Assembly (NCBI GenBank): GCA_964016885.1
Contig: OZ024745.1
Location: forward strand, 53,010,001 to 53,074,000
Length of the DNA stretch: 64,000 nucleotides
DNA from: Eledone cirrhosa
Lineage: Eukaryota
Direction: 5' to 3'
The notes under the pieces are model-generated. The model did not search any database. It was not told the origin of the DNA and was given only the letters and a program-made list of their open reading frames with translations. The translations under genes and the position numbers were made by a program. Shown here piece by piece: positions 1-64,000 of the stretch. How positions within the stretch are numbered: position 1 is the first letter of the stretch; every line of letters starts with the position of its first letter.

Positions 1-240
1 CTCTGAAATATGTATAATATTAATAACTCTGGAAAATATTTTTCCGTAGAGTGGTTCCAATCTACTGTAAAACTTATTCTTTGATGTACTCATTGAATCT
101 TGTTTAACTATTTAATATATATGTATATATATATATATATATACTGACCAACAACCGCTCTGCATAATCAGCTCCTGATTATTTACTAGATTTCTATAAG
201 AATATAACATCATTGATCTCAGTAGACAGGCGGGGTAGTT

Positions 241-284
241 GGCCTTGATAAGCTTCAACAAAAGCGAAACATGTCATGTCGGCT
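241..284 (+). ncRNA. Type I hammerhead ribozyme, U3-A8 core variant
   Basis: GGCC-TTGATAA-GCTT(caacaa)AAGC-GAA-ACATG(t)CATGT-C-GGCT gives stems I, II and III and a GUC site. It is enclosed by an outer helix, 213-230 pairing with 292-309. Confidence 0.7.
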
Positions 285-427
285 TATCTCCCCTGTTTGC
301 TGAGATCAAAGTGAGTGAATTTGTCACTACTTTAAAACAATAGCTTACGGTCTTCAAAATGCTTTTAATTAAGCATAAAGTGTATTGCAAAATACATTAT
401 ATATATATTGCTATTTCAGAGCTCCAA

Positions 428-431
<4 letters not shown>

Positions 432-513
<82 letters not shown>
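432..513. repeat. (TA)n microsatellite
   Basis: Direct reading. Confidence 0.98.
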
Positions 514-518
<5 letters not shown>

Positions 519-651
519 GAGTGAGGTTTCTTTACAAGATGAAAAATAACAGAGGTGTCCTATTGCTGAAAATATAAGGAAAAAAGATTAACTCGAAAAT
601 GCAACTGGAGTTTTATTTTTTTTTAAATATATATATATATTTATTTGGATC

Positions 652-687
652 CTTTACCGGTATCGCAGTTCTTCTGCTTTTCAAAAG
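652..687 (-). ncRNA. Degenerate hammerhead-like motif (U3-A8 core, GAAA changed to GATA)
   Basis: Minus strand: CTT-TTGAAAA-GCAG(aagaa)CTGC-GAT-ACCGGT-A-AAG. Confidence 0.5.
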
Positions 688-1410
688 TAGTGTTGAGATG
701 GAGGCTCTGTGGTTTTTCTCACATCTGGTTGGTCTTTGAATGTTACTTGTTTCATATGGAAAAAAGTGGCTCGAAACGCCAGGTTTTTAGAGAAGTAATT
801 TGATTGCTTGGTGAATAAGTATAATAAATTTCGCGCAAGTTCGCGTTACAAAGTTCTTCAAACATATATTAGTGAAGTTTGGTTGGTTGATGCAGTCACC
901 TGAATAAACACCAGTTTGTTTGAATTTCTTTTTACTTTAAAAAGTGGCTCACGAAGGCTTTTTTTTATAAATGTAATTTGATTGGTTATAAATGAAATTA
1001 TGACTGTCACGTGAACAAGTTTATTAAATTTCGCGCCCGTATTTGGGAATTTATTTTGTAGCCTTTTAGAGAAGTTTATGACAAACAAAAGATAATGGTC
1101 AAGAGAAATGGGATAGGGAGAATTGTCCTGGCTCAGTGAATATGGCTTGTTCGCTGGGGTGTCAGAGTTCAGACTTTCTATTGAAAGTAGAGATATGTGT
1201 GTTTATTTGTGTGTATACGTACATACATATATGTATACCGACGTACAGCAGTATGTATATGCATACATACATGCACACATATATATATGTACGTACGGGT
1301 TTACCGAACATTTATTATAATGTTCGGTTTGTTTGTAAACAAACAGCCCGAATTAAGCAGTACAGTGTTCGGCAACCATCGTTGACATTTTGTTCAACAC
1401 TGACAAAGGA

Positions 1411-1453
1411 ACAATGAACTAGTTTCGAGCTTCTTAGCTGTCATCAGCATCGT
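1411..1453 (-). ncRNA. Minimal type I hammerhead ribozyme
   Basis: Minus strand: ACGATG-CTGATGA-C-AGCT(aaga)AGCT-C-GAA-ACTAGT-T-CATTGT, with a 6-bp stem I and palindromic stem III. Confidence 0.75.
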
Positions 1454-1633
1454 ATACTTTCCTGTCAGATGATTGAACGTTTGAAAGTATATACTTTCCT
1501 TATGCATATTAACGGCTGAGCAGCCTAATTTGCATATCGAGTGAGTTAGTCGGCCGGGCACACCGAAACGGATAAATGGATAAATCAGCCGTAATAAGAG
1601 TGAGAAATGAAATTTCATTGTTTCATTTTTTCC

Positions 1634-1675
<42 letters not shown>

Positions 1676-1941
1676 CACCGCAAAAACCTACAGTTTACTT
1701 TACAGACCCTTACAGAATGTAACACTAACATTATTTTTTTCACCTGTATAATACATGCACACATATATATGGTACACAACCAGTATATGCGTGCGTATAT
1801 GTGTATAAGCATATAACCACTCGATTATTCGACCGAATGAATTACTAGTACTGATATTACTATTCAGACGGACTTCTTAATATATATATATATATATATA
1901 TAAACAAAATTTCGCTCTACCTGACTGAATGCAATAAATGG

Positions 1942-2354
1942 AATCTTAGTTTTTCGAATATTAATAATAACATTCGATTCGTTTCCAATTATGCATACAA
2001 GCCTGAATGTTATAACAACCTCAGTAGAATAAACACTTCATTCTTGCTCTTGTGTTGGCATGTGAACAGAACTGCAGACACGATCAGTCACTGATAATAA
2101 CATATATTTAAAAATAACATATATTTTGAAAATAACATATATTTTCACTAGCTCTGACAGTTTGGCAGGTGAACAGTGAGCTGTACTGATGAAGGGTGAT
2201 GCCCAGAAACATTAGTGTTTGCAGTTCTGTTCGCATGCCAACACAAGAGCAAGAATGAAGTGTTCATTCTACTGACATGGCTATAAAATTGAGGCTTGTT
2301 TGCATAAATGCAAACGAATCGAATGTTATTATTAATATTCGAAAAACTCAGATT
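1942..2354. repeat. Inverted repeat (arms 1942-2081 and 2215-2354) between (TA)n tracts; PLE pseudo-LTR-type mini insertion
   Basis: The arms are reverse complements with scattered mismatches. The spacer holds three AATAACATATATTT-like repeats and most of a hammerhead. Confidence 0.85.
2178..2227 (+). ncRNA. Type I hammerhead ribozyme
   Basis: GAGCTGTA-CTGATGA-A-GGGT(gat)GCCC-A-GAA-ACATTAGTGT-T-TGCAGTTC, with an 8-bp stem I. The inverted arm keeps GTC at the cleavage triplet. Confidence 0.8.
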
Positions 2355-2440
<86 letters not shown>

Positions 2441-2907
2441 GTGTAGCCACACACGTGTAGTCAGACCTGCAAAATCTTTGATGGAGAAATGTACTAATTT
2501 TACTGAATTCCTGTCGATAAGCACAGAAGATTTGGATATTTCACTTTTTATTTCAATTCCATTTCGATTCTCTTTATTTTTCAATTCATGTACCATCGTT
2601 GCGAAACATATTTGGGTTTCGAAGTTCAAATTCATCTACGGAGCGGGTTTGGATTTTGAAATTTAAATTTGTTCAGGAATCACGGCCTTTGACAATATAA
2701 GCTTGTCTTTATTGACTTATATCGAGACAGACAAATTGTATTCACTTTAATTAGTTTATTTCATTGATAGCTAACTTTGTCTGTTACAATGCAAACACGT
2801 TTTGTGTTTATCATATGTATTAATGTATTTAACTGCTCGGAAACGCCCCTTTCTTGGAGCTTATTAATTGTAAACGACTGAGAGTTTAATCTCAGAATAT
2901 AATATAG

Positions 2908-3252
<345 letters not shown>

Positions 3253-3409
3253 TCAGTTTATCAATAATGTAGTGATAATATATCGTTACGTTAGAGATGA
3301 ACAGCGTACGTGCAGGTTTGCTCAACGAGTATAAATTATATTCCGGAGAAATGTAGAAAGGATGAATATAAAATGAAAGTGCTTTTGTTAAAAAAGGAAT
3401 TTATTAGGT

Positions 3410-3524
3410 GTTGACATATGTTTCTGTAACAGACCGAATACCTATGTATCGCTGCTTGCGTAATCATATAATGTTAGCAAGTATTCGATAGCAAATGTAT
3501 AATCAGTCGTCACTTCTTCAGAGA
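3410..3524 (-). ncRNA. Hammerhead-like motif with long stem II in the PLE pseudo-LTR
   Basis: Minus strand: CTGAAGA-A-GTGAC GACTGA...TCGGTC t GTTAC-A-GAA-ACATATGT-C, followed by AATAAA. Stem I is only about 1 bp. Confidence 0.6.
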
Positions 3525-4113
3525 TTTTGGATAAACTGGATAAAATCAGAAAAATTGAAGTATTTATATTAGTAAAGGAGGTAGGAACAGAGGGGATAGT
3601 ATATGACAGATGGTAAAATAATTTACTGCTAGACAAGTATATAATGGGTTTTTAATGAGAATACCATGAGTAAATCTAAATAAGAATTTTGGGAGTGCCA
3701 ATTTTAATCTCTACTTGACCAACTGGACAGTGGACAGGGCTGGTCATTTGGTGCAGTAGTATTAATTATAAAGTGTCAATTGGGGAAGGGGGAGATTTCG
3801 ATTGCTACTAAATAACATCAATGCTAGTAGCCAGCTGGTATATGCATTAGGGAATTGAATCAAGAAATCAGAAATCTCATTTTATCTATAGCAGTTTGTA
3901 TTAAAAGGTAAATAATAGAAGAGTTGATAGAATTAAGACTAATAAAGAATGTTCATATATATTTTGACAATCAAACGGGGATAGAGACAGGCGTTCAATC
4001 CTGGTAGTATTTATAATATGAAAATGTAGATTTTAAGCGATGGTTACAGTATAACGATCATTCTATTCTGTTATTTAATAAAATGTTTTTGGATTTCATA
4101 ATACAAAATAATT

Positions 4114-6312
4114 CTACATTACATAATTTACAAAATTCCTGTCCATTGGAATATGGGGGGCAGCCGCTATTATATCCCATTTTAGGTGAAATTGTTGGTT
4201 ATTTTCACGCAGCTGCCAAGCCTTGTCTGCGAGTGTTGTTACATAACGCTGGTTTTCATGTTTTATCGAATAACGATGTCTATAAAGGCGTGATTTGAAG
4301 GAGGTGGCTGTAGATCCCACATAGTACCACTTCTGTCTATCCGATTCGATAGTACATTTGTATATGATGTTGCGTTCAAGACACTGATTGTTCAACGGAC
4401 ACATTCCTGGTTGGACACAGTTGCAATTATAATTTTGCGTTGTTGTATTGCCATGGATGGGTTGATGAGGTTGCTTATGTAGGACAGGATGTTGTTTGTT
4501 GTTTTGTGATGTTATAGCTAATGTTTTACGTGTATTGTTATGTGTTGGAAGGCGTTTATACAACCGTTTTGCGTTAAGCTTTTTTATATGTTGTTCAATA
4601 TTAGGGGCGGTTGAATATGAAAGTCGAATAGTGTTAGGGTTTAAGATTTTATTATTTTTATGTGATGTTGGAAAGTGTTTTCTAACTAATCGAAAGAATT
4701 TTGAGGGTAGATTGGTTTTAATAGAGTTGTTATAGACCGGGTTGTACCAGATATACTCCTTACATCGCCTTCTGTTTGGTGGTGTGCGACTATTATTGTG
4801 TCTATTGCGGTAGTGTATGTATGGTGGTGATTCTGTTCTATTTCTACTCCTATGTGATTTATTTTGGGTGTTTTGGTGATCTTTGACTATATACTCTATA
4901 TTATCTAGGTGACCGGCTTTCCTAAGTGCATCATCATAATACTCGGCATGTTCTTTGAAGGTTTGTTGGTTGGACGATAGGCGGGAGATCCTAAGAGAAA
5001 CATTTCTAGGGATGGATTTAATTATAGAGAGTGGATGGTTAGAACTCGTATTTACATATTTAAGGTTCTCATTTAGTTTATGGAACGGTTTAATCGTATC
5101 TGTATTGAGATTGAAAGTAACATCAAGGAAATTGACCTCTTTGAGGTTATATTCAAATGTAATATTTAATCCTAGTTCCTTAAAAAGCTTTCTGATATTT
5201 TTACGCATCCTTTCTAAATTCTGGTTATTCATATGCTTAACTAATAGGAGCGCATCGTCACGGTAAATTCCACCGTGGAGATCCTTGAATTTTCCTTGTA
5301 ATCTGTGGGTGATATAAATTCCCACAAGATCTGTTACTTCCGCCGAATCATTAGAACCCATAGTGATATCAAAATTAGAAGGTCTATCTTTGCGAACCCA
5401 GTAGCTATCATCGAATTTAACTATAGTTTTTCTCGCTTCCATAATAATTTTAATTTCAGCATCCGTAAGGTCGGAATTATCTTTAGCGAACGAAAGAGCT
5501 TCATGTAGAGTATCAGGTGAAATTGAGGAATAATATTCATCAATATCAAACTGAATAAATTTCGATTTTTTCTTATCAGTAATGTTATTAAACCATCTTA
5601 TTGCTTCATGAGTGTTACCCCATAGTTTAATCTCTACTTTAACCTTAACTTGGGGGATAATTCTGTCTAGTATATATTTGCTAATTTTACCTATATCAGA
5701 TTTAGAGGGGCATATAAGTCTAATATTAGGGTTAGTATCGAAGTTTACCTTGTGGTCCTTCAGGTTGAAGGATGGTATAGCTGGTGTTAAGGGTTGCGTT
5801 CTATCGTCAATACAAAGTTTTTTAACAATATCACATGCCGAGTTGTTGATGTTTTTAAGTGTGGCTTCATTAGTTTTCCTGTATTTTTTATGCAATTCCT
5901 TACGGATGAAGTTATTGTAAGTGTCCACATCCATGGTATATACGTTTGATGTTTTGTCTGCTCTAACAATAATTCCATTGGCGTTTTTTAGATTATTGAG
6001 CAGTGCCGTGATGTCATTCTGTAGTTTATTGTTCTTACGTTTTGTAAATTTGATCTCCATGATCATATCCATTAGGTCTTGTTCAAATGCATCCAAAAGT
6101 GGGTTTGAGGGTGGGTTCTTGTATGATTTAAATCCAAATTTATCCTTGTTAAGATCCGATGTTTGGTTTATACGGCTTTTGTCAAAATGGAATGTTTTCC
6201 ATCTGATTCGTCGAATAAAATCATTGGTCCTTCGTATCATACCTAGAATATATTCCCTTTTTGCCTGAATAGGTATGTTTTTTAACGACATATCCAATTG
6301 GTGCCTTTCCAT
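4114..6312 (-). CDS. PLE reverse transcriptase + C-terminal GIY-YIG endonuclease (732 aa, frameshifted near the C-terminus)
   Basis: RT motifs IQFDIDEYY, FDITMGSNDSAEV, GIYRDDAL and NFLDVTF. A CNC..CPL...C linker precedes NIIY...YYVGSTATSFKSRLYRH. The FCKLC...YCNH tail continues in another frame to about 3995. Confidence 0.92.
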   Translation of the reverse strand: MERHQLDMSLKNIPIQAKREYILGMIRRTNDFIRRIRWKTFHFDKSRINQTSDLNKDKFGFKSYKNPPSNPLLDAFEQDLMDMIMEIKFTKRKNNKLQNDITALLNNLKNANGIIVRADKTSNVYTMDVDTYNNFIRKELHKKYRKTNEATLKNINNSACDIVKKLCIDDRTQPLTPAIPSFNLKDHKVNFDTNPNIRLICPSKSDIGKISKYILDRIIPQVKVKVEIKLWGNTHEAIRWFNNITDKKKSKFIQFDIDEYYSSISPDTLHEALSFAKDNSDLTDAEIKIIMEARKTIVKFDDSYWVRKDRPSNFDITMGSNDSAEVTDLVGIYITHRLQGKFKDLHGGIYRDDALLLVKHMNNQNLERMRKNIRKLFKELGLNITFEYNLKEVNFLDVTFNLNTDTIKPFHKLNENLKYVNTSSNHPLSIIKSIPRNVSLRISRLSSNQQTFKEHAEYYDDALRKAGHLDNIEYIVKDHQNTQNKSHRSRNRTESPPYIHYRNRHNNSRTPPNRRRCKEYIWYNPVYNNSIKTNLPSKFFRLVRKHFPTSHKNNKILNPNTIRLSYSTAPNIEQHIKKLNAKRLYKRLPTHNNTRKTLAITSQNNKQHPVLHKQPHQPIHGNTTTQNYNCNCVQPGMCPLNNQCLERNIIYKCTIESDRQKWYYVGSTATSFKSRLYRHRYSIKHENQRYVTTLADKAWQLRENNQQFHLKWDIIAAAPHIPMDRNFVNYVM

Positions 6313-6523
6313 TTTAGAGGCGTATGCTGAATTAGTTGCTCAACTGTATAGGAGATTAATAAAATTTCAGGTTATCAATAATGTAGTGATAATATATCGT
6401 TACGTTAGAGATGAACAGCGTACGTGCAGGTTTGCTCAACGAGTATAAATTATATTCCGGAGAAATGTAGAAAGGATGAATATAAAATGAAAGTGCTTTT
6501 GTTAAAAAAGGAATTTATTAGGT

Positions 6524-6638
6524 GTTGACATATGTTTCTGTAACAGACCGAATACCTATGTATCGCTGCTTGCGTAATCATATAATGTTAGCAAGTATTC
6601 GATAGCAAATGTATAATCAGTTGTCACTTCTTCAGAGA
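6524..6638 (-). ncRNA. Second copy of the PLE hammerhead-like motif, upstream of the ORF start
   Basis: Same motif displaced by 3114 bp, with one substitution in stem II. Confidence 0.6.
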
Positions 6639-7108
6639 TTTTGGATAAACTGGATAAAATCAGAAAAATTGAAGTATTTATATTAGTAAAAGAGGAAGGA
6701 ACAGAGGGGATAGTATATGACAGATGGTAAAATAATTTACTGCTAGACAAGTATATAATGGGTTTTTAATGAGAATACCATGAGTAAATCTAAATAAGAA
6801 TTTTGGGAGTGCCAATTTTAATCTCTACTTGACCAACTGGACAGTGGACAGGGCTGGTCATTTGGTGCAGTAGTATTAATTATAAAGTGTCAATTGGGGA
6901 AGGGGGAGATTTCGATTGCTACTAAATAACATCAATGCTAGTAGCCAGCTGGTATATGCATTAGGGAATTGAATCAAGAAATCAGAAATCTCATTTTATC
7001 TATAGCAGTTTGTATTAAAAGGTAAATAATAGAAGAGTTGATAGAATTAAGACTAATAAAGAATGTTCATATCTATTTTGACAATCAAACGGGGATAGAG
7101 ACAGGCGT

Positions 7109-8204
7109 TCAATCCTGGTAGTATTTATAATATGAAAATGTAGATTTTAAGCGATGGTTACAGTATAACGATCGCTCTATTCTGTTATTTAATAAAATGT
7201 TTTTGGATTTCATAATACAAAATAATTCTACATTACATAATTTACAAAATTCCTGTCCATTGGAATATGGGGGGCAGCCGCTATTATATCCCATTTTAGG
7301 TGAAATTGTTGGTTATTTTCACGCAGCTGCCAAGCCTTGTCTGCGAGTGTTGTTACATAACGCTGGTTTTCATGTTTTATCGAATAACGATGTCTATAAA
7401 GGCGTGATTTGAAGGAGGTGGCTGTAGATCCCACATAGTACCACTTCTGTCTATCCGATTCGATAGTACATTTGTATACGATGTTGCGTTCAAGACACTG
7501 ATTGTTCAACGGACACATTCCTGGTTGGACACAGTTGCAATTATAATTTTGCGTTGTTGTATTGCCATGGATGGGTTGATGAGGTTGCTTATGTAGGACA
7601 GGATGTTGTTTGTTGTTTTGTGATGTTATAGCTAATGTTTTACGTGTATTGTTATGTGTTGGAAGGCGTTTATACAACCGTTTTGCGTTAAGCTTTTTTA
7701 TATGTTGTTCAATATTAGGGGCGGTTGAATATGAAAGTCGAATAGTGTTAGGGTTTAAGATTTTATTATATTTATGTGATGTTGGAAAGTGTTTTCTAAC
7801 TAATCGAAAGAATTTTGAGGGTAGATTGGTTTTAATAGAGTTGTTATAGACCGGGTTGTACCAGATATACTCCTTACATCGCCTTCTGTTTGGTGGTGTG
7901 CGACTATTATTGTGTCTATTGCGGTAGTGTATGTATGGTGGTGATTATGTGCTATTTCTACTCCTATGTGATTTATTTTGGGTGTTTTGGTGATCTTTGA
8001 CTATATACTCTATATTATCTAGGTGACCGGCTTTCCTAAGTGCATCATCATAATACTCGGCATGTTCTTTGAAGGTTTGTTGGTTGGACGATAGGCGGGA
8101 GATCCTAAGAGAAACATTTCTAGGGATGGATTTAATTATAGAGAGTGGATGGTTAGAACTCGTATTTACATATTTAAGGTTCTCATTTAGTTTATGGAAC
8201 GGTT
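7109..8204 (-). pseudogene. Duplicated 3' part of the PLE ORF (thumb, linker, GIY-YIG)
   Basis: ORF 7228-7677 is almost identical to the C-terminus of 4114-6312. Confidence 0.9.
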
Positions 8205-8273
8205 ACAGAAACATATGTCAACACCTAATAAATTCCTTTTTTAACAAAAGCACTTTCATTTTATATTCATCCT

Positions 8274-8320
<47 letters not shown>

Positions 8321-9497
8321 AAATACAAACAGAGATAGCGAATGACACAGTTTAAGGAAAAAACATTTTTACGTTTGAAAAGTGTTTTAACTTTCCGGAC
8401 GCTAGACATGAAAAGAATTTATTTGAAAATAAACATGTCTATTCACGTTACAATCTCTTGCCGCAACCACCTACCTTTTACAAGCCTCTACAAAATGAAA
8501 CACGAACAAGCGATTTTAACCAACCTGTTCATGAAAGGTCCACAGTGGGCTGTGCAGCCTGCAGAACAATCTGCAGAATGTTAACGCATAACACAAAAGC
8601 CAGAGTAGATACCTTAAATCAACTCAGCCAACGCTCTAACAATTCCGCCAATTCACTGCCCCATGAATGTCACTTTATATTAAACTTAAACCAATGAAAA
8701 TTGATTCACTTGATTTGAACCGGTGACAGGGCTGAAAAAATGGTGCAACGCATTGTAATCAATGTAGCAATGATTATGCATGTGTGGCTTTGGGGCTGTA
8801 TCGTATAGCAGTGTGAATATATACCTACGGCTTGTGTTTCTGTGTGATGATGTGCAGTGTCCATTTGCTGTATATGTGCGAGAATATGTCGGTTTTCCAG
8901 CATGTAAGCTTTTATCATCTGTTGTGATTATGCGTGGGATTTTTAATGAAAGTATAGCATTATTGTGTGCGTGAGCATGTGTATGTTTCTACAGTAAATG
9001 CCTGTATGCAGGATTTTCATGCATAACTGTATCTGAGTATTGTTTGTCCGTAAATGTGTAATTATGTGTATCAAACGAGTGTGAGAATGGTTTGAAATGT
9101 GGCGATGCAAGGGAAGTTCGAAGTGTGCACGCAGGAAAATACGTTTTATGAGTAATATTGAAATCTGTTCAGTACGTAGATGTAAAAATGGTAAATAGTT
9201 GTGATTAACGAGGCAGAAATCGAGAAAATACTGGGCGGAGAAATCCACAAAGCGGAAATGCTGAGAGATGGGTGGATTATCCCCGAAGACGTATATCTCG
9301 CTGCGAATCTGTAAATATATTAACCATTATTCAACGTTTCGGATCTGAGTCGGTAAAAGGTGTCAGAGGAATAAACCATGTCGTTTCCGGGTGAGTTTGA
9401 TTATAGTGGAATAGATATTAGGATAGAGATGAGAGAATAAAATTGAAAGAAAATAAATCCTGAAAGGTGCACACATGCATAAACCCTCACACTCACG

Positions 9498-9537
<40 letters not shown>

Positions 9538-9599
9538 CACACACACTCTACTATGGCACAGGGTGCTAATATTGTACCTTCCTCTGTAATCTGCAATTT

Positions 9600-9636
<37 letters not shown>

Positions 9637-10479
9637 AGTTGCACTACTGCCTCGCTGAAGAGCAGATTGTAAGTGGAAGCAGTACAGGGTGTATCTGCAG
9701 AACAACTGTTGCTTTTATGAATAGCGAAGAAGATCGTACAATAGCTGAATTGGCTTCATCAAATACTTGTTTCTACTTTAGGTACAAGACCAGCAATTAC
9801 CCAGTGCATTACTGGTACTCAAATACTAAGTCAATGTCAGTCACCTCAACAGTAGCGACCACCACAGATAAAGGACCTAGGGTGGCTACCAATGATACCC
9901 ACGCAAATAAAATATCAGCTGCCACAACTGACACCCCAAATGTCACACCAGTGATACTATTAAATGTCAGAAGTCTGGTAAACTGACCAACATGTGTAAG
10001 GTCCCCTACTTAAGTGAGCTAGCGACAAGAAATATGCATGGATCTAACTGAATCTCACCTCATAGCTAAGATAGCAGATGTTGAAAACCAAAGTATGGTG
10101 TATTTCGTACTGTCAAGAAGAAGGAACTCATGGTGGAACAAGAAACTTATAGATTATACAGCCGAAAGGAAGCACTCAGCATCTATTCAGCTCAAACCTC
10201 CACTAAACTAACTGGAAAAAGATTCTAGAGGAGCGCCTGAAGCAGAACTGGACCAACAATCTCTCTTTGGAAGATGTCAACATACAACTTAAGCAATTCA
10301 TGGAAATAATAGAAGCCAACTGCTCCAAGTTTGGCCTGGAAAGAATATTATTCCCAGAGACAGGAGAATCCTCATTAGAAGAACCGAGATCTGAAATCGG
10401 CTACATACAAAAGTAAAGAACAAGATGGAATCCCATTTGAAACGTGCACTGTTTCAAACTGTAAATGAACTCAAATACT

Positions 10480-10810
10480 TCCATGAAATAAATCTAGGTC
10501 CTTCGATAATGCAGTCTTTGTTGATGCCTGTTGGTATTTCAAATTGGTGTGTGTCTAGTCAGTACATGATAACCGTTAATCGATAGTCATGGGGTATGTT
10601 TGTGTAAAGATGTACGAAAATTGTGTTTTACTTACTGTTATTGCCAAGTGGTTAAACATGTATAAGTCGTCTTGTATGTAAGTCTGTATGTGTTTCATGA
10701 AAGGCTTTAGGAGGATATTCAGAAAGTTGCTTTGTCCATGTATTTCAAATACTGGGCCTGCTATAATCGGTCTAAGTTTTCAATCATATGAAGGTGTTAA
10801 CAGTGTGTCG
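10480..10810 (-). pseudogene. Decayed PLE RT fragment (Naiad/Neptune-like)
   Basis: Manual translation of the minus strand gives KLRPIIAGP..SNFLNILLKPFMKHIQTYIQDD and LYTNIPH. Confidence 0.7.
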
Positions 10811-11149
10811 ACATTTGTCTCAGCAGATGAAAAGATACGCTGTAATCGTTCCCTTAAAGGCAGTGATTCGGTTAGAACTCCAGAAAGTCCATCAGTTCCA
10901 TTGCTAAGGAGCTCTAGCTTTCAGGGCACACTATCCGAATAATTGTGCATGAAGACCTACAATACAAGTTATATACCTGCAGCCACAAACAATAAACGCC
11001 TGATTCGCGCAAATCACCTGTCGAGCAAACTGAATTTCCAAGTTCCAGTAAAGCTTTATTTTGTCGTTGATATGGAATAACTTCATCAGGACCAACAGCA
11101 CATCAAGCAACGAAATAGAAGCTCGTTATTCAGAGGTCATAAAGACATT

Positions 11150-11640
11150 CGACCGGTTGTGTACACAATGTTTCCAGTAATTATGATGTTTCTGGTATTC
11201 ATGAGCAACGATACAGAAGTCATATCTCGTGACCTTTTCCTCGTGGCTTAAGGGTCAATGTTGACAAATATAATGAGGCGGAAAAGAGAAGTATGTGGAT
11301 TGAGTGCTTGTGCAAAGAAAAACAGTATGACTACCAACAAGATTCCATGTCGATCATTAAGGCCATGGTGATCAAAGAAATGTTGAGTTATAATTTCCAC
11401 GATCGAGTCTCCACAGCTATATACGCGCATAGTTCTTCAGAGCTGAATCCCTTGAACTACTGCGTATGAGGCATATCCGATAGGGAAGTCAATCAATGCT
11501 CCCACATAATCGCTAAAGTAGCCATAACTAACATAAGGTCCAAAATAGATAAATATCATATTTCGGGTATGTCAACATTTCAATTCTCGTATTGAAGCAG
11601 TCATAGAAGCTAACACCAAATTAACTGAGTAGATACACCA
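11150..11640 (+). mobile_element. Decayed Tc1/mariner-superfamily transposase fragment
   Basis: Manual translation gives YQQDS, SSELNPLNYCV*G (cf. SPDLNPLDY.VWG) and FNSRIEAVIEAN. Confidence 0.65.
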
Positions 11641-12769
11641 AGAAGAGTCTCAAGATAATCCAAATAAAACTCTTCTTTCATGAGGCATGCGGCCTTTACA
11701 AAAGTCTCACATATGTCCTCAAAGAACTGGGCAGTCTATTAAATTATACATACTTACTGCAAGAAGTCAAAATTGTGGTTGGTGGTACTGAAGTAAATAT
11801 AAATACTTGAGTTTATGCATTTGATTTGTTTATGTGAAATTAAGTTAACTGAAAAGCTATGCTAGTATAAAATGACATCGATAAAAGTAAGAATAGTTAA
11901 TTCTACATTTTAATTCTGTTTTGTTTTCTCTATATTAATATTTCTATTTGCCTTTTTGTGACATTCTCAGCACTACATCCTGCTTGTCTGGAAGTTTCTT
12001 TTGAGATGTTCACAGACATATATAGGTTAGTTCGCCTGAGTTTACATCTAAAGTAATGTTCAAATATTTACAATATAAGTATTTATCGTGCAAGATTAAT
12101 GGCTTTAAGTATTGATTTGAATCTTAGTTCAAAAGGTTTAAGTCTAGTATATGTAAAAAGTAGCTGAAAAATAGGAATGAAAGCTAAACAAAATTACTGT
12201 TGGGATTGCTGATGTCGCAGGAAACTGTCTTCACGTGCGTTTTGACATAAGAAATAAGAACAAAACAAAATGAACTTGATTGATATGAAAAATAGTGAAT
12301 AAGCAAAATATTTTAGATAAACAATCGATTTGTTCTGAAATGTAATTGAAAGGACAAATTCAATCTGCAAGGATACTTTATAATCCAGTTCATTGACCGT
12401 TCAATGAAATACTAAATAAAAGGTGATTACCTCTCTAAGTTCATGTAGAAAATTGTCTTGAAGGTAGTTTACACGAGTGAGGCAAACAAATTCGCCACTT
12501 TGTATGCCGAACAGAGAAAATGAAACAATAATGTATTGAAATGCCGAGTTGAATTGCAATCGATGATATGCTTACAATCCAATGTCTACACCTATCTGAA
12601 ACTAATAAGAAATTTCTAATTTATGCTCAACAGTTTGAGTGTTTTCCTTGTATATACTTGTCCTTTTTAGTACCTACTCACACTCTATACACAAATATAT
12701 TCTGTGTGTTACTTGATATAGCTATGATACAATTATATACATTTTAGATGAATGAATGGTAGAATATAT

Positions 12770-13013
<244 letters not shown>

Positions 13014-16000
13014 AGCATTGGCTAATAATGAAATTCTCTGAATTTAATTTAGCCTGAGAGGATGTGAAATCCTTATGTGTAATATTCAGTACATCATTAA
13101 ATTGCGATTGAAATAACGTCGTTTAGTTTCTTAATAAAGATATCAGAATGGTAATGGCGAATCTCAGTATATGTCTGCGAAGTGAAATTGCAGGGATGAT
13201 GTATAAATATAAGTAGTTTTGCCCCAGATTAATATTTATATAGTAGACTAATGTTGAAATACGAGCCAGACATGAAAGATAATACATTTTAAAGTTCAAG
13301 ATCTTGAGAAGAAGAAGAGTTGCGCGCCATAAACGCTGTGTGTGTCGGAGCTGAGATAATGTTCAATATTTGTTCTTATTTCGATGATTTCATTTTTATA
13401 CATTTTGTTGCATCGTTTATTGATTACGTAGTGGACCGGAAATAGCTTCTTTCATAGATAGATCGAGTTGACTGGTCTCGATTTAGCACTATTTCTCCGA
13501 ACACCAATTCTCGGGCTTTCGTATAGAGACATTACAGCAACAAGAGGCTGACCATTGATCCTATACCCCTGCAGAACCCTCTGCAACAGGCCTCGAGGAA
13601 CGCGTTGATATGTCTTTTCGAGTACTACAAACGGAAATATACCTTATAGCAATGCTACCAGAATTTCTCGAAAGTCCTTGTAGACATTGGTAAGTAACAA
13701 CCAGAACAAAATACACCACATAACTGGAAATCGGGCTGTTAAAGCAATAATTGATGATGCAAACTGATATATCAGAACTAAATGAGGTTATTTATTCATC
13801 ATAAATGGTAATAGAAAGGAAGTGCGTGTTAAGTAAAACCGAAAGGGGAACAACACTAACAAACGTCTACCCTTGAAGATAAATGTATTTGCAATTTTTT
13901 ACATTCGATCACAGGTTACCAGAAACCATCATATATACATACTGAGTTGGTACAAATTCAAAATCAGAAAATATTCAAATATTATTGTGATTCCTTCTTT
14001 AATACGTATATAACGATCAAGTGATACATACTTCGAAGTCATTGTCGATTGTAGAGTATAATTATTCTATTTAGCTAATGACATCCATGTAGTGACTCGG
14101 ACGTTCCTCGTATTCAGTCGGTATTTTCAGCTTATTAATGACAGATAGCAGAACGTCATTCTACTGAAATCCAGCATGGTGTAGAAACTCAAATACCCTA
14201 TACGCTGGTACAAACTAGGAATGTAAAACACGTATGTTAAGCTGTTACGCAACAATAACTAATAAATGGAGCAAGTGGTACAATTCACGTAAAACGGGAA
14301 TGGGCAATCCATGGTAAGTAATTAAGTTTTGAAAGATGGAAGTGATCTAATAGAAAGTAACTGAGAATAGATCTGGCAGAACGTGATAAAAATAGGAAAA
14401 ATAGGAATACAGTTCCTGTAAACGTGGCAGGTGGGTAATTACACTTTTGCAAAGAAAACAATTACGGTAATTGAAACTATTGGATACAACTGTTAATTTG
14501 TTAAGATAATTTAGAACCAATGAATTTAAATCAGATGGCACAATTCATGCGTTTGTTGGAAGTATATTAATTAATTCCATGCGCAATTTTATGTCATTTA
14601 TCTGCTTCTGTATTAATCAGATCTTCTGAATAATGGTAGACCACGGAAATCGTGATTCGCTGTGTCGAGCCTTTATATATATGAAGAGTAATTTTCGAGA
14701 TCTATGTGCTATGTTTCAGTTATTTAGTCAATTGGCAGGGAAATATCATGCACTCTATACTGTGTATATTGGAGTTCTCCATTATACCTGGTATGATTGT
14801 TGGAATGAATTGATAGAACTTTTTAAGTGCATTAAATACACGTTTAATTGAATACTTTTCATGTGGTTATGTTTTACCTCTTTTCCTGTTATGATTATGC
14901 AAAAAAAAAATATATTGAACAGAAGTATCATACAGTTGGGATCGATTTTAGAAAAGATAATATCAGGACTGCGAAAATAAATTACAATAATTCAAATCCT
15001 CTCATGGTTGTGTACGATAATTTGTTGACAAATAAAGACTGTTCTTCTATGCTTCAAACGAGTTATATTTCATGATGAACAGTAATCATACTTGTTTCAA
15101 TTTCTTTGACAAATATTTGTTTTGGTTTTATTTTGTTATTTCTTGTTCGATTAAACACCATATATCTCGTTTTCGTCAAATTGAAAATTTCCCTTATTAT
15201 ACTTAAAGTCCCTTATCTCAAGAATGTTTACTTATTCACTTCAAGTTGTATACTGCTTCCTGTCACCATTGTATTGATTTCAATCACCATTCTTGACAAT
15301 TCTATTTCGTCTATTTTGTCACAAGCTACTAAAGAAATTTCTAATCTTAGGTTTTGATGTAATTAACTATATAGTTGTTGTACTTGTATTTCATATTATA
15401 GCTGAGACAACTGATGTTGTTGTAGTTTATAATGGCGATGACAGCGCTGGCAATGTTGATGTTGATGCTATAATTGTTGCTATATAACTGCCTTTCATGT
15501 TTTTATATAATAAAACCAAGTAGTCTGCAAATGTTTACTTTACTTTATATGTATAAATTTGATTTTAGATTTTTTTGCAAGTTTCCTCTGATTAGAGAAG
15601 AAAATCAATATACAAACAGAATTAATAATATACTCACCATATGGCTGATATATTTACCATTATAGCACCAAGATAACTTATATAGGAATTATTTTCTTAT
15701 GTCATTTCCCCATAATCTCCAAGGACGCGTTATTTTGAAACCAGATCAATTTCAGTTAACAAATATGTCTAGGTGGTATGTTTTAAGTTTCAAACATAAA
15801 AATCTAATAAAAAATGTTCTGCAACTTATTTCAAACTATAAAGTTATTGATCAAAACTTGCTTGATTTGTTTAGACGTGTATAAGAACTGAAAGTAATCA
15901 CATAGAAATATTTTATTCGCGTATTCTATGATATTATGGATGGACTATGAGTTATGCCTTGGAAATTAATAGTATAGCTGATGAACATCAAATATAATAT

Positions 16001-16597
16001 TCTGAGATGTTAAGTCGCTATGAAACTAGTTTGCTTCAAGCAATTGAGAATGGCATCTTTTAATTAAGAGCTATAAAAATGGTTGATTATCATTGAGATT
16101 AAATCTATATACTATAGCTCTCTGTAAGAAGCATTACACAACACACGCGACTCATTAAAAACTAATTGATGTGACTTCAGATGTTAGTTAATTAGACATG
16201 ATGTCACTGGGGGAGTTTATCAGCATATTGCACTGACATCCCTATTGCATTCCAAATATTATGTCGAAATACTCTCTCACAAGATAGTTATAATGAAACG
16301 TAAACACAGCATTAGTGTTGTTATTAATGCAATTATATATATATATCTAAAACAGAGAATGTCTGTCTGCATGTCTGTCTGTTTGCCTAACTCACCAAAA
16401 CTCGAGAACTACCCAACCGATTGTTTTCAAACTTTATACATGTAATACTTATGGTCTTATGAGTGTTTTGAGCAAAATATATTTCAAATGTCCAATGCCC
16501 TAGGGACCGCATTAGGTGATTTAGCAATCTCTCTCTCTCTAATTCTTAGTCTTTCTTTTTAGATAGATACATAGATATAACGTTGCGCCCTTATAAT

Positions 16598-16782
16598 TGT
16601 TTCTACCCAGTGCATTACCCAGTGCATTACAGAGTGCATTACTGGTACTTTATTTTATCGACCCCGTAAGGATGAAAGGCAAAGTCCACCTCGGCGGGAT
16701 TTGAACTCAGATCGTAAAGGGACGTAACTATGCTGGAAAGCATGGCGTCCGACCCTCTACCAATACTGCCAATCCACCGCCC
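16598..16782 (-). mobile_element. tRNA-derived SINE (octopus OR-type, Nin-domain-like)
   Basis: Minus-strand A box TGGCAGTATTGG, B box GAGTTCAAATCC and core CTTTGCCTTTCATCC..GGGGTCGATAAAATAAAGTACCAGT. A direct repeat CGCCCTTATAAT flanks it at 16586-16597 and 16778-16789. Confidence 0.85.
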
Positions 16783-16830
16783 TTATAATATCTGTTTGTA
16801 TGTCTGGCTGTCTGCATTACATTATGACGC

Positions 16831-16873
<43 letters not shown>

Positions 16874-16921
16874 TGTAACGTTTTTCGAAATATTTACTTC
16901 AGCGTTCACAGATGGATTTTT

Positions 16922-16991
16922 TAGTTTCAGAAGATCCGTTAAGGGTGAAAGAAGCGATTCTTTGCTTAAACTTTAATGTGTTGTTTTAATA
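16922..16991 (+). repeat. Dispersed repeat (pseudo-LTR-like family C), also at about 29720-30060 and 33785-33950
   Basis: Shared AGTTTCAGAAGATCC..TTAA..GTGAAAG.AGCGATTCTTTGCTTAAACTTTAAT sequence, always next to (TA)n. Confidence 0.8.
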
Positions 16992-17009
16992 TATATATAT
17001 ATATATATG

Positions 17010-17790
17010 AAAACAGGGAGAAAGAGACGATTATTAGGAAAAAAAAATGTTTTTTTTTCCTTTTTTGTTTCTCTCTCTCTCTTTTCTGGGTTAGAAAAGG
17101 TTTAAAACGAAATGTTTTACTTTGTGTGAAGTGTTAAGGTATTAGTTGATTTATTTATTATTTAACGATAGCATTTATTTATCTATTTATATATTTAATT
17201 ATTGTCTATTACCGGTTTCAGCATTTTTATGCATTATCAAATGATAGTGAAATGTATTAGTGTGCTGTCGCACATGTTAAACAGAAGGTGCAGAAATAAT
17301 AATGTTATTTACAAACAAGGTTTATGAAGTGAAAAGAAAAAAGAAAAAGAAAAAGAACGTGCATAATGTAGAGCATAAAAAGTCAATATGGAAGAAAAAA
17401 TAATGATTTATGCATATGCCACAGTTTGGCCTTCCGAATTTTGTTACTGTAGGGTTCATTTTGAGGGTTTGTTGGATTTTGGCTTGTGTGAGGATGTTTT
17501 TTTATGGCTTTTGCTCTTTATGATGTTGTGTGTTTGGAGCATTTTGTTCATTCTTGGGTCTCTTTTTAGTAAAGAAATGTTCTGGAGGATGGTGTCGAAT
17601 GCCTCATTGTTGAGGGGGTTGTGTGAGGAGATGTATGGTAGAGTTCTTTGTTGCGGTTCATTCCTGGGTTTAGGTTGTCTGAGTTCCTGGATGTCTAGTT
17701 TTAGGGCACGTTGGAATCCATTGGTGATTAGGGATGGTGGCTAGCTTCTGCTGATAAGTGTGTTTTTTTAATTCTTCTAGTCGTGTTTTC
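17010..17790 (-). mobile_element. 3' end of a PLE lacking a visible C-terminal endonuclease (Naiad-like), with 3' UTR
   Basis: Minus-strand translation PPSLITNGFQRALKLDIQELRQPK...LPYISSHNPLNNEAFDTILQ; flanked by (TA)n. Confidence 0.65.
17206..17244 (-). ncRNA. Hammerhead-like motif, U3-A8 core
   Basis: Minus strand: CAT-TTGATAA-T-GCAT(aaaa)ATGC-T-GAA-ACCGGT-A-AT; stem I is weak. Confidence 0.55.
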
Positions 17791-17825
17791 ATATATATAT
17801 ATATATATCTTAACTCGTGTGCTTC

Positions 17826-17863
<38 letters not shown>

Positions 17864-17871
<8 letters not shown>

Positions 17872-18268
17872 TAAACGGAATAGAAAATGCTGACAAATTG
17901 TTCACAGTTGAAAAATGGTTTAATTAGGAATAAAAGAGTATTAGTGATTGTATGGGTTAGTATTCAGTTGTGGTTTTAAGTTTTTAAGTTTTTACCGGTT
18001 GCGCATTTCTAAATGCTTTTCAAAAATAATTTTGAGATAGAGTGTCCGTGCTGTTTGCTCTGATCTGAGCAGAGCAAACAGCACGGACACTCTATCTCAA
18101 AATTATTTTTGAAAAGCATTTAGAAATGCGCAACCGGTAAAAATTTAAAAACTTAAAACCACAACTGAATACTAACCCATACAATCACTAATACTCTTTT
18201 ATTCCTAATTAAACCATTTTTCAACTGTGAACAATTTGTCAGCATTTTCTATTCCGTTTACCAATATA
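17864..18268. repeat. Near-perfect 400-bp palindrome (arms 17864-18062 and 18070-18268, 7-nt spacer) in (TA)n
   Basis: The arms are reverse complements with about one mismatch. Each carries TTGAAAA-GCATT(taga)AATGC-GCA-ACCGGT-A. Confidence 0.95.
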
Positions 18269-18299
18269 TAATAACTTGTGTGTTACACCTCTATTCTTT

Positions 18300-18391
<92 letters not shown>

Positions 18392-18869
18392 TATATTCGT
18401 GTACAAATATTTTGGCATACACAATAGCAAAATATAAACAAACGTATTTATTTCACGAGTCTGGATAAGGATAAATATATATCAAATATATAAGAACCCT
18501 AGAGCAAATCCCGAGCAACGCCGGGCCATTCTGCTAGTTAATATTATTGTTGCTGAAGCTCTGGTTTCTCCTAAATGAGCAGACGTATGACCAAATATAT
18601 TCCATCATAACAACCAGATTTTGTATGGATATTGCGACTAGTATAACAATACCTAGTGGTTTTGTTGTTTTTTACTAGACACTAGCGTGTAATTTGGGGA
18701 AGATTTCACTGTTATTCGTGTTTTCAGATCAGATAAAATATACCATACTGGTCTCAAAATAGACATACTAGTAATATGAGTGCCGTTGCTGTTGTTAGTG
18801 ACGGTAGTGGTATTTAATGTGTTGTTGTTGTTGTTTTTCTTGTTTGCTTATTCTTACTCTTCTCTATGC

Positions 18870-19210
18870 ACCTACACTCGCTTACTCCAACGCATTCAGA
18901 ACATAAGCTGGCGACATCCGACGTTGAAAGAGATATATGCCAGCCTCCCACCCATTTCTATCGTTCCACGTAAAAAGAGAGTAAGATTTGCTAGCCACTA
19001 CCATCGTGCCACCTATGAGGCTGTGTTCCCATTAGTGCTTTGGAAATCACAAGCAGTCAATAAAACTGGGAGCGCAAGCTCTCCTAACCAGATGTCATCT
19101 CCATAGATTCTGGTATCGAAATCTAGGACTTGACAGCGGCAATGAATGACAGACGCACGTAGAGATCAATTGCTGAGTCGATTTCGTCTGTGTCCGCCGG
19201 ATGATGATGC
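18870..19210 (+). mobile_element. RTE-clade LINE 3' fragment
   Basis: YTRLLQRIQNISWRHPTLKEIY..RVRFASHYHR..LVLW, ending in a (GAT)n tail. Confidence 0.75.
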
Positions 19211-20210
19211 GTGAAAATACTGATGATATTGTCATAAACTTTTATTTCCACCGTTCAAAATGAATGAAAGAAACGTAAGACTGAAAGGGTAACCTAAATT
19301 AAAAGTGGGAGTTGACAAATAGCAACATGTATTATACCACAGATCAAATGTTGGACACAGCGTGGATGCCGTTAATGAAACGATATTTGAATTTCTGAAG
19401 TTGACGTGTTGAAAGTATTTTTCAAAATTTTGAAATAGCTTGAATTATTGAGGTTAAAATGACAATAAATCGTGGAAAATATAACGGGTGGTCAAAAGAG
19501 AGAGTCAATAACTTAAAGTAAGGCAACCATGCCATCTGTTATAGATATATTTGCTGATTGAAAGGAACTTACATAATCATTACAAATGTATAAGACAGTT
19601 GTCTCAGATGTTCGGTATTTTTAGCCATTTTTGTCTATCGTTGGTCTAAATAATGCAACCATTGCCTTTCTGTACAATGACCGAATATAATATCCATTGG
19701 CTATCATTTAGAGAAAAGTAGAAGTTTAAAGTTTTATCTCTGACACAACCACGTTTGACTCGCTGTATCAGGGATGTGGTTTGTCCACATAAGGTCATAC
19801 ATTATAAATCCAATTGTAAATTTTCTTCATGCATGTCTGTATGTGTAATTCATAGATACACATACAGACACATGACTTCAGATATATTTTTATATGTTTA
19901 GGGACTGGTTGTGTGTGTGGGTACGTAGCTTAGTGAGTGTGTAGATGCATGTGCGTCCATGAGAAATCTTCATTGAAAAGTTTGAAGAAAATATTCCCAA
20001 TTGTTGTGGTGACGTCAGTGTTGTGAGTAGGAGTAAACCAAGTAATGTTGCATGAGCGGTGGCTCTGCTTGCTAATAGGGCTTCGTTACTGAGTAAGTCT
20101 TTCCTTATATCCGCTCTTTTAAGAGCCTGGATGAGGTGCGGCCCTGGTTTCTGGAAGATCTGTTCGCTAGCGACAGGCGTGATATACAGAGGGAGATGGG
20201 TTTTTATCAA

Positions 20211-20254
<44 letters not shown>

Positions 20255-20298
20255 CTATCTAAATGCTCTCTCTATATATATATATAGAGAGAGAGAGA

Positions 20299-22436
20299 TC
20301 CCTTACAGAGATCCCGGACATGACTGCAGCCCAGATCGAAAAACAGACCAACTCCATCTGGTTCGATATCTGTAGGAGAAGAAGACAACTCCCAAATAAA
20401 GTTAAGCTCAACTACACCACTAGAAATAGCAGACTGCCCACTTTCTACCACCTCATCCCACAGGAATAGTACTAAGACGCAAATAAGACCCATCGTCTCT
20501 AGCACAGAAGGACACCTATACAAAATTTCCTGGCTCCTCTCCCAGGTCCTCAAGCCTCTACTCTCAACCTTTCCCGGGCATGTCAGTAGCTCTGACGGAG
20601 TTATACGTAGACTACACCAACTCCAGCCACAATAACATAAACTAAATAGATACGCCTTTAGCCTCAACGTTGTCTCCCTCTACACTACAGTTCCCGCTCA
20701 TCCAACTGTCTATTTATTGACGGACTGCGTGGTCGCAGAGGACATCCACTGCAACGGCCTCCATCCGACGGACATACACCAGCTTTTGTCCTTCACAGTA
20801 GACAACACATACTTCACCTTCCACCACCATACATACAGACATACAACAGGATTACCCATGGGATACAGCCTATCGAGCCTGCTGGCCATCACCTATATGA
20901 ACCAGCTAGAATGCCGAGCCCTCAACACCTGCCATTCCCATACCTTCTTCACCCGATATGTAGATGACATACTCATCCTTACATCATCCCGTGAGGAGGC
21001 AGATAAAATATACACAACATTCTCCAGCATGGACGCCAGTATAAAGTTCAGCATGGAACACCCCGATGACCGCGGATCCCTATCCCTACTGGACTTCCAA
21101 ATCAGGGTAACAGAGGAAGGCAACATCCAAACCTGCTTCTATAAAAAAAGCCGCCAGCAGGGACCTGTTCGTACATTTCAGATTGGCCCTCCCAGCCGGC
21201 ACTAAGTTTGGATACATAAGGAACGAACTAACACGTATCTGGAACAAATGCACCGACGCTAGAGACCGAGACACACATACAACGCATTTCCTGGAAGTAC
21301 TCAAACTGAATGGATACACGACATCCACCACAAATCGTGCCAGAAAGAACAGAGGGCACCACACCCGAGGCACTAATACTTGCTTCCTGAAGCTCCCACA
21401 CTTCACGAAACAACAACAGCCATCCGCAGAGCTATCAGACGAGAGGGACTAGATATTCAACTGGCCCACTCAGGTCCTTCTCTACGCGGACAGCTAACCC
21501 AAAGACACTCCACCAGACATGACAACTGCTGCAGGCTAGCCAACTGCCCCATCAACGACACAGACCTATGCCACTAGGCTTACGTCGTATACAGACTAGA
21601 GTGTGACAAATGCAGCAACTTCTACGTAGGTAGCACCACCAGACCACTCCACATAAGAATAAAAGAACACCTCAATACTAACGCTTCCTCATTTAAGAAA
21701 CACCTAGTTAAATGCAAAAACACCGACAAAACCATAACAGTTAGGATAGAAACTAAGGAAAGAAACCTCGGCAATCTTAGAATTAAGGAAGCACTAATTA
21801 TAGACAAAACACAACCACCAATCAATAATAGACTAGAACTCAACACCCAATTTATAACTTGATAGAGCTTCTAGCCCCATATTTACACACACACACCCCA
21901 TACACACATGCACACACACACGCACACACAAACGCACGCACACACACACACACACACACGCTTACACCTCCACTTATTCTCTCTCACACACACACATACA
22001 CACACAAAGACCAGTTCTAACACGAGATAACATCTATCCCCCACATTTACGTATAGACATATCTTCTCACTCTCACACACACACACTCACATACTTACAC
22101 CTTCATGCATTCTCCCACACACTTAAACAGGCATGTACAAAAAAAAAAACCTTTTAAAGGAAGACTACTCTTTATCCACCTAACCTTAACTCTTTGACAT
22201 TAGAGATAGAACAGAAACTCTATACCATTTCCTGTCAGCATGACTTGGCAAGCTATTTAGAACACTGGTTTAACCGCTTTACTTCCCTCCGAAGAAGAGA
22301 TATTATCTCGAAAATTAAGGACATTTAAATAAATCTAAGGTAAAAGACTAATTGTCAACAATATCTTTTGCATTTGCATTCTTTATTCTATGTCCATACC
22401 TGCATTGTTTTGTCTTTATTATACATATACAAACGT
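20299..22436 (+). mobile_element. 5'-truncated, decayed PLE (Nematis/Poseidon-like RT + GIY-YIG) with CA-rich 3' UTR
   Basis: IRPIVSS, VVSLYTTVP, GLPMGYSLS, FTRYVDDIL and LSLLDF, then VVYRLECDKC..FYVGSTTRPLHIRIKEH. Several frameshifts and stops. Confidence 0.9.
22286..22320 (+). ncRNA. Minimal hammerhead motif (U4C core) in the PLE 3' end
   Basis: CCT-CCGAAGA-A-GAGAT(att)ATCTC-GAA-AATT-A-AGG. Confidence 0.65.
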
Positions 22437-22437
22437 T

Positions 22438-22451
22438 TATATATATATATA

Positions 22452-22513
<62 letters not shown>

Positions 22514-22554
22514 ACTCTTTACATACACACACACACCCACGCACAGACACACAC

Positions 22555-22612
<58 letters not shown>
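22438..22612. repeat. Compound microsatellite (TA)/(CT)/(CA)/(TG)
   Basis: Direct reading. Confidence 0.95.
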
Positions 22613-22616
<4 letters not shown>

Positions 22617-23130
22617 GGGTGTACATATATGTCTCTGTAAATGTGCGTGTATGTAAGTATGTACTTATGTATGTATATATCTACGTATATATTATGTCCA
22701 TATATTGTGTTTTTCTGACATGATTGCAATCTTGGCAATTAATCGGCTGATATTATATTGTTGCCCTTTTAAAGAACTATGTGAAAGAATTATGATTGAT
22801 GAGTAACTTCTCACGTGGTAAATCGCTTTCTCTGGAATTACATGTTTTATCATTTAATAGTCATAATCCTAGTATATTACAGTACTGGTTTAATATACAT
22901 TAAATCACCATCATTTCCATTATCTAAAAGGTTAGTGGCAGCGATAAAATCAGTTTTGTTTATTAACTCTGTTCGACATTTTTTTATACCCAACGCTTCA
23001 ATTTAGACGTGGCTTTTCATGACCTAAATAAGTTAGTGTTGATTCTATTGTATATTCCATATACTGTGTAATTCATATATTGGATGTGTAGTTTATAATG
23101 TATATATGTATGTATATATGGATGAATAGA

Positions 23131-23196
<66 letters not shown>

Positions 23197-23699
23197 TATG
23201 TGTGTATATATATCCTTCTGATGTTGACGGACGCGAAATTCATCAATACTGAAGTAGAGTTTAATACCAATAGTTAATACGGCAACATGATGAGTCTTGT
23301 TACCCTGCAGTTTCACCTTTGTACTCACGGTCATCATAAAATAGTCTTATATGATGACATTCTGAAAATATAGGTGAGACGTCAGAACAACAGATTCATC
23401 ACGTAGCCTTAAAAAAGCTTATATGAATGTGTCTGAAATTTACTCGGTTCAAAGCACATCATACAAATAATCAAGCAATTTACAAAGCAGTTGAGCGATA
23501 CGAATAAATACACCTGGAGACGGAAAGGTTTGGCACATGCCTCCCTTATTTACATCTCCAGAGTCACTTCGCTCTATTCTATCAGTTATCATTTAGTGAT
23601 CAACTGATATTTAAGTCATTTGTGTTGCGCCGACTTCAAATATTCCCTATTTTTGTGGGTCAAGAATATACATATATCTATTGTCAGATAGTGCAATTA

Positions 23700-24480
23700 C
23701 GTTAGACATAGTGCCTCCAAATTGGAGCGCTTGCACTTAAACATTTTGTGGAAAGGAGAGATTCTACGTGTCAAGTGGTCCATCTGCTGTCAAGACCATC
23801 TACGTGGAGCTTAGATATGCCGTGGCTGAAGATGCGTGCTGTGGCAATGGCATCTCCAGGTATTTCTAAATGGTGATCGCGTTTGGTTGCCGTTGTTGAG
23901 ACAGGCATTTCCACAGCTTGTGACAATGATTGAGCTGCAGTCGTTGGTCAAGCGAAAACAGTGTCTGGGTGTATGGCAACGGGAATGTTTCCAGGTGCAC
24001 ACATCTCTCTTCTACCAGGCGGGAAATGCGGTAATTGGGAATTCCACTCTAACATTCTATGGAGGACTAGTGGTGGGCATGTGTGACGACGCTCTCAGAA
24101 AAACTCTCGGTGGTTGCGAAACCGAACTAATCCATCTGTTCCTGAGAACTTTCAAGCCGGAAGCTATGGACAATTTCTAGAAAAGCATTGATTGGCTGTG
24201 TTACAGAGTGGTACTGCTATTTCTCCGCAAACGCTAAAAGCATGAAAGTGCTGCCAGATGACCCACTCCGAGATGTGCGAAGAGCGATGAAACCGTTCTG
24301 CATGCACTCGTCCAGTATCCGACCATTAGTGACTCGAGCAGTTTTGTTTAACAGTTATTATCGCATGTAGGACGAATCCAGTATCGACCGACTACATCTG
24401 AAGATCATCCAGCTGCCTTCTTATGGTTTGAAGGAGAATCAGTGCCTCTGGCTGAAGCAAATGAGGTTGTGTAATGGACG
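23700..24480 (+). mobile_element. Old Tx1/L1-like LINE ORF2 3' fragment
   Basis: WHLQVFLNGDRVWLPLLRQAF...CDDALRKTLG..LFLRTFKPEAMDNF is homologous to 61991-63165. Confidence 0.8.
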
Positions 24481-24536
24481 CAGCTGAAATGACTGCAGAC
24501 AGATACTTTCCTATTCGATCAATCCCTCATCAACTC

Positions 24537-24557
24537 GTGGTGGTGGTGGTGGTGATG

Positions 24558-24649
<92 letters not shown>

Positions 24650-24660
24650 TGTTGTTGTTG
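24537..24660. repeat. (GTG)/(GTA)/(GTT) trinucleotide microsatellite
   Basis: Direct reading. Confidence 0.97.
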
Positions 24661-25361
24661 TATTGATGTTTTACTTGATTTTCATTGAGACACGACTATA
24701 TATTGTGCTTCTATGTTGTTTGTTTGTTTGTTTGTTTGTTAGATAGTTTGTTTTGTGTTTAATTCTTTAGTCGAGTTTTCTTTTCATGAAATGATGAATA
24801 TTATCTGGTAAATAGCAAGGTCTTATATATTTTTATTTTCCTTTCGTGCTTAATAAAAACCGGCGTCGTTTCACAGATTTCGATTCTTTTTATTACAATC
24901 ATATTTAGCCATGCTTTTGGTACCAGGGCGGTTGTAAGAGGCTCTCGTCAGAGAAGTGCCAGCATAAATATAAATAAATAGTTATGTCAGCAAAAAACAA
25001 TTGTAAAAAGCAAAATATCAGTGCTAAAAAAATGAAACAGACAAACATGAATGCTTCAAACACCTGAAGGTAACGCGTGACGAATATTCCTAACATGTAA
25101 CCGTGATAATATTAACTTAAAGTTTCCTAGTGAAATGGCACAGCACTAACAAATCTTGTATAAACACACACACACACACACACACAACAATAAGTTGTTT
25201 TACATCATATCGCACGTAAATTTTGAAAAACACACAACTGTGAAACCCGTAAATTTACTGTAAATAAACCTTCGAAATAACTACAAAACTCTAATTGCAT
25301 TTTTTCAATTCCTCTTTCCGATATGTTTACTCATGTGGTATATTAAAAAACAATTCATTTT

Positions 25362-25392
<31 letters not shown>

Positions 25393-26460
25393 TGAAGATA
25401 AATATCGATGGAAATTTGAGTAATCTCATCCATTTCACACAAGACTTCAAATAGACGGGCTTAAGGATGGAACATTTATATGCGAAAACCACCACAGAGA
25501 TGGATTATAAAGACCCCGGAATATGACTGACCAGTGCCGATGCGCAGGCATGGGTGTGACATTGGCAAAACACCTTTTCCGCATGGCCTCCAAATAACAA
25601 CTAAAACACGTTGTCGTTGATAAGTAAAATAACATCTCTTCCATGGACACAATGAGTTATGTTTTTAATTAAGCGTAGATATTGCGCCAGAAGCTTATCT
25701 CTACCCTAATCACAATCTCTTTGGGTGAAGGAAAGCGTGGGTCAAAATAAATGATATTGATGGTGTCTTTGATTCCAAACTTGTTTAAGATCGTGGTAAA
25801 ATCAGCACCTTACAGGAAGCCCATCAAAAGAAACTATACAGCAGCAGCCGGCCAGAATCTTGACGATGAATAGAAGATAGAAGAGAAGCAGAGCTGTTAG
25901 ACGTAATGAAGGGGAATATGCACCGGAAGGAGATAATGACCGATATAAGCCAACGAAACTGTAAGCAGGAGCCACGCTCAACTTCAATTTTAAAATCAAA
26001 TTCACAATACTTCAATGACTGAAGTAATGAAAACCATAATGTCTCCACACAACTTCAGTGCAGATTATCAAGCACATATATAATAACATTATTCCATTAA
26101 CGATAACGTTACTATTTAAACCACTCAGTAGGTAAAATTGTAACATGATTTCTAAGATATTTGATATAATTGACAGTATATGTGTCTGACTGTGTGTGTG
26201 TGTCTGTGTGTGTACGCGTGTGCACGTGTATGTTTGTTTGTGTGTATGTATTTATTTTTTTATTTTTGTTTTTGTCGCAAATAGTTATAGATTTCACACT
26301 GAAATCGCAATGTTTCAATGCATTGTGTTTGTGACGGGGGAGAACAGTCCATAAACACGAGCCATACCAAATATTTCTTCGTAAAGAACCGGTCTTCTAT
26401 TGTTATACATAGTTGAAGGACAAATAAAACACACACGTGTATATATATATACATATACAT

Positions 26461-26536
<76 letters not shown>

Positions 26537-27878
26537 ATGTGGACTGGGGGTACATAAAGTTTGCAGTTATGGAATTCTCTAAAGGCATTGGTTAAACTAA
26601 CACTCTGGCATAAATACTCGTTTTGCGTTGTGTGATCGAACTCTAAATCATGTGTTTGCGAATCAAACCTCTTGACCTCCCAATCATGACAAAGCTATAT
26701 TTATTCAAACAGCTGCATGTTGCCATATCATGTAATTTATTTTATTCGTACTTACATTCTGAATTTTCATAAAAGTCATTATGCCTAAAAGCATCAGATG
26801 GATTAGTCACTTAGGTCTTTTGAGATATATGATATATGATTCTTTTTGATCCGTTCCAACGTTTTACATGATTATCTCGAAAAGTGTATTGGTTTTAAAA
26901 GCCCTGTACTGATAGATTCCGATATTTGCATAATTTCTGAAGACATGAGCTGGTATTTGCCAATAATATACCTTTTATACTACTAAGATTATACATGTAA
27001 AATGCAGATGGCTACTTCACTTCAGTCAAATATAATGAGGATTTGTTTCAATATTTCTTATCAAAGAACGATGGCACACGGTGGGGAAAATTAAACTGAA
27101 AACTAAGATTACTTGCTAAATTATGTAAATTTTGTACTTTATGAGAATCATTTATGTATTCTTTTAATACATAGATAATTAAAACATTTAATTCAGTTGT
27201 CTGTTCAATTACGTAAGACAAGTATCAGGTTCATTTCCCAAATGAAATAAGATAATCGAAGGCTACAGCCTGAAAATTAGAAAGATAAAATTATTTATAT
27301 GTAGAGCCTCGTGAGCATGTAAGCAATTAATTTAGTTTATCTCTTAGCTAGCTGCTTAGAGTAAACACAAGTCTTCCGGTGTACGAGTATATCGAATCTT
27401 CTTAAAGTATAGCTCTAAAGACATTGATCTGAGAAAAATGTAACTATTTAACAAGAAGATTTCTTATTAAACATGAACAAACTGGTTTGATTTGCAAGGA
27501 TGGAGGGTATTGTGGAGAATTTACCATTTCCAAACAGCATAATCGATGTAAATATAAATCAAATGCTGTAACCATGTTCTTAGCATAAAAGAAAAACTTG
27601 CGTAGAAATCATTGGTTTACTGTGTGTAGTTAGCTGCAGCAGCCTTAGCAGTAGCATTAATAATAAACATTGACGCCAGCTGCTATGCATATATTTGATT
27701 CATACGAATATCAGTAAATGCATTGGATGATTGTGACTTCGTTCCTTCAAGAGTCAATAAAATAAATATCAGTCAAGAATAGGATTCGATTAAATAGATT
27801 ACACACGTTTCTCGACATATATGACCTTGTTATTTGGTAAGAGAAAAAATATTAGTACTTATGAGAAAGTGCATAGTA

Positions 27879-28150
27879 TAATGATTTCTGCTCTAGGCAC
27901 AAGGCCAACAATATTTCGATTAAATCGACCCCAGTGCGATATTGGTGCTTTATCTTTTCGACCTCGTAAGGATGAAAGGCAAAGCTAACTTCGGTGGTGT
28001 TGTTTGTTTTGGTTCTTTACCTTCTGAGGTCAAATCTCACCGCAGTTTACTTTGATTTTCATACACAAGGTGTGACAAATATAGTAACAATCGAGTAGTA
28101 AGGTCGACTTTCAAAATTGCTGGCCTTGCGTCTGACTTAGAAACCATTAA
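27879..28150. mobile_element. Two decayed SINE copies in opposite orientation
   Basis: A minus copy (TAGGCACAAGGCC...AAGGATGAAAGGCAAAG) is followed by a plus copy (GAGGTCAAATCTCACCG...GCTGGCCTTGCGTCTGACTTAGAAACCATTA). Both are related to 16598-16782. Confidence 0.7.
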
Positions 28151-29135
28151 TTTCCCTCATATTCTTATTGAATTTAATTTAATTCTCCTTTCTACAATAA
28201 AATAAAATGCTAACGAATGTTTGTATTGAGTGATTCGACAATACTTTTCGTTGTGACGAAGGTGAGCCATTGTGCTAATGTTAGTTGTATACGTTAGTTG
28301 TCGCATTAGCAGGTTTTAAATAAACACAAGTTCAATTATATTCAGGAAGAAAGGAATATATACTTTTTTTTAAATATCAGCCCTACTAAATTTAGGGTAA
28401 CTATCGCTTAAAATGTTCTTAGGGAAATTATCACCATCATGAACAGCATTTGAATATTTCAATTGATTAATGTTTGAGGAAATATACGATATAACAGAAT
28501 GTATAAGATTTTTTTTTCTCTTTTTCCCCAGACGTTTCTATCAATATGAATACTCTTGTTCATTCAGAATTGAAATACTGGAGCAATATAACATTTCATT
28601 CGTTTTACTATATATGGGCATGTATGTTTTGCTAACTTAGAATCAAAACCTCGTCGGACTTATGTTATGGTAATGACATAATGATTCCAAAATCGGGTCC
28701 GATCGATACAGATCGAACCTTCAGCTGGTCAATCGTAAAGGGCGCGTCACAATAAATTTAATGAAGATTTCACACCGTTTCCTTTTTATTATTATTATTA
28801 TTATTATTACACTCTGCTTAGTACAACACCAACGCCCAAATCCCGATTGTATAATTTTACTCTTCTATCCCCTGCGAAATTTTAGTGCAAGTAATTTACA
28901 TCGATACAACAACTGAAGAATCAAATTCTATTTTACATTAAAAAAGTAAACATTATATATGACAAAAAAAGAACGTTACATGAAATCCCATATTTACGGA
29001 GGTACACTATGCAATTACCGGTCCCTCCCTCCCGCTTATAAGAATGTCAGCAAATACGCACACCTTCACATTTATTCCTACAACCACTCTATTATTTTGG
29101 GACCCGAGAGTATATATATATATATATATTCTATT

Positions 29136-29720
29136 CTAGGGCGGGTAAAATTCCCGAGATCCATGGACGAGTTCTCTCCAGCCGTCTCTGTCCCTCATTA
29201 TCGCTGCCATGCCCTGCGTCTCCAACAGACCAGTGTCTCTCCTTAGGGCATCAACATACGTTAACCTTGGTCTTCCTCTTCCAGTGTGTCCATGTAGGGG
29301 ATCCCACAGGAGCACTGAGTGCAATGTCAAGTCCGGATGTCGGTGAGCATGTCCAGCTAAACTCAGTCTCCTCTGTGTCACTTTTGAGCTGACTTTTGGG
29401 AGGCTCCCATACAGCTCTGAGTTTTTCATCCTCAGTGTATACTGATTAATGTTCAGAGCCATCCTCACCATTCTCGTATAGCACTCATCCACCATCTGAG
29501 TGAGTTTCTTGGTCAGTGTCCAAGTCTCAGACCCGTACAGCAGCACAGACTCCACTACAGCAATGAAGAGGCGGATTTTCAGGTCTTTACGAAGGTCCGA
29601 CTACCACACCGATCTCAAGCTGTGGCACGCCGCCTAGGCTTTGCTCTTCCTCTCAACCACATCATCTTCCGTATTCCCAATCTTTGCTCCCAAATAGAGG
29701 AAGTCCTCAACGAATTCTAG
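29136..29720 (-). mobile_element. RTE-clade LINE 3' fragment
   Basis: ESVLLYGSETWTLT...RRLSLAGHAHRH...GRGRPRLTY, with upstream DFLYLGA; between TA runs. Confidence 0.88.
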
Positions 29721-30771
29721 TATATATATATATATATTTATTCTGTCTTTGCGCGTAATTGTTTTTCACCGCTCCTATTAATGACGCATTATATTCGTTT
29801 TTCCCGTTCTTTGCCAGCGAACGTTTCCACGAACCAAAGTATCGTCTTCCTGTCTTCCTCCGGTTGCAACGTTTTTTGAAATATCCACTTCTGCGTTTAC
29901 AGATTGACTTTGTTAGTTTCAGAAGATCCCATTAAGGGTGAAAGCAGCGATTCTTTGCTTAAACTTTAATCTGTTATTTTAATAAATATTTGCTCTACGG
30001 TTCTTATATATTTGATATATAGTTATCCTTATCGAGCCCTCTTTGGATTTTAGTCTTCAAATTTATTATTATTACTATATATATATATATAGGAGCAGTC
30101 AATTGGAGAGGCCATATTTGTTCAATTTAGTTGTAGTGATTAGTTTAGCTCTTTGCCCTCTAAAATAGTCAGAAAATGCAATTTGATTCAAGCAGGTGAT
30201 ATTACATTTACAGATTTCAATAATTATAAAGTGATTATAGCAAAATAACCTATGAAATATGTCTCTAAATACACATCCTAGTAATTGGCAAATAGTGATA
30301 TGCGGAGAAATAGTTATGACATGAAAAAAATATTTACTATGAAAGTTAACATAAAATACTACCAAATATCAATCAAGATATAAAAAAGAATTCTATAGAT
30401 GATAAACATATGTAGCGCATATACATATAGATGTGTATTTTGGTAGTTTGGGGAGAAAAATATAATCATTGGTGTGGCCATGGTCCTCTGCCAAAGTTCC
30501 ACAGACCCTGTATATATATATGTGTGTGTGTATATATATATATATGTGTGTGTGTGTGCGTGTGTGTCCGTGCGTGTGTATTTAGAGTGAAATGAAGGTA
30601 ATTGTTTGGCATAGTAAGGTATATGTGACAAATGAGACGAATGGCGTGACTTGTGGCTGGTAGTCTCCAATAGTTCGAAGCTTTACAACGAGTTCCACAA
30701 CACTTATTAATAACCACTCGTTGTAAAATGTTGACATAATGAATACCAACAACCAGTGAAGTCTTTCTCCT

Positions 30772-30835
<64 letters not shown>

Positions 30836-30840
30836 TATAT

Positions 30841-31010
30841 ATATGAAAATATTCAGGACCACTACGGCTGAGCCCCGGCCGATTCGAATCTAGCTGTCGA
30901 AACGGCCGGTGCTCAGCCGTGCCTGAATCTTTTCATATTCTACTACCTCAAGTATTGAGTACTCTGGTGCTGAATGGTCCACTTGGTATCTTACCACACC
31001 GTCTTTGTTA
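30841..31010 (+). mobile_element. Mini inverted PLE end related to family B: hairpin 30841-30938 plus conserved 3' tail
   Basis: Self-complementary arms. The AAGTATTGAGTACTCTGGTGC...TTACCAC...CTTTGTTA tail is shared with 38530-38590 and 53006-53062(-). Confidence 0.75.
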
Positions 31011-32005
31011 TATATATAAATATATAAATAAACAAAAACCAGCATACATCGGTATATTCCGTTAATATTAGTAGTAGTAATTTTATTGTTGTGTAGTTTA
31101 TTTTCAAAAAGGTATGATTCGGATTTTTCCCTTGTATAAAGAACTTTTATTTTTACCCTAGTTATATATTTACATTTTTATTGCTTTGGTGTCAATATAC
31201 CTGTTATAGGTAGCATAAATATAGGCTTTATTAATACTCATAAACATCGCGGCCGATAAATGTTTTAAAAACCTAATATCCAATATAAATGTAAATAAAA
31301 TTGTAATATGCTGCCTCAGACGAAGAATCAAATTACGTCGTAATAATTTTCATCGAATACAATTTTACATTATTTATATATGGATGTGTGTGTGTGTGTG
31401 TGTGTGAGCGTGCACGCGTATATCTAAACAAAAATCGACAAATATATATATATATATACATATTTATATTTGTATATTTCAATACAACATTGAACACAAG
31501 CGTTTATGAAGCTCATAAAACAAGTAAGAAACTCAGACGTAACTGCAAATACAGTCGATTGCTATAAAAAATAGCTTAGAACATTGGGTAAAATACCCTT
31601 GAAGCCAGATACCCATTGAGCTAGACTAACGGTGAACACAGACACATTGTCGTGCAAGGAAATAAGACCACTAATATTTTCGTAATTCTTTTTAGAATAG
31701 CTGTTTGAAGATCTTGACTTGGCGGTTGGTAGGATTATTATAGATTTTAGTGGTAATAGGTCATAAATGTTACTAGATGGGGACATTGTTTCACTGGTTG
31801 AAAAAGTTATGTGAGAATTGGAAGGTTTGTTGGGTTTTAATAAGGAGGAGCAGACTATATATATATATATTGAATATATATATATTATGTATATATATAT
31901 ATATTGTGTATATATATATATTTTTGCGAGCAATGAAACTTGATGTGGATTTAACCCCCAAAACTCTTTCCGAGCAATATAAGGAACACTTGTGATTATT
32001 TATGC

Positions 32006-32040
32006 CCTTGAGAAGCCCAACTGGGCGAAACGTACGTAGG
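32006..32040 (+). ncRNA. Minimal hammerhead motif, U3-A8 core
   Basis: CC-TTGAGAA-GCCCA(ac)TGGGC-GAA-ACGTACGT-A-GG, with AATAAA shortly downstream. Confidence 0.65.
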
Positions 32041-32262
32041 TGATATTTTAAATAAACATGTTTTAACGGTCTATTCTCCGATTTCTTACTTTCCCACGTG
32101 CTTACGCTCTGCTAACTCTCTAGCCCACTAAATATTAACACTTCGAATATTTAATACTGCCGGCACTAGTATCGAGCATCTTTGGCATACGCTACTTGGC
32201 AAATAACTATATGTATCACCTAATCCCTCCCTTTTTTTTTCTCTTTCTCGATACGTAAATAC

Positions 32263-32545
<283 letters not shown>

Positions 32546-32683
32546 CTGATGGACAGTATGGCAGCAAATATTGACCACAATTTATGATGATGTAGAAAAA
32601 CAACAACCAATAGCAAGACAAGCGAGGAAGATGATTTTTTAAGCTAACACCCCAGTGAGAAAATTTGTTCCGACAGTATTGCC

Positions 32684-32773
32684 TGTGTCCGAAGAACCTG
32701 CAGATCTAGAATCAGACAGATCCATACAATGATCGTGTCTCGAGCTATCTGCCGGCGAAACAATTGTAACACA
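32684..32773 (+). ncRNA. Type I hammerhead motif (U4C core, long stem II)
   Basis: TGTGT-CCGAAGA-A-CCTGCAGAT...ATCTGCCGG-C-GAA-ACAATTGT-A-ACACA, then AATAAA. Confidence 0.7.
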
Positions 32774-33112
32774 CAATAAACTAAGTCCAGATGCATCACT
32801 GATTTTTCGTTTTATATTATATCACACTCTGCTCTGTAAGAACATAGAGTGCTCAACTGGCATACAGCCTATGGAAGCATCATAGCTACCATTAAACACA
32901 CACACACACACACACACACACGAAACGAGACGTCCGACTGGGAAGAGATATATTTGATATATCTCATATGAAATAATACAGACAATTTTGCACACAATAC
33001 AATTAGTTAGCACCCCGAACGTTTAATTAGGAATATACTCACTTATTTCCTAAATTTTGTTGAGTGAGTTGGGATTTGGCCGGAGTATCGCTATTAGCTT
33101 CCTCCGATAATG

Positions 33113-33175
<63 letters not shown>

Positions 33176-33784
33176 CAAGAAAGAGAGAGAGTACAGATTT
33201 GACCGCCACACATCATTCATTTTCGTATACTTTGATTTCCACACTGGCTTCTACCACACGCGTATACAGATAGTCATACAATCTTATGCATTCACAAACA
33301 CAGGTTAATAACCGCATAAAATCATACAAATACATAGATATGCACACAAATTTACAGACGTTCACATAAATACATTGAGGCACTCACACCTATGCATATG
33401 AAAATATACATAAGAAATACAGAGAGAAACGCGTATAAATAAATACACACACACGCACGCACGTGTAGACACACGTAATACCACCCATTACATGCATCAA
33501 CTCTCCACCTCGGCACCCGACCCCGCACTCTAGACTACTCTTCTAACCTGCTCACACTTCTAAAAGGTTTTGTCAACATTACAACCATTGATGTTTTAAC
33601 TCACTCCAAACTTCTATTTCTTAAAGAAGGAATTATCTCCGATATGTTGAGACATTTATTTGCTATGTATTTCCTTTTCCCTTATCTTCATTATCAAGCG
33701 TGAACCTAATGCGACTTTGTATTTTGCATCTGTGTTTGTCTTGTTCATTCTCTCTCTCTCTCTCTCTGTATATATATATATATA

Positions 33785-33922
33785 TATTTATTAAAATAAC
33801 AGATTAAAGTTTAAGCAAAGAATCAGTGCTTTCACCCTTAACAGGTTAGTTTCAGAAGATCCCGTTAATTGTGAAAGCAGCGATTCTTTGCTTAAACTTT
33901 AATCTGTTATTTTAATAAATAT
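33785..33922. repeat. Inverted repeat of family C ends (arms about 33785-33835 and 33871-33922)
   Basis: Reverse-complement arms beside (TA)n. Confidence 0.85.
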
Positions 33923-33959
33923 TTGCTCTACGGTTCTTATATATTTGATATATATATAA

Positions 33960-34825
33960 AATGTAATCGTTTTGGAAGCCTCAACAATGCAGATGGGTAA
34001 ATCTCCGGGTAACAGAATCCGGTGGTCAAGAGAGAGATGTAAGAAGAAATGTAGAATGAGTAGTGTGTGGAGAAACGTAGGAAACAGCGTAAAAATAAAA
34101 ATAATAACACGAGAGATTTAATTTCCCCTATATTTCGGATTTCGCACCCATCAACTAGGTGGTTTCCGAGGGGGAAAGTTATCTGTCGTAGAGGAACGGT
34201 ACGTGGCCCCTGTTGTCCGCTGTTTGTGTGTAACTGAGATATTCTGTAAAGCGGGCGTGCGCGCGGAATAGGTGCGGTCAAGCAGAGGTCGAGGCAGTTC
34301 CTCTTTATTGTGAGATTGGGATGGTGCTTCGCTGTCAATCTATTATACTCCCAATATTCAGTCTTTGATACTGGTAGTGTTGGTAGTCTGCCTGGTCGCT
34401 TGTTGGTCGGTGGATGGTGGGGGCGCTAATCACGCAATAACAATCGTTCGAATGCCACTGTGTGTGTGTGTGTGTGTGTGCTGTTGTCCTGTTTATTTAC
34501 ACCAGCCACCTCGTCTCGCTTCTCTTTGATCGGTTATTTATTTGTGGTCCTAGGCGTTTGATCCAAAGTGCTTCCTTGATTCGTCACGTGCCGACGTTGC
34601 CTTCTGTCCTTAGCACTGTGACAATGGGCCTTCCGTCTTTGTTTCGGCATTTGGTTATGTGTTTCCTTAAAGACGAGGCGCTGGTGTTGATGTGCTCCTT
34701 GATCCGGATATGTAGCGGCCGGATTGTGCTACCGATATAGTAGTGATTGCATTTGTCACATTCTACCCTGTATACAACGTATGGGCGTAAGCAACAGTTC
34801 GTTTGGCGCATTGGACAGTTTCTGG
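33960..34825 (-). mobile_element. PLE GIY-YIG fragment plus 3' UTR, related to 20299-22436
   Basis: NCCLRPYVVYRVECDKCNHYYIGSTIRPLHIRIKEHINTSASS. Confidence 0.85.
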
Positions 34826-35428
34826 CTATTTCTGGACTAAATTAGAATTTTTACCCTGGTGAATAAATAGCCGAACTTTTCATATGGGAAGATTGTAGTT
34901 ATCAAGAGGATTGGTTAAACTTTGTTGTAAACACAAATAAGTCTATCATGGCATTTGGTGGGAGGTAGGGGTGGCTGAACTTGCCTGTAGAACAATAGGG
35001 GAGTGAGTGGAGCGGTCAAGCGTTGAAAATGATATGTATACAGCAGATTCTAAGGATAGTGTATGAAGTGGAGGAGGGAGGTTATAGAATAGGTAAATCG
35101 AATGAGAGTAGGAAACAATAAAAGATAATAGAAAGAAATAAAATTAGATAGTGAGAAATGAATACAAAAAATCACAATGCTATCTTACAATTACAGGTTA
35201 ATAAGTTAAGAATAGAAAAAACTTGTAGAAATTGAGTAGTACCAGAACTGATACAAAATTAAAGGGGTTTAACACGTCTGCTATAAGTAGTTAGTAAAAC
35301 GTATTCGGCTAATTCCATCTTAAAATTACAGGGGTTGGGGAACTGATGCTACACAGGCCCGATGGTCTGCATCGGGGTAGGCGATAGAGGAAAAGCAGAC
35401 GAGGAAGAGAAATTTCTTCACCCGCACG

Positions 35429-37321
35429 ATGCGAAAACACAACATCGACTTCTCCACCAAGAACATCCCAGTTCCACCGAGAAAACTTTACCTTCGGATG
35501 CTCACGCAAAAAATCGACCTTTTTGCGAAAAGACTTAGATGGAGAACTTTTTTCTACGATAGATACCGCGACAATCAGGACTTCGACACCAAGGAGAGTT
35601 TCGGATTCAATACCTACAAATCTCCCCTCCGAACCCTATGCTCTCACCCTTCGAGAACGACCTTTTCCACCTGGTCAAGAACATTAAATTCAAAGCCAGA
35701 CACAACAGATTCCTACAACAACTCCGTAGCAAAATAACAGATTATGAAAACAGCAACGACATCATAGTGCACTCGGACAAAACTAGAAACCTCTACTTCG
35801 TAAACCCTGACAGAGTTGTACCAAAAGTTAAGCAAAACGTGAGACTTAGCCTATGGGTCAGCACCCAGGAAGTAATCTCATGGTTCAGGAATATGGAGGA
35901 CAAACTAGACACAAAATTCATCCAGTTTGACATAGAGAGCTACTATGCATATATTACCTTACCGCTCCTTACGGTCGCCTTGGACTTTCCCGAAACACTC
36001 ACGCCCATCACTGACCAGGAGAGAAATATCATTCTCCACGCCAGGAAGACAGTCCTACTTTTCGAAAACTACAAGTGGATAAAGAGAGCTCCCGACTCCC
36101 CCTTCGACGTCAGTATGGGCGCGACGGATTCGGCCGAGGTCACAGATCTTTTAGGATTATTCCTACTATTTAAACTCACCGAAATGTTTCCTGCATTCGG
36201 CGGTGGATTATACCGGGATGATGGGCTCCTCACCCTCAAAGAGTACAACGCCAGTAGTACAGATCGGATCCGTAAACAACTAATCAACTTCTTCCGGGAC
36301 TGGGGATTTAAAATCACCCTACCAACGTCCCTAACCCGAGTCAATTTCCTGGACGTTACCCTTAACCTCGAAAATGATCTATATTACCCATACAGGAAAC
36401 CAAACGACATCCTGCACTACATCCACCGCCGCTCTAACCATCCTAGAATCATCACCAATAACCTTGTTAAAAACATCTCCCTCCGCATATCTCGTTTGTC
36501 CGCTAATGAGCAGATATTCGACGAACACGCGCCTCATTACAACCAGGCCCTCAAGCGGAGTGGCTTCTGGGAGGAAATATCCTTTTATCCAGCTTCCCTT
36601 AGCGGAACCAGTAGGTGACACCGCCGCTCACGCAACGTAACGTGGTTCAATCCTCCCCATAATGCCGAGGTGGCAACACCTATCGGGAAAATCTTATTTA
36701 GACTTCTCGAAAAACACTTCCCACTACAACACCGCTACCACAACATAAACAACAAAAACACCATCAAACTCTCCTACGGCACCACACCTAATTTCGCACA
36801 AAACATCCTCTCCTCAAACAACAAAAAACTTAACCCCTATGGAAGAAATAACCTAGACATCAGTGGAAAGCCGACCAGGAGGTGCAACTGCCCTGATAGA
36901 TCTACGTGCCCCCTCAACAACAAATGCCGAGAACGTAACGTGATCTACCAGTCCAACGTGAGGATGAACACCTCCAACAAAGCTTATATAGGATTAACCG
37001 TGTGTGACTTCAACACCCGGCTCTACCAACACCGACATACACTCCGAAACCCGGTCCGGCGACATGCCACTACACTTTCGGGCAACATCTGGGACCTCCA
37101 AGATAATAATATAACCTACAATCTCACTTGGAGCTTACTGTCCAGAGCTAACTCTTACACGGAGGACCCCGTCCGTGTAACTTATGCTCGGAGGAAACAT
37201 TACAAATGTTGTTTTCGAAGGACCAACTCATAAACAAGAAAGACGAACTGGTAACCGCATGTAAACACAGATTGCGTAGGACTTACCTCGCCCTTAAACC
37301 CAATAACGACCCGGGTGGGTA
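35429..37321 (+). pseudogene. PLE RT + GIY-YIG pseudogene (frameshifts, stop, internal deletion)
   Basis: STKNIPVP..RLRWRTFF, IQFDIESYY, FDVSMGATDSAEV, GLYRDDGL, CNC...CPLNNKC and AYIGLT. Confidence 0.92.
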
Positions 37322-37744
37322 GAAAAGGGCTGATACCCCCCCCCCCCCCACCACCACCACCACCACCACCACCACCACCACACACACCCACTTGCCGAAT
37401 AAGTTAGGGGAAACCCCACCTTACTTAGGTAGATGTATCTCTTTTCTTTTCTTTTCCTCTTTGTCTTCTTCCTCCTGTCTCTTCCTATCATTTCCTTCCA
37501 ACCCCTATTTTCTTACTCGTCTGCTTTTCCCCTTTCGCCAACCCCGATGCAGCCCATCGGGCCTCTGTAGCATCAGTTCCCCCAACCCTGTAATTTTAAG
37601 ATAGAATTGGCCGAATACGTTTTACTAACTACTTATAGCAGACGTGTTAAAACCCTTTAATTTTGTATCAGTTCTGGTACTATTCAATTTCTACAATTTT
37701 TTTCTATTCTCAAATTATTAACCTGTAATTGTAAGATAGCATTA

Positions 37745-38480
37745 TCAGTGGAGACTCCAGCTCGACATTCTATAGAGGGCTGGTACGCAGCAGGTGCAAT
37801 GACCCCCTCGGAGAAGCCCTAGGCATGGAGGAAGACGAACTGGCTAGCCTGTTCGGTAGGACATTTAGCCCGGGACCCATGGACAACTTCCAGAGGTCCC
37901 TGGCCTGGCAGTACTACCGAGGGGCTCTGCCCGTTCGAGAAAAGCTCTACAGACACGGGCGCCCGGGGAGAGATCCCTCGAAAAGGATCTGTCCCAGATG
38001 CGTGCGCGACGAGGAATCCGTCGCGCATGCATTGGTACACTGCCCGGGCGTCGCCTATCTGTGGGGATACATCGAACGACTAGTGTAACGGGAGGGACCT
38101 ATCCGGTTGACCACCGAGTCTATTATAACGATCAAGTCGCCTCCCCCCTTCAAAAATGAAGGAGAGGCGGTGTTTCTGTGCGTAATAGCCATGGGGAAAG
38201 AGGTTGTATGTTGGACGCGTTTGAAAGGACTGAGGTCAGACACCTTTCGCTCTGGCCAACAACTGGTCCTTTTCTTCCAACAAGGGGGCACACTCTCTGT
38301 GCTCCTGGGGAGAAGGGTTGCACACTTTTTGTGTGACCCCCCAAAACGCCTCCTCCATATTGAGGACTTTATTGTTAATTTTATATTTGTTATTGGGTAT
38401 TGTTTACTCGTTCTTTTGTGTAAACTCCCCCCTTTGTATTTGTCCCCTTCTTTTGCGCCCTCGTGGCAATAAATAGAAAT
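37745..38480 (+). mobile_element. 5'-truncated Tx1/L1-like LINE inserted in the PLE 3' UTR
   Basis: Closely similar to the reverse complement of 61660-62590. Contains CPRC..EESVAHALVHC and ends at AATAAA. Confidence 0.9.
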
Positions 38481-38600
38481 ATATCAAATTTTATATATTT
38501 TTTAAGTTCTTTCTATTATCTTTTACCCTAAGTATTGAGTACTCTGGTGCGTTATGGTCCATCTGGTTCCTTACCACAATTCCTTTGTTATATATATATA

Positions 38601-40542
<1,942 letters not shown>

Positions 40543-41079
40543 GAAATTACTAATTATTTAATTTTGAATGTAAATATATTTATTATGGCGAAATAGTTTA
40601 TTACTAATAGTGGGTTAGTCTACTATGGATATTACCTGGAATATATAGAATATGTTTTGCACTTTGTAAATGAAACAGCAGTCATAATACAATTTAAAAA
40701 ACTAAATTATACATGTGTATGTTGATGTTTTCTTAATATATGATGTGGTCCGTGCGTATATAATACGAAGTCAATAGTGAGTAAACATTTATATTCACAG
40801 AAACGTAAAGTAATTGTGATGAAGAAAGTATGCTTTTGATACATATATGTCAAAATATAGAGAAATTAAAATATTCACTCATAATGTAGATATTATCAAG
40901 ATCGTATTAAGATAGGCCAGTATCGTAATGAAACAAACGGAGAAATAATGGCTCGGGTTGTGACTATAAAACGATTGTTCGCTGCTGCGAAAAGTACGTA
41001 TTAAGACGTATTGAGGTTGCAAATCTCTTCCATTGCTATTTATGTAATAAATATAACTTTCAAAGATCAAAATACAATT

Positions 41080-41420
41080 ATGATCATAAAATTCAGAAAA
41101 TTTTGGAAAACCGGTATCCCAAAATAATATAGATTCTAACAATGAAGGCAGACAGATCAATAACAGCAAACCAACCAGACATAATAGTCCATGATAAACA
41201 ACAAAGATAATTATGTTAATTGATATTACTGTCCTATTATATTGTCACACTACAGACGTAGAAAAAGAAAAAGTGGAGAAATAATTTGATCTAGCAAGAC
41301 AACAAGACGTATGAGATTAAATGCAAAATTATAGGCAAAGCGAGTAGAACTTTGTGTTACAATAACCAACAGACTCAGAGTTAGACATTAAAAAGATACT
41401 TTGATTATATATTTAGCCGT
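41080..41420 (+). mobile_element. Decayed restriction-like endonuclease region of an R2/R4/NeSL-type non-LTR element
   Basis: Manual translation ADRSITANQPDIIVHDK...LIDITV. Confidence 0.65.
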
Positions 41421-43299
41421 ACTTAAATACGAACCACATTAAAAATTCTCATCAGGTTTTCCAATATTATAATTAATAAAACACAAAGACTATAAGGAAG
41501 TTCAGTGTCTATAAGTTTTAAGATCCTTCAAATAATAATATCATATATAAGGATTTCTAGATGGTTTGTCACTGTTCTTGACATTGTACTTGTTTTTTGT
41601 TTGTTTGTTTGTTTTGGAGTTGTTATTGCTTAGTCCCAGGTTATTGTTCATCGACATTTGAATAGGGAATGCAAGCGATAGTTATGTTGTATATTTGTTT
41701 TTCTTTTTGATATTGTTGTTGTTGCGGATGTGCTTCTGATTGGATTTGTGATATAATTGGTTACATGTACTCTCAGGTGTGCAGTTGTTGATAGTGGTGT
41801 AGATGCTGGTGGTGCTTGAGGGCGAATAGAGTAAGATGGTTTTTTTGTGGCAGACGGTTGGCACTCCTCCAATCCATATCCAATTGTTTGACGTTGGAGA
41901 GGGGTATGTCTGCCACGACCATTGGTGTCGTTGAATATATTCTGACTGTCGGTGGCACTCCAGTTGCTCTTTTTTTCCCCGTCCATACTTTAGGTGAAGG
42001 TGCCAATGTCGAGGCTCTCACATTCAGCGCGGAAGTTCTTGGCATCCTCACTGCCTTTGTTGTCATTGCTTGTTTTGTGATCAATGGTGCGGCTAGGGTC
42101 GTTTTCCAACGTGGCTACTGTGGTGGTAATTTATTTGTATCTAGTTGCGTGCAGAAAGCTGTTTAGTGGGTGACACCTTAGTCAATTTCAATCCACGAAT
42201 GCTGCCAGACGCATGTCGTATGGGATATGGATCACGTTTGGGTTGGTATGAAAGGATTGCTTGTCTGTTTGGATGAGGAGATAAATCTCCGATACGGAAA
42301 ATTTCTCTGTTCTCATATTTCTGACTTCATGCACAGTTGCCCTCGATGCCAGCGGAGACGTCCGATATTTCCTAATAGAACTCTATTTCGAACAAGACCT
42401 GTGTCACCCTCACATTATACAATCTTGTGCCGCATTAAGTTGGCATGATGATTACATCTTTGCCTCGTAGAGTTGTGAGTCAAAGTCACTTCGCCTCTTC
42501 CACGGTGGAAAATCTAACTTAAACTATATCATATCGTCTACCTTGGTTGATATGCGTTTAATGTTTTGTTTCAACACACGCCGAAGTACGTTTTGAATAC
42601 TAGATTTAGCGTCTCATTGAACCTTCCATCACTTGGTGCCTCTCATTATATATGTAACAGCGAGGAGACGTGCCTCATCAATTACAATTTGTGGCGTTTG
42701 GAAGATGACTCTGTTGCCGTTCTTTTAAATTATGGCCCTGAGTTATTTTACCATGTTTTCCTCGTATGATATTTTTCAGTGTTCTGTTATATGTATACAG
42801 AGGTCTTATTCGACGCCAGTTTGAAGGAATTTTAGGCTCAAATATTATGAGTTCGCTTTTACTTTGGGCAATGTACAGAACCCTATTTACAATTTATAAC
42901 AAACATTTTAACAAGGAATGTTTTACAAACCAAGTACAATCAACAAAATTTACAGAGCAAATGTACACGTGACTAAACTAAAGAAACTAATAATAGTTCT
43001 AATAATAAGAATAATAACCATGAATGACAGCATCTAGAAAACAATAATCAAAATCAGTTGTAGAAAGAATATACCTACAACAAACAAGAGAATAAAAGAA
43101 CCTCATTCAGCTAAAACACTATTATAATATAACCACTATACCACTACAAAAATATGTAATGAAAAATACGGGAAAGTTAATATCCTCGAAACACGAACGA
43201 AGCAGGAATTTGTTTTCAATCTTCATGGAAGCCAACACTTTCAAAGGAAATTGTCAGATAATGAAAAAAATGAAAAAGAACGAAACAATAACAGTAATG

Positions 43300-44450
43300 T
43301 TGAATACGATAAAATCTAAATTGAAAACAGATCTCCATAATTCTACGCTAAAAGGATGGCATGAAGTACATCTACCTGGTCAATTGGGGAGGGAGTAAAA
43401 AATGAATGAGAATCACACAATTAAACACCAGGACAGAAACATTTCTAATTGCAGCATAAAATCCCCACCAGAAATCACAAAACGTCCATAAAACTGCATA
43501 GCACAGTAACTGCACAATATGAGGCTGGTAATCAAGAAATAATTAATGTATAACCTCAGACTTTCAACTCTTATCCAAAATATTTTATATCCATAATCAT
43601 GATAGATTGGAATTTACATACACTGAAAGTTATGTCATTACTACGATATACCATCCAAAAAGAGTGGTTAGAGATATACAATAGAAAAAGAGTCAGACAA
43701 TGACAAAGCAATCATATTCTTGGGTACACCGATAGAACCAGTCGGGGAGGTATCAAAGCCAATCGACCAGAAATAGAGGTCAAAGATCACAAAGGAAGAT
43801 AATGCATTATAGGCAACGAATTACTCCCTACGGTTGACAATATATCTATCAAGGCAATGGAGAAATTTTCTGGAGGTAGAAATAACCCAAACATGAGAAC
43901 AAAACAATGAGAACAAAACTAATTCCTCTAGTAATAGGTGGGTATGATAATAAAACACAATAGCTGCAATATAACTAGCCGCTACTAACATATTTCGAAG
44001 AGTACTTTAAATATAATAGATGCATAACACAAAAAATAACACTACATATTTCCAAGGCACGGTGAGCCCGGTATTGCAGTGATGACACATAATAAAAATA
44101 AGAGTAACGATAATAACCAACGTGGGAACTTCTAACATGACTCACTACCCCATTATTGTTCTGCTTATCACTTATGTCTCTAAGCAAATTCCATAATGAA
44201 ACAAGATATGTATATAAGACCTAAAAAATAAACATCAATTGTATTGATGATTTGAAACGCTTTGCCAAAGATGAACAGCAGCTACAAGGACTACTTCAGA
44301 ATGTAAAGAATATAATGATAACACAATATAACTCGGCGTTGATAAATGTGCAAAGGTTACATTTGTTTAATGGATATTAACAGCCACCAACAAACACTAT
44401 TTTATAGGGATATCATAACTAAAATATTAGAATCAAAAGGAAATTTAACT
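43300..44450 (+). mobile_element. Decayed R4-like non-LTR fragments (RLE part, then an RT part)
   Basis: KANRPEIEVKDHK at about 43755. PLLFCLSL, DDLKRFAKDEQQLQGLL and GVDKCAKVTF at 44150-44365. Confidence 0.65.
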
Positions 44451-47028
44451 GACTACACTACCAAATTGGTAGCTCAGTCAAAGAAACGAGCTGCAGAAAG
44501 ATCACTGTCACAAAAGTCGACCACACCTGTTCACTGTTTGGGAATATCTGCAACTGTAGCCACTCGGTGCATGTTTGCTCATCATCAGCGACGGCATTCA
44601 CAGGCCTCTCCGCAAAGGGTCAACGATGTAGATAGACTGCTGAGCTTTTAGCAGGTAAGCCTTTCTCTTGTGGTATCAGACGTTTCCCGTGCATCGCAGC
44701 AATGAGTGTCATTAATAACAGAAGTATCGGCGTAGCCGGTTTCCCGTCCCAGCAGAGACAATCTCTCTCGACAGGAATAACGGTACTCGCCCTGTTGGTC
44801 CTTTTTCCCTTGGCGGAAAGATCACGAATCTGGGAAATTACATGGTGACAATTTCTCCGGTGAAAACCTCTTTGTTTTCGTCCCAATCCCGGGCCTTGCT
44901 GCTGATAAGAGCCGAAGATGACCAAATACCAGATATTGATAGACGCAAATGAAGATGATGAAATGAAGCCAGCTTAAGTAGCCTCATGAAGTGAACTATG
45001 TGATGTAGCCAGTATCACTGACTGTAGACTCTGGCAATGATTGCACCTTATCACTCTCGGTTAAGAGATGCTGTTAAGCCGTGTCCCTAGAGTTTGCCCC
45101 TTTCCCATAATTTGTCTTTCATGTTTCACGTCTCAACTTTAATAGTGCTACTAGAACAGAGTACATTATTTATAACTTTAAAATTTCCGTATTCCTACTG
45201 ATCGATCGACTTCCTGCTGAAATGTATCCGTCCATCAGTTTTCATGCATCAATCATGTATCTCATACTTAATTGTAACGAAGAAAATAAATAAAAAGAAG
45301 AACGAAAAGCCTCGGCAGTCCCGGAGATTCCCTGAAGCCTCATATCCGTATTCTAATAAAAGCATTAAATGAATGTAAATTGAATATATTATAGACACCT
45401 TTCGCAAAAATAACTGGCACATGCTGTTGATTCGTACGTCTTTGAAGATAATTCTATGTCATTGTTGATTTCAAAGCGGTAACCAAAGGAGAATATCAGA
45501 ATCATTTAAAGTGTTCACTATTTGAGGTCATTTATTTAATACCTATGTGAAATTCAGTATAATTGAAGCCTTCTTAACAGCAAACCATCAAAGTGATGGT
45601 TTGCAAACCATCAAAGTGATGGTTTGCATATTTAGCTGCACTAATAGTAAAATTATCTCCAAATAATCTTGGGATTACTTATCTGTGTTTCATAAACTAA
45701 ATGTTTACCTTAAATAGGATTGATATCGTTGTAGGATATAATTTCCTCAGATAGATTTCTATCTTATTAATTTAGTTTACACCCTCAGAGAATAATTAGA
45801 AATTATTCCTCTGAAAGCAATGTAGTTGCTTCAAGATTAATAGATATAATATGACATTACGTATCTCCGTAAGGAAACCTGATAATTTGAGCTACTGATA
45901 TTTGATACTTATTTAGGCACACTTCATTCTCTATGATTGTTTCTATTGTAATATATCTATATTATTGGCTTCCGATGTATCTCATTACATAGTTCCTAAA
46001 AAAATCGTTACTTTCTGAATTTCTCTAATTTACTTTTGTTAAACTAAACAACAGAGTGTAGAAAGGATATAACTCTAGCTTGAAGAAAACCAGTCGAGAG
46101 TTCAATGTAACGAAAACTCAGTACTTCGCTGACCGTGATAAACACATTTTTGTTTTAAACCAAAACCTATATCTCATTTTAAATTCAACCTTAGACACAA
46201 GGAATTCACATGTCGATCTCAGAAGAAAATCTGTCTTTCTGGAAGAAAGTATATTTCTATTTCATCTGTCAACCCGAAATTAAGTTAACAGCTCTGTTAT
46301 TCGGAAAATGTTTACTTGGCCTATTGGTAAAATATGCAAGCTGCGTACTGAATTGTTTCTAATATTATAATAGACGATATACATACTGTGGTTGGTGCTT
46401 AGGATTTGAAACTGCATATTACTCATTAAATCTTACTATAATACATTAATGTTACTCATTCACCCATCACACTTCTGTTATTGTCATCTTGGCACCTGTT
46501 AGAGGTATCAGTTAATACATCCGGTAAAGTAATCTACGAAACAGGTGGGACGCTCACGACTGGAAGGCCACTGAGTGCCTATTTTTACGAGGAAATTATT
46601 CTTGAACATAGCTGACCTTTCACAAAATAAACAACGTCGACAACAACATTGTAGACAACTACATGAATGATAATTTTCAATCAAATAATAGCTTTGATGT
46701 ATGAAGCATCACGCAAGCACTGTCATCGAGTCAACATCGAAAATAAACTGGTGTATATTTGGCAAGTATTGAGTGAGGATTATTCGGTAACACACGTGTA
46801 GCTCAATGGTGCATTCGAATATTAATATGCCAAGTTACATGTAAACCAAGAGATTGAAAATCCGCTCGATCCGATGCAAAACACGTAACAGGATATCATC
46901 AATAATATTAATTTATAACATATATAAATAGGTTTTAACCTTGTAATTATGTTATGAATATTAATTAATCTTTCATATATTTAACTGTTTGACTGTCAGG
47001 CAACATTTCTTTCCTTCCTTATAAATAA

Positions 47029-47100
<72 letters not shown>

Positions 47101-47625
47101 ATAAGCGGCCGACCGGACTGGAAACTGCTAAATGTTTGGCCGCCTTCTTGTCTCTCTGCCTTTTCAGCCGCATGGATTATGTCTATTATATTCCTTTGTT
47201 AAATTTCGAATACCTGATGATGTCACCGGATTCATACTGAACCCGATCAATGGAATGTTGATAGTATAATAAACCTTTAAGGAATTACACCAATCCACCG
47301 TCATGTTATTTTATAATAATTAACTCCGTACTCGCACCACCAACAACACAAAAGGAGACGGGTGAGTTGCATTACGTCGAGTGTTCTCCATAATATTACA
47401 GCAAGGTTGACTATACGGAATGACCAGTTCTATCTAGTTGTGAACCAACAAACCTAAATGAATATATATATATATATATATATCCTGTCCACCTTGCTTT
47501 CAGTCTTTGCACACGGTACTAGACAAAATTGTTTCATCATTCATTTGCTCTCATTCTGGGGCAGTTTTGTATGGCGCCAGTTAGTAATTTGAACTAGGGA
47601 ATTTTATATTCTCCGAGAGAGAAAA

Positions 47626-47706
47626 GCCTTCTGACGAGGATCTCTTTCTCAATGGAAATCCGTTTGGATTATCTATTCGTTTGGGATCTGAAACAGAGGT
47701 AAAGGC
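47626..47706 (+). ncRNA. Type I hammerhead ribozyme, copy 1
   Basis: GCCTT-CTGACGA-GGATCTC...GGGATCT-GAA-AC(agag)GT-A-AAGGC. Confidence 0.85.
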
Positions 47707-48107
47707 ACATATAGTAAGTACAGTGAATTTTTTGAAATTTATTTTAACATTTTTTTCTTTATTTACTTTCCCTTGATTTTATATGTTCTGGCTTATTAAT
47801 TTATTAACTTGCCATTGAACCACACTGACATACGTTCGGACTATACTTGTATCCCTATGTGTATTATTTCCATGTAGGAACACATACTTTTATTATTATT
47901 CTCCCTAACGGTAGAGAAACCTTTGGTCATTTGAACGGCTGCTATTTTTAGTAGCAAGAGATTGATCTGTCCACCTTGTTTTCAGTCTTTGCACACGGTA
48001 CTAGACAAAATTGTTTCATCATTTATTTGCTCTCATTCTGGAGCAGTTTTGTATGGCGCTAGTTTGTAATTTGAACTAGGGAATTTTATATTCTCCGAGA
48101 GAGAAAA

Positions 48108-48188
48108 GCCTTCTAACGAGGATCTCTTTCTCAATGGAAATCCGTTTGGATTATCTATTTGTTTGGGATCTGAAACCGCGGTAAAGGC
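48108..48188 (+). ncRNA. Type I hammerhead ribozyme, copy 2 (G5A core change)
   Basis: GCCTT-CTAACGA-GGATCTC...GGGATCT-GAA-ACCGCGGT-A-AAGGC. Confidence 0.75.
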
Positions 48189-48270
48189 ACATATAGTAAG
48201 TACAGTGAAATTTTTGAAATTTATTTTTAATTTTTTTTCTTTATTTGCTTTCCCTTGGTTTTATATATAA

Positions 48271-48318
<48 letters not shown>

Positions 48319-48866
48319 TCCTTTTAATTAAAAGTTCTAAAAGTACTACATTTATGTAAATAAGAATTGTTAAATGGATATAACACAAAGTGTTTAAATT
48401 AACAGTAGATATGATTTCAAATAGAATTATTGCCATTTGTAAAGGAAATAACACACGGTTTGTCTTTACTGAATTTGATTGCAGTATTCATTCTTGAAAA
48501 TACTTTCTCATACTTCGGACGGTAGTACTGGAAAATCACAGTAAGTTCTAAAGTGACAAATACTTTGTTGATCGAAGAACATTAGTAGCAACGTTTTACA
48601 ATGACTTTCCATTCTTAGTATTCAATATATTAATCAATAGTTGCGAGTTATTGCTTGATATTCGTTTGTCTCCGTTTTGAATAGTGAATTGTTTAGCCAA
48701 AATATTAATTACTCTAGTCCAAAAATCGATAGAAACCAATTACAAAAGAAGAGACAGAAGAGAAGAGAATGAAAATGAAATGCTGAAGAGTGAAAACAAA
48801 ATGGCTACTTTATTTTGTCTCTTATAGTATCACGTATTTATAACTACACTTATGTTCTTAATAAGA

Positions 48867-48907
<41 letters not shown>

Positions 48908-49901
48908 CATACATACATACATACATACATACATACATGCAAACATACATACATATATATAATGCATCTATATATAATGCATCTATATGTAATGTATCTA
49001 TACATATATGTGTGTGTAGAAAGAGAGGGAAAAGGAAAGAAATATATACATACATACTTATATTAATAATGTAACGTTTTCGTTTCTTCTTTTGTGTTCT
49101 GTTAAAATGTGCTTCTACACGTGCCGTATTTGAATTCATATCAAATTCAGAGGTGAATTTTTTTTAATTTAAGTTACTATTATGTGCTGACTGTAGTGAA
49201 ATATTGACTGGTATTACACTAATCTACTGGAGATATTGTGACCTCAAAACACTGAAAGGATAAACGTTGAAGCACTTCATTTATATTAGTTTCCATTGTA
49301 TTGACTACTTTGTGTGTGGTTTTGTATTGAGTGAGAGTGTATTGGTGTACGTATTTCCATTGCTTTCTGAAATGTTACTATTAGATTTAGGCTTGTATCA
49401 TTATAATTAACATTTGCAATCAATACACTACATATTTAATAAACAAGTATTTTGTGAAGCTATTGTTTATTTTTTACTATTCTAGGTGTGGACAATCTAA
49501 TTCAAGTGTCGACTACATTTATGAATTAGTGAGTTAAATCAACAGAACTTCTAAGGTGTAATACCAATTCTTAATTAATTTAGTATAAAATAAGTTTCTT
49601 GCTTTAAAAACAGTGTAGGAAGTTTTTCTACTCTCATATAATTAACACTTATCCGCAGAACAATAAGCAAAGCTTAAGTTTTATTTACTACCTCAAAATA
49701 AATACAGATAAAGTAAATAAACTACATACAATGATACATACTGTAACAAATCTATATTCATCAGTAACTTATTGACCTTCAATAAAACACTATTCGTACT
49801 TCAAAAATCGAATTTCTTCATCATTGTTTGTGTCGAACACCTAGACGGCGGGAACTTGTGTAAAGCCCTTTACACACGTTCACATGCATACATATATATG
49901 T

Positions 49902-49974
<73 letters not shown>

Positions 49975-50627
49975 CGTGGGGGGGGGGGGGTACATGACGC
50001 AACCCAAATGTATACTGACACAACACACGCACATGCAGAAATTTTATATGGGATGACAAGTTAGGTAATCCATTTAGAGGTTGTGAGTACTCTGTAGTAT
50101 GGAAAGTTTTAACGTACGGCGTTGTTTGATTCAACAATCAGTATTGCGATGATTTGATCAGAGATACACACACTGTATTTAAGGTCGAGTGACGCAATTT
50201 CAGTGATCGGCGGCCTTTAGACTCTCCTGATCAATGAAACTACTGTTCATACTGTAAATAAAATCATTTTTGTACAGCCAACCATGTTATTCTTCCCTCT
50301 TTCACTGTATATATATATATATGGTTGTATGTTTTGTGTATGTGTGCGTCTGCGAGTGTCTGTGTGTTATATTTTGAGATCTTTAGAAAATTATGAAATA
50401 TTTGGTATATTTCAATAATTTTAAGAACACACCTATCGGATTATGCTGTGGCATAGAACAAATTGAAAATATTGTAGTGACATATGTCAATTTTATGTAA
50501 TGGTTTCTTCATTTTTTTATGGATTACCTAACATCCACTAAACAATAGTTTGCAGTTTTGTTTCAGAAATTTAAGAATGTTTATTATACTTAGTTTAGTG
50601 TTTCTTATATTCCTTGAATTGCCTGTT

Positions 50628-50661
<34 letters not shown>

Positions 50662-52279
50662 CATATTCACGCGCGTGTGTGTGTGTTTGTCTACATTTTT
50701 ATGGTAACTTCCAGAAATTTTGAAATTTCAAACTACATAAATTTATCGATATACTTAACATTGTTTTGATATCTTAAAGTGTCGGATATTTCTTCAGCTT
50801 TGTTCCTTCATTATATTAAATATGTAAATTATTTGCTTTATTTGTCTTATATTTGTAAGATTGCTAAACGCGTAACACTCAAGGACATTGTGACAGACAT
50901 AACATATTTTTTTTTTTTAAACATTTTCTGCAACTTATTTGATGCTACCTTAGAATACTGAATGGCATTTTAATATACATCCAATATGCTTCTATATATG
51001 CACACAGTAGTTAGTATAATCATTGTAAACTGGTATTGTTACACCGCAGGGACGGCAAAAGGCTTCTTGGTATCACAAATCCGTTGCTTCCAGGAGGTAA
51101 GCTTCTTATTAGGGATGTGTCACGCAAACTGGTTATTTCTCTGAGAATTCTATCGAATGTTTCATACACTGACTCGTTCATCATCTGCAACCTGGTGATT
51201 TCACTGAGTGATTCTCGTTTTGTTGCGTGAGAAGCAAAAGATAGAAATCTGCTGATTTACGGCCAGCTTCTGATAACTTTATTATAGAACATATAGCGAT
51301 GTAAACTTCACTGCTGGCTAGCCTCTGGTGTAACTGTCTCTAAATTGTGTCCTCACTGATCATGAGGCTATATCTTCTTGATGTTGTGCATGTATATATT
51401 TGATTACACAACTGCAAGGATAATTTATTTTTCCTGATCATTTTTTTTAGATTGAATTATTCATTTACTTATTACATATCATGTTATGTAATTTTTCTTT
51501 ATATTCTTCGTTTCTGCAGAATTAAATATATCTTAAATATCGGTGTTTCCACTTCTTATGGCAAATCAGCGCATTGTTATTTATTATTACCTGCAAAGTT
51601 CGGTTGTTTTCTTAGTACCTTAATATATAGATGTCATAATTAATCCAATCAGTCTCCGCACAATACATTCTCGCACTGGCTAATAAATAATTAAACGTAA
51701 ATGGTGTGTTCAATATCACATTGTTTTGTTGCCAATACGGTGATGTGTGTTCGTTACTGTATTTCTATGCGCTCATTTTACCGCTACATATCAGCAAGTA
51801 CGTCAGATTTAATTTTTAGAACATTCTGATCAATAGCAAGTATTCTTCCATTTTATGTTTATTGTCAGCCACAAATTGCCTCTCACACCACTTCGTCGCA
51901 TCCCTTTCTCTACACATCAACGTCATCTTGAAATCATGTGTGACAGCAAAGACAAACAGCACATTCACCTTTCTTTACACACCTATTAAGTACTTGTGTC
52001 CGAAATCTTATACTTTCCCTCTCATAGCGGTAATCAAATATATCGACTACCCCGTTCTCGCTTTAAATAAATAACGCCAATTTCACAACTGCCGCTCATT
52101 TAAGCGACGATTATTTTATTCCAGGTGCTACATATTTAGAATTAGGTAGAAGGGGTCGTTGCAGAAATAAGTAAATACAGATAGACACAAGGTTTTGACA
52201 TTGACTTGATACTAACTGCCTATGTTGACAAGATTTCCTATAAGTATCACATCAATTTCGACAGCTCTGCTTTCAAGAT

Positions 52280-52371
<92 letters not shown>

Positions 52372-52404
52372 ATGTGCAACCAGCAGTTTTCTTCTCACCC
52401 ATAT

Positions 52405-52448
<44 letters not shown>

Positions 52449-52555
52449 TTGTGTTTGTGCAGACACATTTATATACATGAATTTACTCCAAATTCGCTGA
52501 ATGTGCTTCTTTTCAATTTTTTCTTCTTTCTATTTCCTCATTTACTTTTCATTCT

Positions 52556-52590
52556 TCTCCTGATGAAGGTTTTCTGACCAAAAATCAAAG
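52556..52590 (+). ncRNA. Decayed minimal hammerhead relic
   Basis: CTC-CTGATGA-A-GGTT(ttct)GACC-AAAAATC. GAAA is lost, consistent with CpG decay. It lies within a short insert between (TA)n tracts. Confidence 0.45.
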
Positions 52591-52651
52591 ACACTTTTCT
52601 TTCTATGTCAAGCGTTAAACTAACATATTTCTCCATTGTACTATTTTGTTT

Positions 52652-52741
<90 letters not shown>

Positions 52742-52949
52742 GTGTTTGTGTGTGTGTTTGAATTTCTTATGTGTTATCCTAAAATGGGAATGTTATTGTG
52801 CTCTAGAATATTGACGACTTAAAATTTCTGTTTCATCAAAATCAAGCATGGCTAATTTTTCTCATATTCTATTGTTGGAAACAAACAATATGATACGGCT
52901 TCTTTAAAAAGCAGCAATCGTGAAATATTGAAATATAATTACATTATTG

Positions 52950-53005
<56 letters not shown>

Positions 53006-54523
53006 CGAAGGAGATGCGGTAAGGAACCATATATATAACGCACAAGAGTACTCAATACTTAGGCTAGTAGAGTGGGTATTAGGAGAAAGTATGACCCCGA
53101 CGGCAGAGCTCAAGCCGTTTGACGGCTATTTCTGGACTAACGTAAGAGTATTTTTAGTCTGGTAAATAAATAGCCGAACGTTTCAAAGGGTTCTTCCTTA
53201 TATGGGGAGATTCTAGTTGTCAAGTGGATTGGTCAAAGTTTGTAGCAGACACAGAGAAATCTATCATGGCAGTTGGTGCGGGGCGGGGATGGCTGGACTT
53301 GCCTGTAGAACGATATGGGGTGGGTAGAGCCGGTCAAGCGTAGAAGATGAAATCTGCACGGCAAATTCTAAGGAATGTGTATGAAAGTAGGCCAGAGGAG
53401 GTTGGCGAAAAAAGGTTTCTTTAAAAAGTGGAAGAGGGACGTTATAGAAATAGTAAATCAAATGCGATTAGGGGACAATGAAAGAATATAATAAAAAATG
53501 AGAGAAAGATGTATCAGAATGTAAGATTGGAAAGTGAGAAGTGAAATAAAACAAAAACTAAGGAGTCTAACACAGCTGTTATATTTAGTTGGTGCTCCTA
53601 TTTCGGCCAAAGCTATAGAATGAGTTGCTAGATGAGAATTATTGAAAATTTAGAATTAAAAGTCAATACCACATCTCTGGGGTCTAACACAGCTGCTATG
53701 AATAGTTAGTATAGCGTAATCGGCGAATGATATCTGTAAGTAGCTAGGGTGGGGGTACTGAGGCTAAACAGGCCCGATGGGCTGTCTCGAGGTAGGTGAA
53801 AGAGGAAAAAAACAAAGAAACGAACGTGGAAGAAGTTCGGTGGTGGAAAGAAGTGATAGGAGGAGACAAAGGGAAGAAGAAAACATAGAGGAAAAGCAAA
53901 GAGGTACATTTACCTATATAAGTAGGGGTTATCCCTATCTTATTCGTCAAGTGGGGTGTTTCAGCCCTAGTCTACCCACCCGGATCGTTAGGGGGTTTGA
54001 GGGCGAGGTAGGTCTTCCGCAATCTGTGTTTGCATGCAGTTACCAGTTCGTCTTTTTTGTTTAGGAGTTGATCTTTCGTAAACAGCATTTTTAATATTTC
54101 CTCCGAGCATAAGTTACACGGACGGCGGCCTCCCGTGTAAGAGATAGCTCTGGACAGTAAGCTCCAAGTAAGATGGTAAGTTATATTATTATTTTGGAGG
54201 TCCCAGATATGGTCCGAAAGTGTGGTGGCATGTCGCCAGACCGGGTTTCGGAACGTATGGCTGTGTTGGTAGAGCCGGGTCTTAAAGTTACAAGCGGTTA
54301 ATCCTATATAAGCGCTTTGTTGGAGGTGTCCGTCCTCACGTTGCACTGGTAGATCACGTTACGTTCTCGGCATGTTGACCAATCCTCTTGACAACTACAA
54401 TCTTCCCATATAAGGAAAAGTTCGGCTATGTATTTACCCGACTAAAAAAACTCTTAATTTAGTCCAGAAGTAGCCGTCAAAACGGCTTGAGCTCTGCCGT
54501 CGGGGTCATACTTTCTCCTAATA
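53006..54523 (-). mobile_element. 5'-truncated family-B-related PLE with inverted terminal piece 54374-54523
   Basis: AYIGLTACNFKTRLYQH...RPCNLCSEE...TACKH is homologous to 36670-37321. 53077-53235 is inverted at 54374-54523. (TA)n on both sides. Confidence 0.9.
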
Positions 54524-56559
54524 TATATATAGATATATATATATATAAAGGAATGTGTAACCTAACCATACGACCTTACAAGAATTTAAGAACATGAGAT
54601 CAAATTGAATAGTATGTAATCAACAGAAATATATATATTTTTATGTTATAATAACATCTATTTACCAACTACCGCAAGCTATTAGTGTTCCATATTACAA
54701 GCTGGAGAGTATACGTTGACAACCATTCATCTGCGCTGTGTGGTTTTATAGTTGAATGCAGATAGCTAACCAACGATTAAAACGAAATATTTATCCTTCA
54801 TCTGCACACACATGCAGAAAGTCACTACTGTTTGACTGAATCTGCTAGAAATACTAGGCAAATATTTTCATCTAACATCCTACGTCTCAGAAAAAAATAG
54901 AATTAAACATATGGTTACTGCGAACAAAGTGAACCTAAAAAAAGTATTATCATAACTGGAATGTATTTCATTACAAACTAAACACGATTACAATTGATCT
55001 AATACTAAACTAATCGGACAAGAAAACCAAATAAACTAAATCAGATTCAAATGCACATTCTGCTGTCTTAAAATGGAAGGAGAATTCAAATTATCTACAT
55101 CTAGACTAACTACGTATGTAAAATATAGTCACTATGATAGCAACCAGAATATAGTGATCACATCTCTACTTTATCAAACCATATCTGGAGGTAATCAGCC
55201 AGAAGAATAATGACAATAAACTAAACCTAATTTGGAACAAGATACGTGTAGAGTATTTGTATTATTTATTCAAAGTGATGTTTCGATCACCAGCAATGAA
55301 AAGTTGACTCCAAGAGTTGCGGATGTTCAATGTATAAATCATTTAAAAGCACCCTTAAGCTAAAATAGGCAGATCCATTCATTTATACCATATAGTATGG
55401 TGAAATATTTGTTCTGGTTCTCTACTCTCTATTTTCAAATCCTAATGCTTTCAATTTTGCATTTTGTGCTTTCGGAGCTGATAAAATAAAGTACGAAACC
55501 AAGAAGTGCATTTGTATAATTTTAGACTTTCAGGCGTGATACTTTCTGTTGTCTCTTCCGGCTATTTCAAATCTACCGAAGCGTACATTTGTGTTGCTCT
55601 TAATACCTCATCTGATTTTACATCCCATATTGCCTTTAGGTAATACACCAATAAGGGAACACCTTTCTCCATCGAATCAATTTTATATCCAACGAAATCA
55701 TTCCCTAAATAAAATTGAAATCTAAGACATGAAAACTAGCGTTTCTAAAGCCCTACTAGTTATGGGATTCCTCATCGATCTGTTAATTCGTCCTGAATTG
55801 TTTGACGATGTGATATGTATTTATAGTTATTTTCCTATAATAATTTCGGCGACAGATTCATTTAAAAAGATAAAATATTAATTTCCTTTGTAATCGAACT
55901 GGTTAGTTTTTTTTTTCTTTCAATTTCAGAATATTTGATTACTTTCATTTTAGAAATAACATATATGTTTTAGTATATATTGTAAATTGTTTTGATGTAT
56001 TTTTCTTATTTTCGCCTTCTCTAATAATTTTAATTCAAAGTGTATGATATAGAGACGTAGATTTATTAAAATAAGAGGAGAAAAAAGAAAAGCAAAGAAG
56101 AAAGACAGAAAGGATAGTTAGCTGGGAGGTGTAATGTATGAGTATCAAATACACGAGAAAGTAATAAAATGGAAACTCAGATATATAAAGGGAAGGATGA
56201 TAGATTTGTGAATGAAGGAGACAGAGCAGACGACTAAAATGAAAACGAAGCCGAAGGGCAAGAGACAGTAATTAAAATAGAACGCCACTTTCCTTTCAGT
56301 ATATTTGCGTACAAAGTCATGCAAACACGAATATTAGTCTCTGTTTGTGTTTGTGCATATATGTATATATATTTATATGTGTGAGAGAGAGAGAGGGAGA
56401 GGGAGAGTGAGTTGTGTGAGTGTGCAATGTATGTATAAACAGATGTACTTGATGATGTGCGCAAAAATATATTTGTCTCTTTGTTTAAGTAAGAACCCCA
56501 GTATAACTCGTTTCTAGGCAGGTTTGGGGAACACTACTTAAATAAATAGAGAAATAATT

Positions 56560-57000
56560 GAAAAAGATAATTCTCATGGTTACATGAAAATATTTCCATT
56601 GTCAGCAGAAGCTGTGATAATAACGTACATCTTTCGGTCAATTTGAGCCTCGTCAGTAAACCATAAACAACATGAAGACGCTTGCTCAATAAGCATATTT
56701 TTGCGTATACATAATTACGATTGTTTAAAAAATATATCCGGTGAGCAGTAAAATCATGTGCTAAGCGAAATAATTCAAACTGAGTTTATTTAGGTAATGA
56801 ATTTTAATATGCTACAAGGTTTGAGATACTCAGAGGGGGAATACAAGCGATCAATACAAGGGCTGATTTCTTTGGTGCTTGTCTACACCTAAGAATGGGA
56901 ACATTCCTCAAGCTATATGGTTAGTAACCTTGCTACCTGGGTTTGCAGATGGACCACAATCTCCTACTGTTTCTATCTCATTTTAACTCTATTAATCTCT
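56560..57000 (-). mobile_element. Highly decayed Tc1/mariner-like transposase fragment
   Basis: Minus-strand WFTDEAQ motif at about 56650-56665. Confidence 0.35.
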
Positions 57001-58534
57001 AGATATATCCAAGGGCCACCATAAAATCGCGGTCAGACTCACGCTTTTCCCTACTACCTTTTACTTTTTTTTTTGGAAATCCCTCATTTCATCCTTGCAT
57101 ATATAATTCTTTTACGTTTCTTAACATATTCTATATCCCTGTACGACTATCAATTTTGTGATATATATTAGGTGTTGGCATAGTCTAATCTACATCCCTT
57201 GCGTACTTGCTGCGAGGCTATTTATTCTAAGTCATATGTTACCGGTGCTTTGAGAAAGTAACACCAAATATCAGCCCAGGTCATATCAATGAATCGAAAG
57301 AAGAGGAATTTTTTTATTTCATATACTTTCTGTTTTTCTCTGTTCAACTTCTAGCTTTCTGATGAAGTCATAACAGTTGCATAACATTTATCACCGAAAT
57401 ATATATAACAGCGTTTCTAGCCTGTTGACATGATTATAATTATACACTGGATTCAACAGACCCACTTGTGTATTTCGTTGAGTGATCATTCCTGCATACA
57501 ATAGAGAAGGTGCATGCCTGTGTGTGTGGGGGGGGGGGGAATTACTTTTCATAGAGAGATTATATTGCTTATGAATCACTAAACAATATCAATCAGATTG
57601 TGGTATTTAAAAAGTACCTCATTCGGAAAATCCCTAGATATTTGTTTTATCTTAATCCGTGCAATGGATTTATTTGCGTAATTTGCCTTATTTCATGTTT
57701 TCCTCTATAATTCTTAACTGAATCGGAAAGAATTATGGCTACAATTAACTGCGCAGTGCAGTAACAGTAGCGTTAATGCGCGTGACTAAATGCTTAAACA
57801 GTTTTCACACTTTATTTCCATCGTTAAAACTCTGGTGGTGTCAATAATACAAGCCATGTATGCTGTACTATCGTTTCAATGGATTAATAAACTTTCTATT
57901 CAGATACAAAAAAACATTTCTTGGCTTTACGCCATTGCAAGAAATCATTTTTACAAATAATGGTATTTTGCATTGTACCTCCGAAACTATATAGATTATA
58001 TTAACACACATTAAATTTAAATTACTTCATATTTAGATAGCAAAAAAAAAACATAAATGAAAAGAATCCACAGAAAAAAAAATGTCTTTGAAAGGTACTG
58101 AAAACAATTATTGAAATACATTTTAAAATCTAGGCTACCATCCAGAAATTGGTGAAATAAAGATATATATATCTGATATGTTAATTAAGATGATTATATT
58201 TTCGTTTTAGATTTGGTTTTCTATTTTTTATTCTTCTTTACTTTTATTTTATAGTATAATAGCAATTTTTATCTTTTCTGGGTACTTTAGTACAGGCTAA
58301 AAGAATATATTTGTCTTTTCTAGCACGGCTATAAATATCCGCGGAAATCATTTCAATTGTCTATTATTTCATATGTAAATTTCTGGATAGACCTTTCATC
58401 TGTCCTTTTGTTATAAGGTGAATCTATTGATCAATGATGTTAATGGCTTTTACTTGACTACGTCTTTTGAAATCACTAGGATTATTTATGTTACACAGAC
58501 AGCACTGTTATATATACAAAAACAGACACTCTTA

Positions 58535-58934
<400 letters not shown>

Positions 58935-59782
58935 GACATATATGTATACTTATGCGCACACATGTTTATATGCGTGTACAGGGATAAATACGTTCGTGTT
59001 TGAAAATGTATGATTATGAGCATATGCATATGTGTCTGTGCACGTGTGTGTGTGTGTGCGTGTGGGTATATTTTGTAAGTGTGTTGAAGATATAGAAGAT
59101 TATCTATAATATATTATCTGTTTGCTTTAAAAAATCTACGCATTTTGTAAAAATTCAAATTCACACATTTAAAAAGAAACGCACGGAGATACCCATAGTC
59201 ATATATTTGTTTATATATATTTGTACTTCTTTTAACTTGCACTTACTTTATTTGCTTTTTATCACTTCACATCAATAAAAATGTCTCGTGCTAGGCTTTA
59301 AGAGAGCAATGATAAATTTAAGTTACTTAAACTTCTTTAATAATAAGTTCTGTTAATGTATTTTAATTATAATGTATTATCTCTCATGATTTATAGTTAT
59401 TTTCAGTGTTTGATTATTGTACTTTTGCTTACTGAACTTTTACTGTCTAAATATTTTACATTTCAGCTTTCAATTCAATCATTCAGAAGGTATCCATTAG
59501 AATGAAATACAACGATCGGTAAAGCCTTCATTTTGTTTTCTACTTTACATTATTATTATTATATTTTTTTTTAATATTTGTTATCATTTGTTTTGTTCTA
59601 CTTCTTGACTTCGCAAATAACTTATACATATAACTTACATACGCATAAAATCTACGTAGACAGAAGTGCATAATTACTGCCGAAATACAAACATATGCGT
59701 GATTTATTATTGAACTTTTCTTTTGAAGTATATATATGTATGAATGTGTATACATATATATATATATATACATGCATACAGT

Positions 59783-59864
<82 letters not shown>

Positions 59865-59867
<3 letters not shown>

Positions 59868-60054
59868 ATTATTATGTAATAAACAACATAAGGCAATTAT
59901 TCCATTTACCAGTGGTTTCTTAAAAGCAAAAGGTTTTGCTTTCAATCCTCAGAATGAAAAAACCTGGTGAGGATTGAAAGCAAAACCTTTTGCTTTTAAG
60001 AAACCACTGGTAAATGGAATAATTGCCTTATGTTGTTTATTACATAATAATAAT
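59865..60054. repeat. Perfect inverted repeat (arms about 59865-59951 and 59968-60054) between (TA)n tracts
   Basis: Reverse-complement arms with a 16-nt spacer. Confidence 0.95.
59900..59959 (-). ncRNA. Canonical type I hammerhead ribozyme
   Basis: Minus strand: TTTCATT-CTGAGGA-TTGAAAGCAAAA(cc)TTTTGCTTTTAA-GAA-ACC(act)GGT-A-AATGGAA. Confidence 0.85.
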
Positions 60055-60123
60055 TAAGCTCTGTTGCTTACATAGAGCACTCTTTTTTCCTGGACTTTTC
60101 CGACGGAATTACTTCATTCATCA

Positions 60124-60201
<78 letters not shown>

Positions 60202-60896
60202 ATGTGAATTTGCCATCGTAATTTTGGCTGAAAGCAACACGAACCGATACCTTGGGAATGGCCCGATCAACACTCAACGGGATGAATTTGTTGTTTCAGG
60301 CCGAAAAATATTGATTAATGTTTGAAAGGGATTTGTAGAGAATATGTAGAGAATGTGCAGTTATCGAAAATGTCATTAATAATAACCCTTAAAAAATTCA
60401 TTTACCTGAACCTGATGATTTCTGCTGCAACTGGCTGTAAATGTGATTGAATGCATAACCTCACATCTAATAGTTATGAGGCGGCTTCATCAGCAAACAT
60501 TATTCTTTTTGAGTTGTATGGCATTCAGGAGATTATGCGGATGCCCGGCACTGTCACATTAGTTAGTTTTAAACCACAGCTTCGAAAGACTAAAAATTGC
60601 CTCGAAACTCGACACTAACTTTCAATAGAATTTATATTACTATTCTATATAATAGGTATATATCGTCGTTATCGTTGCGGAAGGTAACGCGTGTAGGTAA
60701 ATCTGGAATTACATGATTAGCACTAAGTTGTAAAGTAAATGAATTCGTTATCTCAGAGTGGCGATAGTTAATTGGATTGTGAAAGAGCATTGTTCTGAAT
60801 GTATTGACATCGTGCAGGAATCAGACAAGAAGCAATATGCAGAGAAAATTCATTGAGCTGAACCTGTCTGTATTTAATTAGAATAATGATGATAAT

Positions 60897-60980
60897 AATA
60901 ATGTTTTCTGATATAGGCACAAGCCCAGCAATTTTGGATTAAATCAATTCCTGTTAGTGACTGGTACTTTATTTATTCAG
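60897..60980 (-). mobile_element. SINE 3' fragment
   Basis: TAGGCACAAGCCCAGCAATTTT...ACTGGTACTTTATTT, as in 16640 and 27895. Confidence 0.6.
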
Positions 60981-61601
60981 TGATAATAATAAGAAGAAGA
61001 AAAAATTAAGATGGTAAATATACAGTGAGTGTTTCGAAAATTATCGGCACAAATTATGAGCATTTTCGAAATTTATAGAAATCTGGTGGAAACTCGAGCA
61101 TAAGGAACCGCTGTTAAAACAGCCGAATGCATTCAATGAAAACAGCATGAAATGTGGGTGAAAAGGCCAGAAATTAGTAGCCAGTGATCGGTATGGAGTC
61201 ACAGAAAGTTGTGAGAGAGGTGAAAGTTACTTGAGGCCTATAGATGATTGATGGAAGCGTCTAGTGGAATGTAGGAATGATGTGTAAAGGAGAAAGGAAA
61301 GCAAGTGGACACTAAGGTTACAATAAGAGTCGAGATTTAAGTTACAATAACATACAAGACGATATATAATCACAAACACATTGAAACTACATCAGCTCTC
61401 ACATGACAGGCAGTTTCGCACACATAATGAGAGGACTACAATTGTTTTATACCGATTTGTGCGGCAGAATATAAATATACATTTTTACTGATATAATGCC
61501 TGTGTGATGAGAGAAAAAATGAAAAGGAACTGATGTGTCTCTGGTTGTGCACCGTCTTATGTGTTATGTAACTTTATAATACGATAGATAGATGTACCCA
61601 C

Positions 61602-61652
<51 letters not shown>
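61602..61652. repeat. (GATA)n microsatellite at the LINE 3' junction
   Basis: Direct reading. Confidence 0.97.
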
Positions 61653-61654
61653 CA

Positions 61655-64000
61655 TAACTTTCTTTTTATTTGCCACCAGGGCATCAAAGAGTGGGATAAG
61701 TACAATGGAGGGAGTTTACATAAAAAGGCGTCCTCACTAAGGAGGAAGCAATAACAAAATATAAAAATATAAAATATAAAACATAACAAAAATAAATTGA
61801 AAAACAAAATCCTCAATAGGGAGGAGGCGCCATGGGGGTCGCCCCCCCCCCCTCGAAAAAAGTGTGCAACCCTTCTCCTCAGGAGCACAGAGAGAGGGTG
61901 CTCCCATGATCTTTCATCTTTCCCACCTACAGTCTGATGTAGAGTAAAGGCCCATTCACACAGGCCATTCTCCCCACGTTCACCCATCTTTCATAGAAAC
62001 GGCTGGGGTGCAGCACCTCTCTCTCCATCCTGATCCTTCTTCCGAAATGATATCGGAAGAAACGGACCAGTTGTTGGCCAGAGAAAGCTGTCTGACCTCA
62101 GTCCTTTCAGACACGTCCACCATACAACCTCTTTCGCCATGGCTATTACACACAGAAACACCGCCTCTCCTTCGTTTTTGAAGAAGGGAGGCGGCTTGAT
62201 CGTTACAATAGACTCGGTGGTCAACCGGATCGGTCCCACCCTTGACAGCAGTTGTTCAACATAGTCCCACAGATCGGCAATGCCCGAGCAGTGTACCAAT
62301 GCGTGTGCAACGGTTTCCTCGTCGCACACGCATTTGGGACAGATCTTTTTCGAGGGGTCCCTACCCGGGCGCCCGTGTCTGTAGAGCCTTTCTCGAACGG
62401 GCAGAGCCCCTCGGTAGCACTGCCAGGCCAGGGACCTCTGGAAGTTATCCATGGGTCCTGGGTTGAATGTCCTACCGAACAGGTTGGCCAGTTCGTCTTC
62501 CTCCATGCCTAAGGCTTCTCCGAGGGCATCGTCGCACCTGCTAACCACCAGCCCTCTATAGAATGACGAGGTGGATTCTCCACTGACAGCCGGGTCCGCC
62601 TGTCAGAGGGCCGTGAGCGCCTGGGCACACGCGGTGTGCCAGGCGCCCAGTTTTCTCGGTCTTTGCTTGACCCAGGATTGCAGCTCGGTGAGCGAGACGA
62701 GTAGACGAGTCTGGAAAAGGCTCGCCTTACAAACGGGGCCCACACCGGTTGACCGGTGAGGAATACCTGGAGGTGCCGTAGCCTTAATGCGTGTTTACAT
62801 AGCATTAGCCACGGCATCCCCAGCCCTCCTTTCGAAGGGTGTTGACAGCAGATGGATATCCTCACCATAAGAGCCCGCTTCGTCCAAAGGAATTGGAAGA
62901 GTGCGCGCTCCATTTTGGCGAGCGTTTCCCTTGGGCAAGGCACAACGGTCAGGCGGAGGTAGATGACAGACGCTATATAAGTGTTCGCCACCTCCGCTCG
63001 ACCTTTAAGGGACAGTTTGCACTCGGCCCACTTCTGGGTCAGTGCAAACACCCTGTTCGTTACCTCACCCCAGTTCTTCTCCACCTCGAGATCTGGTCCG
63101 AACCAGACCCCGAGCAACTTCACTGGGCCCTCCGTCCAGCGCCCGACGACGCTATCGGAGGGCATCGATCTCCCTCTCTACGTGCCGAATTGCAGACCGA
63201 TCGACTTGTCCCGGTTCAGCTAGGCCCCTGTAAACCTTTCGTACTTATCCAGTAAGGTGCCGATCGCCCCGATTTCCGAGGCCGTCGACACCATTACTGT
63301 TACGTTATCGGTGTAGGCCGACATCGCTTTCCGCAATCCCGGTCCAACGGGATGCCGTGCAACAACTCCAACTTCCGAAGCAGTGGCTCTAGAGTCATTA
63401 CATACAGAAGAGAGGAGAGAGGGCACCCTTGTCGGATGGACCGCGCGATTTCGAACGGCTCCGAGAGGTAGCCGTTCAGCTTGACCCTAGAGCAGATGCA
63501 GCTGCTGTGCATGGCATTGATCCAGCCCCTGAAAACAGGTCCGAAGCCTGCCGCCGCTAGCACCGCATCCAGGTAACCATGGTCGACCCTATCGAACGCC
63601 TTAGATTGATCCACGTTGATCAGGGCCCCACCAAAGCCGGGTTCGTTCCCAACCCTCTCTTTGATGTATCGCATGAGGTAGAGGTTGCCGTGGATGGACC
63701 TGGACGGGCTAGTACATGTCTGCGCATCTCCCACCAGGTTGCCCACGACAAGCGCCAACCTCTTTTCTAGCACTTTGGCCAAAATCTGTAACTCTATATT
63801 TAGCAGAGTTATGGGCCTGAAATTATTTATATCGTCCCCCTTGTTCTCGTCCTTCCTCACTAGCGTGATTACGCCCTTGGTCACAGCACAGGGAATTCTC
63901 CTGTTCTGTTACCAGTTTCAGTAGACCGCCTCGAGGAGATCGGGGAAAAGTCCGGCATAGCTAGATATAGTTCGTATGGAAGACCATCGAGACCCGGGGA
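61655..64000 (-). mobile_element. Tx1/L1-clade LINE, ORF2 RT-to-CCHC region, frameshifted, running off the window
   Basis: FRPITLLN, DQSKAFDRVDH, RQGCPLS, AYTDNV, LSLKGRA, GGLGMP and CPKC..ETVAHALVHC, with AATAAA at the 3' end. Confidence 0.93.

Follow-up and report, generated by a model that had tools for sequence, protein, structure and literature searches.

A Hydra-like Penelope-like element in a (TA)n tract of Eledone cirrhosa: a partial tandem with a hammerhead-like motif lacking helix I and its likely origin on an uncut template

A partial tandem inserted in (TA)n

The window analysed here, a stretch of 64,000 nt from Eledone cirrhosa (contig OZ024745.1 of assembly GCA_964016885.1), carries on its minus strand a tandem of a Penelope-like element (PLE) at 3245-8276, which sits in (TA)n. 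Read along the minus strand, the order is (TA)n, a 72-nt inverted piece (8276-8205), a truncated unit (8204-6528), a full unit (6527-3414), a leader repeat (3413-3245) and again (TA)n. The tandem overlap pairs 3245-5090 with 6359-8204; its 1846 nt align at an offset of exactly 3114 nt, with 11 mismatches and no gaps. With a unit of 3114 nt, the head-to-tail tandem totals 1.593 units, in agreement with the 1.6-unit partial tandem described in the initial annotation.

The full unit, on the minus strand, opens with a leader of 214 nt (6526-6313; about 215 nt had been proposed) that runs to the ATG at 6312 and contains two insertion-end sites, A and B. It is followed by the main ORF of 732 aa (6312-4114), an endonuclease tail with CxxC, E, N and CxH (4159-3995) in a different frame, and the 3' UTR up to the predicted cut (3994-3414). 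The 5'-truncated upstream unit (8204-6528, minus strand) retains the C-terminal half of the ORF, the 3' UTR and an upstream hammerhead-like motif (6635-6527). The downstream motif (3521-3413) is the twin of the upstream one, with a single difference, at 3508, within stem II, and beyond it the leader repeat (3412-3245) runs to site A, where, 166-168 nt beyond the cut, the insertion gives way to (TA)n. On the plus strand, the inverted 5' piece (8205-8276) copies unit positions 6470-6541, that is, GAAAC-AUAU-GUC and 57 nt of leader; its outer end lies in (TA)n and it is joined to the tandem body via a 3-nt microhomology at 8202-8204. A tiny separate insertion of the same family (32402-32512), flanked by (TG)n and (TA)n, consists of approximately 36-39 nt antisense from site A, head-to-head with a sense piece that extends from unit position 6548 across GUC (32459) to site B.

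C17 of the two GUC triplets lies at 6527 and 3413 of the minus strand, 3114 nt apart, exactly where the initial annotation had placed the predicted sites. Two further GUC copies that this annotation had overlooked occur in the window, one in the inverted 5' piece and one in the tiny insertion, and all four GUC junctions are scar-free and read through.

The two units differ at 11 sites. All four of the differences that fall in the main frame (out of 11) alter an amino acid, one of them to a stop; the upstream unit has its own stop at 7947. Judged from their pattern, the 11 differences look like decay after insertion, and the units look to have been identical when they were inserted. They also have in common five alleles (6650, 6746, 7068, 7384 and 7796) that are in the minority or absent in the contigs of the compared runs. 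The five rare alleles together with the decay-like differences therefore suggest that one unit sequence was recently duplicated in this lineage. This argument is weakened because at most 0.60 of the element's words occur in the compared runs, which may derive from another individual or species; the contigs are those of four runs, from at most two samples of one study, with the kind of run not on record.

Among 8000 scored candidates, the 732-aa ORF has 60 homologues at E ≤ 1e-10 that are 31-40% identical to it, and the nearest protein is only 37-41% identical. Its motifs are RWK (aa 37), DKT (aa 119), YRDD (aa 350), CxCx5C (aa 630) and YYVG (aa 663), with the reverse transcriptase (RT; YRDD) followed by a C-terminal GIY-YIG endonuclease (YYVG). 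DKT takes the place of DKG, and R37, W38, D119 and K120 are invariant in our alignment A1, as are C630, C632 and C638 of the linker. By eye, no CCHH motif was seen within the endonuclease in columns 701-800 of this alignment. A Pfam search of the window protein gave no match, and RVT_1 and GIY-YIG each match one of the 21 members of A1. No relatives of the element were found in viral contigs or, by sequence, in the PDB, nor was same-family DNA found in viral contigs; the one genome-contig match (L080) was a lone 22-mer, which we treated as chance. In a quick tree of 63 rows, restricted to homologues, with 55 of the 79 related loci having an ORF of at least 500 aa and without an outgroup or named Hydra references, the ORF falls together with P0001 and with another family of the window, all on long branches.

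Homology of the ORF stops near aa 718, where the frame breaks at a C run (4160-4155); the equivalent run in the upstream unit (7274-7269) breaks the frame likewise. The out-of-frame endonuclease tail does match A1 (hhalign 92.6%, E 4.5e-07), and its frame in the full unit contains a TGA at 4060-4058. With the tail in another frame and interrupted by this TGA, this copy therefore does not encode the whole endonuclease. The whole RT-endonuclease ORF claimed by the initial annotation thus lies between the two GUC sites as a span of DNA and not as a reading frame. The length of the C run differs in 11-16% of contig depth in runs X1-X3, and the frame break may be an allele of the family, may be private, or may come from an error in the assembly.

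By its RWK, DKT, CxCx5C, CxxC/CxH around E and N and (TA)n target, the element is, as far as its sequence tells, a Hydra-clade-like PLE. The same protein features characterise the Hydra-clade C-terminal EN+ PLEs in the account of Craig et al. 2021 (PMC8557442) used here, in which the (TA)n target, a partial tandem and an inverted 5' piece also recur. Its leader lies within the 144-218 nt found in relatives with a clear ORF start. Unlike the Hydra clade as described in that account, in which units are generally below 3 kb and a tail of 30-40 bp is typical, the window element has a unit of 3114 nt and a tail of approximately 109 nt.

A hammerhead-like motif without helix I

The type I core elements are present in order, namely CUGAAGA (6635-6629), GAAA (6538-6535, GAAAC extending to 6534) and GUC (6529-6527), together with a stem II span of 90 nt (6628-6539) and a palindromic stem III (ACAUAUGU). 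When the 798-nt non-coding part was subjected to 5000 dinucleotide shuffles, none produced a motif combining the core, GAAAC..GUH and a stem II of at least 6 bp, and 2 produced one with a stem II of at least 3 bp. The 90-nt stem II folds with z-scores of -4.2 and -4.6 (0 of 200 shuffles each). Stem III is 3 bp with a 2-nt loop, and two copies of it form an 8-bp self-complementary duplex at -7.0 kcal/mol. Stem I, already suspected to be nearly absent, is 1 bp only, and the duplex of the 10-nt flanks that would form helix I comes to +3.0 kcal/mol, versus -1.5 to -10.1 kcal/mol in 37 relatives preselected for a stem I of at least 3 bp. The motif is therefore real and not a product of chance, but aberrant.

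Helix I is needed for hammerhead cleavage, and the present motif, which lacks this one of its three helices, likely cuts poorly. In the variants described in PMC10085705 all helices are required, and the dimer folding set out in PMC4209133 restores helix III only, not helix I. Rfam matched no ribozyme at the motif. A comparison with model R1, built from the hammerheads of the 37 relatives, gave at most 5.4 bits on fragments of the motif, which is about twice the model's length.

Of the 79 related loci, 51 have a sense-strand hammerhead motif, giving 52 distinct motifs when parsed without a stem I filter. Stem I reaches at least 3 bp in 49 of these, 2 bp in two and is missing in one, and in all but one of the 52 the span of stem II is 10-25 nt. 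With its 1-bp stem I and its 90-nt stem II, the present motif departs from nearly all of them. In the 37 relatives preselected for stem I, helix I shows two-sided changes at all five pairs. Two other motifs in the window have stem II spans of 52 nt and approximately 62 nt with stem I intact; within the window it is, on these comparisons, the missing helix I and not the long stem II that distinguishes the motif.

A canonical hammerhead is expected in the pLTR of the Hydra clade. Here the core is in place, and the motif resembles those of PMC8557442 in this core, in the single unpaired bases that flank stem II and in the short stem III, but stem I and stem II depart from expectation. All 27 Hydra rows in File S2 of that paper have stem I and a short stem II, and the two motif strings of the window family are absent from its supplement. 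The palindromic helix III, suited to dimers, and the low activity to be expected also recall the minimal PLE hammerheads of PMC4209133; unlike the window motif, those described there keep helix I (4-5 bp, and 2 bp in D. virilis) and have a helix II of 6-8 bp. In the largely open-access literature searched, we found no description of a motif combining a missing helix I with a long stem II.

Other ways to supply helix I were considered. Within 6300-7200 there is no other strand that could form the 5' side of helix I and lead into a CUGA core. A distal 7-bp pairing (approximately 6651-6645 with 6518-6512) is weak at -2.4 kcal/mol, would leave a large loop beside the core and was rejected. Non-circular permutations (PMC10085705) and pseudoknot hammerheads (PMC11300833), in the forms described there, both retain helix I adjoining CUGA, and therefore neither fits the motif. 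The core, the GUC, the palindromic stem III and the strong stem II are nonetheless intact despite the distance to the nearest protein, which suggests selection.

Insertion ends and the geometry of the clade

Site A (6359-6361) lies at +166 to +168 from the cut and site B (6468-6470) at +57 to +59, so that the two bound the tail. The main insertion ends at A and its inverted piece at B, and the insertion at 32402-32512, which is independent of the main one, has both outer ends, A and B, head to head. The same two sites appear in contigs of the compared runs: loose ends in (TA)n occur at 6359 in 11 contigs of X2 and two of X4, and at 6468 in six contigs of X3, with none at 6526/6527 among the 24 loose ends listed out of 341. 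The B-primed pieces in the window cross GUC and stop 14-21 nt further on, in the 3' arm of stem II. The A and B ends together with the inverted piece match the description in PMC3846280, where, of two inverted pLTRs, one may carry a tail.

Relatives show a comparable spread of ends. Of their 13 3' repeat boundaries, 11 are placed downstream of the cut, at a distance of 39-425 nt, and two are 5-6 nt upstream of it; of the 5' boundaries, one of 11 falls within 10 nt of the cut (+6, in L064) and the other ten are far from it. In 12 cases (TA)n starts 33-141 nt after the cut.

The insertion ends downstream of the cut, together with the read-through of GUC, indicate that the template was continuous across GUC, whether uncut, religated or precisely jumped. 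Likewise, the seamless junctions and the ends lying off the cut fit internal initiation either on uncut RNA, of the kind described in PMC11167929, or on religated RNA.

The initial annotation had drawn attention to the one-unit distance between the GUC sites. The distance is correct, but it follows from the tandem itself: both sites lie in the overlap, and since each overlap base has a twin 3114 nt away, the spacing adds no evidence. Paired motifs 2362-2847 nt apart occur in 10 of the 79 related loci, some of them as contig-end overlaps, and the GUC-GUC geometry is the norm of the clade. Motif pairs about 3 kb apart that flank an RT ORF were reported by Cervera and de la Pena in 2014 (PMC4209133). 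In their proposal, tandems arise when the RNA is cleaved, ligated into circles and reverse transcribed beyond the length of one unit. The family and its geometry had been recognised rightly, whereas the model of cutting and circularisation offered with them is that 2014 PLE hypothesis. Element, geometry and circle model are already of known type, and the geometry, itself ordinary, does not alone advance the question of how PLE tandems form. The noteworthy part of the locus is the motif that lacks helix I and has a long stem II.

Routes to the tandem

The tandem, its ends, the anatomy of the motif and the broken endonuclease tail are read directly from the DNA. The Hydra-like PLE in (TA)n likely arose by target-primed reverse transcription with its start within the RNA leader, on a template that was probably uncut at GUC. 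We infer that endonuclease nicks opened the (TA)n target on both strands. Priming by one strand at site A would then have given a copy of 4.96 kb, through both GUC sites. Priming by the other, at site B, would have given a copy that ended 14-17 nt beyond GUC, where the long stem II has its base, and the 3-nt microhomology would have united the two cDNAs. The template would have been an uncut multi-unit read-through RNA, as proposed for Poseidon of the anole, and we give this identity of the template a slightly better than even chance. On this reading the hammerhead-like motif would be either a relic that is slow or depends on protein, or a fold that binds protein, and endonuclease would have to reach this copy in trans.

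A close parallel is this Poseidon element, PAc from Anolis (Frangieh et al. 2024, PMC11167929), which in the sections drawn on here also has two internal start sites that bound a tail downstream of the hammerhead, and an AT-rich target of which both strands are cut and extended. PAc belongs to a different clade, its start sites lie inside the ORF instead of the leader, and its hammerhead, unlike the window motif, has stem I and needs protein to cleave. Hammerhead mutants of PAc, the single PLE examined in vitro, insert normally there, and the RNA-seq reported in those sections has no ends at the cut.

The missing helix I, set against the longer stem I of nearly all relatives' motifs, argues for an uncut template, as do the insertion ends shared by the two insertions and the findings on PAc. 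The boundaries at -5 and -6 (3') and +6 (5') in relatives count against it, and so do the intact core, with the selection that it suggests, and the shared alleles and apparent identity of the two units, which a circle predicts. The template reached back 1677 nt beyond the upstream GUC, for which a linear donor would require either at least two units in an array or a host promoter. The DNA itself cannot tell uncut, religated and jumped templates apart, because the junctions would be just as seamless after religation into a circle or a precise jump. With a probability well short of even, a read-through RNA was instead cut at both GUC sites, closed by a host ligase into a 3114-nt circle and reverse transcribed in rolling fashion from site A for more than one unit, with helix III formed as a dimer and helix I supplied by protein or non-standard pairing, which is the model of Cervera and de la Pena and of the initial annotation. 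A circle would account for the 1.59-unit product from a single unit, as the initial annotation had argued, and for the rare alleles and frame break common to both units, although the alleles may merely reflect runs from another individual or species. The core is intact, with its self-complementary 8-bp helix III, and the anole PLE hammerhead does cleave with added protein (PMC11167929). Short animal retrozymes with type I hammerheads form circles (PMC7229834); as described there and in bioRxiv 10.64898/2026.07.22.740005, these non-LTR retrozymes, whose circles are proven, resemble the window element in their tandem units with one type I hammerhead each, but they are 170-400 nt long and non-coding, with a canonical helix I. 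Against a circle stand the 1-bp helix I, which a dimer does not repair, and the failure of the clade model R1 to recognise the motif, possibly a limit of model length; moreover, any transcript begun upstream of 8276 would contain the cut site in antisense as well. We found no demonstration of a full-length PLE circle in the largely open-access literature searched. With helix I missing, only helix III restored by a dimer and the endonuclease truncated, the locus is a poor candidate for a circle.

Identical units would likewise be expected if the tandem was rebuilt without a circle, by the RT running off the 5' end of a linear RNA of unit length and jumping to its 3' end or to another molecule, or by a new copy homing into the AT-rich leader of an older one. 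In favour of this, the scenario in PMC11167929 includes nicks in the element's own pLTR, PMC3846280 appeals to template jumps, and in L064 the upstream copy begins 6 nt beyond the cut. Scars would be expected from imprecise jumps, however, and the GUC junctions are clean in all four cases; ends do not pile up at the cut among those listed, and ten of 11 5' boundaries in relatives are far from it, which makes this route unlikely. That the tandem is an assembly artefact, with one unit entered twice or two haplotypes joined, is highly improbable. The (TA)n flanks are long, none of the contigs listed covers the whole unit, and the shared break at the C run might be a homopolymer error. Yet the units differ at 11 sites and each has its own stop codon, there are contigs that run across the junction of leader and ORF at 6359 (record 20 of X3, 6149-6386), and partial tandems with inverted 5' pieces are the usual form of PLEs in the accounts of PMC8557442 and PMC3846280.

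The window family offers a natural contrast in the study of PLE tandem regeneration and of the role of the hammerhead, since it appears abundant in the compared runs despite the missing helix I. Should the motif not cleave, hammerhead cleavage would be dispensable for the spread of PLEs in vivo; should it cleave, it would represent a new hammerhead architecture and the circle model would gain a test case. We consider it doubtful that protein or an alternative helix permits cleavage, yielding a 3.1-kb protein-coding circular RNA as the true transposition intermediate, primed at two fixed internal sites. The helix in question would pair the 8 nt after the cut with 6558-6551 in the stem II arm, and would enclose GAAA and GUC, not CUGAAGA. 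With the allele of the insertion at 32.4 kb, all eight positions are complementary (0.4% of 20000 shuffles), and in the tandem seven of the eight are (4.9% of 20000 shuffles).

A second Hydra-like family and insertions in the focal protein

A decayed second family of Hydra-like Penelope-like elements (PLEs) is present in the window at 35176-37743 and 53679-54373. The first of these stretches opens with an inverted pseudo-LTR of 236 nt (35176-35411) and carries a broken ORF (35429-37240, plus strand) with 37-40% identity to the focal ORF; the second is a minus-strand copy that has been truncated. When the 3' part of this family was searched for a hammerhead core, none was found. The family clusters with the focal ORF in a quick tree of homologues (63 rows, no outgroup), so decay of the hammerhead motif may characterise this branch. 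The focal ORF itself contains two N/H/R-rich insertions, at aa 480-515 and 585-625 (thumb and linker). In the protein alignment of 21 members, P0001, which groups with the focal ORF, has insertions at the same positions, and the insertions are missing in the other 19 homologues.

Inversion points and a putative leader intron

Of the three opposite-strand joints listed for 5091-8204 in contigs of other sequencing runs, two place an arm at 6635 or 6644, adjoining the focal hammerhead core. Two inversions inside the window break at 6541-6548. Taken together, inversion points may cluster around the focal stem II hairpin.

Some PLEs are known to carry introns in their leader. By eye, a splice-donor-like AG|GTATT was noted at 6554 (minus strand), within the stem II arm of the focal motif, as was a pyrimidine tract ending in CAG at 6343 (minus strand), 31 nt upstream of the focal ATG. 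Were this putative intron (6554 to 6343) real, the cut site and both inferred reverse-transcription start sites would be lost from the RNA.

Other motifs and repeats in the window

Hammerhead-like motifs of other families, both with a long stem II, lie on the plus strand at 32689-32768 (stem II ~62 nt, z -3.0; core reading CCGAAGA) and 47631-47701 (stem II 52 nt, z -3.6), each with a stem I of 5 bp. Other repeat families have left short remnants of hammerheads at 2186-2219 (plus), 1447-1417 (minus), 59952-59907 (minus) and 231-301 (plus), the last being degenerate and a weak match to Rfam HH9. Fragments of a non-LTR retrotransposon RT ORF are found at 61991-63908 (minus) and 37745-38251, where a 507-nt piece is repeated, inverted, immediately past the second Hydra-like element. 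A near-perfect palindrome (204 nt, 99% complementary, spacer 1 nt) occupies 17862-18270.

What the first reader, a model, noticed from the sequence alone, without database searches (positions are those of the whole stretch)
47485..48265. ORF-less 482-bp tandem with a hammerhead in every unit: candidate non-LTR retrozyme (circular RNA producer)
Seen: about 1.6 tandem units inserted in (TA)n, each with a type I HHR fold (5-bp stem I, long stem II, GUA site). The cleavage sites at 47701 and 48183 are exactly 482 nt apart. Established: metazoan non-LTR retrozymes are short tandem repeats with type I HHRs whose transcripts self-process into monomers and circles, and they are thought to be mobilised by PLEs. 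Inference: this is such an element, or a solo PLE pseudo-LTR tandem, in a PLE-rich, probably cephalopod genome.
Basis: partly seen in the sequence, partly recalled or inferred. Interest (0 to 1): 0.85.

Follow-up and report, generated by a model that had tools for sequence, protein, structure and literature searches.

The report
Ribozyme repeat riding Penelope retrotransposons
A 482-base non-coding repeat with a hammerhead-ribozyme fold is scattered in hundreds of copies through this genome with the same two-fixed-end footprint as the genome's own Penelope-type retrotransposons, which likely copy it, probably through a circular RNA; this particular copy is likely dead.

Summary
Observation confirmed: a 482-bp period (300-bp repeat, 95% alike) between (TA)n, with type I hammerhead folds whose predicted cuts (47701, 48183) lie 482 nt apart. 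Correction: unit 2 has the inactivating G5A and unit 1 has lost the stem III palindrome, so this locus probably releases no monomer. It belongs to a dispersed ORF-less family (496 intact cores genome-wide, several subfamilies, covarying stems, one 19-mer array). Copies end at two fixed sites, A (q300) and B (q412); two-armed insertions are A/B in 56 of 73, never A/A or B/B. Hydra-like Penelope elements (PLEs) here share this anatomy and a short motif just 3' of B. That motif lies outside every copy's 3' end, which argues for a circular or end-jumped monomer template; an uncleaved tandem transcript is not excluded. No parent PLE carrying this pLTR was found; cleavage, expression and circles are untested. 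Verdict: a new member of the non-LTR retrozyme / non-autonomous PLE kind, with insertion-level evidence for its helper clade. The scan noted a similar TA-targeted tandem, with a tRNA instead of a ribozyme, in another genome.

The parts
47484..48266 (+). Whole insertion, 1.62 units of a 482-bp ORF-less repeat; 5'-truncated, 3' end at site A, single arm
47485..47966 (+). Unit 1 (q1-482; the start point is arbitrary on a circularly permuted unit)
47967..48266 (+). Unit 2, partial (q1-300), 95% alike to unit 1
47626..47706 (+). Hammerhead 1, type I; core intact, predicted cut after 47701; stem III loop no longer palindromic (47695, 47697)
48108..48188 (+). Hammerhead 2, type I; palindromic stem III intact, core G5A at 48115; predicted cut after 48183
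48262..48266 (+). Site A (q296-300), the 3' end of this copy and of 115 of 216 outward ends in the family; inferred RT start site; internal copy at 47780-47784
47893..47899 (+). Site B (about q412), the second fixed 3' end of the family (77 of 216 outward ends); internal in this copy; inferred RT start site
47901..47918 (+). CTCC-N(3-9)-GWNGAG motif 3' of site B, shared with Hydra-like PLE 5' UTRs; candidate RT recognition element (inferred)
47462..47483 (.). (TA)n target tract, left
48267..48316 (.). (TA)n target tract, right

Best explanation
This is a decayed copy of an ORF-less, hammerhead-bearing repeat family whose copies end at two fixed sites in TA microsatellites, and which is likely copied by the reverse transcriptase-endonuclease of Hydra-like Penelope elements, probably from a ribozyme-cut monomer that is closed into a circle. 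Shown: tandem ORF-less unit, conserved and covarying hammerhead fold, dispersal, ends A and B, one A and one B end in two-armed insertions, the same anatomy and a shared motif 3' of B in autonomous Hydra-like PLEs. Inferred: (1) a source copy with two ribozymes is transcribed; the palindromic stem III makes the two ribozymes cut as a dimer and release a cut-to-cut monomer. (2) The monomer is ligated, or RT jumps seamlessly between its ends (about 0.6). (3) The PLE protein binds the motif 3' of B, nicks (TA)n on both strands and primes one strand at A and the other at B. (4) The cDNAs run across the cut junction for up to about two units, stop at random and are joined head to head, or one arm alone is kept, as here. 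This locus (G5A; broken palindrome) is likely a dead product, not a source.
For: 496 exact intact-core matches genome-wide, control 0; 2535 first-look candidates, 40 scored. 143 distinct insertions: outward 3' ends A 115, B 77, other 24; of 73 two-tailed, 56 A/B, 0 A/A, 0 B/B, 17 with an unclassed end; 45 A/B of 59, again no A/A or B/B, among loci picked by ribozyme pattern only. A 464-bp sister family: 8 A/B of 10 two-tailed, 2 unclassed. Autonomous PLE family: all 20 main arms end at one of two sites 108 nt apart; of 13 two-tailed, 9 A/B, 1 A/A, 1 B/B, 2 unclear (read by eye). Its protein has RWK, DKT, CxCX5C, CxxC, CxH, the Hydra-clade marks with (TA)n targeting in PMC8557442. Motif: 152 matches in 2.5 Mb of fetched, partly overlapping loci vs 2 in reversed sequence, sitting after B in the unit families and four Hydra-like families; predicted and then found after B in a family not used to define it (2 hits, control 0). 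64 of 240 arms exceed one unit and 196 cross the cut site, with few indels there (1-2 per column of 223 segments vs mean 7.5). Units within one insertion share rare alleles at 33/9326 nt vs 20/71192 between loci; concordance of subfamily alleles 0.81 vs 0.64 for the nearest other locus, without polarity (35 vs 51). Stem covariation: 91% paired, 10 pairs changed on both sides, 0 of 500 shuffles (related sequences inflate this).
Against: No cleavage, expression or circle was shown. No excess of 5' stops at the cut site (5 seen, 5.5 expected): this fits a circle but equally an uncleaved RNA. In vitro, a Poseidon PLE uses unprocessed RNA and needs no ribozyme cleavage (PMC11167929). The neighbouring family has a fixed 5' end upstream of its ribozyme, which a linear uncleaved template explains simply. 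No PLE with a homologous pLTR was found in four Hydra-like families, so the helper is named by clade only. The motif was defined after the fact and folds weakly (-0.2 to -4.6 kcal/mol). An intra-insertion pair beat the best other-locus match for both members in only 5 of 56 tandem pairs. The 19-mer array looks like DNA-level expansion, not one rolling-circle event. 8 of 9 Xenopus retrozyme dimers did not cleave in vitro (preprint).
Confidence: 0.6

Rival explanations
1. Same non-autonomous PLE passenger, but the template is the uncleaved linear read-through transcript of a tandem source copy or array. The ribozyme is incidental or acts later, no circle is needed, and tandem length is restored now and then by template jumps or DNA-level array growth.
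For: PAc data: ribozyme mutants insert normally and no reads end at the cut site (PMC11167929). No truncation peak at the cut. A 19.4-unit array exists as a possible long source. The neighbouring 2.0-kb element gives many short copies with one fixed 5' end.
Against: Outer ends include the 3' motif in only 2 of 216 cases, both unclassed ends, so a linear transcript of a typical copy has it only behind the upstream B and would lose a unit per round. Yet 64 of 240 arms exceed one unit, while only one array over about 2 units was seen. Core and stems are kept across subfamilies 76-95% alike. No polarised unit differences.
Confidence: 0.28
2. These are only 5'-truncated ends (solo or doubled pLTRs) of an autonomous PLE that was not sampled.
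For: Anatomy equals that of PLE ends; vertebrate retrozymes are homologous to PLE pLTRs (preprint). One insertion (L096) abuts a same-strand PLE coding fragment without TA. Searches score only the best candidates.
Against: Long arms loop back into the unit instead of entering an ORF, in all subfamilies. Among 68 single-direction insertions no 5' flank is shared as an ORF end would be, and the L096 fragment is an internal, triplicated piece. A profile of natural units finds no pLTR in about 1 Mb of masked loci or in 50 further PLE 5' ends.
Confidence: 0.08
3. A satellite-like DNA repeat spread by DNA-level duplication, or a chance fold.
For: The one long array shows flat 89% identity and inner units sharing derived variants, as for unequal crossover.
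Against: Two fixed 3' ends, random 5' ends, the A/B rule, TA targeting (89 of 115 A ends and 46 of 77 B ends followed by (TA)4 or more), covariation, 0 of 1000 shuffles.
Confidence: 0.03

Closest known systems
Metazoan non-LTR retrozymes (Cervera and de la Pena 2020, PMC7229834; read parts 2-4 of 6: end of methods, results, discussion; supplement not readable)
   Same: Short ORF-less tandem, GC under 50%, one type I hammerhead per unit, short palindromic stem III, co-occurs with PLEs.
   Different: Unit of 482 nt is above their 150-450 range; 52-nt stem II insert; mostly 0.3-2 units with inverted arms rather than long arrays. RNA circles are shown for their families, not here. They only propose PLEs as helper; here ends and a shared motif point to one PLE clade.
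Retrozymes as non-autonomous PLE derivatives (Li, Clavereau, Pollet 2026, 10.64898/2026.07.22.740005; read parts 1-3 of 5: abstract to end of discussion; supplements closed)
   Same: Same conclusion on origin; unit lengths 51-972 bp include 482.
   Different: Their evidence is co-occurrence and pLTR homology in vertebrates. Here no homologous pLTR was found, and the evidence is insertion anatomy. This locus fails their 'active' definition (two consecutive complete HHRs).
Poseidon PLE of Anolis, PAc (Frangieh et al. 2024, PMC11167929; read parts 1-2 of 4)
   Same: Two internal RT start sites downstream of the ribozyme; both target strands nicked and extended in AT-rich DNA; the needed RNA reaches 3' of the start sites.
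   Different: There the sites bound a 30-40 nt tail and no strand difference in start site was seen in vitro. Here they are 112 nt apart and the two arms never use the same site (56:0:0). No ORF here.
Hydra-clade PLEs and PLE insertion structure (Craig et al. 2021, PMC8557442; passages only)
   Same: (TA)n target, partial tandem, inverted 5'-truncated arm, tail at one end only, HHR in the pLTR.
   Different: Those encode RT-EN; this unit does not. The non-autonomous tandem PLEs described there (MRC1) depend on Chlamys elements, which mostly lack ribozymes.
PLE hammerheads and the circular-template proposal (Cervera and de la Pena 2014, PMC4209133; passages only)
   Same: Dimer-dependent type I HHR with palindromic stem III; a circle was proposed as template for more-than-unit copies.
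   Different: The circle there is a tentative proposal; this family adds an anatomical argument, still not a demonstration.

Membership tests
non-LTR retrozyme | Short tandem repeat of a few hundred bp, multicopy | tested here: met
   Period 482; subfamilies 464-496; 496 intact cores; one 19.4-mer
non-LTR retrozyme | Type I hammerhead in each unit (family level) | tested here: met
   Core nearly invariant in column counts (biased, since many loci were picked by the ribozyme pattern); intact in 23 of 43 BLAST-picked segments; covariation; 10 of 143 insertions hold two intact cores one period apart
non-LTR retrozyme | Two consecutive complete HHRs at this locus ('active' definition of Li et al.) | tested here: not met
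   G5A at 48115; stem III palindrome lost in unit 1, duplex -4.4 vs -16.1 kcal/mol
non-LTR retrozyme | No protein-coding capacity; GC under 50% | tested here: met
   Longest ATG frame 29 codons; GC 0.33-0.39
non-LTR retrozyme | No LTR, PBS or PPT | not tested
   No PBS or PPT search was run; the anatomy is tandem/inverted rather than LTR-like
non-LTR retrozyme | Highly self-paired monomer | tested here: inconclusive
   11 natural monomers folded as circles: 57-65% paired, z -0.7 to -5.7 against 25 shuffles each; branched, not rod-like
non-LTR retrozyme | Self-cleavage in vitro | not testable with these tools
   Needs a transcription assay
non-LTR retrozyme | Linear and circular monomer RNA in tissue | not testable with these tools
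   Needs RNA data or a northern blot; see Tried and rejected
non-LTR retrozyme | Target-site duplication longer than 4 bp when present | not tested
   Most ends lie in (TA)n, where duplications cannot be read
PLE-mobilised non-autonomous element | Partial tandem, inverted 5'-truncated arm, tail at one end, microsatellite target | tested here: met
   against PMC8557442 Fig. 2 legend
pLTR of an autonomous PLE | Flanks an RT-EN ORF in some copies | tested here: not met
   None among 143 insertions; one junction with an internal ORF fragment (L096); sample only
Hydra-clade PLE (candidate helper, window 3243-8281) | RWK, DKT, CxCX5C linker, C-terminal GIY-YIG, (TA)n target | tested here: met
   Motifs read in the translation against PMC8557442; atlas neighbours carry GIY-YIG, RVT_1 and HTH_animal families on part of their members; Pfam scan empty
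Hydra-clade PLE (candidate helper, window 3243-8281) | Placement in the Hydra clade by RT phylogeny | not tested
   No reference sequences were at hand

The most novel reading that the evidence does not exclude
Hydra-clade PLEs and their ORF-less passengers transpose through an obligatory circular RNA. The RT-binding motif lies 3' of both start sites and is therefore missing from the end of every genomic copy; only ribozyme cutting and ligation put the whole unit upstream of it. An asymmetric RT-EN dimer primes one target strand at A and the other at B. This family would be a minimal 482-nt circular substrate for that machine and would name the helper of animal retrozymes.
Probability: 0.35. 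Interest if true: 0.8.

Novelty: new member of a known kind. Interest (0 to 1): 0.55.

Why it matters
Two questions are open in the papers read: which enzyme mobilises animal retrozymes, and whether PLEs use a circular template. This genome holds young intact Hydra-like PLEs (98-100% alike, many open 781-aa frames) beside ORF-less ribozyme repeats with the same two ends and a shared motif. That gives a small substrate, a candidate protein and three sharp predictions (start at A and B, one per strand, motif-dependent, more than one unit only from a circle) for an assay of the kind published for PAc. The element kind itself is known, and this copy is probably inert.

Tried and rejected
Rfam gathering scan of the window: no match. 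Sequencing runs: no RNA holder listed; three runs of unrecorded kind, one sample, contigs only, cover the repeat; no evidence either way on expression. Parent PLE: unit profile and BLAST against about 1 Mb of masked loci and 50 more PLE 5' ends found only further unit-family copies; local alignment of the tail to 8 PLE upstream regions gave z at most 2.8. Peak of 5' stops at the cut site: none; the excess at q1-30 (35 vs 9) is probably an artefact of the query boundary. L1-type twin priming on one RNA: rejected, B arms do not stop at A (3 seen, 4.0 expected) and the arms overlap in sequence. Polarised upstream/downstream differences: apparent ones at q266-288 were alignment noise in a T-rich tract; none after filtering. 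The array as one rolling-circle product: not supported. Pfam and PDB sequence searches did not name the PLE protein. Literature: no listing for 'hammerhead ribozyme' + 'octopus' concerned such an element; searches listed no paper with a quantified one-site-per-strand rule or this motif, but the library lacks most subscription papers, the 2020 supplement could not be read and preprint supplements are closed, so a prior description is possible. No earlier notes on this genome.

Full report
OBSERVATION. The stretch 47485-48266 is one 482-bp unit plus 300 bp of a second, 95% alike, between (TA)n tracts. Positions below are q1-482 on unit 1. A descriptor scan gives type I hammerhead folds with predicted cuts after 47701 and 48183; 0 of 1000 shuffles of the region give one. 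There is no ORF. Unit 2 has A at core position 5 (48115); G5A abolishes cleavage in an engineered hammerhead (PMC4027429, passages). Unit 1 has an intact core, but its stem III loop is not palindromic; the family has C at q211 in 214 and at q213 in 207 of 225 segments. Animal type I ribozymes with a 1-2 bp stem III work as dimers through that palindrome (PMC4209133, passages); the mixed duplex is -4.4 against -16.1 kcal/mol. This locus is therefore likely a dead product. Its units differ from the column majority at 13 of 475 and 11 of 294 positions; the median of 107 segments is 4.2%, the lowest 1.4%.

THE FAMILY. In the 3.0-Gb genome G000 the unit gives 2535 first-look candidates, of which 40 were scored; 85 exact 25-mer matches; and 496 matches to an intact core with palindromic stem III, control 0, of which 100 were listed. 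Subfamilies 76-95% alike keep the whole unit, and a more distant 464-bp family (2658 candidates) has the same layout. In 17 hand-picked ribozymes 91% of cells pair and 10 pairs change on both sides, above all 500 shuffles and all slid controls; relatedness inflates this. Eleven natural cut-to-cut monomers folded as circles are 57-65% paired, z -0.7 to -5.7. One array of 19.4 units lies at G000:C1:176.44 Mb, bounded by TA and ending at q300. Its inner units share variants that the terminal ones lack, so it probably grew at the DNA level.

INSERTION ANATOMY. I fetched loci (30 BLAST-top loci plus one, 69 by the 25-mer, 52 from the first 100 listed, plus the array). After removing duplicates, which also dropped second insertions within a locus, and setting the array aside, 143 insertions with 240 arms remained (no residual duplicates). 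Outward 3' ends fall at A (q296-305) 115 times, at B (q409-417) 77 times, elsewhere 24 times. (TA)4 or more follows 89 of 115 A ends and 46 of 77 B ends. 5' ends are spread over the unit. 73 insertions have two arms head to head with tails outward: 56 A/B, 0 A/A, 0 B/B, 17 with an unclassed end. Among pattern-picked loci alone: 45 A/B of 59, no A/A or B/B. The sister family gives 8 A/B of 10. B arms run through A without stopping (3 seen, 4.0 expected), so the two arms copy overlapping sequence; this is not L1-type twin priming. The arms of one insertion share rare alleles about ten times more often than control pairs (38/13615 vs 20/71192), so they come from the same source.

NO ORF ATTACHED. 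PLE coding pieces lie near many copies but, in the seven loci read in full, six were separated by TA tracts or their own ends. Long arms loop back into the unit. Of 68 single-direction insertions one (L096) abuts same-strand PLE coding sequence, an internal triplicated piece. A profile of natural units found no PLE pLTR in about 1 Mb of masked loci or in 50 further PLE 5' ends. This is a sample, not a genome-wide exclusion.

THE LIKELY HELPER. The window holds a PLE at 3243-8281 (minus strand) with a partial tandem, an inverted arm and TA flanks. Its family is young (98-100% alike, many open 781-aa frames). Its protein shows RWK, DKT, CxCX5C, CxxC and CxH, the marks of the (TA)n-targeting Hydra clade (PMC8557442, passages); no tree was built. 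All 20 fetched elements end at one of two sites 108 nt apart; of 13 with both tails in view, 9 are A/B, 1 A/A, 1 B/B, 2 unclear (by eye). A 713-aa family also has two ends about 90 nt apart (25 and 26 hits). A few bases 3' of B, the unit families and four Hydra-like families carry CTCC-N(3-9)-GWNGAG; a strict form matches 152 times in the fetched loci against 2 in reversed sequence (loci overlap; motif defined after the fact). As a test I predicted it behind the 3' end of the neighbouring repeat at 47105-47462, not used to define it, and found 2 loci, control 0. Those are a 2.0-kb ORF-less pLTR-body-pLTR element. The exact helper family is not identified.

MECHANISM. In the Anolis PLE, RT starts at two internal sites, both target strands are nicked and extended, and the RNA needed extends 3' of the start sites (PMC11167929). 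Reading A and B as such sites is inference from that. The motif then lies in the part of the RNA that is not copied: it is within an outer end in only 2 of 216 cases. A linear transcript of a typical copy has it only behind the upstream B and would give shorter offspring each round, and a linear cut monomer would give 83 or 195 nt. Yet 196 of 240 arms cross the cut site (biased upward by the pattern picks), 64 exceed one unit and the longest is 1015 nt, with few indels at the junction and no stop peak there. Tandem units within an insertion share rare alleles twelve times more than controls and subfamily alleles at 0.81 vs 0.64, with no polarity. A ligated monomer, or seamless end-to-end jumping, explains all of this. 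Against it: the motif's role is untested; PAc uses unprocessed RNA in vitro; the neighbouring family's fixed 5' end fits a linear template; young homogeneous dimers or rare arrays could serve as sources; and intra-insertion pairs were each other's best match in only 5 of 56 cases. I put the monomer route at 0.6, the linear route at 0.28 and the other readings near 0.1. That the element is an ORF-less PLE passenger is about 0.88.

KNOWN AND NEW. It works like, and at family level meets the sequence criteria of, the metazoan non-LTR retrozymes (PMC7229834), now argued to be non-autonomous PLE derivatives (10.64898/2026.07.22.740005). The RNA criteria are untested, and this locus fails the two-ribozyme criterion. 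A tail at one end only is already described for PLEs and a circular template was proposed in 2014. Not seen in the searches: the quantified one-site-per-strand rule, the shared motif and a Hydra-clade helper; supplements that I could not read may bear on this. An earlier scan note (e1-7810660, unchecked) describes a TA-targeted PLE-pattern tandem with a tRNA in another genome. The numbering of hammerhead core positions is recalled, not from a call. Verdict: new member of a known kind, interest 0.55.

Noticed in passing
window 47105-47462 (+); full form L313:1179-3523, L314: Adjacent hammerhead-like repeat (1509 candidates) with a fixed 5' end at a GC hairpin and two 3' ends 144 nt apart. It is the pLTR of a 2.0-kb ORF-less pLTR-body-pLTR element with the motif behind B; short copies far outnumber long ones.
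   Followed up: partly
window 3243-8281 (-): Hydra-like PLE, partial tandem plus inverted arm; this copy's frame departs from intact relatives near the C-terminus. Family young and abundant. Its hammerhead-like core lacks a stem I by my scan, whereas the 72%-alike family has a full one with a 90-nt stem II.
   Followed up: partly
G000:C1:176443889-176453320 (L131-L132): 19.4-unit array (period 487) of a sister subfamily, flat 89% identity, one local triplet of 93-97%.
   Followed up: yes
L147:2200-3620: Three different hammerhead tandem families nested in one another's TA tails, including one with a longer stem III loop and the 464-bp family.
   Followed up: partly
window 59860-60060: Short two-armed inverted insertion in (TA)n with a compact type I hammerhead (core at 59952, minus strand), another family.
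   Followed up: no
flanks of many loci: At least a dozen further type I hammerhead families, nearly all with palindromic stem III loops, often as inverted pairs; the one in this window gave no Rfam gathering match.
   Followed up: no
L096:1421-2212: Unit fused without TA to a triplicated internal PLE coding fragment; possible template switch between passenger and helper RNA.
   Followed up: partly
window 35381-37233 (+), 53972-54358 (+), 20636-21452 (+): Further broken PLE-like ORFs: a Hydra-like family with many open 784-aa relatives, some in 3.5-kb tandems, and an RT of another kind (RVT_1 hit).
   Followed up: partly
window 37735-38472, 61574-63908, 29136-29600: Fragments that look like LINE-type RT elements (read from translations; not searched).
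   Followed up: no
unit q245-268: An A/T tract after the cut site varies by A/T exchanges far more than the rest of the unit, even between units of one insertion; unexplained.
   Followed up: no
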